Below, piece by piece: positions 1-64,000 of a DNA stretch of 64,000 nucleotides. Made by a program: the position numbers and the translations under genes. Source of the DNA: Eledone cirrhosa (Eukaryota); contig OZ024743.1 of assembly GCA_964016885.1 (NCBI GenBank), forward strand, positions 20,398,001 through 20,462,000. The letters run 5' to 3'. The notes below the pieces were generated by a model. The model searched no databases, was not told where the DNA came from, and saw only the letters and a list, made by a program, of their open reading frames with translations. Position 1 is the stretch's first letter. Each line of letters begins with the position of its first letter.

Positions 1-68
1 GCCAATGCTCTAACCACTAAGCCATGTGCCTCCATTGCCATGTGCCTCCATTGCCATGTGCCTCCATT
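1..68 (-). repeat. 5' end of tRNA-derived SINE with 16-bp unit GCCATGTGCCTCCATT present three times
   Basis: Reverse complement GGAGGCACATGGCTTAGTGGTTAGAGCATTGGC matches the SINE head at 1567; three tandem copies of the unit are visible. Confidence 0.75.
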
Positions 69-300
69 ATATGTTTTCATATTTTGCTGGTATAGACATA
101 GCCTTTTTTTTTTTTATAAAGTAAACATATTTTTAATACCATGATATTATTTTACTGATATTTTCTATTTCACATAATATTCCTCTGTTTGAAACATGTT
201 CAGAATTAGAGTGATATGTAAATTGTCTTTGTTTTAGATATTTTTGGTCAATGTGCTGCCTGTCTGTCTGAAGTTTTGTCTATAAATATATATATAATTT

Positions 301-1548
301 CTTCTATGGCTGAACTAGAGAAGATATTCCAAATAAGAAAGCATGGCCTAGAATCCAAAGGCCTTAGTTAACTTGTCTAAAACTAAAGTTCTAGTATGTA
401 GAAAGGAGAATAGGGCGCAGGTTGCCTCTGGGAAATAGCCATGCTCAGTGTGTAAGAAAGGAGTAGGTAGAAGTTCCATTCTATGTCCCAAATGCAAACT
501 ATGGGTACATAAGTACCCATAGTTTGCATTGGGTAAGCTATCTAAGAATGTAGTTTTTATACGTGTCCGATGCTCAGGTGCAGTAAGTAGCGAGTGTCCA
601 CTGGATACTAACTCCTTCAATTGCCCAGGTGGTTCTATAGAAATAGTAGACACTTTCTGTTACCTGGGTGACAAAATCAGCAGTGAGGAGGGTGTTCTGA
701 AAGTACAGTAGCCAGAATTAAAACGGTATGGAAAAAGTTCAGAGAGCTAATACTCCTGTTGGCCACAAAGGGCTTTTCTCTAAAATGGAAGGCAGATTGT
801 ATGATGCTTGTATATGAACTGCAATGTTACATGGTAGTGAGACCTGGGCATTGTGTGCTGAAGACTTACATAGATTAAAAAGAAACAAAGTTTTCATGCT
901 CCGATGGATGTGTAATAGTAATGTACGCAAACAGCAAAGCATAAACGAATTGAGAGAGACTAAGCATAAGAGGTATCAAATGTGTGCAGGAGAGGAGATT
1001 GCATTAGTATGGGCATGTGATACGTATGAAGAACAACAGCTGTATAAGAAAGTCAGAACAATGAAAATTGATGGAAGCTACAGAGTGGGTAGACCAAGAA
1101 AAACCTGGAACGAAGTGATAAAAACTGAACTTGCTCACTTACACCTCTCTAAAACAATGTCACTGGATTGAGATCTTTGGCACTATGCAGTTGTACAGAA
1201 GACCTGCCTTCCCATACATACAAACTTAAACCTACAGTCAGTAGGCACCTCTTAACCCAATATACACCCCACCCACCTCCACACTGTAAAGTGGTCGTGT
1301 AGGTGATACGACAAAAAGCACCCAGTCTACACTGTAAAGTGGTTGTGTAGGAGACATTGCAATAAGGGTCTCAGTCCACACAGTAAATGTGGTTGGTGTT
1401 AGGAAGGGCACCTAGCTGTAGAAAACCTGCCAGAAACAGTTCTGTACGAGCGAGACACGGTCACTGGACCAATCTTGCCTCAAGTAGCACAAACCTGTCC
1501 AACCCATGCTAGCGTGGAAGATGGACGTTAAACGATCATGAGGATGAT
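301..1548 (+). mobile_element. 5'-truncated, degenerate RTE-clade LINE (RT thumb, C-terminus, 3' UTR)
   Basis: Broken frames give GSIEIVDTFCYLGD, MLHGSETW and GRPRKTW; the 3' UTR ends GGACGTTAAACGAT plus a degenerate (GAT)n tail; aligns with the copies at 38.8-41.0 and 59.2-60.6 kb. Confidence 0.9.
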
Positions 1549-1566
1549 ATTTAACAAAGACGATGT

Positions 1567-1903
1567 AGAGGCACATGGCTTAGTGGTTAGAGCATTGGCC
1601 TTGCAATCGAAAGGTTGTGAGTTCAATTCTCAGACCGGGTGATGAGTTGTTTCCTTGAGCAAGACACTTTATTTCACATTGCTCCAGTTTACTCAGCTGT
1701 AGAAATGAGATGATAGGGACTGGGGTCCCTATCATTCCACTGCAAAGTGGTCGTGGAGGTGCCACGGCAAAAAAGCACCCAGCACTCACTGTAAATGAGG
1801 TTGGTGTTAGGGAGGGCATCCAGCTGTAGAAATCAAGCCAGGATCAGTTCCCGTCCCACCCTTGCAAGCAGGGAAAAGTGGATATAAAATGATGATGATG
1901 ATG
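1567..1903 (+). mobile_element. tRNA-derived SINE with RTE-derived 3' tail
   Basis: A-box TGGCTTAGTGG, B-box-like GAGTTCAATTC; tail GGTGTTAGGGAGGGCATCCAGCTGTAGAAA...(GAT)n is shared with the RTE 3' UTR. Confidence 0.85.
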
Positions 1904-2063
1904 TGGTAAGATACCAGATGGACCATAACGCACCAGGTACTCAAAACTTAAGGTAGTAGAGTGGGTAATATGAAAAGAGACGGCTGAACTCTAGCCGTTT
2001 TGACAGCTAGTTCGGATCTAGCTATAGAAACAGCCAGAACTAAGCCATTGGGGTCCTGACACT

Positions 2064-2098
<35 letters not shown>

Positions 2099-3999
2099 CT
2101 GTGAAGGAGACTGAAATAATTTAAAATTTCTGATGTAATTCCTTCAAGTTATTTATAAACACAGACAATACAAGTGTGTGTGGAGAGAGAGAGAGTAGGA
2201 GACAGGCACATATAGGATTTTTTTCCTGTATTCCATTGAAGCTTGTAAACTGATGCTTAGATCTTGATTCTGTAGACAGTATATTTATATCTATATAAAT
2301 ATATGTATTCTTCAACATACTTAGTCTTTAAATATTTATATTATTGTAAATCAATGTGGAAATTACTGTGAACCATCCTGTTGTTTAAAGATTTTTTTCT
2401 AACATGCAAAACTTAGTAAAGATGTGCTCTTTTTTTTATAGACTTTAGGAAAGCAAACATTGATTTCCATTTTATCAGTTACAAGTTTCAGCTATTTGTA
2501 CAGCCAGTGAGCATGGGAATACCATTATTTATCAGAAGAAAATGTAATCCATTTTGATTATATTTCTCCCACCTTCTTTTGTGATGTTTATTTCTCCATG
2601 TGAACTCGGTTTATCTTTTAACTTACATAGATATGTTTAGTTGATTAAATTCTTGCTAAAAGGATAAGTAATTATTGCTCAGTTCCATTTTAGTGTTACA
2701 GCTTTTAGCAAAGTTTTTCCAATTTATTTGGATTATTTTGATATTCAATGTGATTGAAACTTTCTAAAAATAAAATACAAAGTTTAAATTATTTGTTACC
2801 TCGATCTCTTGACTTAATATTTCTTACAATGTTTTTCTAGGGAAGGAATCATTATGTGAATCAATTGCTAAGTAATCTAAGTGACTTGAATTTGAGAATA
2901 ATTTAGAAATAATTGAATTAGAAATATCCATTAATGATTAAATCTGTTACAAATCCGATTTACTAACATGTTCAGAGATTTTGCTCAAAATCTACTAACT
3001 CAATAGTAGTTGTTTGCATTATTTAGTAATTTCTTTTAAAGGTCAAGCATATATGTTAAATTATGTTAAAACCGCGTGACTGCAATTCAGTTGAAAGAAA
3101 CTATGGAGAAGCCTGCCAGATTATACATGTAATTGAAAAGATGTGTCACAGTCATTGTGTCAGGGGATAACGTTAAAGATAAACATGTCTGTTGAATACT
3201 CAGTCACTTATATGCTAATTCAATAAGAAAATGGTTGATTGAACAATAGAATGCTCAATTAGGAAACTGTCAGTGATAACATTTTTGTTACTATAGGGAA
3301 GTAGACGTTAAACGATGATGATGATGATATATAATATTAAGTCATATAATAATGTGGGTCACTCTAATGTTTTATGCTGAAAACAAAGTTTGTCATATTT
3401 TATACTATTATTCATTGAAAATATTTTAGTCCTCAAGGACAACAGAGTTATATCATTTTGTAAACCAAATTATTCTTATAGAATCAAATAAGAAATAAAT
3501 AGATAAATAAATATTTCTATAACTATTTGTTTGTAAGTTGCTGGTGAATATAAAATAAGAAATTATCTTTATTTCCATTTTCTATTAAATGTATATATAA
3601 ACAATCTGTTTGTTTTTACTACCATTATCATTATTTCAACTGCTAATTCTCTATTGTAATGCCAAAAAATGTTGATATTTCTTAAAATTTTATTACTTTA
3701 TTTCAAAGAATATCTTTTTTTTTGGTGAACTGATACAATTCATAGTTATATTTTGTGATTAAGCAAAAGTATATTTAACAATATATATGTGTTTATATTT
3801 CTGAAATAGTATTTGAACATTACTGAATCACAAGGGTCAGTATTTAATGCTGTCCAACATAATGTTTTTGGAGATAAAACTTATATATTAGCAGTAGCAC
3901 TAACATAGCATAATTCATAATAGATGATTATGAAAGCATATGCAATATGTTTATATATAATAAACATATTGTATATGCCTTTATATTTGCCTCTATTGT

Positions 4000-4520
4000 A
4001 TATCATCATCATCATTTTACATTTGCTTTTCCATGCTTGCATGGATTGGATGCCTCTTCTCCAGCAAAACTTCCCTTCACTCACAGCTTTCCTCCATCAT
4101 ATCCTCTGTGAGGTTCAGTGTTTTGAGATTAACTCTTACCGCCTCTACTCAGGTTTTGCAGCTTTGCTCCACTGGCGTTACCAGTGTTCCTAGTCCATAA
4201 ACATCACATATCCATACCAGCACAGTCTTTTCTCATGAATATTACAGCTGATTCCATTTACACCCAGCTTTTTGTCGATCATGCACACAAACATTTCACA
4301 TCCAATGAAGCATGCTTACTTCATTTCTTCCCAGTTTCTGTATGCTTTCTACACTCGTGTCATGCAATATTACACTTCTCATGCAGGCAGCATACAATCC
4401 ATCCTTTGCTTGTAGAGAAAATTAATTTATTATCAACAGAGGTAGTAGCCTCATGAACGTTTCCCAGCTTGATCTTATTCTATCTACTATGTTTACAGAA
4501 CAACTCCTTCCATTGATAAT
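4000..4520 (-). mobile_element. old RTE LINE 3' remnant
   Basis: (CAT)n tail on the + strand, TTTTCCATGCTTGCATGG, and degenerate similarity to the RTE C-terminal coding region. Confidence 0.5.
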
Positions 4521-6699
4521 TAGGTCACCTAACAGAAACTATAAACTATTTCAATGGAACCTTTCAAAGATTGCAAACAGCTTATTAATTGTGTGTAATC
4601 TTAGTAATAGTTATTTATTAATAGCTAATTTATAAAGAAAAAATCATTGTAAGATAATTATTTGCATAAAGGAAGGCATATTGGAAGTTTAAATATAGTA
4701 TATTTTATCTGTATTAAGGTTTGCAATTTGTGTTGCCAATCAGATTGTTTATAGAAAATACTGATGCAATCACCTGTTGTTAAATTATAAAGAAAATTCA
4801 CTGAATAAAAAACTGTGTATAAGAAATTAATGTGATATAATAAAATGACAAAAATTACTTCTGGGATTTCTAAACGAATTGGACATGTTTGTGTTGTTAC
4901 ATATATAATAAGTTGAATCTTGTGCTTTTGTCTTTCCCAGTACTTAACAAGATATAAAGTTAGTTGTTAAAAGGGTAGCAAAGATGTTAATATGTCTTAA
5001 ATAAAAGTAATATGTTTTGACTGCTAATTTAATTTATATTCCACTATCATAATCCTTATAAATATTTTCATGCTTGTTTTGATTTTCGTTAGGATGGGTT
5101 GGACATCATTATAATTATAATGGAGCCATATCACATAAATTATTATATTACTATATTTAGTTTTATACAAAAATCAACAGTAAAAGGTGATGAATAGGCA
5201 GTGTCATTAGAATGAGGATAGAATGCCTTGCAGTATTTAAGTCAACTCAACTCTCCACACCCAGTATTCAAAACCTGCCAAAGTAAACTTTTCCTTTATT
5301 CTTTTTGAGGTTTAAAAAAAGAGCAAGGTGATGGACTGGTAGAATAGTTAGTGTCAGGCAAGATGTCGTATAGTATTTATTCAAAGCATTCTGAGTTCCA
5401 GTTCCAGCTGCTATCATCAACCTCCCTTGTACCAGAAAACAAGTCATTTGGCCTGTGTTTGGCAAGAAAGTTGGAGGTCTGTGGTAAAATAGAATAATAA
5501 ATTAAAATTTTTTTATTTTGCTATTCTCCAAATTCTACATTAATATTATTGAAGCATAGATAGATCTGGCAATCGATCTTATTGACAAGATTGTTTTAAC
5601 ACAATTTTATACATGGCTGTTATGTTATATTTTCATTGTATATCATATTGCAGTCTTACTAGTGGCTTTATCTAATTGAATTTTATTTGTTCTCTAATTG
5701 AAACATTTTCACCTTGTGGTTGACAGAACGGAAGACAAATCTGTGAAAACATTTTTTTTTTCAATCTATAATTTACTGTTTGTCATCAGTATGACATATT
5801 TTAAAATTATTTTTATCATCATTTTCTTTTTATTGCTGTTTTGTATTTGGTTTTGTATAGTTGTTCATGTAATTGAATTATGTTATTCCATATGAGTTCT
5901 ATTGAATATTATTAAGAAACACTATAGACTGTTGCTATTTTCAATTATAAATTCTGATCCTGTTCTATAAATATATGACCATGAGGTATAAGTAATCAAA
6001 TTATATCACTAGATATTGATAAAATTGCTTTTATTGACAATACAACTATTACGGATAGAAAAGTGCAAGATGCTGGTGATATTTTTCTGTTATATCTTCG
6101 TTATTTGAAAATTCTTAGCTTTATCAAATTTCTGACCATTTTGTCTACAGATATAGTATATTTCTAAATATGTTTTATGTGACTATTAACAAGTGAGCTT
6201 ATGTTATTAGATCAAATTTCAATTAGTTCTACAGTGTTTATGGTCCTTGTATGGAAACCAGCAGCAATACCAGCAAAGTTATCACTAGATTAATATTCCT
6301 TTTTTTAAGTTAATTTTATTTTCATGTGGGTAATTAATTACACAAACAATGAAATTATAAGCGTTTATATATTCATATTATACAATAATAACTTAATTAT
6401 TATTTCATTAATTTAATAACTAGTTTCAGGTTTTTTTGCCCAACACCATTTTTTTTTGTGCACACACACACGTACAATCTCATTCTATCTCATTCTCTCT
6501 CGTCCCCCCCCTCTCTCTCTCTCGTCCCCCCCTCTCTCTCTCTCTCTTCAGAGATGAAAAGGACTTTGCCTTTGACCCTTTTCTGAAACTCTGAAACTGG
6601 TGGGATATAGGGAGGAAGGTACCCCCCACCTGAAGACGTTTTCCCAAATGCTAAAGTCACCAATGGTCTAGGTGGTAGTATTAAACTGAGTGATAGATT

Positions 6700-7820
6700 T
6701 TTTACCACCCAATAAGCAGTAGCAGAATCTAAATTCAGAACACAAAGAAAGATGAACAGAGATATCCAGAGTGTATACTGCAAAGCAGTTTCTCCTACAC
6801 TTTAATGACTGCCAAAACATTACACATTCATCTTATATCTTTCCAGCTAACACAGGTTTTCTGCATGAAAGGCCGAAGTCTCTCTACTATTCAGCATTGT
6901 AGTCTGTATTCAATCATGATAGTATTTACCCTTTCAAAGAAAAACCTTTTGTTGTCAGATGTAATATCTCTCTAACCTTTTCCCACCCATTCTTTTCTTA
7001 ACGCTACTATGCTTTTGGCACAGCTACCTCCATTACTGATGAGATCACCTAGGCTGCAGGAGCTATCTGAGCATTTGAAGGAATTTACTTTGCGTTCTTA
7101 CTGTTAACCACTCCAGTGCATCTATCACATACAAAGTTTGTTTTTGTCAGCCTACCTGTAATGTTATTACACCTATTGCATTCTGTAGGGAATTTCTGCC
7201 TACTTTTTTTCTCCATAAAAAGCAGGTTCAATTCTCTGAAACTGAGTCCTATCTTCTTTCCTACTTACCAAAACTTCAGTGTTCAGTTTATTTTGAGGCG
7301 TTTTAGTTCTAGGTTTTGCTTCCATATCTGAAATTTCTTCTCTAGCCCTTGAGTTTCGACAATGAGTACCAGATCATCTGCATACATGATTTTCCTTGGT
7401 CTGCTGGTCTTAAACTTTTCTATTATAACCTGAAAGACTATAAGAAATAGGGACTGAGGAGTGAATCTTCATGGAACCCTATTTTCACACTAAATTCATC
7501 ACTATCTTCATTCCTGACTTTCATCTTACTGACTACCTCTTTGCATACCATTCTAGATTCTTTAGCATCTACCAGATCTTAAAGCAAGACACACTACCAA
7601 AGACCTTCTCTAGATCAAATTCTAACTAAGGAGGCTCATTCCTAACCATGTACTTCTATTGAAGTTATGTGGGTGATGGCATCTGTAATAACTCTTTCTG
7701 GAACAAATTTAAACTGCATCCCACTTACTTTAATTCTGCTTTTAATCAATTTCGCAATAACCTTTTCTGCAATTCTCATAACCCAGTCCAGCAATTTGTT
7801 GCCTCTGTACTTGCCTCAAT
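6700..7820 (-). mobile_element. highly decayed RTE LINE RT remnant
   Basis: Reverse complement near 7380-7530 resembles the GVHQGSVLSPLLF...YADD region of the younger RTE copies; many stops and indels. Confidence 0.55.
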
Positions 7821-9464
7821 CAGCACCTTAGCCCCCCCCCCCCCTCATTGCCAATTTGCAAGATTTGGCATTTTTCTTTGTTTTTCTTTTTATGTTTTTC
7901 AATATCTTTAGTTCTGGTTCATAAATTTAGTGGTATAAATTGAAGTTATTAGCTATCCATTTTACTGTATTTCTTGATTTTTAATTTCTGTGTTATAATA
8001 CTCTATAAGATCAGTTAAACTATAATAATTGTTGATTCAATTTCTAATTCAATTTCTAAATCAAATAGAAATTGAGTATGTGCCTCTATATGACAAACTA
8101 TTGCAACAGATTCATATTTTTGCTATGGAGTTTATTTATTTATTTATTTATGTAAGTTATATTTTATCCATCTATTTTTATTGATATTCAAAATATAACG
8201 ATCTTAATCTCACTATTGAAGACTATTAAAAAAATATATGTATTGATTTTCTCAAAGCTGCCTGTAGTTATATTATTTTTTAAAATAATATTATTTTTAG
8301 CAATTAAAAATATTTTGTGAAAACTTGGTTCTTAAGCTCTTGACATTAGGTCCAATATTGACATGTTTAATGGTTAAAAAATGTTGCACGTTAATTTCCT
8401 CTTTTAAAGAATTCTTCTCAAGAGAATCATTGAACTTAATCTCTTAGTGTTCATGAAATCTGCCCAAAGCTGATTGAAGAAAATATCCTTTTTAGGTTGA
8501 CCTTTTTAATAGTGTTTTTACTTCCATTTTTGTTTTACTTAAAAGAAAGAAACAAAGAAATAATAGTAATACAGGGTAGATTTTGAAAATTTGAAATAAT
8601 CTAAAATCTGAAAATTTATAAAATATAAAAACTTTAAAAAAAATTTTTTTTTTTAGAAATATACATTTTATATATGAGACAGAATTGTATTATTTGAGAA
8701 ATTTATTTGTTTGTCCTTTATGGATTTCATTTACAATAAATTGGAGTTATATATTTTTAATTTTCTTGCAGTTTTAAAAGAATATGTTGATCTTTAGTGA
8801 AGGATTGTAATGTAATTTAAATTATTTAAGGTCATTGAAAAATCTAGAAATGTGCCAAAGAAAATCTTTTTTAGATATAGATTAAAACCAAAGGAGAATG
8901 AAATATAAACAATGAAAATCAATTATATATGGAGTCACTAGCAAGACTTTCTTTAAAATTATTGGAAATGTTGGCAAAATATATCCTGCATAGAAATATC
9001 TAACTATATATAGCAGTTATATCATCATCATCGTTTTTACGTTGACTTTTCCAAGCTGGCATGTGTTGGACTGGGCCTTTTAAGACAATGTTTTACACTC
9101 AGATGCCCTTCTTTTAGTCACTTCTTATGACACACTAGGATATGGTGTACCTGTTCAAAATTGGATACACATGGAAAAGTCATGTTTTCAAATAAATAAA
9201 TTTGTTGTTTTGTTTTAAGATACCCAGAATATAAAATTGGATACACTGGATTGTAAATGTTTTACTACAAATTAGTAATTTATGAATTATATCTCACCAG
9301 TAAACTATTATAAATTAGAGCAAATATATATATGTCCCCCTTAGATCCCTGGGAATTTTCCTCAGAATGTTCAGCATCAATCTTGATCAGATGACACCAT
9401 GCTGTTTTGCCTTCTGCTCATTGTTACAATGACTTTGTGCTCTTCATCTGTTTATGTGTCTATG

Positions 9465-9792
<328 letters not shown>

Positions 9793-11649
9793 TAAAATGA
9801 GTTGTTGGATAAAAGTTTCTGAAAAGCATGGGTGGGGTGATAATCAATTGTGTTACATGCAAGCCAGGAAACTAAAGTTGTGTTGAAAGAGGAAATATAT
9901 TTGAAACATGAATTACTTACAAGCATTTCTGTTAGATTAGTCATCCTTCAAACTGTTATTCACTAATTGGTTTTATGTAACCCCCCCCCCCCCCCCCCCC
10001 TCCTTGTTTTGTGTAGCATATTTTCTGTTTTAATTTGTTATTTAGTAACTTTATACTCTTTGAAAATACAATTTACATTTTGAAATCAATGATATCAAGT
10101 AACTATATCTTTAAAGATTTGAAAACTACTAATTTTAAATTATTTACAGAAATTTAATTTGGATTTACATATTTGTAAAAGATATCCTTTTTTTCTTTAG
10201 TTTCTATTATTATTTAAGACTCCCTTTTTACTTTGAGTTTGAATTTCACTTGAAGTTGAATTTATTTTTATGATGGGAACATAAAATATTCTTTAACCAT
10301 TATTTGATATATTTAACTAAATATATATTGTATTAAATCTCTAATTAAGTGTTTTGGTTTTAAATATATTAAAAACTCCTTGAAAGTAGGGCCATAATTT
10401 GTTATATATTAAACATTCTTTGTCTGTGTGTATGTTCTGTTTTCTCTCGTACATTGTGTTATGAATCTCTTCCTACTCCTCATTTCATTTTCATCTGTTC
10501 CTGTTTCTTTGTATGTAGTTATCAGCTAATTCTCTATCACTACAGTGCTGAATCAATGTGTTTAATACTCTACCTTTTACTGCCATTCTCACTCTCATAT
10601 TATTTCAATCTCTTATTTCCACTCATCAATATTTTCCCTTATCTTTCATTTATTGTCTTTCCTTTCTCTCATGCTTTCTGTCTCTCCCACCTTATCTTTT
10701 ATACTTTCAATTTCTCTGCATGCAGTTTTATTCTTTGACTTAAAATTGCGTTAAATTATTTATTCTGTAGGCACAAGGCTAGAAATTTTGATCAATATAA
10801 CAGTGAAGTGATGGTCAATATGACAGTTGATTATATCGACCTGTACTTAACTGCTTCTTATTTTATCAATCCAAGAAAGATGTAAGATATTGATAAGGCC
10901 ACAGAAGAAACCATCTTACAATTACAATATTCTTTCCATCGTTGTCACTTCTGCTTATCTTCATCATTTTAACTTCTCTGAATGACACTTTCTGTCTCAT
11001 ACTATTACAGTAACTTACATCCACACTCTTACTTCTCTCCTCTTTTATTTTGTGTCTTTCTTTTCTCTCCTCTTTTATTTTTTGTCTTTCTTTTCTCTCC
11101 AACTTTACATTTCTGTAGTATCTCTGTAAGTTAATTTTTTTTCTTTTATTAATTATGTTTCTACCAATAATACTACAGAAATGTCATTCCACACTTACAA
11201 ATTTAAGCAAGCTCTAAAGGTAACAGAAACAAATAAGTGGAAATCCTGTTTTGCTCATAACTATTTCTACGTATGATGTTCAAGTGTTGAACACCCTCCC
11301 CAAAAGAAATACCTCTTATTTATGCCATTATAAACAATTGTGCCTCTTGATGAGTTGTTATGATAGTGTTCAGAATTCCTAAGGCTATGATTATGATAAC
11401 TATAGATCTAATATCAGAATTTGAGATTTTTCACACTTCTTAATGTCATGATATTTCTTTATTTCTTCAAGTACAATATTTGGATGTTATGAGAAGAGTT
11501 TTATTCCAATCAGTGGTTTATCTCCAGTTTTTACAGATTTTTAAATACAATTAAGAATGTAATAACTTCAAGGAAAACGATAATGTATTAAGTTCAATAG
11601 TAGTCTCAAATTAATTTTACTTAATCCAGTGTTATTATTTGATATATGA

Positions 11650-11870
11650 AGGACGTTGGCTTAGCAGTATTGGTAGAGCATCGGACAACATGCTTTGCAG
11701 CATAGTTATGGTCCCTTACGTTCTGATTTCAAATCCCGCCATGGTTAGCTTTGCATTTCATCCCTACGGGGCCGATAAAATAAAGTATTAGTCACACGCT
11801 GGGATTGATTTAAAAGATTTTCCCCTCCCCCAAAATTGTGGGGCTTGTGCCGAAATTGGAAACTATTATT
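11650..11870 (+). mobile_element. tRNA-derived SINE (MetaSINE-like core)
   Basis: Head GGCAGTATTGGTAGAGCATCGGAC-like, B-box-like TTCAAATCCC, core TTTCATCCCTACGGGGCCGATAAAATAAAGTA. Confidence 0.7.
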
Positions 11871-13369
11871 TGATATACAGGAAGTAGATATATGGCATTT
11901 ACTCAGTTGAATTATGAATATAGTAGTCATTTTGAGCCAAGTGCAGTAGATAACAGAATGCTATAAATGTTTTGAGGAAAACATTTCTTATATGAAAGAG
12001 AAATCAAATAGTGTTTTATTAAAACAAATATATCTTCATTAAGAACAATTCTAGTACATTTATATCTCCTTTTTTGGACACTTCACACTATGAGACAAGT
12101 GTTTGAAATATTTTGATGCTTATCTTATTATATTCCTATATAGAGATTGCTATCTTAGATTGAGATTCAGATGTTTAGCTTATCAATTGTGATTGGAATT
12201 TCAGTTTTATTTATCAAACTGCTGAGAAGCTGACTGGAAATCCATTACTTACAAAATTGCCCGCTGAAGTGAACTTGATTGTTCAACACATATTTAGAAT
12301 ATTCTCAGATTCGCTAGCCATTTTTACATTATTTGATCTCGATTTAGCTTCTTCCTCTTTTGTTTGGGTTATTAAATGAAGTAGTTTATATGTGCAGTGT
12401 TAGTGTATAGTTACTCTCTTTAATCATATATGAAAAGCTTCAAAATAAAATTAGTTTAATTTATAACATAAAACCTAACCTATTGTCTAATTTTGCTCTA
12501 GATGAGTAATTTTCAATCCTTCCAATTTTCAAGGATATTTTGTTTTCTCATTTTCTAATAAGCTCTATTTGCTACCCATTATTGACATTCACATTAAATT
12601 TAGTTCATGTGGGAATGTTACTATGCAACAACGCTTACACACATTAATTTATAAGTTGAGAAATTAAATCTTTATCGATTTACTTTCCAATACTTTAATC
12701 ATTTTGAAAAGATATTTTTACCTGGATTATATCGCCTTATTAATTTCAAATTTAGGAACAAAGTCAGAAAGTTTGAGGGAAGGGCAAAAGTGATTAGATC
12801 AATGCTAGTACTTGATTGTTACTTTATTTTATCAACCCCAGAATGAGGAAAGGCTAAGTTCACCTCCATGGGATTTGAGAGAGAAAGAAATATTGTGTCT
12901 GTGTCCTAGTATTTGTAATTGTTCTCAAAACATGAATTATATTAGGAAAACAAAAAGGGTAGGATTATTAGTGAAATACCTGTGAGGTTAAGTGAAACTC
13001 TTACTGTAGCCATTATGCAAGATACTAGACTGGTTATTTTCCTCTTTATATTGAAGTGAAGAGGCAATGAAATAGCTTCAATAGACACTCCACAATTGAT
13101 GAATAAGGTAGCTTTTGACATCTACAAGATTATGAAAGTAAGAAATATGTTGTACAGAGTAATTTCTTATGATTGCAGTTTGAAGGAAGATGTTTTGTGT
13201 AAAATATTGATTGAAAATTTTGAGAATGAGAAACAATAAGTAATGAGAAGAGAAAATTGCGAATCAGATAGATTTAAGACGGACTTTGTTCAGAGCTAGC
13301 TAATTCAGAAGAATAGGAACCTTTTAAAATGTGTTGTGGTATAGGAAGAGTCAATTATATCTGTATTTA

Positions 13370-14581
13370 CAAGGATGGGCTAAAAAGTTCATAGACTGAT
13401 TATGAAGGAATGATGCTAGAGCAGTGAAATCTTGCATCCATTAATTTCAGCTTTTCTTATTAACTACATTGTTTCTTTTCAAGTAAACTGACATCTAACT
13501 GTTCAAAGACTTCAAAAGTAACTAGAAGCAACTTCTTTTGAAAATATACAAAAATTTGGCATTATTGTATTATCAAATACCTGCAGAAAAAGGGTTTATT
13601 CCTCCAATGACATTTATGCTGACATGGTTGTTATAATAGATGATGACACCCCAGCTTTATCAACAGTGCAAAAGTGGGCAGCTGAATTTAGGAGGGGAAG
13701 GGAGAATATTGAAGATGACCTAAGGTCTGGACGCCCTGCAACTGCCACTACCAAAGAAAACATTGATTGTGTTTACCACATAGTGATGGATGACAGGTGA
13801 TTGATGAGAAATCAATTAGTCAATGCTATCAGCATATCCCATGAGAAATTTGGGAATATTTTGCACAGTGAACTCATCATGATAAACGTTTCTGCTCTGT
13901 TGTTGCCATGCTTCTGAAACCTGATCAAAAGAGGACCAGGCTGATCAAATCATGGGAAAATCTGATTCCACTGGTTTCCTTGGGTTCATCACTTTAAGCC
14001 AGAGACTACACTATGTATGCAGTGGAAACACCACTTCTCACATGCTCCAAAGAAGGCCAAGGTCATTTCATCTGTAGGGAAAGTGATGGCATTGTTTATT
14101 GACTATCTTCAAACGGGCCACACCATTAATGAAGGGTACTATGCGAACTTACTGAAGCAGTTATAAAAGGCTGTAAACACCAAATGGTGAGGAAAACTGA
14201 TGAAAAGGTCTTGTTTCATCAGGAAAATGCTCCAGTACACAAGTCCTTGGTTTCAATGGATGCTGTGCATGACTGTCACTTTCAACTTGTTGATTACCCT
14301 CCCTATTCTTCTGATTCGGCCCCATCTGACTATTATCTGTTCCCCAACATGAAAATAGACTTCACTGGTAACCAGTATCACAGTGATGATGCCATATCTG
14401 CTGTTGATGACTTTCTTGACCAACAGAAAAAAATCCTCTTCACTAATGGGATCCAACCACAGCAACACCAATGGAGGAATTGTGTAGACTGCAAGAGGGT
14501 CTATGTTGGAAAATAAACCTCATTTGGTCAGATTCCATGAGAGTATCTTGATCAGCTTATGGACTTTTCAGTCGACCCTCA
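13370..14581 (+). mobile_element. decayed mariner (Tc1/mariner, DD34D-type) DNA transposon
   Basis: Imperfect ~31-bp TIRs (CAAGGATGGGCTAAAAAGTTCATAGACTGAT vs reverse complement TGAGGGTCGACTGAAAAGTCCATAAGCTGAT); TA on both flanks (13368-69, 14582-83). Confidence 0.92.
13543..14516 (+). pseudogene. mariner transposase pseudogene
   Basis: ORF 14184-14516 has HQENAPVH (HxDNAPxH), YPPYSSDSAPSDYYLFPNMK (YSPDLAPSDY) and ends YVGK*; upstream part has stops, frameshifts and an apparent deletion at the first catalytic D. Confidence 0.9.
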
Positions 14582-14789
14582 TAGTATGTTAATGACTGAG
14601 TGTTTAGCAATCTGATAATCTTTTTATTGATGCGGTCATGAATATTATGTATGTACCAGTTTCTCACCACAAACATATGAACAACACTCTTGGAATGCAT
14701 CTGTTTTATATAGATCAATGGCTGTTTATAGCTGAGATAGTTTCTAAAAGGAAAGCCTAGCTTTTAAGATGTATATTTAGCTAGAGTAT

Positions 14790-15185
14790 TCATCATTATC
14801 ATTGTCCTCATTTAATGTCCATATTCCCCTCTAGCAGGAGTTGGGCAGGTTGTCACAGACAGTGTCAGTATTCAAGCTAATGATCCTTCAGATGGGTCAG
14901 AGGCCTGCGTCTCCCTTACATATGTTCCTGTACTCTACCAAGAGCATTTTATCATGGCACCAATTCTAGAGATGTTGTCATGACTTTAACATAGCTGAAT
15001 AGGCTTTTGGCTGCCACTTTATAAAGTGTTCTGGGTGCATTTATTGTGTAGATCACCAACACTAGGTAGGTTGTCGTGTTTGACACAAGAATCCTCCTGA
15101 CTTTTTGTTTTCTACGGCTGGATGTTCTTCCGTCATCTATGACTTTACAGTGCACTGGGTGTGTTTATCATGTAGTCACCAGTAC
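14790..15185 (-). repeat. decayed RTE-tail/SINE remnant
   Basis: CATCATTATCATT...TTTAATGTCC start and TTTCTACGGCTGGATG motif, as in other RTE tails. Confidence 0.5.
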
Positions 15186-15994
15186 TATAGAGGTTATGCC
15201 CTTGAAGCAACTGAAGTCCTCCTGATCCTTTTTAATATGGTTTCTACAGTGGTATTGGTGTGTGAGAATTGCCAGACACCACCAGATAGTTTAAAACCTG
15301 ATATTTTTTAATTTGTGAAAGTTTTAGTTTTGAGCCTTTTAAGACTGGGTAGGGATAAATAGTGTTGTGTAATACATTATCTGAAGTGACTTTGATTTAG
15401 ATCTGCTGAATGGGACTGTATAACATTTTTTTGTCTAAACTTGCTTTACTTTTTCTGACTCCCAAGAAAAAAATAAATAAAAAAGTTCTTCATATTGGTG
15501 TACTTTTATGAAAAGTAGAGAGTAACGCACATTCATGCAAGCATAGAAAATGGATGGAAGTTTTAAAAATATAAAAGAATTTTGTCACTGAGATCAATAT
15601 TTTTGTAGCAGAAAAATCCCATTGTAAAGGATTGACATGATGGTACCATTGATAAATATTCTGGAATTTGATTACTGATTAATATTCTGTGAATTAAATC
15701 TTGTTGAGGTTGACTTTATGCTAAAAGAACATTGTTCAACCCATGGACCCATAGAAAACACATATAAAATGTTGATAGTGGTGGTGGTGGTTGTCGTAAT
15801 GGTGGTGATAATGATGCTGATGGTATGCAAAGGAAATTGAGAAAAGATTGAATGACAAAAACTCAATGATATTTCTTTTAACAACTAGATTAAATTTTTA
15901 CAAATAAGTATAGTCACATTTCAGTTCAATAAAAACCTTCATGTTATATTATACAAGTAAAATATGTTTTATGAATTCAATGTAATTTATATTT

Positions 15995-16674
15995 ATAAAC
16001 GAACTAAGGAAAAAATTAGAGATAAGAGGGATCAGATGTTGTTTACTCGAGAGAAGGCTACGTTGGTATGGACACGTGATGCGCATGAAAGTCGATAGCT
16101 GTATAACAAAGTGCAGGGCAATAAAGATAGACGGTAGTCACGGAATAGGCAGACCTAGAAAAACCTGGGACGAGCTGATAAACTCCGACATCACACACTT
16201 ACACCTCTCCAAGACAATGTCACTGGACCGAGACCTTTGGCGGTACTCAGTAACAGAGAAGACCCGCCTTACCTAAATATATAGTAAAACCTACTCCAGC
16301 CAGTAGGCATCTCTAACAAAATACACCCCGTCCCACCACCACCACCCCCACCCCATCCACACCACCCCGTTCTATGTAAAGTTATGTTGGTGCCGCGCCA
16401 TCGAGGCCGAAACAAATGAGATCGTGTAGGTGTCACGACAAAAAACACACAGTCCACGCTGTAATGTGGCCGTGTAGGCAACACGGTAAAAACCTCCCAG
16501 ACCCACACTGTAAATGTGGTTGGTGTTAGGAAGGGCATCCAACTGTAGAAAACCTGCCAGACAGTCCTATGCGAGCAAGACAATCACTCTTGCCTCAAGT
16601 GGGACTACCCCCGTCCAAACCCATGCAAGCGTGGAACACGGACGTTAAACGTTGATGATGATGATGATGATGAT
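15995..16674 (+). mobile_element. young RTE LINE 3' fragment
   Basis: RLRWYGHVMR...GRPRKTWDELINSD...TEKTRLT*; full 3' UTR and (GAT)n tail; close match to the reverse complement of 59244-59910. Confidence 0.93.
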
Positions 16675-17767
16675 TCTCTTGAGAGAATTGGTTATATTTT
16701 GTTCATTAAAAACGTTATGTGGTTAGTTGTCTTGAGTTTAGGTTAGAACAAGAGGGCATAATGAATAGTTACTTCTTATTCTTTATCTCCTGCTTACTTG
16801 AATTGTCAAGAATATAACATCTTGCAAAAAATGTCAATTTAAATGTTATTCATTTGAGAAAATTATAAATTAACAGAAATTAATCATATATTTTTCCATT
16901 ATAATACATTACAAAATATTTTTGTTTAAGATGATGTTTAAAGAAATAACTAAAAGAAAATGAAGACCATTACTTGCAGTTGAATAGGGCTTGGTAGCTT
17001 GTACCATACTTTGGCTAAAAGTTTCCAATGGTCATTTAGTTATGAGCAGACACAGACACTCACTTGATCTCAACATTTTTACCCAGTGGACCATTTAGAA
17101 TGTGAAAGCTAGAGGGAGTGTTGCACCAGCATTGAGTTTGTATATTCCCCATTGACCCTGAAGATGAAAGAGGAGGTAGAACTCCAGGATTTGAGTGCAG
17201 AGGACAGCTAAAACAAATAACTCAAACATTCTATCAATCAATCAGCTATTGAATAGATTAAATTCCTATGGATTAAATTGATTTAGTATACTTTAAAATT
17301 GAAATAGTATGATGCTCACCAGCTGAAATATTCAGCATTTACAATGTTCATTAGAAAAAGATTAGTCATAGAATTTGGATTTTTGAAATGATAAATTTAT
17401 AAAATTAATTGTTAAATTCATTTTTAGAAGGATCAATAATGAAAAATACATTTTTTTGAAATTATTTTAGATTAGTTTTTTTTTTTTGTTTTAATTCTCA
17501 GTGCTAAAGCCATGCTGAAACACATTAGCAGTAAAAATAATTAAGGAATTGTCAGATTACCGTAACACAGATGACATTTGGGTGTTTACCAATGACTTAG
17601 AATTTATAGCTTATTTGACTACTAGTAAACCCGTGGTGGTAATAATGATGGCAATAGCATTGAATGTATTTAATTGTTGGTGTCTAAGATTGGTATGTCA
17701 TATATACCAAGATTACTAGATTTCTGAACTGCCAGTATCAGAAATTTGCATTTTGATAAATTGTCAA

Positions 17768-18000
17768 CATCATCATCACTATTTAATGTCCATTTTTCCA
17801 CACTAGCCTGGGTTAGATGGGTTGTCCCATTTCAGGCGAATTGGGTCAGGTCACTGTGTCTTGCTCACACAGAATTGTTTCTGGCTTGGTTTCTATGGCT
17901 CGATGCCCTTCCTAATGTCAAACACATTTGCAGTGTGTGCTGGATCTTTTTGTCAGGACTCCTACATGACCACTTTACTGTGTGGGCTGGGTACTTTTTG
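17768..18000 (-). repeat. RTE-tail remnant
   Basis: CATCATCATCAC...TTTAATGTCCATTTTTCCA...GATGCCCTTCCTAA pattern. Confidence 0.65.
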
Positions 18001-19439
18001 CTATGAATAATAGAAACCCTAAAGTTTATGTTAATTATTGACATATAGAAGTGATTAAAGATAAGAATGATATTTTAATAATTATTTCTAGAATATAATA
18101 ACAGAAATGTTCAGGATATATGTACAAATAACATATAGGATTAAATGTATGAGTAACTTTAGAGAAAGAACTATTTACAGGAACAAATGTAGGGTTAAAA
18201 CCTATGACCAAGCTATTTATTAATAGTAAAATGGGCATTTGCACACATGATGTAAAAGTACACTCTCATTTTCTAAACGATATACTTTGGTATAACAAAA
18301 AAAAAAGGCAGGGAGTGCATTATTTAGGCTTATGCCATCCTTTGTTAACTAACACATCAATCAATAAGTTTTTCACATTGGCTTCAATTGGCAATGACTG
18401 TTCTAGCTTCTTTACTAGCAATCCAGTACTTGCTGATTATCTCTGTTTGTTTCACCAAGCTTTCCATAATGTTCCATTTATTCTTTTCCTATTTGGTGGT
18501 AGTTAGCACATTGATGCTTTTACACATTGTTTATCTAGCATGTACAATTCATGCCTTGCATAGTGGAATCTGTACTGTTTGACAATGTTTCCTAATGTAT
18601 GAAAATCTACACTTTGTAAGATTTCTTCATTGGGGATTCTTTAACTATATGTAATCTTAAAAATTATTCAGATATCTTTTAGAGAACTGCTTCTGATATT
18701 TTTGCTGTCACCTTTCAATTTTAACTGTCATACACAGCTGTGGGAATAACAATAATTTTATAAAGTTAGATTTTGTTTGCAGTATAATTTGTTGTTGATA
18801 CAATTTGGTACATTTTATTTTAAAAAAAAACAAAAACACGACATACCTAATGCTTTCTGAAGTTTTCAATGATTTTTTTCAGCTTCAGCATCTCCATTCC
18901 CAACCCAAAGGATGCCAGGGTGTGCGAGTTATTGGACTTGTTTGATTTGCTCTTGGTTCACAATTATATGTTCGTCCCAATTTTTCCAGCGGCTTGTTCT
19001 AACCTTGTTGTTATCTACAGCTCATTGATGTTCTTTAAAACTAGTGCAATATCTTCAATGAAAACCAAGCTTGGAAATTAAGGCTGTTGCTTTCAGGCAA
19101 CACAAAAGTTCATTGAGTCAATTGATCATCTCATTAGAAAGTCATAATAATAGTATTTTCAGATGCTGCACTGCTAATATGATAGAAAGAAATATTGAAC
19201 AAAAAAAATACTAGCTGAATTTTCTAGGAAATTTCATATTTAGAAACATCATTGAACAGTACTTAGTTGCATCAGCCTATGTCTATCAATTTCATGGACT
19301 TCAACTGGGCATAAGAGGGGTCAGATGCAGTATACAGGAAAGGCAATTAGAGAAGTTAACATTTGACACTGCTTTAGGACTCATTGTAAAAACTCCTGCA
19401 ATCGAATTGCATTTCCAAGTTTTATATTAATATCCTCAG

Positions 19440-19850
19440 AAATGTCTGCTGGGATACATAAAAGTTTTTGTATGAAGACCAATACATGCACAACTAACTT
19501 CTTCAATATTGTCACTTGGGTGAACAAATTTGTGTCGATTGTATTGAGAGTACTCTTCGTATTGTGTGCAATGTCTAGTAGTGTTATTTTTTGTAGGTAT
19601 TTTCATAGGTATTATTTCTGTTTCCATCATATACGTTTGGGTTATTTCTCTCAATAGATATTTATATTTGGATAGTTTCTCCATTTTCTTGGTAGATATA
19701 TCGTCGTTTGTGGGGATTGGTACATCAATTAGAAGACATTTTTTTCCTTGTGGTCTTTGATTATAATCTCTAGTCGGTTGGCTTTGATCTCCCTGTCTGT
19801 GTATGTTGGCATTTCCCAGAGAATGGTTGCTTTGTCATTCTCTGACATAT
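19440..19850 (-). mobile_element. R4/Dong-like non-LTR retrotransposon remnant (restriction-like endonuclease)
   Basis: Minus translation ILWEMPTYTDREIKANRLEIIIKD...CLLIDVPIPTNDDISTKKMEKLSKYKYLLREI fits the ILWD..TD..I.ANRPDI...IDv.iP....K..EK..KY..L..EI pattern. Confidence 0.7.
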
Positions 19851-20039
19851 TTTGTGGTGTGTGTCTGTGTCATCTTTTTTCTGTTGGTATTTCGTAATGT
19901 TGTTATAACTTCCAGTGTATGTAAATCCCGCTTTGGGTCAGCAAGGTTAAAATTACCAATGAATATAGGGAAGAATTTACCATGCATGTATGAGTACATC
20001 AAGGCTTCCTTCTTAGCCATATTCTGTTCATTATCATCA

Positions 20040-20802
20040 TGCAGGCTATAACAGAAGAGTTTCAGACCTGCTGCCCATGGGAGTTTCTGTATGCAGATGA
20101 TCTAACCCTTATAGTTGAATCTATGGCAGATCAAGAGAAGAAATTCCTGACCTGCAAGCAAGGCGTAGAATCTAAAGGTTTTAAAGTCAACTTGGCAAAG
20201 CCCATAGTTCTAATATGTAAAGATAACAAGACCTAGATTCCATCAGAGACATGGCCTTGCTCAGTGTACAAGAAAGGAGTAGGTAGAAATTCCATCCTAT
20301 GCCCCAAATCCAAACTATGGGTGCACAAGAGTTGTGGTGTGATTTCAAGTAGAACACAGGTTTTGTATGTGATCATTTCCCAGGTGCAGTAAGTAGTAAC
20401 AGACCCTGGATACTAACAGACCTGGGTGCTGTGTACAGAGGACCTACAAAGGTTGCAAAGAAATGAAGCTTCCATGCTTCGATGGATGTGTAATAATAAT
20501 ATATATAAATGGCAAATTTTAAATAAACTAAGAGCGCCCAGCCCAAATTATAAAGTGGTCGTGTAGGTGACAGGATAATTGTGCTCAGTCCATGATGAAA
20601 AGTGGTTGTGTAGGTGTCACGAAAAAATCACCCAGCACACACTGGTTGGTGTTAGAAAGGGCATCCAGCTGTTGAAACCAGGCCCAAACCAGTTCTATAT
20701 GAGCAAGACCTAGTCATCTGATCTGGCTTGTCTCACAAGGCAACTCATCTAACCCATGCTAGCATGGAAAAATTGACAGTAAACAGTGATGATGATGATG
20801 AT
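20040..20802 (+). mobile_element. RTE LINE fragment with internal deletions
   Basis: QAITEEFQTCCPWEFLYADDLTLIVES, Cys-rich insert, then 3' UTR and (GAT)n tail. Confidence 0.85.
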
Positions 20803-23431
20803 TATAGTCAATGTTTGTGCAATTTTCTTAATTTCAAAGAATGAACATCCTTACATTCATGTGATTCCTTTGTATACATCTTTCGTTATTTTTATAATAT
20901 ACACATTTGTAATACAATCCATAAATTTTGTTACATGCATTGTTATCCCTTTTTTGTTTGTTTTTTCTTCTTTCGAGTTTTTACGTTGTACACAGTCTGT
21001 GTTTTGGTTGTTTTTCAACATGTATTTTTTGCACATGGTTGTAGTGTTAACAAAAGAAATCCCATGATAGGGACAATCCATACATAACATATTTTGTTTT
21101 AGGGCTCGTTCCTTCTTGTGTAACATATTCTTCTTCATTTTCTAGCTATATTTACTATCGTTCTGTCGATGGTGTCTGATTATCACCATCATCAACATCA
21201 CCACTACCACCACTACCATCATCATCATCATCACCACTACCATCATCATCATCGTCATCATTGTCATTAGAGAATATCTAAAAGTTATTTTCTCTAGTTA
21301 AGCCTTGAGATTTGACTATTTTTTTTCTTTTGAAACTGCAAAAGAACGGAAAGCTCATATTATTTTAACAATCAGATAATATACATCGATATACAAGAGA
21401 TTTTCTGCTACTAAGTATGTACATTATGCAAACTAAACATGTAGCTCATGCAATTCTTCCTTTTTTTTTTGTTATTTTATGGCATCCTGCCATTCTTATT
21501 TCGGTGTTATTTGCTGCATTGCTAATGCAGCATAATGTCTTTTGATTTAAAGTGTTATGTTTTAATGAAAATCCTAATAGTTCTACAAAATGTGTTACCG
21601 GAAGAGAAGGAGGGAGGAGCAGATAAAGTATGTGTTTATTGGAAAATATATTGTAAAAATTTGTTTTATTATTTCAGTAATTTAATTTCAAAGTTTATTC
21701 AAGTATTAATTGTATAAGGGTGCAATAACAGACCTGTAAAATAAATCATGTACTGCAGCAACACTATTTAGAAAAAATATTTAAGAGGTTTCATAGCTGT
21801 AGTGTACAGAACTGAACTGCTGACACTATGCTAATGAGTTCCATCTTTACTAAAGTCATTGTATACTTTGTACATGGCTTTGCTTATCTTTTGTTACCTG
21901 CCAATTTATTTAAAGATGCTTCATTTTACTGGATAGAATCGTGTTTTTGCCTTCTTGACCCAACTAACCTGAACACGATGTCAAGAGTGAACAAGATAGG
22001 TGTTTCGCTCTCATCAATGATTAGCATGTCTGGACCTTTACCAAATGTTCCTGTTTTTAACCTGACTAGGTGTGGATCACTATCTTTCAGACCCCTGTCT
22101 GACTATTACAGCTGAGTTGGAGGATGTCTGGTGGTAATGACAGTGACAAATGATGGATATACTGACACAACTGAGCACACACTTCATGTACGGATGTGAT
22201 GTGAATCCCTGTTCCAACTATGTGGTTAGTAAATCTGAATAACTAAATTGGATGGTAACTATAGATCCAACCCATGTCAACAGGGAAAGTAGACATAAAA
22301 TAACAATAATGGTGATGATATATGAAAACACATATACATACCTAGGCACTCACAGGCATAAACATAAAATATTCACCAATGGAATATCATTTTTAAGAGA
22401 AAAGTTTGTATAAAATTTATATATCTAGTCAATCTGTTTGTAATTTTAAAGTGAGTATATATATTCAATTATTTAAAATTTTCTTATAAAATATATCATT
22501 TTGAAGTACTTTCATTATATATCTAAATTGTTAACCATTTATTTGTTAACCATTTTTTAGTTAATATATTTTTTATATTTTATAATCTATCAGCTAAAAT
22601 GTCTATATTTTGTTCAGTAATACACTAGAGATATGTACTTCATAATAGTGATCTCCCAATGATGACAATGTATCATCTTGACAGCTAAATTACGAGATTT
22701 ATTTGAATGTTTGTCACAAAATGTTGTATTTCATTAAATAGTTGTTTATGGTTTGAAATGAATATGATTTAGTAATTTAATGCAAAGAACATTCAATATT
22801 TGGAGCAAATACTTTTGCTCTCCTATATCTATCTACTATGTTACTTACATGAGCTAATCTGAGAGTAGTTAGTTTATTATTTGGCTATACATCCACCCTA
22901 TAGATATCTACCCAATCACAAAGGAAGGAGTGGAACATGTTACTGCCAATTGAACAAACCTCTGCAAAAAGGTGTTTGAGATGTGATCTCATTCTTCCTG
23001 CAGATAGTACATCTAACATACTGAATGTGACCCTTTTTTATGACAACAGGGTGATATGACTATTATTTTTACATAGCTGATAATTAACATATATATTCAA
23101 GATAGTAAGAATACACATAGACAAGTGTTCATATAAGTGTGGGTTCCTAATAAACTTACTTATAGACAGCTATTCACATAAATATAAAGTCCCAATAGGT
23201 TTACATATAGACAGCTATTCACGTAAATATGAAGTCCCAGCTTGCTTCAATCAACAACTAAAGAACCATCCAGTTATTAAACTAACCAATTGGGAGTTTA
23301 TAATAAATTGTAGTGAAAACCAATAGGTGGGTGTGCCTTTATTGGCAGCATGACCCTCCCAAAGTATAATAATATATGTTTCAACACATATTTTCAGATA
23401 TGAAATCTTGTAAAACAAATACAAAACGAAG

Positions 23432-23507
<76 letters not shown>

Positions 23508-23645
23508 AAGGTTAAACAAGGTTCAATTAATAAATCAAAGAATTAGTTTTACAATAGATTGGAAGCACTCAACAGTAATGGTTTTCCGGAGTTATTGATA
23601 TTAATTCAAAATATTAACAAAAATAGAACTTCTTGTGATCAAGTA

Positions 23646-23712
23646 TATTTTATTATACATATTTCAGAGGTACTGAGCTATCTTCAACAGTACGTCCTCG
23701 TCAGATAAAATA
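23646..23712 (-). ncRNA. type I hammerhead ribozyme motif (PLE pLTR)
   Basis: Reverse complement TATTTTAT-CTGACGA-GGACGTACTG[loop]CAGTACCTCT-GAAA-TATGTA-TA-ATAAAATA: intact core, 8-bp stem I, stem II, near-palindromic minimal stem III. Confidence 0.85.
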
Positions 23713-25752
23713 AGATGATGCATGACATACCCTGACTTAGTAGATGGTTAAGATTCAGTCATGGTAGTGAATAAGATATGACAAAACTGAATATTTATAT
23801 ACCTTAAGATTGAGACATGAAAAAATTACATATAATACAGAGGGTGCGTGTGAGAAAGCTTAAACATACATAATAGCAATTTACATAACTGTTAGAGATT
23901 CAAATAATTTAAATTATTGAAGAGAGAAGAAAGACAGAGAAACAGATGAGAAAAAGATAGTTACTAGAAGTATAGAAAGCAAAAGAGAATTGATCAAGGA
24001 TAGAGAGACAAGGAGGAATAATTTTTACAGTTTAAAGCATAGGGAGGGAGATTTGTATTGTCGTGGATAAATAGCGTGTGATTAGATGATGCTATATATA
24101 TATATATATAAATACATAAATATCAATTTGGGCATAGCTTTGTGAGAGAGTAAACTCGAATCTTTGAATTATCTAGAAATAATCAATCAATCTAAATATT
24201 AAATATATCTGGGTTTAATTTATATTCCTTAGTTAATTAGAAATATACTAACAATTAACTATATACATTATATATATCCAAACGTATTCAGATGACCGTT
24301 AAATTTCGAATCATTTATGTTAGTTCAGAATAATGAATTAATCTAAAGGTATAATATTTCAGGCTATAAATGTTTATAAGTATTTATATTAAAGTATACT
24401 ATCATATTTAATTTATAAAATCATATTTAAAGTATTTGCATAATGAGAAAGAAGAGACTTAATATTTTCATCCTCTCGAAGGTAATCCATATTAAATTAT
24501 ATAAAAAAAAAATTTTATATTAAAAAAAATGTTATATTAAAAAAAATTTTATATTAAAATAATAATCATTATATAATTTAGAAAGTAATTACAGTTATAA
24601 CTTAAAAAATTTAAAATTAACAGTTAGAATGCCCTAAAGTATCTAAAGGCCTTATAATTATACTTAAAAAGGGTATTATTAAACTAGATATACGCATTTG
24701 TCTAAATTTATATAAAGAATATATTGTCTAAAGTTCAAGACGATATTAGTCATTTATACACAATATAATATAATATAATAAATAAGTTACTCTTAATATT
24801 GTTAAAATTGAGGTTTTAGATCAATTATTATATTAGGATCATGTAATACATATATACTATAAATATACAAATCAAACTTCATGAATCATAAGGATAAGAA
24901 CCAGATTAAAAATAAATAATTAAATGGTTTGCGATCCTAGAAGTGCCAAATATCTAAGCTGTATAATTTAAAAATACAAGAAAATTTTTAAGGATCTATA
25001 TTGTAGTATAATTTCATATTTAAAGTGTCTGCAAACATGAGAAAGAGAAAACTTAAGATTTTCATCGACCCGAAGGTAACCCGAATTTAATTATATTAAA
25101 AAATAATAATCGTTATATAATTTAGAAGATATTTAACAATTATAACACTAGAATGTCCTTAAGTATCTAAAGTACTTATAAATGTAGCTAGAAGCATATT
25201 ATTAAACTAGATATACACATTTGTCTAAATATATACAGAGTATTCTGTTCGGAACTCAAGACAATATTAGTGATCCATATACATATAATAAATAATAAAT
25301 ACAATCATTATTAGTAAAGTTATAATTGAAGTTTTACATCAAGTTAAGTGGAAAAGGTTTGTCAACTAGGATCGTGTGCGACGCATATACCATAAATATA
25401 TATAAATATATAAATCAAACATCCTGAATCTTAAAACCAACATACTCCAAATGAATAAATACATAAATACATGAATGGTTTACAGTTCCTTATAACTGTT
25501 AACCATATAAGCTATATATTTTTTAAAATACAAGAATCCCGATCAAATTAAATGTAGCTACACAATCAAATGATATGCATATTCATCAAGATATCATGTT
25601 AACAATCTATATGTTTATATATTTATATAGAACCCTTAATCTAAAATTAATCATATCATAAATGAATAAAAATTATTATAAGGTTTTATAATCTGTTATA
25701 ATATTTTATACACTCAGTTGATAAGAAACGTCAAAAATTAGAACCTATTTAT

Positions 25753-26169
25753 TTAGTGTTTTTTCCTGACTTTTTGCGAGGCTTGGATAGAGGAAGCTTT
25801 ATGAAGGCAATTTGAGAATAATTCACTTTTTTTGTTAATTAAATTTTCATAATTAGTAATTATTAATAGGGTCTCTATAGTACAAAGATTGCAGTTAGGC
25901 GATATTGAAGAATTCAAGTAGATTCGACTATTACACAGCTTCGACCAAGAAATCGAGAATTTAAAATTTTTGTCTTTTAACGACCATATAAGTTGTGATA
26001 AAGAAGTCGAAGATTTCCTATTAGGATTCGAAAAAGAACATTTGTGATTCGAAAATCTTAATTTAAATGTCGATGAAGTTGCACCAATATAGTTGTATGT
26101 GATGTTATTTGCTTTTACGGTGCATTTATAGACCAGATTGCTATCCAGACAATTATTTTGCAGAGGGCA
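25753..26169 (-). pseudogene. 5'-truncated PLE GIY-YIG endonuclease domain (open frame, absent from ORF track)
   Basis: Manual translation CPLQNNCLDSNLVYKCTV...YNYIGATSSTFKLRFSNHKCSF...TSLSQLIWSLKDKNF...CNLCTIE...LINKKSELFSNCLH...KKH*; homologous to ORF 63419-63880. Confidence 0.9.
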
Positions 26170-26299
26170 CCCTCTGTATTATATGTAATTTTTTCATGTC
26201 TCAATCTTAAGGCATACAAACATTGAGCCCTGTCACATCTTATACACTACCATGACCGAATCCTAACCATCTACCAAGTCAGGGTATGTCATGCATCAT

Positions 26300-26358
26300 C
26301 TGATGAGGATGCACTGGTGAAGACAGCTCAGCACCTCTGAAATATGTATAACAAAATA
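26300..26358 (+). ncRNA. damaged hammerhead copy (5' strand of stem I deleted)
   Basis: CTGATGA...GAAA-TATGTA-TA retained; a 10-nt deletion (TTATTTTATC) removes stem I; several T>C changes in stem II. Confidence 0.6.
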
Positions 26359-26548
26359 TACTTGATCACACGAATGTCTATCTTTGTCAATATTTTGAAT
26401 TAATATTAATAACTCCGGAAAACCATAGCTGTGGAGTGCTTCCAATCTAATGTAAAACTCATTCTTTGATTTATTCATTGAACCTTGTTTAACCTTTAAA
26501 TATCTATATCTATATATATGTATATATGTATATATATATACATATATG

Positions 26549-26586
<38 letters not shown>

Positions 26587-27114
26587 AATGGTTTGTATAT
26601 TTCTAATTAATTAAGGAATAGAAATTAAACCCTTATAGTTACACCCAGATATATTTAATATTTAGATTGATTGATTATTTCTAGATAATTCAAAGATTCG
26701 AGTTTACTCTCTCACAAAGCTATGCCCAAATGTATATTTATGTATTTATATATATATATATATATAGCATCATCTAATCACACGCTATTTATCCACGACA
26801 ATACAAATCTCCCTCCCTATGCTTTAAACTGTAAACATTATTCCTCCTTGTCTCTCTATCCTTGATCAGTTCTCTTTTGCTTTCTATACTTCTAGTAACT
26901 ATCTTTTTCCTCATCTGTTTCTCTCTGTCTTTCTTCTCTCTTCAATAATTTAAATTATTTGAATCTCTAACAGTTATGTAAATTGCTATTATGTATGTTT
27001 AAGCTTTCTCACACGCACCCTTTGTATTATATGTAATTTTTTCATGTCTCAATCTTAAGGTATATAAATATTATTCCAACCATCTACTAAGTCAGGGTAT
27101 GTTATGCATCATCT

Positions 27115-27181
27115 TATTTTATCTGATGAGGACGTACTGTTGAAGATAGCTCAGTACCTCTGAAATATGTATAATAAAATA
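27115..27181 (+). ncRNA. type I hammerhead ribozyme motif (inverted pLTR copy)
   Basis: TATTTTAT-CTGATGA-GGACGTACTG...CAGTACCTCT-GAAA-TATGTA-TA-ATAAAATA. Confidence 0.85.
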
Positions 27182-27224
27182 TACTTGATCACAAGAAGTT
27201 CTATTTTTGTTAATATTTTGAATT

Positions 27225-27278
<54 letters not shown>

Positions 27279-27789
27279 GTGGAGACAGACCTTTGGAATA
27301 ACATCTAAAGCAAGTGTGTCTCCATGCCAATATGTTTCCATGTCTTATAAATGGATTATATGATCAAATATATTATCTAAGAGGCTGTCTGAAGATGTAA
27401 TGTCAAGAATTGTGTTATATCATCATGACATACCAATGGCACCACAGAAATGTCTATGCTAATTACATAATTAAAGAAGTTATGGAAATCTAGCCTTTGT
27501 ATTCTATTATTACTGTATGTAATCTCTGTCATGTACTACCCATGCAATACCACATCAAAATTGGAAAGATACATATGACATTGAGTGCTTTTTCTTAATT
27601 TCAACATAGTTTGTTGATTGGAGTGACACAAACAGAGCCCCCAGCAACAAATTAATAAACATTCCATAACATACACACACACACATACTCATGCATGCAA
27701 ACACACACACGCATATGCACTTAAAGGTATATTGACGTGTTGATGAACTAATCAGTAGTAGATAGATGATAAATTCCACATCTAATCTC

Positions 27790-27838
<49 letters not shown>

Positions 27839-28584
27839 AATGTAGAATTTATCTACTGCTGATAAATTTATCAATGCATGTCAATATACCTTTAAGTGCA
27901 TATGTCTCCAAGAAATCAATACTTGCTTAAAGATGAGTTTTATTTTCAAGATAAGTCTTATGCAAATGACAATAAATATTCTACTTTGGATCAATGATCT
28001 GTTTCTGCTTAATCTTATGCCTGCAAACAAATTTCTATTTTGTTTCTTCTGTAAATGTTTCACCTAATGTCAATACATAAAAATCAATATTTACCTGGAA
28101 CTTATTTTATTTCCATCAAAATTCTTTGTTTAAAAGTTGGCTTCAGATAAATTTGTTTTATCCAAGGTTAAAAATCAAACGATTTCAGTTTCATAATAGT
28201 GTTTATAGTATGTTACAAAACTTTAACAATGTTAAACAATTTACTGCTCCTCTATAGATTTTAATCATTCTAATTATATTTATAAATGTGTTATCGTATT
28301 TTCTAACTCATCAAAGTAAGATGGAAATATGCATATTTCTGCTGCAGATATGAAAAGTTTTAATTAAATAATTTGAATATAATTTTGCCTAGTTTTGCAC
28401 TACTTTTGTATAAACATATAATTTATTTAATTAAATAACATTTTTTTTAATAAACAAAGAATACCAACAGTGGAAACATAGATAATGGGAATAGAAAGAA
28501 AAGGTGTATTTATGAAAATAATTATTGTTTGTTTTCACATATTGGTGTCATGATAAAATACACCCAGTACACTCTGTGTACCCA

Positions 28585-28780
28585 GTACTCTCCAGTCAAG
28601 CCCCTAGCAGTGGAGACTTCTGGTGTCCTTAGCCCAAGGGCTACCTACCTACTTACCACCATAGGTGCTGAGCTGGCTAGCCACAGGTGTGAGCTTCACA
28701 AAATGGAATGGCTCTTCCAGTGCATTATACTTACCATCCCCCGGGGAAATGCCTTCTCCGTTCTGTCTGCCAAGGCTTTG
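28585..28780 (+). mobile_element. CRE-like non-LTR retrotransposon C-terminal remnant
   Basis: PLAVETSGVL...IGAELA...WLFQCIILTIPRGNAFSVL fits the P.avET.G...LFQRlS.ai.RGNA C-terminus of CRE-clade elements. Confidence 0.7.
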
Positions 28781-29221
28781 GGGCTGCCAGCATGTGGGAC
28801 CCCATTTGATGATAATAATACAGAGAAGAGGGCAAGGGTGATGACAGTGGGAGTTCGGTTCTTGTGTGTTTAGACCAGGTTTGCAGTTTCAATATATATA
28901 TATGTTTCTTTTATTTGCCACAAGGGCATCAAAAGTAGGACAAGTACAATGGGGGGAGTTTACAAAACAAGGCGTCCTCAATAGGGAGGAGGCAATAACA
29001 ATATATAAAAATAAAATAAAATATAACAAAAAATAGAATTATAACAAAATCCTCAATAGAGGATTTTGTTATAAAATATAACAAAAAATAAAATTTATAA
29101 CAAAATCCTCAATAGAGAGGAGGCGCCTTGGGGGGTCGCACACACCCCCGAAAAAAGTGCGCAACCCTTTTCCTCAGGAGCACAGAGAGGGGGTGCTCCC
29201 TCGTTCCTTCCTCTTTTCCAC

Positions 29222-32200
29222 CTACAGGCTTATGTAAAGAGAAGGCCCATTCACACGGGCCATTCTCGCCACTTTCACCCACCTTTCATAAAAACGACTG
29301 GGGTGCAGCACCTCTCTCTCCATCCTGATCCTTCTTCCGAAATGATATCGGAAGAAACGGACCAGTTGTTGGCCAGAGAGAAAGGTGCCTGACCTCAGTC
29401 CTTTCAGACGCGTCCACCATACAACCTCTTTCGCCATGGCTATTACGCACAGAAACACCGCCTCTGCTTCATCTTTGAAGGGGGGAGGCGGCTTGATCAT
29501 TACAATAGACTCGGTGGTCAACCGGATCGGTCCCACCCTTGACAGCAGTTGTTCGACATAGCCCCACAGATCGGCTACGCCCGAGCAGTGTACCAATGCG
29601 TGTGCAACGGTTTCCTCGTCGCACACGCATCTGGGACAGATCTTTTTGGCGGGGTCCCTACCCGGGCGCCCGTGTCTGTAGAGCCTTTCTCGAACGGGTA
29701 AAACTCCTCGGTAGCACTGCCAGGCCAGGGACTTCTGGAAGTTGTCCATAGGTCCCGGGCTGAATGTCCTACCGAACAGGCTGGCCAGTTCGTCCTCCTC
29801 CATGTCTAGGGCTTCTCCGAGGGCGTCGTCGCACCTGCTGCGTACCAGCCCTCTATAGAATGTTGCGGTGGAGTCTCCACTGATAACCGGATCCGCCTGC
29901 CAGAGGGCGGTGAGCGCCTGGGCACACTCAGTGTGCTAGGCGCCCAGTTTTCTCGGTCTTTGCTTGACCCAGGATTGCAGCTCGGTGAGTGAGACGAGTC
30001 TGGGAAAGGTTCGTCTCACAAACGAGGCCCACACCGGTTGTCCGGTGAGGAATACGTAGAGGTGCCGTAGCCTTAATGCGTGTTTACGCATCATTAGCCA
30101 CGGCATCCCCAGCCCTCCTTTCGAAGGGTGTTGACAGCAGATGGATCTCCTCACCATAGGAGCCCGCCTCTTCCAAAGGAATTGGAAGAGCGCGCGCTCC
30201 ATCTTGGTGAGGGTTTCCCTTGGGCAGGGCACTACGGTCAGGCGGTAGTAGATGACGGACGCTATGTAGGTGTTCGCCACCTCCGCCCGACCTTTCAGGG
30301 ATAGTTTGCAACTGGCCCACTTCTGGGTCAGTGCAAACACCCTGTTCGTAACCTCCGCCCAGTTTTTCTCCACCTGGAGGTCCGGTCCGAACCAGACCCC
30401 GAGCAACTTCACCGGGCCCTCCGTCCAGCGTCAGACGACGCCATCGGAGGGCATCGGTCTGCCCCTCCACGTGCCGAGTTGCAAACCGATCGACTTGTCC
30501 CGGTTCAGCTTAGCCCCTGTGAACTTTTCGTACTCCTCCAGTAAGGTGCCGACCGCCTCGATTTCGGAGGCCGTCGACACCATTACTGTCACGTCATCGG
30601 CGTAGGCCGACACCGCTTTCCGCAATCCCGGTTCCAAAGGGATGCCCTGCAACAACTCCAACTTCCGCAGTAGTGGCTCGAGAGTCAACACATACAGAAG
30701 GGAGGAGAGAGGGCACCCTTGTCGGATGGACCGCGCGATTTTGAACGGCTCCGAGAGGTAGCCGTTCACCTTGACCCTCGAGCAGATGCGGCTGCTGTGC
30801 ATAGCAGTGATCCAGCCCCTGAAAACGGGTCCGAAGCCTGCCGCCGCTAGCACCGCATCCAGGTAACCATGGTCGACCCTATCGAACGCCTTAGATTGAT
30901 CCAAGTTGATCAGAGCCCCGCCAAAGCCGGGTTCGTTCCCAACCCTCTCTATGATGTATCGCATGAGGTGGAGGTTGTCATGGATGGACCTGGACGGGAT
31001 AGCACATGTCTGCGCATCTCCCACCAGGTTTCCCACGACAAGCGCCAACCTCTTTGCTAGCACCTTGGCCAAAATCTGTAACTCTGTATTTAGCAGAGTT
31101 ATGGGCCTGAAGTTACTTATTTCGTCCCCCTTGTTCTCGTCCTTCCTCACTAGCGTGACTACGCCCTTGGTCACAGTACAGGGAATTCTCCCGTTCTGTT
31201 GCCAGTTGCAGTAGACCGCCTCGAGGAGATCGGGGAACAAGTCCGGCATAGCTAGATATAATTCGTAAGGAAGACCATCGAGACCCAGGGATTTGCGTTT
31301 GCCGCATTGGCTCAGCACGTCCTCTATCTCAGCGGCCGAAATCGGCTCCTCGCAGGACTTCGCCTCCCTGTCCGAGAGGCGCGGCAGGCCGTCGAGGTAT
31401 GGACCGAAGTTCACGTTCCCAACCGGCTCCCCGCCCCTCCCGAACAGTCGGGCAAAGTGCCTTTGAAAGGCCTCACACATCTGCTTAGGCTCAAGAATCG
31501 CCCGTCCATCCAGGTCTCGCAAAGACTGGATGGTGGATTTAGTTCCACTGTTGGCCTCTGTCACGCGGGCCCAGCTAACAGCTTTGGTCCCCTCGTTCCC
31601 TAGAGCACGTATTTTACTTCGGACAACGCAGCCTTCGTGCTTCGCGTCGAAAAACTGGCTCAAAGCCGTTCTCGACGCTAGCACTCTGGCCACGTCGCCG
31701 CTTCTAATTGCCTCTTCTACTCTATCTATTAGCTCCCTTTCCTTGCTATTCTTATCCGCAGCTAGAACCTTACTAAATTCTATCGAGACTACTCTAATCT
31801 CTCTCTTTAGAGATACCCACCACCTGCTGTTGACGATCGCTCCAGTCAACCGTTCCTTAACTAACGTACTAATCCGATTCCTGTAGGCTCTACTTGCCGG
31901 CAAGGACAAGTTGATCTTCCAGTAACCGGGGCCCTGTCTATGAGTTCTGTCAAGGTTGACCATGCAGGTCACTAATTTGTGGTCTGAATAGCCAACCATG
32001 CGCATTTTTGGACAACTTAAAAAGTCCTTATCCTTAATTCTAACTAAGAACCTATCTAGGTACGACCTAGATGATCCGCTACGATTTGCCCAAGTCCAGG
32101 TTGGCGCAGTCGGAAAATCTAGTCGATATCTATCGGCCAGGTCAAATCGACCGATTAACCCTTTGAGGCTATTACACCCCTCTCTATCGGGGCAGGCCCC

Positions 32201-32659
32201 TATGTAGTCCCAGCGTGCATCTAGGATACCATTCCAGTCCCCCACTAATAGCAAGGAGTGGGACGTCCCTAGAAAAGTCTCCAGACGGTGGAAGAAGTCC
32301 GGCCGCATTGACCCGAAAGGGCCGTAGGCGGCTACCAACCTAAACGCTCCGCCTTTACCACTGCCAAGGTCCAGAACCACTAGTCGACCCTCCGGGTCCA
32401 AATGTACCATCAGTGTTGCGAGACCCAGATGTTTTTGCAGCAGAACGACAACTCCACCCCCACCTCCGGGCTGACAGAGAGATGCGTGCATCTCAAAGTC
32501 ATCAAAGGTGGGGGCCAGCTGTCGCACGTTGCTGATCCGGGCCTCGCAAATTACCATCACATCTATACGTTGTGACCTGAGGTCATTTAGAAGCATTGCT
32601 TGCTTCCAAGTTGAGCCCAGGCCACGCGCATTTAAACAGCCTACTCTTAGCATAGCCAT
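29222..32659 (-). pseudogene. LINE ORF2 (APE endonuclease, reverse transcriptase, C-terminal Zn-binding) with two in-frame stops
   Basis: APE: CLNARGL, VGDWNG, SYLDRFL, YSDHKLV. RT: GLDGLPYE, FRPITLLN, DQSKAFDRVDH, RQGCPLS, YADD. C-terminus: CPRC..EETVAHALVHC. ORFs 30431-32683, 29936-30412 and 29222-29803 share one frame, broken by TGA (30431-33) and TAG (29936-38). Confidence 0.95.
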
Positions 32660-32683
32660 GTTGGTGGTGAAGAGAAAAGGCAC

Positions 32684-34474
32684 TTACCTCTCTGCGTCCC
32701 GGGTATCGGGCTGCACAATTTCCATTAGGGTGGGGGATGGGTTGTTGGGTGGGGTGGTGGTTTGTGGAAGTGTGGGGGCATCAGTGTGTTGTGTGGTTGG
32801 GGAGCTTGGAGTTGTGTGGGTGTTTGGGGAGGGGGTGGGATAGTTTTTTAGGAGGACGCGGTTAATGGGCCCGTGGCAGGGGGGACCCACGTCCTCTATA
32901 AAATTGTTTTTTAAAGTTTTATAGGTGTCCTGTGGGGCCTTAATCATTTTGAGGTGGGGGAAATCCCCTGCCTGGGTGAAGTTAGGCCCTTGTGTTTTTA
33001 TTAGATTGTTGTTGTACACAATGTTTAACAGTTTTTTGTTTCTTGTATTTATGTATGTGTATGCATGTTTTTGTTTTTGTGTGGTGTTTTTTGTTTGCTG
33101 TTGTGAACTCTTTTGTGTTGGTGTCAGTGTTATGTTTTGGGGAGGGTTTTTTTTCATTTGTGTGTCTGAGGTGTGTTTTCTTTTTTTTCTTTTGATTGTG
33201 TGGAAGTGCTCCTCCTCGTCTGACGACGAACTAGGGTCATCTTCCGCGTTGGAGGGGAGGGGTATATTTTCGGGTTGTGTTTGCGGTACGGGTGTTTTGG
33301 AAATTGTTTTTGTTTTTTGAGTGGAGGGGATGGGTTGGACATTGTTTTGTTTTGGTTTGAGCTGTGGTGGTTGTTTTTGTAGTGGTAGTTGTGGTGATTG
33401 TGTTGGTTGTGTAGTTGTTGGTGGTGTAGGCAGGATTGGGGTTTTCTTATTAAGTTGGGGACAGACAGCCCTCAGGTGACCTCTGGTTCCGCAGAGGTAA
33501 CACGAGGGCCGTCTACCCTCAACGGTAATGTTGATGAAGGTTAGATCATCCAGTATGACGCGTTCAGGGATCTGGGCGATCCTTTCGGGCCTCATTTGAA
33601 CTACAAGTTCGAGGCTCGTTCCACTGAACGCGTCACCCGATGCCTTTCCCATGGACACCAGCATGTCATCCTCCAGGTCCAGAAAACCTGTCAAAACCCA
33701 CCATATGTCCATAATCGGCAGGATGGTGTGGATTTTTATTTTTTGTGTTCTTCTACCCATGTACGTAGGGTAGAAGGTGTATGCGGTGGATGTGATTGGT
33801 TTGATGGACAGTTTCACTGCTGTGTCCCTGTCCTTCATGAGAATGGATAGACTCCCGTAGAGTCTATCCTTCTGAATGAAGGTGATGTCCTTCATGACGT
33901 CTTTTAAAACCAGCTCTATCTCGCTCTGTGATGGTTGAGCTGGTTTTTTACTTTTGTTCGAGATTGTCCTAAACATGACCGTGTTTAGGAGTCTCTGGCT
34001 TTTTAGTTCCGGGGGGGAATGGATTGTGACTGAACCATTTTCTCCGTACACTATATATTTTTTCGCATCCACCAGTAGCTCCTTCGCTTTTGTTATATCT
34101 ACTGGCAGATAGTCGAGGGTTTTCCTTGTCGTCTCGGCGAAGGAGAAATTTTGTTTGTTTGTGTTGTTGTTGTCGTTGGTGGTGTTGTTGTTATCATTGT
34201 TGTTGTTGTCACCGTTATTGGTCTTGTTGTTGTTGTTATTGTTATTGTTATTGGTGTTGTTTTCGTCCGTTGCATTGTTGTTGTTGTTGCTGTTGCTGCT
34301 GGTTCTTTGGGTTGTTGCCATGGCAACGTCAAGTTGTCGGTTAACAGGTGGAGAGAATTCTTCCTCTGGCTGACCTTTCTTCTTGACCTCTGCTACTGTG
34401 ACAGTGGCAGGGGGAAGCTGTAAGTTCATCTTCCCCTTTCCTCCTTCGAATTTTGGTGAAGAAGCTTCGGCCAT
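32684..34474 (-). CDS. LINE ORF1 protein (596 aa; poly-Asn tract, CX2CX4HX4C zinc knuckle, P/Q/T-rich tail)
   Basis: Intact ATG-TAA frame; CYLCGTRGHLRAVC knuckle; lies directly upstream of ORF2. Confidence 0.88.
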   Translation of the reverse strand: MAEASSPKFEGGKGKMNLQLPPATVTVAEVKKKGQPEEEFSPPVNRQLDVAMATTQRTSSNSNNNNNATDENNTNNNNNNNNNKTNNGDNNNNDNNNTTNDNNNTNKQNFSFAETTRKTLDYLPVDITKAKELLVDAKKYIVYGENGSVTIHSPPELKSQRLLNTVMFRTISNKSKKPAQPSQSEIELVLKDVMKDITFIQKDRLYGSLSILMKDRDTAVKLSIKPITSTAYTFYPTYMGRRTQKIKIHTILPIMDIWWVLTGFLDLEDDMLVSMGKASGDAFSGTSLELVVQMRPERIAQIPERVILDDLTFINITVEGRRPSCYLCGTRGHLRAVCPQLNKKTPILPTPPTTTQPTQSPQLPLQKQPPQLKPKQNNVQPIPSTQKTKTISKTPVPQTQPENIPLPSNAEDDPSSSSDEEEHFHTIKRKKRKHTSDTQMKKNPPQNITLTPTQKSSQQQTKNTTQKQKHAYTYINTRNKKLLNIVYNNNLIKTQGPNFTQAGDFPHLKMIKAPQDTYKTLKNNFIEDVGPPCHGPINRVLLKNYPTPSPNTHTTPSSPTTQHTDAPTLPQTTTPPNNPSPTLMEIVQPDTRDAER

Positions 34475-34752
34475 TTAAAAAAAAAATATTGACTTTTCAA
34501 CAAGAAAAAACTTTTTTTTGTTTAACTATTTCGCCTAAAGGCGTAGAATATTTTGAGAGACTGACCAGATCAAAGTTTGACCTGGCAGTCCCTCTACAAA
34601 ATGGTACAAAAATTAAAGTTATCAGACAAGAATTTCTATAGAAATTTAAACAGAACTTACCCAGCAAGTTATACGCGTGTGTCCATCCCAGAGATAGAGA
34701 TAGATAGATGCAATATATTAACAAATGGAAACTATATTTATAAAACCATATT

Positions 34753-34818
34753 TATTTCATTATACATATTTCAAGGGCCACCAAGGCAAACTATGGTGCG
34801 CTTTCATCAGATAAAATA
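34753..34818 (-). ncRNA. type I hammerhead ribozyme motif
   Basis: Reverse complement TATTTTAT-CTGATGA-AAGCGCACCA...TGGTGGCCCTT-GAAA-TATGTA-TA-ATGAAATA. Confidence 0.82.
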
Positions 34819-35164
34819 TAATATAAGTTAGTTTTATAAATAAATATTGACATACCCTGAAAAAATGCAACCATTCTGGTTGGAATCTTCTTGATAGTGG
34901 GGTTATTAGATTTATTGTTGGTTCATTATGCAAATTAGTATCGGAAAGGTTTAAATAACAGTATATTTAAATTATGTCGTCTTATTTTTTTTCCCTATTC
35001 CAACGGCTTAATTTAAATATACTGTTATTTAAACCTTTCCGAGACTAATTTGCGTAATAAACCAATAATAAATCTAATAACCCCACCATCCAGGAGATTC
35101 CAACCAGAATGGTTGCATTTTTTCAGGGTATGTCAATATTTATTTATAAAACTAACCTATATTA

Positions 35165-35230
35165 TATTTTATCTGATGAAAGCGCACCATAGTTTGCCTT
35201 GGTGGCCCTTGAAATATATATAATGAAATA
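35165..35230 (+). ncRNA. type I hammerhead ribozyme motif
   Basis: TATTTTAT-CTGATGA-AAGCGCACCA[TAGTTTGCCT]TGGTGGCCCTT-GAAA-TATATA-TA-ATGAAATA; 8-bp stem I with one G-U pair; palindromic stem III. Confidence 0.85.
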
Positions 35231-35360
35231 AATATGGTTTTATAAATATAGTTTTCATTTGTTAATATATTGTATATTTACTCCAATAATTTGTTGAGTG
35301 TTTTATATCAGTTATAAAAATATTTTGCTTGTTGTATCCCAACAAATTAAATATAACCTC

Positions 35361-35420
<60 letters not shown>

Positions 35421-35700
35421 CTATTATAACAGCTCTTTCCTCTGTAAATAGGTTGATGATCAAATGGGGACAATGTTGATTAGTCTTTAGTCTTTTTGAG
35501 AACATAACTGCCACAGGTAGTACACTTTGTAAATTCGTTTGCATTAGGAAGAGCATCCCGCTGTTGGAAACATGCCGAAATTAGGAACATATGAGTATAA
35601 TGTGTTCCTCTGACAAATCTAGTAATTCAGAATAAATCGCTCAGATCATGAAGAGCTGGCAAACTCATGCCAGCATGGAAAACAAATGTAAAATAATAAT

Positions 35701-35885
35701 TGTTTCTACTTTAGGCACAAGGCCAGCAATTACCCAGTGCATTACTGGTACTTTATTTTATCGACCCCGTAAGGATGAAAGGCAAAGTCAACCTCGGCGG
35801 GATTTTAACTCAGATCGTAAAGGGACGTAACTATGCTGGAAAGCATGGCGTCCGACCCTCTACCGATACTGCCAATCCACTGCCC
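35701..35885 (-). mobile_element. MetaSINE-like tRNA SINE with ~17-bp target site duplication
   Basis: Core GCCTTTCATCCTTACGGGGTCGATAAAATAAAGTACC; AAATGTAAAATAATAAT on both sides (35684-35700, 35886-35902). Confidence 0.88.
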
Positions 35886-36436
35886 AAATGTAAAATAATA
35901 ATGGTGACTTTTTACCTACCACTATCAACATCATTAGGTGGTGAATTGGCAGTCTTTAGAACATCAGAGAGAATACTTTGGGCATTTGTTCTGGTTCTTT
36001 GCTCTCAAATCCCACTGCAGTCAATATTGCCGTTCAACATTTTGAGGTCGATAAAAAAAACTACCTGTAGATTGATCTTCTTCTATATATCTATCTCACT
36101 TTCTGTCTTTCTCTGGAAGAAATCTTGTGTGTTCAGACCTGGAGGTGGGTGGGCTTCACCAGGTTTAAAATGTCCAAGAAACACTACATCCCCTATGGTG
36201 TCCCTACAACTTCATCAGGATTTATGGGACCATACCATCAACATCATAACCATGATAATATCCATTATTTCTATATGTAGTGATATGTAGGATGTGTTTT
36301 CATGACGCACTACTAGATATTTTAATCTGAAATCCTCAGTAATCAACTCAATTCGTTGATGGTATTTTCAATTACAAAATTTTGGATATTTTTCAATTTA
36401 TGAAATATCATTCAGTATTTTATATTACATTGTACA

Positions 36437-36780
36437 TGCATGGTTGTGTGGTTAAGTTTGCTTCACAACCACATAATTTCAGGTCCTATCCATCTTAGTG
36501 GTACCATTGGCTGGTTTAAGCTGACCAATGACTTGTGAGTAAATTTGGTTGCCAGAAATTGCATGCAAGCCTGTCATGTGTATATATGTGTGTATGTGTG
36601 TGTATATATACTTGTTTGTCTTCACTAGTAACATTTATTTATGTCCTGCATAAACAACATGTTTTGTGTAGAAAGAAGTTCTGTCATTTAATGAGGCTTG
36701 TCATCTGGAAGGACACCCAGCTGTTGATTGCTGATACCAAACGTTTTGTCCAGTCTATATTAGCTTGGAAAAATAGACTT
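36437..36780 (+). mobile_element. decayed tRNA-derived SINE (second family)
   Basis: Head CATGGTTGTGTGGTTAAG, internal (TG)n and RTE-like tail; a related copy lies at about 46560-46757 on the minus strand. Confidence 0.55.
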
Positions 36781-36944
36781 AATTAAAATCAATGTACATT
36801 TATGAAGTTTTATAAAGAACCAAAGCTTCATATGATAAATTAGGAATTACTAGTGCATAACTATTAATAAAATGGTAAGAATTAAACATTTTAGAATTGT
36901 ACTTGTATAGTTTCAATATGTTATTGAACTGGAATATGTGTGTG

Positions 36945-37139
36945 TGTCACAACAAAAACCACCCTGTACACATTGTAAATGTGGATGCCATTAGGAAGGG
37001 CGTCCAGCCATAGAAACCAAGCCAGAAACAGTTCTGTATGGGCAAGACATGGTCACATGACACGACCTGCCTCAAATGGGTCAACCTGTCTAACCCAGGC
37101 TAGCATGGAAAATAGATGTTAAACAAAGACGATGATGAT
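36945..37139 (+). repeat. RTE 3' tail fragment
   Basis: TTAGGAAGGGCGTCCAGCC...CTAGCATGGAAAATAGATGTTAAAC...GATGATGAT. Confidence 0.75.
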
Positions 37140-38505
37140 ATATATATTCAATGTTTATTATTTTGGGTTATGATGAATTTAGCACTAGTACCTTATAGGG
37201 TGCATTGTAAAAATTGCCTCAGCCAGATTTGGTAAGTATTTATTAAACATTTTTTTTTATATTGCTCACATACATAGAATCTTTTAGAGACTTATAGTTT
37301 TGTTTGGAATAGGTGTGAATTGATTATTTCTAATATATTCCTCATATTAAATATTAAAATACAGTAAGCGCTAACTTTAAGTCATTGAATAATTTCATGT
37401 GCATTTACTCATACTCAAAATAGTTGTTTTATGTTGTCACTGTTATAAATTTATACTGTATTTGGTGGTATATAAGACCTACAGATATATTCATTTTAGA
37501 ACTAAATATTTGAAAGAATTTTTAGAGAATTTAAACATGCAATGTTTAGTAAAATATGTAATTATATTATAGCAGGAAAAAAAAAACTTGAGATTAAGAT
37601 AACAAGAAAAATCTTATTAAAGAATTTAGGAAAATATTAATGAATTTAGCAAGGTAGATAATCAGATAGTCTATTGCATTTAGATATAAACACTAGACTT
37701 CTAGATATCACAACTTTGCATATAAGAACTGGGTCAAATTTTGGAGATCATTTTTGAAGTGGGGTAGTGAGTCTTTTATGTCATAAATTATAGCGATTGT
37801 TTAAAAGAATCTACATTCAAATTCTGTGGAAGTAAGAACACTATATCATTAAATTTTTCAAATAAGCTTCAACAATCTTAGTGCAATTTGACTTTTGAAC
37901 AAGAAGCACATTTACAAAGTAAAAAGAAACTTATTGATAGATAAGCTGTTTACATTAAATTTTTAGTCATAATATCAATTCTATTATAGTGATTGTCAAT
38001 ATAATTTTCTTTTCATCTTTGCATCAATCAAATTAGCTTCCCAATATAATACAAACCTTGTCCGAATAACTTTTTTTAATGTCATCCATTGCTATAAATT
38101 GTACAACAATGATGCTTCATGGGCAGTCGTTTCAAATGAAAGAAACCTTTAGAATTTAAAATCAAAAGTACTTGTACTAATAAACAGGCTTGTTTTGATT
38201 CTGTCATTATTTTATACATGAAAAGTTATCTTTCATTTAAACAAAATGGGTTGTTTTGAGTTTAAATTCATCTAAGATAAGAAAACATTTTCATTGAATA
38301 ATTAAACTCATCTGAAAGTATAAGACGTAGGACTGGTATTTAAATTTTTCTATTTATTAACTGTTTTTCATCAACTAAAGTAAAGTAGAAAATAAAAAAT
38401 TAGAAAAACCTTTTTCAAAATATATTTAAATGATTATGTACAACACACTCTCATACATATAACGACTTGAATAAGTGGTTATAAGTACATCTTTGCAAAT
38501 CTGAA

Positions 38506-38520
38506 GCGCACGCGCACACG

Positions 38521-38617
<97 letters not shown>

Positions 38618-38769
38618 AAATCTGTGTGTGTGTGTGTGTGTGGACACACACTTATTTTTTTGTTTCTGAACTCATACATATATGACTTTTAGAATGTACT
38701 CTCTCTCTCTCTGTGTATGTATGTATGTATGTGTGTGTATGTATGTATGTATATATGTATGTATGTATG

Positions 38770-38816
<47 letters not shown>
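38506..38816. repeat. microsatellite cluster (CA)n, (TG)n, (TATG)n, (TA)n
   Basis: Directly visible. Confidence 0.95.
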
Positions 38817-38819
<3 letters not shown>

Positions 38820-40990
38820 GGTAGTATAGTAAGTAAGGCAATCAGAAATATGAAGACAAGCAAAGCAGCTGGGCCTTCAGGGATAGTTGCTGAAATGTTG
38901 AAGGCATCTGGAATGGTGGGACATACTATGTCCACCCGGATATGGAGCACACTATGGTCACCCAGATAGTAGACCAAGTAATATAGAATGGGGTCATACC
39001 TAATGACTGGCATAGCAGCAGCATCGTCAACTGTTACAAGGGTAAAGGAGACGCCCTGGATAGATGAAATTATAGGGGCATTAAGTTAGTTGACCAGGTC
39101 ATGAAAGACACAAAAAGAGTTATTACTGAACTGATTAGGGACCAAATTGATCTAGATGAAATGCAGTTTGGGTTTGTGCCAGGTAAAAGCACCATGGATG
39201 CTCTATTCCTTGTACGGCAACTACAGGAGAAGTACCTAGCTAAAAGTAAACCCCTCCACTTAGCTTTTGTTGACTTGGAGAAAGCCTTTGACAGAGTCCC
39301 ACACACCTTAACCCTTTAGCATTTACATTACTCTATATATACTATTATATTTTCATGGTATAGGCTTTATCTCGCATAATTATCTCACATAACATCAAAT
39401 CTATGAGATTTTAAAAGTATTTATTTTGAGAACAATACCTTAACATCAGTTTGAGCGACCGGTTACAGCCAGTTTCAACAGAAAGAGGTAGAGAATACTG
39501 ACCGGTTTGAACATTAAAGGGTTAATCTGGTGGGCTCTTAGAAAACTAGGAGTAGATGAGTGGCTGTGAGAGCTATACAAGCCATGTATAGAGGAACAGT
39601 CAGCAAGGTTAGAATTAACAATGAATATAGTGAAGAATTTAGCGTAATAGTAGAGGTTCACCAGGGCTCCGTCCTTAGCCCCCTCTTGTTTATTATTGTC
39701 TTACAGGCTATAACAGAAGGGTTTAATACTGGCTGCCCATGGGAACTTCTATATGCAGATGATCTAACTCTCATAGCTGAATCCATGGTTGAACTAGAGA
39801 AGTAGTTCCAAACATGGAAGCATGGCCTAGAATCAAAAGGCCTTAGAGTTAACTTGTCTAATACTAAAGTTCTAGTATGTAGAAAGGAGAATAGGGCACA
39901 GGTGCCTTCTGGGAAATGGCCATGCTCAGTGTGTAAGAAGGGAGTAGGTAGAAATTCCATTCTATGCCCCAAATACAAACTATAGGTACATAAAAGATGT
40001 AATGGGATCACATGTAAGCTATCTAAGAATGTAGATTTTATATGTGGCCGATGCTCAGGTGCAGTAAGTAGCACTTGATGTTATCAGCCCAGATGGTTCC
40101 ATAGAAATAGTAGACACTTTTCGTTATCAGGAGTGGAGGAGGGTGCTCTGAGAGTGTAGTAGCCAGAGTTAGAGCAGGATGGAAAAAGTTCAGAGAGCTA
40201 ACACCGCTGTTGGACACAAGGAATTTTTCTCTAAAAGTGAAAGGCAGATTGTATGATGCTTGTATACGAAAGGCAATATTACATGGTAGTGAGACCTGGG
40301 CGTTGCGTGCTTAAGACTTGTGTAGATTAGAAAGAAATGAAGCTTGCATGCTTCAAAGGATGTGTAATAGTAATGTATGTGAACGGTAAAGCATAAATAA
40401 ATTGAGAGAGAAACTAGCATAAGAGGTATCAAATGTTGTGTGCAGGAGAGGAGATTGCGTTGGTATGGCCATATGATGCGTATGGAGGATAACAGCTGTA
40501 TAAAAAAAGTGCAGAGCAATGAAAATTGATGGAAGCTATGGAGTGGGTAAACCAAGAAAAACTTGGGACAACGTGATAAAAACTGACCTTGCTCATTTAC
40601 ACCTCTCTAAGACAATGTCACTGGATTGAGATCTTTGGTGCTATGCAGTTATACAGAAGACCCACCTTCCCTTGCATACAAACCTACAGTCAGTAACCCA
40701 AATACACCCTACCCCATCCTCCCATTTCTGTCCACTGTGTCGGTGACACAACAAAAAGCTCCCAGTCCAGACTGTAAAATGGTCATATAGGAAACATGGT
40801 AAAAAGGCTCCCAGTCCATACTGTAAGTGTGGTTGGTGTTAGAATGAGCATCCAGCTATAGAAAACCTGCCAGAGACAGTTCCGCACGAGCGAGATACCA
40901 TCTGACCAATCCCGCATCAAATGGAACAAAAACATCTAACTCATGCTAGCATGGAAGATGGACGTTAGACGATGATGATGATGATGATGA
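38820..40990 (+). mobile_element. RTE LINE, 5'-truncated, whole RT domain plus 3' UTR, degenerate
   Basis: KAAGPSGIVAEMLK, QFGFVPGKSTMDALF, FVDLEKAFDRVP, HQGSVLSPLLF, YADD; (GAT)n tail; multiple stops. Confidence 0.95.
39312..39521. mobile_element. piggyBac-like MITE (210 bp) inside the RTE RT
   Basis: TTAA duplicated (39308-11, 39522-25); termini CCCTTTA...TAAAGGG; removing it restores FDRVPHTLIWWALRKLG. Confidence 0.9.
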
Positions 40991-42035
40991 TATATATATA
41001 TATATATGTATACCATCATCCTCTAATGGCCTATTTTCCATGCTTGCATGGGTTAGATGGGTTGTCTACACTATGAGGCAAGTCTGACCATTTAGCTGCA
41101 CCATGCCTTCCTCATATGGCAGTCTAATTTAGCTGGGGGCTTTTATAGCTGGATGGCCTTCCTAACACCAACCACACTCATAGTGTGGAACTGGGTGGTC
41201 CCATATGAGAGGGGTCTTGCCAATTGGCAACACCGTATGCTACTCAAGTAAACAACATTTCCAAAAGCTCATTTATAGTAATTCAACTGTGGTTACAGTT
41301 ATTTTCTGCATTTAAGATTTCTACATATTCTAACAATTTCAAATCTACCCAATGCTCCAATAGTTTATTTTCAAAATGTCTAAAAAATAGTATAATTGCA
41401 ATATTTCATACATACATAAGAAGCATAAATCAATCGGTAAATTGAATATTTGTCATATTTTGTATTTGGTAAAAATGAAACTTCTTTTCTTTGCACTGGG
41501 AAACTGTATAATTTAAAATAAAATCTATCCATAAAATACAATATTTTTCAATTCAAGCCAGGTTGCGCTTGAGTGTTACTGGTGACATGTCACCAAGTCA
41601 CATGGTTGGGTTGCTAGTGACTAAACCAAACGAAGCTTGCTTGGTGAGGAGGGTGAATTTTGGACACCCCATAGGATGAAAAACAAAACCTATCAGAGTG
41701 GAGGAACTTTTGAGAGTCAACAGCCATCCAATAGTGGTAGAGAGAGCTTGTTAGCCTTAGCTAGCAATATGTCTACATGGATCACAGTGATATCAAAACT
41801 AGGACAGATGGGACTCCATAGTTACCTTGGTGACAACATTTCAAGTGGCCAATGGTTTCATCCTTGTATGTATGTATATATATATATATATATAATAATA
41901 TATGTAGAAGTAAACACATTAAATTGTGTGTCTAAAATTACGAGGGTTGAAATACCACATTGGTTTGATAAATTTAACCTGAAGCAAACGGAAGATATAG
42001 AAAATAATATACAGACCATCTCAATAACTATTTCG

Positions 42036-42122
42036 TCTCTCGGACAGATAAGAAATTTAATCTGTTTCGCCCTGAAAATTGTGTTTGTAACAGATAATCC
42101 ATAGGCTTTCCTCAGCGAGAGA
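42036..42122 (-). ncRNA. type I hammerhead motif with extended stem III
   Basis: Reverse complement TCTCTCG-CTGAGGA-AA-GCCT...GGGC-GAAA-CAGAT...ATCTG-TC-CGAGAGA; 7-bp stem I, GUC triplet. Confidence 0.72.
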
Positions 42123-42533
42123 TAAGATCAAATGGAACAAACACACAACTAAAAGCCACACAAATGAAAATCTCATCTCAGGCGCTGGACGTTAGAAGTG
42201 TTGTGAGTGGGTATGCTAAAAATAATAGCCTTAATACACACAACTTATAAGATCACCTAGTTAGGGAGCCGAAATACAAATAAAATACAGAGTTACTAAC
42301 TCATATTGATACCCTGCAATTAACAAGCTTAAAGTATAGGGGTATCAATATGAGTTAGTAACTCTGTATTTTATTTGTATTTCGGCACCCTAACTAGGTG
42401 ATCTTATAAGTTGTGTGTATTAAGGCTATTAGTTTTAGCATATCCACTCACAACACTTCTAACGTCCAGTGCCTGAGGTGAGATTTTCATTCGTGTGGCT
42501 TTTAGTTGTGTGTTTGTTCCATTTGATCTTATC

Positions 42534-42616
42534 TCTCGCTGAGGAAAGCCTATGGATTATCTGTTACAAACACAATTTTCAGGGCGAAACAGATTAAATC
42601 TCTAATCTGTCCGAGA
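42534..42616 (+). ncRNA. type I hammerhead motif with extended stem III
   Basis: TCTCG-CTGAGGA-AA-GCCT...GGGC-GAAA-CAGATTA[AATCTC]TAATCTG-TC-CGAGA; predicted cleavage after C42611; two extra A before stem II are non-canonical. Confidence 0.72.
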
Positions 42617-42836
42617 CACGAAATAGTTATTGAGGCAGTCTGTATATATTTTCTATATCTTCTGTTTGCTTCAGGTTAAATTTATCAAACCAATGTGGTA
42701 TTTCAACCCTTGTAATTTTAGACACACAGTTTACTGTGTTTAGTTCTACATATATTATTATATAATGCTCAGTATTTATACTTTGAGCTTGTTAATTGCG
42801 GGGTATCAATATGAGTTAGTAACTCTGTATTTTATT

Positions 42837-42879
<43 letters not shown>

Positions 42880-43632
42880 CCAACAGCAACACTAATATAA
42901 TGCTGTGGGAATTAGAATCATGGCTATAGACAGAATAATGAACCCAATGCAATGAATAAAAAATGAAATCAAATACAGAATGAAAATGGTTCTCAACTTG
43001 TGACATGAAACTCAAGCCATGAGAAGAAGGATTCAGTTAAAACAGTATACCTTACACCATGTATTGAGTACTTGTTTCCTCGTTTGTTGACAAACTGTAA
43101 CATTTGTGTGCTCATATATGTTGTTTGTAATTAACATAAGAAAAAGTATTCAATACATTGCATTAGCCTGTTAACAAAATAGCCAATCAAGGATACAAAT
43201 GTGTTAGCACTTTTTTTTTCAGCCGATCAAATTAAATTACATGCATTCTCGTGCACACACACTCTCTCCATTCCCTCTCTGTCTCCCTCCAATAAGTGAT
43301 CATTAATGAAGGACTATATTCATAAGAAGACACTATCTCTTATAGTACCAGCTGTATATATCAGTAACAAAACAGGCAAGAAAAGCAATTGAGGTTATAT
43401 ATATAAAAAGAAAAGAAAAGAAAATAGCAAGAAATGCAGTTTTTTATTTTGTTTGAAACATGTGTAAATTGATTATTTCTAATAAAGAAAAAATAATTAC
43501 AACTTTTGAATGCCTCAGGCTAAGTTGTAATAATTCTCTTGTCTGGAGAATTTGGACAGGAAAATGTTATTTTTTCCAACTTCAATGGCAGCACTATTAA
43601 CTGTTATAAAATTAAGAGACACACAAAATAAT

Positions 43633-43818
43633 TGTTTCTACTTTTTGGCACAAGGCCAGCCAATACCCAGTGCATTACTGGTACTTTATTTTATCGACCC
43701 CGTAAGGATGAACGGCAAATTCAACCTCGGCGGGATTTGAACTCAGATCGTTAAGGGACGTAACTATACTGGAAAGCATGGCATCCGACCCTCTACCGAT
43801 ACTGCCAATCCACCGCCA
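43633..43818 (-). mobile_element. MetaSINE-like SINE with ~20-bp TSD
   Basis: Same family as 35701; TAAGAGA(C/G)ACACAAAATAAT at 43613-32 and 43819-38. Confidence 0.88.
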
Positions 43819-44535
43819 TAAGAGAGACACAAAATAATAGTTATAAACTGGTGAGCTATGAAGTTAAACCAAAACAAACTTTACTCTTGCTGCCCACATA
43901 CATTTTAAAGAGAGGCTATGAAATAGTATGATTTGCACCTGTTTAATGTCTGTTTTCGATGGTAACGTCTATTTTCCATGGTAATATTTATTTTCCATAG
44001 GGTAGGTCAGTTGCTTTGTACTAAGGCTTAACTGGTTAGATAAGCACTTTTTGCATATATATTCTATTTTTTGCTTGGTTTCTCCAGCTACATGCTCTTT
44101 CTAATGCCAGCCACTTTACAATGTGTACTGAGATAATTTCATCATAGCACCAGCACTACGGCCTTAGAGGATGAACTGGGTGCTTTTTATCATGGCACCA
44201 GCAGTTCAACTTTACAGAGTGGGCTAAGTGTATTTTATCATGACACCAACACACGCACTTTACCAAGTCGGCTAGATGTATTTCATTGTGGCACCAGCAC
44301 TGCCTCATTACAGAACTAGGACACTTATTGTGTTCCAGGCTAGGCTGGTGAAAGATGTGATGGAAATGCAGTCTGTGGAAGGGCTCATCTCAAAGTGAAA
44401 GAATAAGACATTGTATAATTAATCAGTGTTCATTATCTGCCAGTGCTGAGCTCAAATCTTTTCAAACTGGATGAGGGATAGATTCTGTCACATTTATTGC
44501 TTGATATATACTGTGGTTATCTGATAAGAAAGCAT

Positions 44536-44538
<3 letters not shown>

Positions 44539-44617
<79 letters not shown>
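44539..44617. repeat. (CT)n microsatellite
   Basis: Directly visible. Confidence 0.97.
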
Positions 44618-44623
<6 letters not shown>

Positions 44624-47600
44624 CAAAAATATATCTACCAGGTTGTTAGTGTATATTTTGTGAAGTTTTTAGCTATCATGTGTATTTTCGTAGCTAACAA
44701 TCTTGTTTGTAAGAGCTATAATTTTGGGATTAGCTTCTGATATATAAAATAAGTCTCTTGTGGATTGTGCATTAATAATAGTTGTTGTATTCAAGTCATT
44801 TGGTACTTTCATGAGATTTCAGTTCAAGTGACCACTTTTATGCTGAATTATTTAGATTCGGTTTTGAGGCCGTGTCTGTCTGTGTGTGTGGAGGGGCGGG
44901 AGTGAATAAGCTACAATTTTTATACCATTCCTGGAAAGGTCTTCAGTAACAAGTTAATATTTGGAACATTTCAAAAGCTAGCTTCATTAATTTCTCTGTT
45001 TTTCTTATTGATTGTTTCAATTTAATTATTGGATGTTTTTCACACTAGGACTGTTCAAGTCAAAACCTCATATCTGGTGATGGTTATTTTTTCATAATTA
45101 AATGAGTTGTCTGGCTGTAGTCAATTTACACATGTAGTATTTAAAGTTTCAATTTAGTATATGTTCTCTCCTTATTCCTCAGTATACTTCCACTGTCTTA
45201 TCTGGTTTTATACTACATTTAACTGTTTCCAATTTTTTGTTTTTCCCCGACTAAAGCTAGAACCATTAAGGCATTCATATGCCTTTTAATGCAATCAATC
45301 CCACCCTAACATCAAAAGGCAGATAATGAACTATTTGTCTTTTTCTATCAGAGTTTGTACTTGCAGCTCTTTCATTTTTTTCTACCATTTATTCTTACAT
45401 ACTAATGATGGAACAAATTTTCTTAAAATACAAATTACAGCTTAACAATATCTGACTTTTTAAAATGCTAAGCTGATAAAGGCTTCAATCTGTAGAGTTC
45501 AATTTCCATATTCTTTAAGCTTTTGTTTGAACTCTTTTGTAATATCTTTCTTAAATTGCATCAGATTCTCTTTCATGTTGTATTCGTGCTTTCTATATTA
45601 ATTCTAATTTCTCCAACACCAAATTTCACTTCACTGATTCTAGGTATTACATAAACTTTTTGTTTTTAATTTAGAACAGTATTTTATCAGGATATTTCTT
45701 TCATGTACTACTTATCAATTCAAACCATATCATACCACATTAAATTGTTTACCCCTCTGCTTCCTTTCTTTCACCTGGTCCTAGCCAACACATATATAGA
45801 ATTCATTTGTATCTACATCAACTGATAATATTCTTTCTAAGAGTATTTCCAATGCTTACCATTTTTTGCATATATTTTGATTCCTTGACATGTTTCTAGC
45901 TTACACTGTAATGTTAATAGCTCCATTCACCTAGGAGTGGCCTTCTTATTACAATTTCAGATCATAAACAGTCACGGGGTTCTTTTAGCTTTCCTCTCTA
46001 AAAGCGCCCCATCCGGCACCAAATTCCTTCTCCAATTAGCAGCCAGGTTGTGTCTCTGCTGAAATCTTCATGAAAGATTGATTTATCCTTATCTCCTTTG
46101 GCAAATATTTCAAACTTATAAATTATTTTCCTTATAAAACATCTAAAACTTGATTGATATAATCATCCATCCACTCATGTCATATACAATCTAATCATAG
46201 GCTTTTTTGGTTGTCATAGAAAGTTAAAGGCTGGGTTTCATGCTTCTTTCTCACTTCATTTGTCTTGCATCTATTTACTAACAAATGCTCTGCTTTACAA
46301 AGTACCCTTAATGTATTATTTAATTATTTATTGATTTTTTTATCATAAGTAAAGAATAGCATTATTGTTTACAAGCTGCCAATGGACTAATCATTAGTTC
46401 ATTGCATTTTCAATGATGGGATTTACAAGGACGTGATTGTTGATTTTAACTGAACAATATCTCAAGAGACTCTAGCTGTAAAACATCAACCTTTCAGTGT
46501 TTTCACTGATGTCTATAACACTCACTTGATATACACTGATTTATGACACACGCACTGTATCTCTCTTTCTCTCTTTCTCTTTTTCTTCTTTCTCACTCTC
46601 TCACATACTGCTTCTACAATGTATCTGCCTACAAAAGTTTGCTTACAAGGCATTGATGAAACGAAGGCCACATAGTAGAAGACACCTGCCCCAACTGCAT
46701 TGAACCCAGAACCACTTGGTCATGAAACAAGCTTCTTAATCACACAGCCAAGTCTGCATGATTGCTATCTGCTCATTTGTTTCCTATCCCATATATCCAT
46801 TTATTCAGTATGGCTCTTCATGTATCTAGCCAGCATTTCTGTGAAAATCTTATATTAAATGAAATCTCTAATTAGGTTCTCTTTCTTATTCAAATTATTA
46901 GATCTAAGTAGAACTATCTAACATTGTACTATCCAGCTAAGCATGGTATGTTATTTAAATTATGAATCAATCCATGCATTGCAAGACATACCGGTTTCCA
47001 TGTATACTTCAATTTTGTGTACCAATAATTTTTAAGACCATCAATACTTAGCATAGACCAGCCTTTGTTTTTTATTAAAGTGATTTGAATGTTTTTCACT
47101 CTAATCATAAAGTTTTCTCATTTTGACTATTGTTTGCAATTCTCAATTAGCCTTTCCAGCCATTGCAATGCTTTGGTTTTTCTCTTCCTATATACTAGTC
47201 AAGAACTCTTCGTAATTTAGTTGTTTGGTTTCAAACTATTTAGCTGCTAAGTAGCTTTCCTCCAATAGTACAACTTACATTTTGAGCAAGCAATGAATTA
47301 TTCATGACTGTTGCAATTTTCCTTTTTTTCTAATAGGGAAACCTGATCATTTTAAATGGCAGTTCGTTTTAAAACTATCAGCTTTCCCTGCCAAACCCTG
47401 TACTATTTCTCCATGCATTATTCATCTAACCATTTCTTATTAATTTGTAATTCATTAACTCTTAATGGTTTGGAATCATTAGCTATGGAATCTTTCAATA
47501 TTTGATTACTTGATCACGTATTGACTCATATATTTACATCTATATTGCTTTATATGTACCTCAATTTATGTTAATGTCTATTAAAACCTGTATGGCAATT

Positions 47601-50600
47601 GTTTTCCTGCCTATATTCATTATCCAGTGATGTATGAATATAGATTGAAAAATAACCTTTCTTATTAAATCTATTTAATTTTTATGGTTCAAGATTCAAT
47701 TTGTATCTAGTTTTCTTCATCCAATTTCTTCATGGATAGAATTTAGAAGTGCCTTCATTTATAGTAGGAAACAATCCTGCATTAAAGTTTCATTTTTTTC
47801 TCTACAGCATTTTGCTGCTTAATGCTCTACTGTGTGTTAGAGATGTTGCCATATTAGAGGACTTTTTGATAGTTCTTAGCCATGTCAGATCTCACTTGAT
47901 TTTTCTTGTTGGCTGTTTTATAAAGGGACAATTAGTTTTCCTCAGAACTATTTAAAATCTTTCTATTCCATCTACTTCTTTATGCATTAGTATTAAGTGA
48001 TAAATACATATATTTAATTTTCAAACTATTAGCGTTGTTGTGCAGACTAATCATGATCTGGTGGCATTCTGAAGTATTTACAGATTTTTTTACCCTGTTC
48101 ATGAAAACTCTACAATTTAGAGGTTGAGCCTCATTCAGTTTCACCAGACACTGTTGTTCTTCCTGATGGTTTGCAGAAATTTAACACTGCCAAGAATGTT
48201 GCAACACTTTTGAAATTGTTTAAATTTGAGAAGTTTCTCCATAGCATTTGTTTGCGCAATGATTTATTAGGCTGGCTGTTTTCAGCATCATATTTTCCTT
48301 AGTCTTTTAAAAAATCTAGAACCCTTTTTAAACCCCTCACTATCAATTTGTAACAATCTCTAACTCTCTCTATTTATTTTTCCTTTTGCAGATTTGGATA
48401 TTTATAGTTTTCTGTTGTTGATTTCTAAGAAATTAATGTTGCTTTGTTGGCCTATCTCTCTCAGGGTAAAATCTTACACTGCTCCCACATATTAAGAATC
48501 TTTTCAGCATATCCTATTTTGAGTTTTCTCAGTAATTTTCTATCAGACTGTTTCTAAATATTTTCTCTTGTTATTTTCATCTTTCCTTTTGCATTCTATT
48601 TTTATTGGTGATGGTTGATGTTACTTTCACTACATCCTCAATATAATTATGTACTTGATTTCAATTTCATTTAGGATCATGATTGGAACTCTGAGTTCAT
48701 GTAGACATGACACCCATCACTTGAAGTGCTTTTGTTTGTTTATATACATAATTTAAGATAACTGTAAATGTCCTTTCCATCAAAATGTTTCTCTAAAATT
48801 AATAAATTTTTATATATTCAGTTATATTTTTTGACAAGTTTTTCAAATGTTCATTTTACATTTAATATCAACTGCTGGTTGATTGTTCAGTTATTATCTG
48901 CCAAGATATATTTTTCATTAATCATGAAATAAATATTTCATCAAAATAGAAGTATTCCATTTAGCTATTGAAGGTTATTATCATTTTGCTTTTCATCCTT
49001 ACGGGGTCGATAAGGTACCAGTAATGTACTGGGTAATTGCTGGCCTTGTGCCTAAAGTAGAAACAATTATCATTATTAACATTTCATTAGTCTTCTAATT
49101 ACTGTGTGCCCTCATTGTCCTACCAAATGCCTTGGGTTTTGTATTTATTTTATTTTTTTCCTTTGTATTGAAATTATTCTGTAATATATGAGCAGTGTAT
49201 GTAAGTAAGATGTAGGATTTGGGTTATGTATACTTTTTAACCTTTCTACTGGACAGATCCTGGTTTCATTGCCTGACAAGCTAAATCTTGCAAGTTGTTG
49301 AAGGACCAGCCACTTTCTGAACAGTTTATCTATATTTTATTCTTATTTGAACCCACATATTCCGGTTTATCTCTGTTTCTGGATTTTTGCTAAGATGGAT
49401 TAAATTTTTTTTAGAGATGTATTACCATTTGTAAGAAATGATACATTGATTAGAAGACCTGTCCCTCTCCTGTTCTTTGACAGTAATACCTGGATGATTT
49501 TCCTTAATCTCACTATCTCTATGAATTGACATTTCCCAAAGCAAGGTTGCTTTGTAATTCTATAACACTTCTCTTGCAGGTTTGTTCCATCTTTTCTTGT
49601 CTTCATTTGTTAATGCTGACATAATCTTCAATATATAACATCCCCAACTTTTGTCAGACTTGTATATATACAACCCCCATTTGACTGTTGGTTAAGTCAA
49701 GGTAACCAGAACCAATGGAGTTGATAGCTTTGTATTGTGGCTTATTTTAGGTTTTTGTAGTTTCTGAAGGGATGTTTTCAATTCTGTATCACAATCAAAA
49801 AACCTTTAAGCTCAGCTTTGAAGCCTGTACTTCTCAACCAGATCTGAGTTTTATCTTTATCCACTTTTGCTTTGTTCAGTTTTGTCAGGTATTAATAATG
49901 CAAGGGTTTTTTTGCCAATGGCACAATGTAAAATTTTGTAATGTTATTCTGTTTACTTTATATTTTTAAATAGTTTTTGTTGTCTTCTTTTTTTCTTCAG
50001 AAATGTTTGTTCCCTCACCATATATTTTGTATTTGTATGCTTCTTTGAAAATAGAAAGCAATCTTTTGTTAGTTTTATTATTTTCTTTACTAGATATTTT
50101 ATGATTCCTCAGTATATGTTTGATACGGATCTTATTGCAAAACAATTTCATCCTTATGGGGTTGATAAAATAAAGTACCAGTAATGTACTGGGTAATTTG
50201 TTGGCCTTGTGCCAAAAGTAGAAACAATAATTTTTCTTGTTTTCCTGGATAAAACTTTCTACTAGGCAAATCCAGGTTTCATTGACTGACAAGCTAAAGA
50301 TTGCAAGTTGTTGAAGTACCAACCACTTTCTGAACAGTTTATCTATAGTGGTGGAAATTTATGTTATCCTCGGCCCCTAAATCACTTCCTTATTTATTGC
50401 AATCAGGATGGAGTTGGCCACCTGTAAAAATGAACCCCACCAGCAGGAATGTCTCTTTCAGCACACCCCATTTGTTATCCTCTGGGGTAACATCTTAGTA
50501 ATTTTGTTCACTGGACCATGAGGCAACACTCTCTTGAGATTTTACACTTGCGAGAGACTGATTGAGCAAATGAAAGAATGTGACAATATTTCATTGGTTG

Positions 50601-51605
50601 TTGTATGCTGTTAATGCTTGTCATACACACATGTATGTACATACTTACTTTAGACTTGTAAGATTGATTAGCCATTTAATGTCTGCCATATGGTTTTAAT
50701 ATTTCTCTTTGATTATGAACTTTAGAAAAAAAAATAGTCCAGAACAAATCTTGCTAATTTATTTAGCTTCAGAAAGCTGAATATTTTAACTGTAACTTAT
50801 TGGAAGAGCTAAAGTAGTGGCATCTTGTTTTTGGCATTTAGTTCTGTTTAAGTATAAAAATGATGCATCTATACTATTCCTTCTTAACCTTTCATTTCAT
50901 TTGTGTGAGTTGTATTCGGTTTTGTTCATTAATTCCTAAATCTGTGTTTGGTCTAATTATGTTATCGCTGTTTCTTTATTTAATATCAATATTGTGGTTA
51001 GTATTGATTTTTCACTCTAGGTTGCCTTTGTGTACATTTCTAAATGGAATATCATGTAAATTCCTCTACTGAATCTGTGTAATGCATTTAACAGTGATTT
51101 TAGTTATTTATCATCTGCAGTGTATAACTTGAGGCCATCCAAATATAAGAAGGGAGTTGATTATATCCCCACAACGTGTGAATCTAAGTCTTGTCTGGTC
51201 TAGTGTGTTGATTAAAGGTGCTAAAACCGTACAAAAAAGTGAGGAAAAGCTCCCCATTTGAATATTCTTTTTCTAATAGTGATAAGGTTTGTTTGTTTAT
51301 ATAATTCAGTTTTTTTTTTGTTAGTTTGTATTAGTAGAATTGTATTCCAATGTTTGACATACCCACTTCTTTTTAGCTCTACACTACTCATGGCTATTTA
51401 AAAAAAAATCCATTTGTGGTGATCACTTGTCAACCAATGCCATTGTCAGACATGTCTGTCTGTCTAGTCTTGGATTATTGGTTTGTCCATCAGTAATTGA
51501 TCTTTACAATTAAATGAGCCTCTACAGCATCCCTTCTGTTCTTATGGAAATTAGATTTTTTTTTCTGAATAATAATTTATTTTCACTTTATTAATGCAGG
51601 TAAAA

Positions 51606-51950
51606 TAATAATTGTTTCTACTTTTGACACATGGCCAGCAATTACCCCAGTGCATTACTGGTGCTTTATTTTATTGATCCTGTATGATGACCGGCAAAGT
51701 TAACCTCGGCAGGATTTGTACTCAGAACGTAAATGGCCATAACTCTATGCTGCAAAGTATGGTGTCTGATGCTCTACCGATACTGCCAATCCACTGCCCT
51801 TAGTAATAATTGTTTCTACTTTTGGCACAAGGCCAGCAATTACCCCAGTGCATTACTGGTGCTTTATTTTATCAACCGCATAAGGATGAAAGGCAAAATT
51901 TACCTCAGCGGGATTTGAACTCAGAACGTAAAGGGCCATCACTCTACGCT
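51606..51950 (-). mobile_element. two tandem MetaSINE-like copies (second lacks its head)
   Basis: AATAATTGTTTCTACTTTTG...CCAGTGCATTACTGG repeated at about 51606 and 51807. Confidence 0.85.
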
Positions 51951-51959
51951 GCTGGCAAA

Positions 51960-53200
51960 CTATTGCTTTGTGGTATTTTAGGTCTTCTGTTTTTAGGAAG
52001 TAAGATCGTTTTCCTTCTCATTCAGGTGTTGTTTCTGGCTTTTTTTCATTGAGAATTATTTTCACCTGTTCTTTGTTTGTATCTGTTACATGGTTCAACG
52101 AGATGTCTGGAACTTTATCACTTCCTGGGGTTTTCCAGTTGTTCTGTTTTGCTAGTGTTTAAGTTTGTGTTATTGTGTTGTTATTAACCCCCATGAATGT
52201 TCAGGTTTAGCATTTGTTGTCTTTAACATTCACATCTATCATGATCACACTCCTCCTTCTCAAAATGTTTCTACTTACTGTTAGTGCTGCATTGATTTTG
52301 TTTTTACAGAGTTCTTGATAAAATTGTTTTGGATTGGAGTCAAACTGTTTTGTTGAAAGAAACATTGCTTTTCATAACATATTCTATGAGATTCAGTGAC
52401 AAACTTATGTTTCAAGTGTTCTTTGATTTTAGGTACATCCTTTTGTTTTCTCTCTTGTTATATTTCTGTTGTAATTGTTGGTGTTTTTCCATTTCTGTCT
52501 TTTTATTGTTAATTTCGTTAAGAATTCAGGGATCTTATCTTTTGTATCATTGGGTGTAGGTTAGTTTTCCTCTCATTGATTGCTTGGATTTACATATACT
52601 TACACAAAGGAGTTTTGAGGGGATTTCCACTGTTTTGTGATTGCCTGTTGCATAGATTCTTTTATTTATCTTGCTAGTATTGATATTCACATCTAGTTTC
52701 ACTAAGTTTATGAATTCCTATGTTTTATTACTCTTATTACTCTATTGTTAAGTTTCATATTTTTGTGGAAAGGTTGTTCTTTGATTCATGGAAGATCTGC
52801 TATAGATTATATTTCTTGAACTATTTCTGCCAAGTTATTGTGTCATATTCAAACAAATATTCCATATTTAGAATTGTTTTATTCTTAAATCATTCTCATA
52901 GTCATTTTTATTTAAATTTCATTTGCATAGTTGTGGTTTGGCTGTTATTGATAAATGTTCTGCATGTTTGATATGGTTAGTTGTTTTGTATGTGATAAGT
53001 CTAAATTATGGATTTATGTCCTCAATGTTTGTAACTTTAATGTTAATATTCTGCCTACCTGCATTTGTTTCTATTGTTAGTATTTTTAGTATGCATTCTT
53101 TCTTTTAATCATTCTGTTTCTATGGGTGATATTATTTAAGTTTTGAGAATGTCTCTTCTTAAATTATTTTCACGTGGAAAATCCAGGTACCATTGCTAGT
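51960..53200 (-). mobile_element. decayed non-LTR retrotransposon remnant, probably R4-like
   Basis: Minus translation NNWKTPGSDKV near 52110-52145 resembles the NWKAPGPD pre-RT motif; the rest is very degenerate. Confidence 0.4.
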
Positions 53201-53349
53201 TATTAATATTTTTCAGTTGTCTCATTTTTATTGCATATTTTCACTGCACGACTATGTGCAGTTCTGTATACCTTGTGAAGATGATGATGATGATGATTGT
53301 TTCTATGGAATATATTTGAAGATATATCTTCTCTTCTTTCTTCTTCTCC

Positions 53350-53890
53350 TTGTTCTTCTTTGCTCACTTATTCCTGAGAGGGTTGTGGGGGAAGAGTCCT
53401 CAAACACTTCTTCCAGCGGGTCCTGTCAGAAGCAACCATTTCCAACTGATCCGGTTGGATCCCCAGGCAAGACCAGCTGAGCTCATGAATGTTATTGCCA
53501 GTTGGTTTTGGTTGTAAAATCTGTCCAGTGATTCTTTCCTGAAACACTCTAACTACATGCCCATAATATCGGAGCTCTGATCTCTGTTTGGAGAAGTAGC
53601 AGCTCTATCTGGAGTGACTCTCTGATCTCTGAGCTACACACTTTGAGTAATGTTATTCTAAAGACCCTTCAGAGGAACCCTATTTCAGCCACTTGTATTC
53701 GCGATCATATTGTTTTGGTTATTACCCCAAATTCATGTCCATAGGTAAGAGTTGGCATAAATACCAAACTGAAGATAGTGAGTTTGGCTTTTACACCTAC
53801 CTCCATTCTTCTGATTACTGAATTCTGAAGCTTGTGCAGTAATGCACCAATTCTTGTTCTTAATCCAGCCTCATGCCTTCCATCACTTGT
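53350..53890 (-). mobile_element. RTE-clade Expander/Rex3-like C-terminal remnant
   Basis: Minus translation AKLTIFSLVFMPTLTYGHEF...SRIQVAEIGFL*RV...SSEIRESLQIE...LGIQPDQLEMVASDRTRW. Confidence 0.7.
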
Positions 53891-56077
53891 ATATGATAAA
53901 CTGTTTGTAAATTCAGAAATTGCATTTTTGTTGTTGTAAATTGCTTGGCAGCACTTTCATTGTATCTAATCTCACTTTCTTTCATTCTGTATAATGTGTC
54001 ATTGTCTAAATATTTAAATCTTATGAATGCTGAGAGCAATTTTTGTTTGTGTTATAACTTAACAATACATTTATTTGCAGTAAATTATGAAAATTATTTT
54101 GTATTATAAATTACTTTAAAAATATGTTATATTTATATATATGTTTTTATATTTCAGGTAAGTTTTCTGATTTGGGATATTACTGAGGCTCTTTGGTTAT
54201 TTTACTGATGGATTTTACATTAAATGTAAGGTAGGAAGAGTATTAATTTAACTTTCTATTCAATGAATTTCTCGTGAAATTCTTTATTTTTTTTTCAGTT
54301 GTTCTAACTTGTGTTAATAATCCACACAGAAAAAAGCAACATTTCACTTGGAGACTTAATGTTATGCTGGAATGCATTCTTAAAATAAAATTTTGAGTAT
54401 GAAAATTCAATATTTGAAGTATGAAGAAACACTGAAAATTTTCCATTTTATTCAAAATACATATTTTACAAAAGAAATAAAACCTTTGAAACAAATTTAT
54501 ATCAATTTCTGTCTTGTTTGCTAAATCAGAGATGAACTGAGATCAAACAACAATTGATGCACATTGATGTGCCTGGAAGACAAATTTGTATCATGCTAGG
54601 ATTTGAACAGTGAAAGCAAGATACACCTAAGTCAATAAGATATCAACTTATCAGTATTTTAAAAGACAATGTGTTCTCTCTAGGTTCAATGCTTGGACAT
54701 GTTGCTAGTTTACTTCCACTTACTTGCAGAATAGGTACTGTTGCTACAAGCAGCAGGAACATTGCATATTAATTGCTTCATGTTTTGTAAGCTTTAAGTG
54801 ATTGCTTCATATATTCTATGATGAAGGCTGCAATAAATTGGTCCTTTGTCTCTTGAGAGAGAAATATCTCACAAGCATAAATAATGTAAAAATCAAACTC
54901 CAGTACACTGTGTCAATTTCTCTAACAGTAATGTATAAAAAAATAATTTTAAAGAGTAAGTCATGCAACATGACACCGAGTAGCAATTTATCCAGTTCAT
55001 TACTATTTCCACCATTTTCTCTGATCTGTAGTTGTTTCTTGTTTTATACATGATAATGAGGAAAATATTGGAATCCATTCTTTGAAACAGCTAGATTATA
55101 ATTGATAGCATATTTCACAGGAGTTTTATTAAGGACTGTAATGTATAGTGTTATATATATTTTGGATAGGGAAGCACAGATGGAATTTATGATCAATCAA
55201 CATTATACACTCTCTTGGTAACATGAGCCTAAAAAAAAAGCTAACCGAAGAAGTGATAGGCTACAATCTTGTTACGATTGATTGATCTTTTACTAAAAGC
55301 ATTGAGCATTAATTAATGTTATTAGAAGGAATTGTCATCAAGACTTGCAGAACACCTCTCTCACCAATGATACATTGAGTACAATTGAAAAGCAAAATTC
55401 ATTATATAGAGACAATCAATTAAAGACTAAATCAAATTAAATCTAATGAGTGTCAGCTAAGAAAAGACACAGATAGGGAAGTGGAAATCTTTATTATACT
55501 TCCAAATGGAAAAGAATAAACAACAGACAATGGGTGCTTGAAACATATACTACCTCTCACTTTGAATAGTTTCTTATATTCTTCTAGAAAATCGTATTTT
55601 ACTCGAGTATGCTTAAGTTAAAAGAAAAATACCTGAATTTATTTTCAAGGAATATGGGAGAGACAAATAAGAAAACAACCAGTTTTTGATAGTGTATCAC
55701 TATTAATAACTGTATATTACATTGGATATATAATGTATAGTAAGAAAAATAATATCAGATTAGAAAAGCAATTACTTTATTGATTGCAAGGAAAAATATC
55801 ATATGTTCCTTAATATGAAAAGTGTTTGAAATACAGTTTTAAAAACACCAGAAATCATGTACCAGCAGTATTGCTGTCTTCAGTTATAAATTGCAGTTAA
55901 TAAAAGTATATTAGGAAAGAAACATACACTGCAACATTGATTTTGTCAAGTATATTATAAAAGCAATCAACAAAATAAACAGATATTTAGCAAAGGATTT
56001 AAAAAGTGCTTTATGTGTATTTTAGAGGAGCCACGTTACCATTTACAATTGTATGTAAATAAAGAAACCTCAGGCAG

Positions 56078-56147
<70 letters not shown>

Positions 56148-57192
56148 ATTTGTCATGGAAAAAACAGTAGCCTGTGTCACTGTATGGTAAAAATTTAGGG
56201 AGCTATTACTTCTGCTATAACAAAAGGATGTTTTCTTCAAGGAATGAGTGAATTGTATAATTCTTGTATGAGTTACACAATAACATAACTTGAATGGAGG
56301 TGTAAAGACTAGAGAGAAATTAAATGGGTATGTATTGAGGGATTTGTAATTTGAGTAAAATACAAATGGAATGAAATGTAGTGTGCAAGAGAGAAGGCTG
56401 TGGTAGTGAGAATAAATACTGCATATGGATCATGAGAATTGGGTGAAGAACTGCCTAGATATCCAGGTAAAAGACAATGATGGAGGAAGACATAGCTTGA
56501 GATGATGAAAGCTAATCCTAGGAGATTGAACCTCATGAAGGAGATAACAAACCACATCTATGTTTGGGAAGACCTGTGCAACATATGCAATCATGGAAAA
56601 TTAATTATATCTTATGATTTCTCAAGGCATTTGGATGATTTTAAATTAGAATTATTGAAATTCAAACACAGATTCACTACAATGATCATAGTATTAGAAA
56701 ATTGGGTAAAATACCCTTAGGCACAGAAAAATACATGACCAGCAGCCACTACAGATATGTATATATACTCATATTCACATACATTAATTAGGAGGAATTT
56801 ATTTGTTGTCATGCAAATAAGATAATGTGGAAGCAGGAGGATGTCTAATGAGATGTAGTGAGTGATTGAATAAAAGTGTGTGTAAGATTGAGGTATTTAT
56901 CACATTACTCATGTGACAAGCAGGAAAAAATAGGTGAGTGTAAGACAAAATTAGAGTTGATTGCAGTAAGAAGCATTAATATTATGTTGCTTTAAGCAAG
57001 ATGAGATTTAGTAATATTTTAACATTTTCATGCACAGACAGGTATTATGATAAAAGAACTTCTGGAATAAGAAGTGCATGTAAATAATATTGTCATAGTT
57101 TTGCAAATATTGTATTACCATATGTTTAATTTTGTATAACTATCATGACTCTGTTCTCTAGTTACCGGTAAAAAAAAAAAAGAAGTAATAAT

Positions 57193-57378
57193 TGTTTCTA
57201 CTTTTGGCACAAGGCCAGCAATTACCCAGTGCATTACTGGTACTTTATTTTATCGACCCCGTAAGGATGAAAGGCAAAGTTAACCTTGGTGGGATTTGAA
57301 CTCAGAATGGCAAGGACTGTAACTCTGTGTCAAAGCATGGCGTCCGACCCTCGACCGATACAGCCAATCCACCGCCCT
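57193..57378 (-). mobile_element. MetaSINE-like SINE with 12-bp TSD
   Basis: Same family; AGAAGTAATAAT at 57181-92 and 57379-90. Confidence 0.88.
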
Positions 57379-57774
57379 AGAAGTAATAATGACCATACAA
57401 GTGTATATATTGCTCCAACCAGTCCACAAACAATCAGCAAATACCCTAAACCAGCACTCATGATCTCAATTGCCCTCCAAATTCGGCAAACCAAATACGA
57501 ACTGCCTACCTTTCCAAACTTTGTGATTATATATCAATGGGAACTACCATTTGACAGTGGGTGTTAACACTTTTCTGAATAATTAATAATGTTTTGCTCT
57601 TAAATGAAAGGTACAAAGTTTTTTGTAAGAAATGCATCAAGTTTCACCAGCTTTTGTAATCTAATAACACTTTTTAGATTTTAGATTTTGGATACACTGA
57701 AGTATGTGGACGGACACACACACACAGATAACTATATCAGTCTATATACATATATGTATATATATTTATATATC

Positions 57775-58120
57775 ATGATCTTGCGTTTCATGTCCATCTT
57801 CCATGCTAGCATGGGTTAGATGGGTTGTCCTATTGGAGGCAAGTTGGGGCAGATGATCATGTCTTGCTCATGCAGAACTGATTTTAGCTTCATTTCTGTG
57901 GCCGGGTGCCCTTCCTAACACCAACCATATTTAGAGAGTACTGAGCACTTTTTGTCGTGACACCTACATGACCAATTTATAGTGTGGGCTGGGTGCTTTT
58001 TATCATGACACCTGCACGACCACCTTAGCATGTGGGCTGGATACTTTTTGTCGTGACACCTGCATGACCAATTTACAGTGTGGACTGGATAATTATTGTT
58101 GTGACGCCTATACGGCCACC
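57775..58120 (-). repeat. RTE 3' UTR fragment with about four tandem ~45-bp units
   Basis: TTTTTGTCGTGACACCT(A/G)CATGACCA...GTGTGG(G/A)CTGG repeated. Confidence 0.75.
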
Positions 58121-59243
58121 TTATATATGTATAAACGTGTGTAATTGATGCTCTTAACTAATGCATATGGAGCTTTTTTATTGAGAAACATAATAATCGA
58201 TATATATTTTATGTATGTATCAATTAAACCTAAGCATAGTATGTATATATATATACATGTGCGCACACACACACACCCACATTAATATCTATTAATAGTA
58301 CAAGTTTTCAAAATATTTACATGTTCGGACAAATGGTAGTTTTGTAATGACTATGAATTATTACTATCCCCCATCCACTTACATACATATCATCACCACC
58401 ACCACCATCCCCACAACCACTATTGATTGATATAGGTTCCATGAATCTGTTGAGAGCCTTGTTCTCAAAGAGCACCACTATCCTCTCCTCTTCATCCCTG
58501 TCTGCATATCCACTCTCCATATGATTTTCTTCTGTTCCTTGCACCCTATCTCCTATGTTCAAGTCCTTTGCTCATATTAAGACACTCTTCATCCCTTACA
58601 CATATCCTTCATCTTCATATATTCACTCATCTTCAAAGTTTCCCTGTCTTCTTGTATCACTCTCGCCCTCTGTTTTATCATAGTGTGATATACTGCTAAT
58701 TTCACTAGTGTAGATTGGGACAGAATGTCTATATGGAGTGTTTGTAGAATCCTCTTAGCTTCAGTGAAGGCAACTCATCTAGGAGACAGTAACTTTGAAT
58801 AAATACTTTAATGGAGGAGATATAGATTCTATAAACTATTGAAAATGCAACCCTTCTGGGAAAGTAATAACTCTGAATATAAACATACACAGTGTAGTGT
58901 GAACATTTTAGTCTTGACAGACAATTACTTTAGTGCTGTTGGAATAACAGAATGCTCTCATCTATACAATAAAGTTGTCATCAGAAGGGCATCCAGCCAG
59001 TGCAACCATACCAAAATAGGAGAAGCAATTACATTGATGACTCGTAACTACTTTGACACACATATATATATACTTACATACATGTATCTCCTCCCACACT
59101 GACACAAATGCACACACACACACACACACATTTAAACATGTAATATGCAAAACACAACTGTTAAAAGGTTATTTTTTCCTCAGGTATCTTATATATCTTT
59201 ACATTTTAAGTGGTTGATGCAATACTCACATTTTATGTGATTT

Positions 59244-60565
59244 CATCATCATCATCATCGTTTAACGCCCGTGTTCCACGCTTGCATGGGTTTGGACGAG
59301 AGTTTTCCCACTTGAGGCAAGAGTGATTGTCTTGCTCGCATAGGACTGTCTGGCGGGTTTTCTACAGCTGGATGCCCTTCCTAACACCAACCACATTTAC
59401 AGTGTGGGCTGGGAGGTTTTTACCGTGTTGCCTACACGGCCACATTACAGCGTGGACTGTGTTTTTTTGTCATAACACCTACACGATCTCATTTGTTTCG
59501 GCCTGGATGTTGTGGCACCAACATAACTTTACATTGAAAGGGGCGGTGTGGATGGGGTGGGGGTGGTGGGACGGGGGTATATTTTGTTAGAGATGCCTAC
59601 TGACTGTAGTAGGTTTTACTTTGTATTTAGGTAAGGCGGGTCTTCTCTGTTACTGAGTACCGCCAAAGGTCTCGGTCCAGTGACATTGTCTTGGAGAGGT
59701 GTAAGTGTGTGAGGTCGGAATTTATCAGCTCGTCCCAGGTTTTTCTGGGTCTGCCTACTCCGTAGCTACCGTCTATCTTTATTGCCCTGCACTTTGTTAT
59801 ACAGCTGTCGTCTTTCATGCGCATCACGTGACCATACCAACGTAGCCTTCTCTCGAGTAAACAACATCTGATCCCTCTTATTTCTAATTTTTTCCTTAGT
59901 TCGTTTATGCTTTGCCGTTCACGTATATTACTATTACACATCCAGCGGAGCATGCAAGCTTCGTTCCTCTCTAGTCTGCGTATATCCTCTGCACACAATA
60001 CCCAGGTCTCACTGCCATGCAACATTGCTGTTCGTATGCAGGCATCATACAACCTGCCTTTCATTTTTAGGGAGAACCCTTTAGCGGCTAATAGTGGTAT
60101 AAGCTCTCTGAACTTTTTCCATCCAGTTCTGACTCTAGCTACTGTACTTTCAGAGCACCCTCGCCCCCTGCTGATTTTGTCACCCAGGTAACGGAAGCTG
60201 TCCACTATTTCTATAGAACCCTCTGCGCAATTGAAAGAGCTAGTATTTGTGGGCACTTGCTGCTACTTATTGCACCAGAGCACCGACAACATGTAAAATC
60301 TATGTTCTTAGTTAGCTTACCTGTGATCCCACTACATCTTTTATGCACCCATACTTTGCATTTGGGACATAAAATGGAGTTTCTACCTACGCCTTTCCTA
60401 CACACTTAGCATGGCCATTTCCCGGAAGGGACCGGCGCCTTATTTTCTTTCCTACAAACTAGAACTTTAGTCTTAGCCAGGTTAATTTTAAGGCCTTTTG
60501 ATTCTAGGCCGTGCTTCCATGTTTGGAATTTCTTCTCTAGCTCGGCCATTGATTCAGCTATGAGC
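59244..60565 (-). mobile_element. young 5'-truncated RTE LINE
   Basis: ORF 59627-60256 (FRYLGD...MLHGSETW...RRLRWYGHVMR...GRPRKTW), upstream Cys-rich ORF in a shifted frame, 3' UTR and (GAT)n tail. Confidence 0.95.
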
Positions 60566-61340
60566 GTTTGAATTAAACCTGTTTTATCTGTTCCTTAAGC
60601 AATCCATATTGTCCCATTAACCTGTCACCACAGCTCACATTGACCATTTAACACAAATAGATACATGATTCTTTATTTCACCGAGCTGGTGAATTATTTC
60701 ATATCGCTGTAATATATCGAACCAACATGTCATTTTTATTTAGAGGTAAGATAAACATTTTATAAAAAAAAAAAATTAAATTAAAATGAAAATGAGATGT
60801 GTATAAACAGATGTCAGTTTCAACAATCATCATCTGAACAGCATTTAGTCCTTCCAAAATATAGATAAGAGAAATACTACATATTACTCCAGTGTGGTAA
60901 TTAAAAGAAGAATGTGTTGATTGTTTTAACACCAAATGGGAGATTGTGGAAGACAGTAAGCCATACAAGAAATAGTTTAAGTAGTGTAAATGTGTACAAC
61001 TGGGATGTACCATATGTAATTCATGTGATTATTTAAGAGGTTTGAAATTTACACAAAATAATGCCACAAAGAGAAATGCTATATTGCTACCAAATTATAA
61101 AAAGGTTGTCCCATTTGATTGAACTGCTAATTGTAAATGCTAGTACAAAGTCAAATGTTTTATAGCATCCACAATGTTTATAATCTAAATTGTTAGGAAT
61201 GCCACATTATTTGTTTACAACAGATTTCTTTTCTTGATTTACAATTCAATACTTGTCATGAAGCTGCCACTTGAAATTTATAAATATAGTTAAACTTGAC
61301 TCATTGTATATTATATTATACAATAATATATATATATATA

Positions 61341-61909
61341 TCATCATCATCATCGTTTAACATCCAATCTTCCATGCTAGCATGGGTTTGGACGGGAATT
61401 TTCCCACTTGAGGCAAGATTGGTTGTCTTGCTCGTATAGGACTGTCTGGCGGGTTTTCTATGGCTGGATGCCCTTCCTAACACCAACCATGTTTACATTG
61501 TGGACTGGGAGGTTTTTACCGTGTTACCTACATGGCCACATTACAGTGTGGACTGTGTGTTTTTTTGTCGTGACACCTACACGCCCTCATTTGTTTTGGA
61601 CTGGATGCTGTGGTACCAACATAACTTTACATTGGAAGGGGTGGTGTGGATGGGGTGGGGGTAGTGGGGCTGGGGTGTATTTTTGTTAGAGGTGCCTACT
61701 GACTGTAGGTTCCGCTTTGTACTTAGGCAAGGCGGATCTTCTGTATTACTGTGTATTGCCAAAGATCTCGGTCCAGTGACATTGTCTTGGAGAGGTGTAA
61801 GTGTGTGAAGTCGGAGTTTAGCAAGTCGTCCCAGGTTTTTCTGGGTCTGCCTACGCCGTGGCTACCATCTATTTTTATCGCCCTGCACTTTTTTATACAG
61901 CTGTCGTCA
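61341..61909 (-). mobile_element. RTE LINE 3' fragment, bounded by (TA)n and the adjacent PLE
   Basis: Aligns with 59244-59815. Confidence 0.9.
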
Positions 61910-62310
61910 TATATATATATATATATATCATATATAAGATCAAAAGATGGTTAAAAGAGTTCCATGTATTTTATTATGTGCATTTCAAAAACAAATATCA
62001 TCATGCGATGACATTTGCGTTTTCGTCATGATATGAAGGTTAAAAAACACTTGTGAATGGTGCAGTTTTAAATCAACATATGAAAAGTAGTTTTAGATTG
62101 ATGTGTGATATTGGGAAAAAATTGAAGGGGGTGGGGGGTGGAAGGGATGAAAGAGAGGAGGAGATGAGAGTAAAGAATGGAGGTGGAGGAGTATAATAAG
62201 GAAGGATGAGATAGGAGGAGAGATAGGTGATAGAGAGAGAAAGATAGCTTTTATAACTGAGAAAAATATATTGTTTTACAGAGAGAGGTTAAAAAACCGT
62301 TGGAAAATAA

Positions 62311-62521
62311 TCATCATCATCGTTTAACGTCCGTGTTCCACGCTTGCATGGGTTTGGACGGGGGTTTTCCCACTTGAGGCAAGAGTGATTGTCTTGCTCG
62401 CATAGGACTGTCTGGCGGGTTTTCTACAGCTGGATGCCCTTCCTAACACCAACCACATTTACATTGTGGGGCTGGTTTTTTTTTACCGTGTTGCCTACAC
62501 GGCCACATTACAGCGTGGACT
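62311..62521 (-). mobile_element. short RTE 3' tail nested in the PLE 3' UTR
   Basis: Near-identical to 59250-59460. Confidence 0.9.
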
Positions 62522-63418
62522 AAATAAAACAAATTTGAAAATTAACGAAGAGAAAAATTTAAGAAAAATGTTAAATTAAGGTTTGTATATTGAAGGGTTT
62601 AATAATATGTGCGATGAAAAGAAATTGTTAATATGTATTAAGAATAATATTAAGTTAAGGTTTGAATGTTGAAGGGTTTAATAATATGTGCGATGGAAAG
62701 AAATTGTTGATATGTATTATTAAAAAAATATAAAAATAGTAATGTAATTAAGGATATATTGTGAAAAGAAGTAGAAGAGTGGATGAATTAATATATGTAA
62801 ATAGTTTGTTTACAAATGAGCACAGAAAGCAAAGAAAGCAAAGAAGGAGATAGAGTTTAAGGAGAAGACCTTAACATCAAGATATGTATGTTTATGAAGT
62901 ATTTACTAATGGTAATAATATAATGTAATAAAAGAGATTAGTTAGGGTTTAAGTTTGATTTTATGTGTTGTGATGTGTAATGAGGAAGTTAGATGAGCAT
63001 GAAAGGGAGAAAAAAATAATGAATTGAGGATGAATAATCTAACGTAAAAAAAAATGTTTATGTTTACGAAGGATTTTTCAAGGTGATACTATAAATTATT
63101 TAAAAGGGTAATAGTAAATTTTATGGCCAGTGATAGGATGGAAGAAGGAAGAGTGGATATATTGTGGTGAGTAATAATGAGAATTAAGAAGTATCTAGGA
63201 AGAAAAGGTACAGATTAGAGGTTAGAAATTAAAAGAAAAAAGGAAGAAAGGGAAGTGATAAATAGGAGTGATATAGAATGAGTAACTAGTATTATATAAT
63301 GTATAATAAATAAACATTGAAATAAGGTAGAAAGATGGGTATATTTTTAAAGAAATGTATATGTATATATATATGTGCCTTCGAGAAAAAGGATTTTAAA
63401 TTGGTAAAGTATTAGATA

Positions 63419-63880
63419 TTAGCTGTATACTTTATGGAATGTTCTGTGGAATGTATGCAAGCAGAGAGAAAACAAGTCAGTGCGTCTATTTATTATAGAA
63501 TCTAAATTAGATATAATAGTAAATTTCTCACATAAACAGAGATTACATGTCTTGGATAGAGAGGCATTCAAGTATGGAGAAGCAGAACAAACCTTCCTCC
63601 AAGAGATGTTATAGTTAATATTTTTGTCTTTCAAGGACCATATGAGTTCTGAGAGTGCCGTGTTGGTTCTTTTAAGTTGGTATTTAAAAGACGAATGATG
63701 ATTATAAAGACGAGCTTTAAAGGAGGTGAAAGTGGAGCCAAAATAGGTGAAGGAATTGGTGTCAGTTATAACTTTACATTCATAGATTAAGTTTTTTTTA
63801 AGACAATGGTTGCTGAGAGGACATTTATTTTTAACAGGGCAATTACAATTGCGATTAGAGAAATTAAGAGTTATTAACAA
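63419..63880 (-). CDS. PLE GIY-YIG endonuclease domain with CxCx5Cx5C linker (C-terminal part of PLE ORF; apparent frameshift near 63866)
   Basis: CNCPVKNKCPLSNHC-LKKNLIYECKV...TYFGST...FKARLYNH...TALSELIWSLKD...CNLCLCEK...INRRTDLFSLCLH. Confidence 0.85.
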   Translation of the reverse strand: MLITLNFSNRNCNCPVKNKCPLSNHCLKKNLIYECKVITDTNSFTYFGSTFTSFKARLYNHHSSFKYQLKRTNTALSELIWSLKDKNINYNISWRKVCSASPYLNASLSKTCNLCLCEKFTIISNLDSIINRRTDLFSLCLHTFHRTFHKVYS

Positions 63881-64000
63881 GTGACCTAGTGTTACCTATA
63901 GAAGGAATTGGATTGGAGAAGTTATTTACGATAGGAATAATAGTTTCTTGATTTAGATTGGGATTAAGAACATTTAACGAAGTTGCGTTTGACATTGTAT

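Follow-up and report, generated by a model that had tools for sequence, protein, structure and literature searches.

An extra arm of a Penelope-like insertion in Eledone cirrhosa carries a real cluster of T>C changes, and we consider ADAR to be very probably their source. The affected copy, arm B (26167-26497, plus strand, 331 nt), is a 5'-truncated pLTR copy with a tail and lies in the window, the whole 64,000-nt stretch of contig OZ024743.1 that was analysed. All of its T>C changes fall between 26213 and 26388, a hypermutated tract of 176 bases in which 16 of the 64 T (25% of sites) have become C, which reads as A>G on the minus strand. If this interpretation is right, RNA editing was turned into heritable mutation by way of a retrotransposon.

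Substitution cluster in arm B

Arm B was compared with 39 other full-length copies by taking the majority base of each column; these copies were the best matches to arm A or B and are hence biased to low divergence. Arm B differs from this majority by 23 substitutions, 22 of them at T, and the spectrum (16 T>C, 3 T>A, 3 T>G, 1 C>T and no A>G) is dominated by a single derived class on one strand. Set against the 50 T>C among the 306 substitutions of the 39 copies, the excess is significant in a test on substitution classes (Fisher p 1.1e-7), and the maximum in any comparison copy is 4 T>C. One of the sites, 26229, is a family allele that segregates with C in 11 of the 39 copies; the remaining 15 changes are private to arm B, where 0.8 were expected (Poisson p 2e-14). 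A scan with 200-nt windows gave p 3e-10 for arm B and 5e-4, uncorrected, for the runner-up among 124 segments (94.7 kb). Besides T>C, arm B has four private changes (1.2%), a rate matched by the 29 private substitutions of long arm A over 2.66 kb (1.1%); the latter include 6 T>C and 2 A>G and form no cluster.

The cluster had been described in an earlier note from a comparison with the reverse complement of 23507-23847, as about 16 T>C changes in about 26210-26390 that made up some 14 of the first 19 or so substitutions. A three-way alignment confirmed these counts, with 31 substitutions between the two sequences, 16 of which are T>C, and with T>C at 14 of the first 19. As had been proposed, the change is polarised by the third copy: of the 16 sites, arm C aligns with 11, of which 10 read T, and the exception, 26263, adjoins the edge of arm C's own 35-nt deletion. 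The other two palindromes of the window are indeed free of such a bias (T>C at 2 of 13 and 3 of 14 substitutions), and so is the long A/C pair (4 of 19). The pLTR of arm A shows no A>G against the family majority.

Neighbour context, strand and limits of the tract

An ADAR neighbour preference on the minus strand, which the earlier note had raised as a check, is present in arm B. Fifteen of the 16 changed A follow U or A on that strand, vs 21 of the 48 unchanged A in the tract (p 4e-4, or p 8e-4 when site 26229 is left out), and none of the 13 A that follow G was changed (p 0.027). The changed A display no preference for G on their 3' side. According to the available text of PMC5625713, upstream G is depleted in hyper-editing across animals, and the downstream G preference is weak in octopus, where hyper-editing is very high; the neighbour pattern of arm B fits the one reported there for invertebrates. 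An APOBEC-type signature is absent from the arm (0 G>A, 1 C>T). Genes with an adenosine deaminase domain were located at three multi-part loci in the genome and may encode ADAR, ADAT or ADAD.

The element lies on the minus strand, running from its ORF remnant (26169) to its tail (23507), and the plus strand of arm B is the element- and hammerhead-sense strand. The changed A therefore lay on the strand antisense to the pLTR. The edited strand had previously been taken as the PLE-sense one, an assignment that has to be reversed for arm B, where the minus strand is antisense.

At in-tract rates, the absence of changes from the 20 T of the first 46 nt (26167-26212) has a probability of 0.003, and that from the 37 T of the tail (26407-26497), the part that is absent from no-tail arms, has one of 3e-5. 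The final 18 nt of the predicted duplex, which hold 9 T, are free of edits as well (p 0.02). These limits match the shape of a hairpin between a tail and a no-tail arm, a duplex that is itself predicted, and the local partner, arm A, is without edits. The first 46 nt may have formed the unpaired loop of a donor hairpin; this fit of the left limit depends on an assumption about a partner arm that is not seen.

ADAR can deaminate dA in an RNA:DNA hybrid, a reverse transcriptase can misinsert G opposite U at low dATP, and error-prone polymerases, among them pol eta, whose motif is the W-A context, can fill gaps. In one of these ways, the changes might have arisen on the first cDNA strand of an arm B that was primed normally, which would produce sense T>C on one arm without any donor and would agree both with the W-A context and with the concentration of differences at T. 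But the tail, which is copied first, is spared, motif scans turned up no further copy with sense T>C, and a sister insertion (see below) indicates that RNA-level editing has reached DNA in this family. Moreover, the T transversions of arm B stand at background level (3 private vs 1.2 expected, p 0.13), and this lack of a significant excess argues against an error-prone DNA polymerase, given the spectrum expected of such an enzyme. We regard an origin on the cDNA as distinctly unlikely. Very unlikely, too, is that ADAR directly deaminated A of the DNA strand in a germ-line RNA:cDNA hybrid with the tail shielded by the element protein; if true, arm B would be a relic of DNA editing that an RNA editor carried out in nature.

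Anatomy of the insertion

Three arms make up the insertion. Long arm A (23507-26169, minus strand) comprises tail, pLTR, 3' UTR and a C-terminal ORF remnant, of which the endonuclease-like part (25753-26169, minus strand) was assigned from its motifs, and is not hypermutated. Arm B is fused by its 5' end to the cut end of this ORF. The junction (26161-26176) is unique in the assembly and contains a 3-nt microhomology (26167-26169), which is part of an inverted repeat of 7 bp whose loop measures 2 nt. A (TA)n-rich microsatellite (26499-26582) separates arm B from arm C (26597-27225, plus strand), the no-tail inverted partner of arm A, which is unedited.

Arms A and C have ten minority alleles in common, two of which occur in no other sampled copy, and arm A has a tail where arm C has none. 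They thus represent the ordinary pair of the insertion. Arm B belongs to another template lineage than A and C: it differs from arm A at 8 of 28 polymorphic columns, and this, together with its second tail and the unique fusion, identifies it as an extra piece from another template. Pairing of arm B with the left pLTR, that of arm A, had been suggested as the setting of the editing; this is at odds with these 8 columns, with the variants that A shares with C, and with the unedited state of both.

Arm B ends exactly at its tail, next to the (TA)n tract, and 40 of 49 distinct ends in the family share the next five letters. Insertions of this family are often head-to-head, one arm carrying a 91-nt tail and the other ending at the base equivalent to 23598. 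Among the first 100 listed matches of a 25-mer on G000:C1, there are eight inverted pairs 77-252 nt apart, five of them spaced 171-183 nt, and short hairpin insertions are thus frequent.

Several further features of the family and the window were observed. The nearest relatives of the long arm (23507-26169) shift along its length, which suggests a recombining, mosaic family. Four near-identical copies about 100 kb apart (L016, L017, L018 and L020; G000:C1:217.3-217.6 Mb) suggest a large tandem segmental array. Two palindromes of the window, 34708-35275 and 42002-42652, are near-perfect, with arms of 273 and 313 bp, and the former bears the hammerhead-like core and belongs to a related family.

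Element identity and ribozyme

The element shows several traits of the Penelope type, namely inverted or tandem pLTRs, 5' truncation, a tail at one end and microsatellite targets, as in the available text of PMC8557442. A sibling copy has a frame of 477 aa. We take it to contain RT-like motifs, followed by a cysteine linker and endonuclease-like motifs, an order that would suit an endonuclease-bearing, Neptune-like element, in which one ORF encodes RT and then a GIY-YIG endonuclease. Searches of Pfam and PDB returned no significant match to the element ORF. On the minus strand of the window, two other elements were seen: an endonuclease-like ORF remnant of another Penelope-like family (63419-63895), and a LINE (29222-34474) in which an ORF1-like frame of 596 aa and an endonuclease/RT frame of 750 aa, the latter matching RVT_1 and Exo_endo_phos in Pfam, are followed by further frames.

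By inspection, the pLTRs of arms A and C appear to contain a hammerhead-like core with an 8-bp stem I (8 of 8 pairs) and a palindromic helix III. A type I hammerhead with a short palindromic helix III is the architecture described in the available text of PMC4209133. Rfam gave no hammerhead match at E up to 1. In arm B the type I hammerhead-like motif, read by eye at 26289-26358 on the plus strand, retains its core letters at 26300-26306 and 26339-26342, and only 4 of the 8 pairs of stem I.

Editing had been proposed to have damaged this ribozyme copy, and T>C changes do fall within the motif, at 26312, 26332 (stem II) and 26352 (stem I). The loss comes mainly, however, from a 10-nt deletion after about 26297 that removes the 5' strand of stem I. 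The identical deletion, between short direct repeats, is found in an unedited copy of a different lineage (L164; G000:C2:220.05 Mb). The damage to the ribozyme of arm B would therefore be mostly due to a deletion unrelated to editing.

Privacy of the C alleles and support from reads

The earlier note had allowed for the C alleles defining a widespread subfamily, and no such subfamily was found in the assembly by similarity search, 14-mer or motif scans. Among the 40 of 3245 candidates that were scored, the closest other copy is 90% identical to arm B. A 14-mer of arm B has 31 genomic matches, all of which were fetched, and arm B is the sole family member among them. Three more T>C motif scans of the assembly returned arm B only, and a fourth had no matches; an unedited 25-mer of the family has 867 exact genomic matches. 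All three other copies with the tail haplotype of arm B are short hairpins with different flanks and boundaries, and they have T at the sites that they cover. A C-rich subfamily, or chance accumulation, could draw on the allele segregating at 26229 and on the similarity search having scored only 40 candidates, but it is contradicted by the 14-mer, by the exhaustive motif scans and by the Poisson probability of the private sites. Within the assembly we regard it as close to refuted.

In sequencing run X1, an exact 60-nt contig spans 26382 and 26388 at a depth of 14.5, a combination that is unique to arm B in the assembly. The same run holds an exact piece at the 5' end of arm C (depth 11.3), likewise with a motif unique in the assembly. 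The former contig lends weak support to 2 of the 15 private sites and may depend on the assembly. No depth was obtained over 26226-26309 (runs X1-X4 at 95%; X1 and X5-X7 at 98%), and 13 of the 15 private sites are without reads; this gap is uninformative, as rare variants are lost from simplified contigs and the three RAD runs reach only a small share of the genome. At most 35% of the words of the 64-kb stretch occur in the runs.

The lack of a run across the tract core is what would leave room for an assembly or long-read error in the inverted repeat. Such an error should nevertheless be highly improbable: two much tighter palindromes and arm C are unbiased, the changes respect a neighbour context and do not enter the tail, and the X1 contig is exact, with two C alleles in cis. 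The sister insertion, whose oppositely oriented arms bear the same edits, speaks against it as well.

A sister insertion with the opposite polarity

A screen of the assembly for A>G motifs, in the direction of the genome-wide one suggested earlier, yielded one further edited insertion, of opposite polarity. Of two A>G motif scans, one returned this insertion and the other none, and 124 + 68 aligned segments contained no further cluster below 1e-4 except an arm of the same locus. The motif scans detect only copies edited at the chosen sites, and no frequency by polarity is obtainable from them.

The insertion (L157:3077-5028, that is, G000:C2:412,453,576-412,455,527) is head-to-head and belongs to the family of arm B. 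In the common region, sense-strand A>G changes number 32 in the tail arm and 33 in the no-tail arm, 29 of them present in both, and the tail has A>G at 1 of 26 A. G is depleted upstream of the edits (p 0.015), and a rough alignment of the long arm counts about 116 A>G over 1.1 kb. The same edits on oppositely oriented arms are hard to obtain from sequencing error; they indicate that one edited sense RNA templated both arms. The polarity at this locus (sense A>G) mirrors that of arm B (sense T>C), and these scans yielded no other edited insertion.

Proposed origin of arm B

We think it fairly likely that arm B was captured by a template jump onto an edited antisense hairpin RNA. A single sense RNA without edits would have served as template for both A and C, with priming from each DNA strand, at the tail start for one arm and at the no-tail start for the other. 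A hairpin insertion elsewhere in the genome would have been transcribed through, so that the tail arm was transcribed in antisense and folded onto the no-tail arm. Read-through RNA from the tail side would be paired solely between the truncation point of the partner and the no-tail boundary, and ADAR would edit only this paired part. The cDNA of arm A, ending in the ORF, may then have jumped at the 3-nt microhomology onto the unpaired part of the edited RNA, and the element RT would have copied the antisense arm, placing C opposite inosine. The partner arm of the donor hairpin would never have been copied. We infer that one arm only is edited because arm B came from this second RNA and its partner was left behind.

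The jump covers the polarity and the limits of the tract; it would also explain why arm B has a tail of its own and a haplotype foreign to A and C, and why a single arm is edited. Its hairpin substrate is supported by the many inverted partners in the family that end without a tail at the 23598-equivalent base; the junction microhomology in its favour measures 3 nt only. No donor was found in the assembly: the junction motif, searched with 2 mismatches, matches only itself, and no other copy has the flank or the C alleles of arm B. The flank at the 5' end of arm C has no second occurrence there either. The available text of PMC5224506 reports that ADAR1 did not edit L1 RNA in cultured human cells, which counts against our proposal, as do the unedited final 18 nt of the predicted duplex and the opposite polarity of L157. 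Of the original idea that edited RNA was reverse-transcribed into the genome, the pairing with arm A has to be given up, while the private and one-stranded changes, their ADAR context and the mirror case of L157 speak for the rest.

The main rival, which accounts for most of the same facts, is a second-generation copy. ADAR edits would first have been fixed in an earlier hairpin, and arm B would be a tail-primed sense copy of it or the product of a DNA-level transfer. No antisense template is required in this case, the sparing of the tail is also covered, and the end of arm B at its tail beside (TA)n is that of normal insertions (the 40 of 49 ends given above). We nonetheless hold it to be unlikely, as no donor with the C alleles was found in the assembly and the 5' end of arm B is fused by microhomology to the ORF end of arm A, which ties it to the event that produced A and C.

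Other candidates were rejected. The locus L101/L159 as donor has variants in both of its arms that arm B lacks. It includes an inverted tail arm (L159:6264-6604; G000:C1:347.417 Mb) whose start base is identical to that of arm B, a coincidence or a truncation hot spot. Fold-back copying of the cDNA of arm A is not compatible with the absence of arm A alleles from arm B. Gene conversion of A by C is contradicted by arm C, which has no tail and has a deletion absent in A. If the editing had taken place on RNA transcribed from the locus as it stands, C would have paired with A more stably than B (-942 vs -491 kcal/mol, a difference driven by length), and both A and C are unedited.

The effect at the locus of arm B is probably nil, as it is a dead 331-nt fragment. 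If the jump onto edited RNA is right, the edits can be used as barcodes to follow how Penelope elements insert, a pathway that is poorly understood: L157 would record two arms from one sense RNA, and the arm B locus three arms from two RNAs of opposite polarity. The number of templates and the template strand would then be testable from genome sequence alone.

Comparison with known systems

Searches of an open-access library returned no description of ADAR-edited copies of Penelope or other non-LTR elements fixed in a genome. ADAR-type hypermutation recorded in DNA has been described for avian retroviruses, according to the summary given in PMC12925331. In those cases too, a reverse-transcribing element has A-to-G changes clustered in its LTR or inverted repeats and recorded in DNA. 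Unlike them, arm B belongs to a non-viral Penelope-like element in a nuclear assembly and is changed at 25% of the tract's sites; editing hit the strand antisense to the element and is confined to the inserted extra arm.

As far as their available text goes, APOBEC-edited LTR retrotransposons (PMC4866542; PMC2873906) likewise show one-directional, strand-biased clusters that are polarised against a family majority. Those changes are G-to-A on cDNA, whereas here they are A-to-G in an ADAR-type context, and the element has no true LTRs. ADAR hyper-editing in animals, in the available parts of PMC5625713, shares with arm B the dense A-to-G clusters, the upstream depletion of G and the inverted-repeat substrate, but it was seen there in RNA reads only, and here the cluster is in genomic sequence.

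The anatomy of the insertion is largely that of Penelope-like elements in the available text of PMC8557442 and PMC11167929, with an inverted truncated copy at the 5' end, a one-sided tail, AT-rich targets, two RT start sites, extension of both DNA strands and a hammerhead in the pLTR. The one-sided tail is documented for Penelope-like insertions in PMC8557442, and the two start sites with two-strand extension for the Penelope protein in vitro in PMC11167929. Tails of 30-40 nt are given in these papers, and here the tail has about 91 nt. Arm B departs from them further as a third arm from another template, and the available parts of both papers make no mention of editing. Scars of ADAR type and of APOBEC in DNA are thus already known, and it is the antisense polarity that constitutes the new aspect here.
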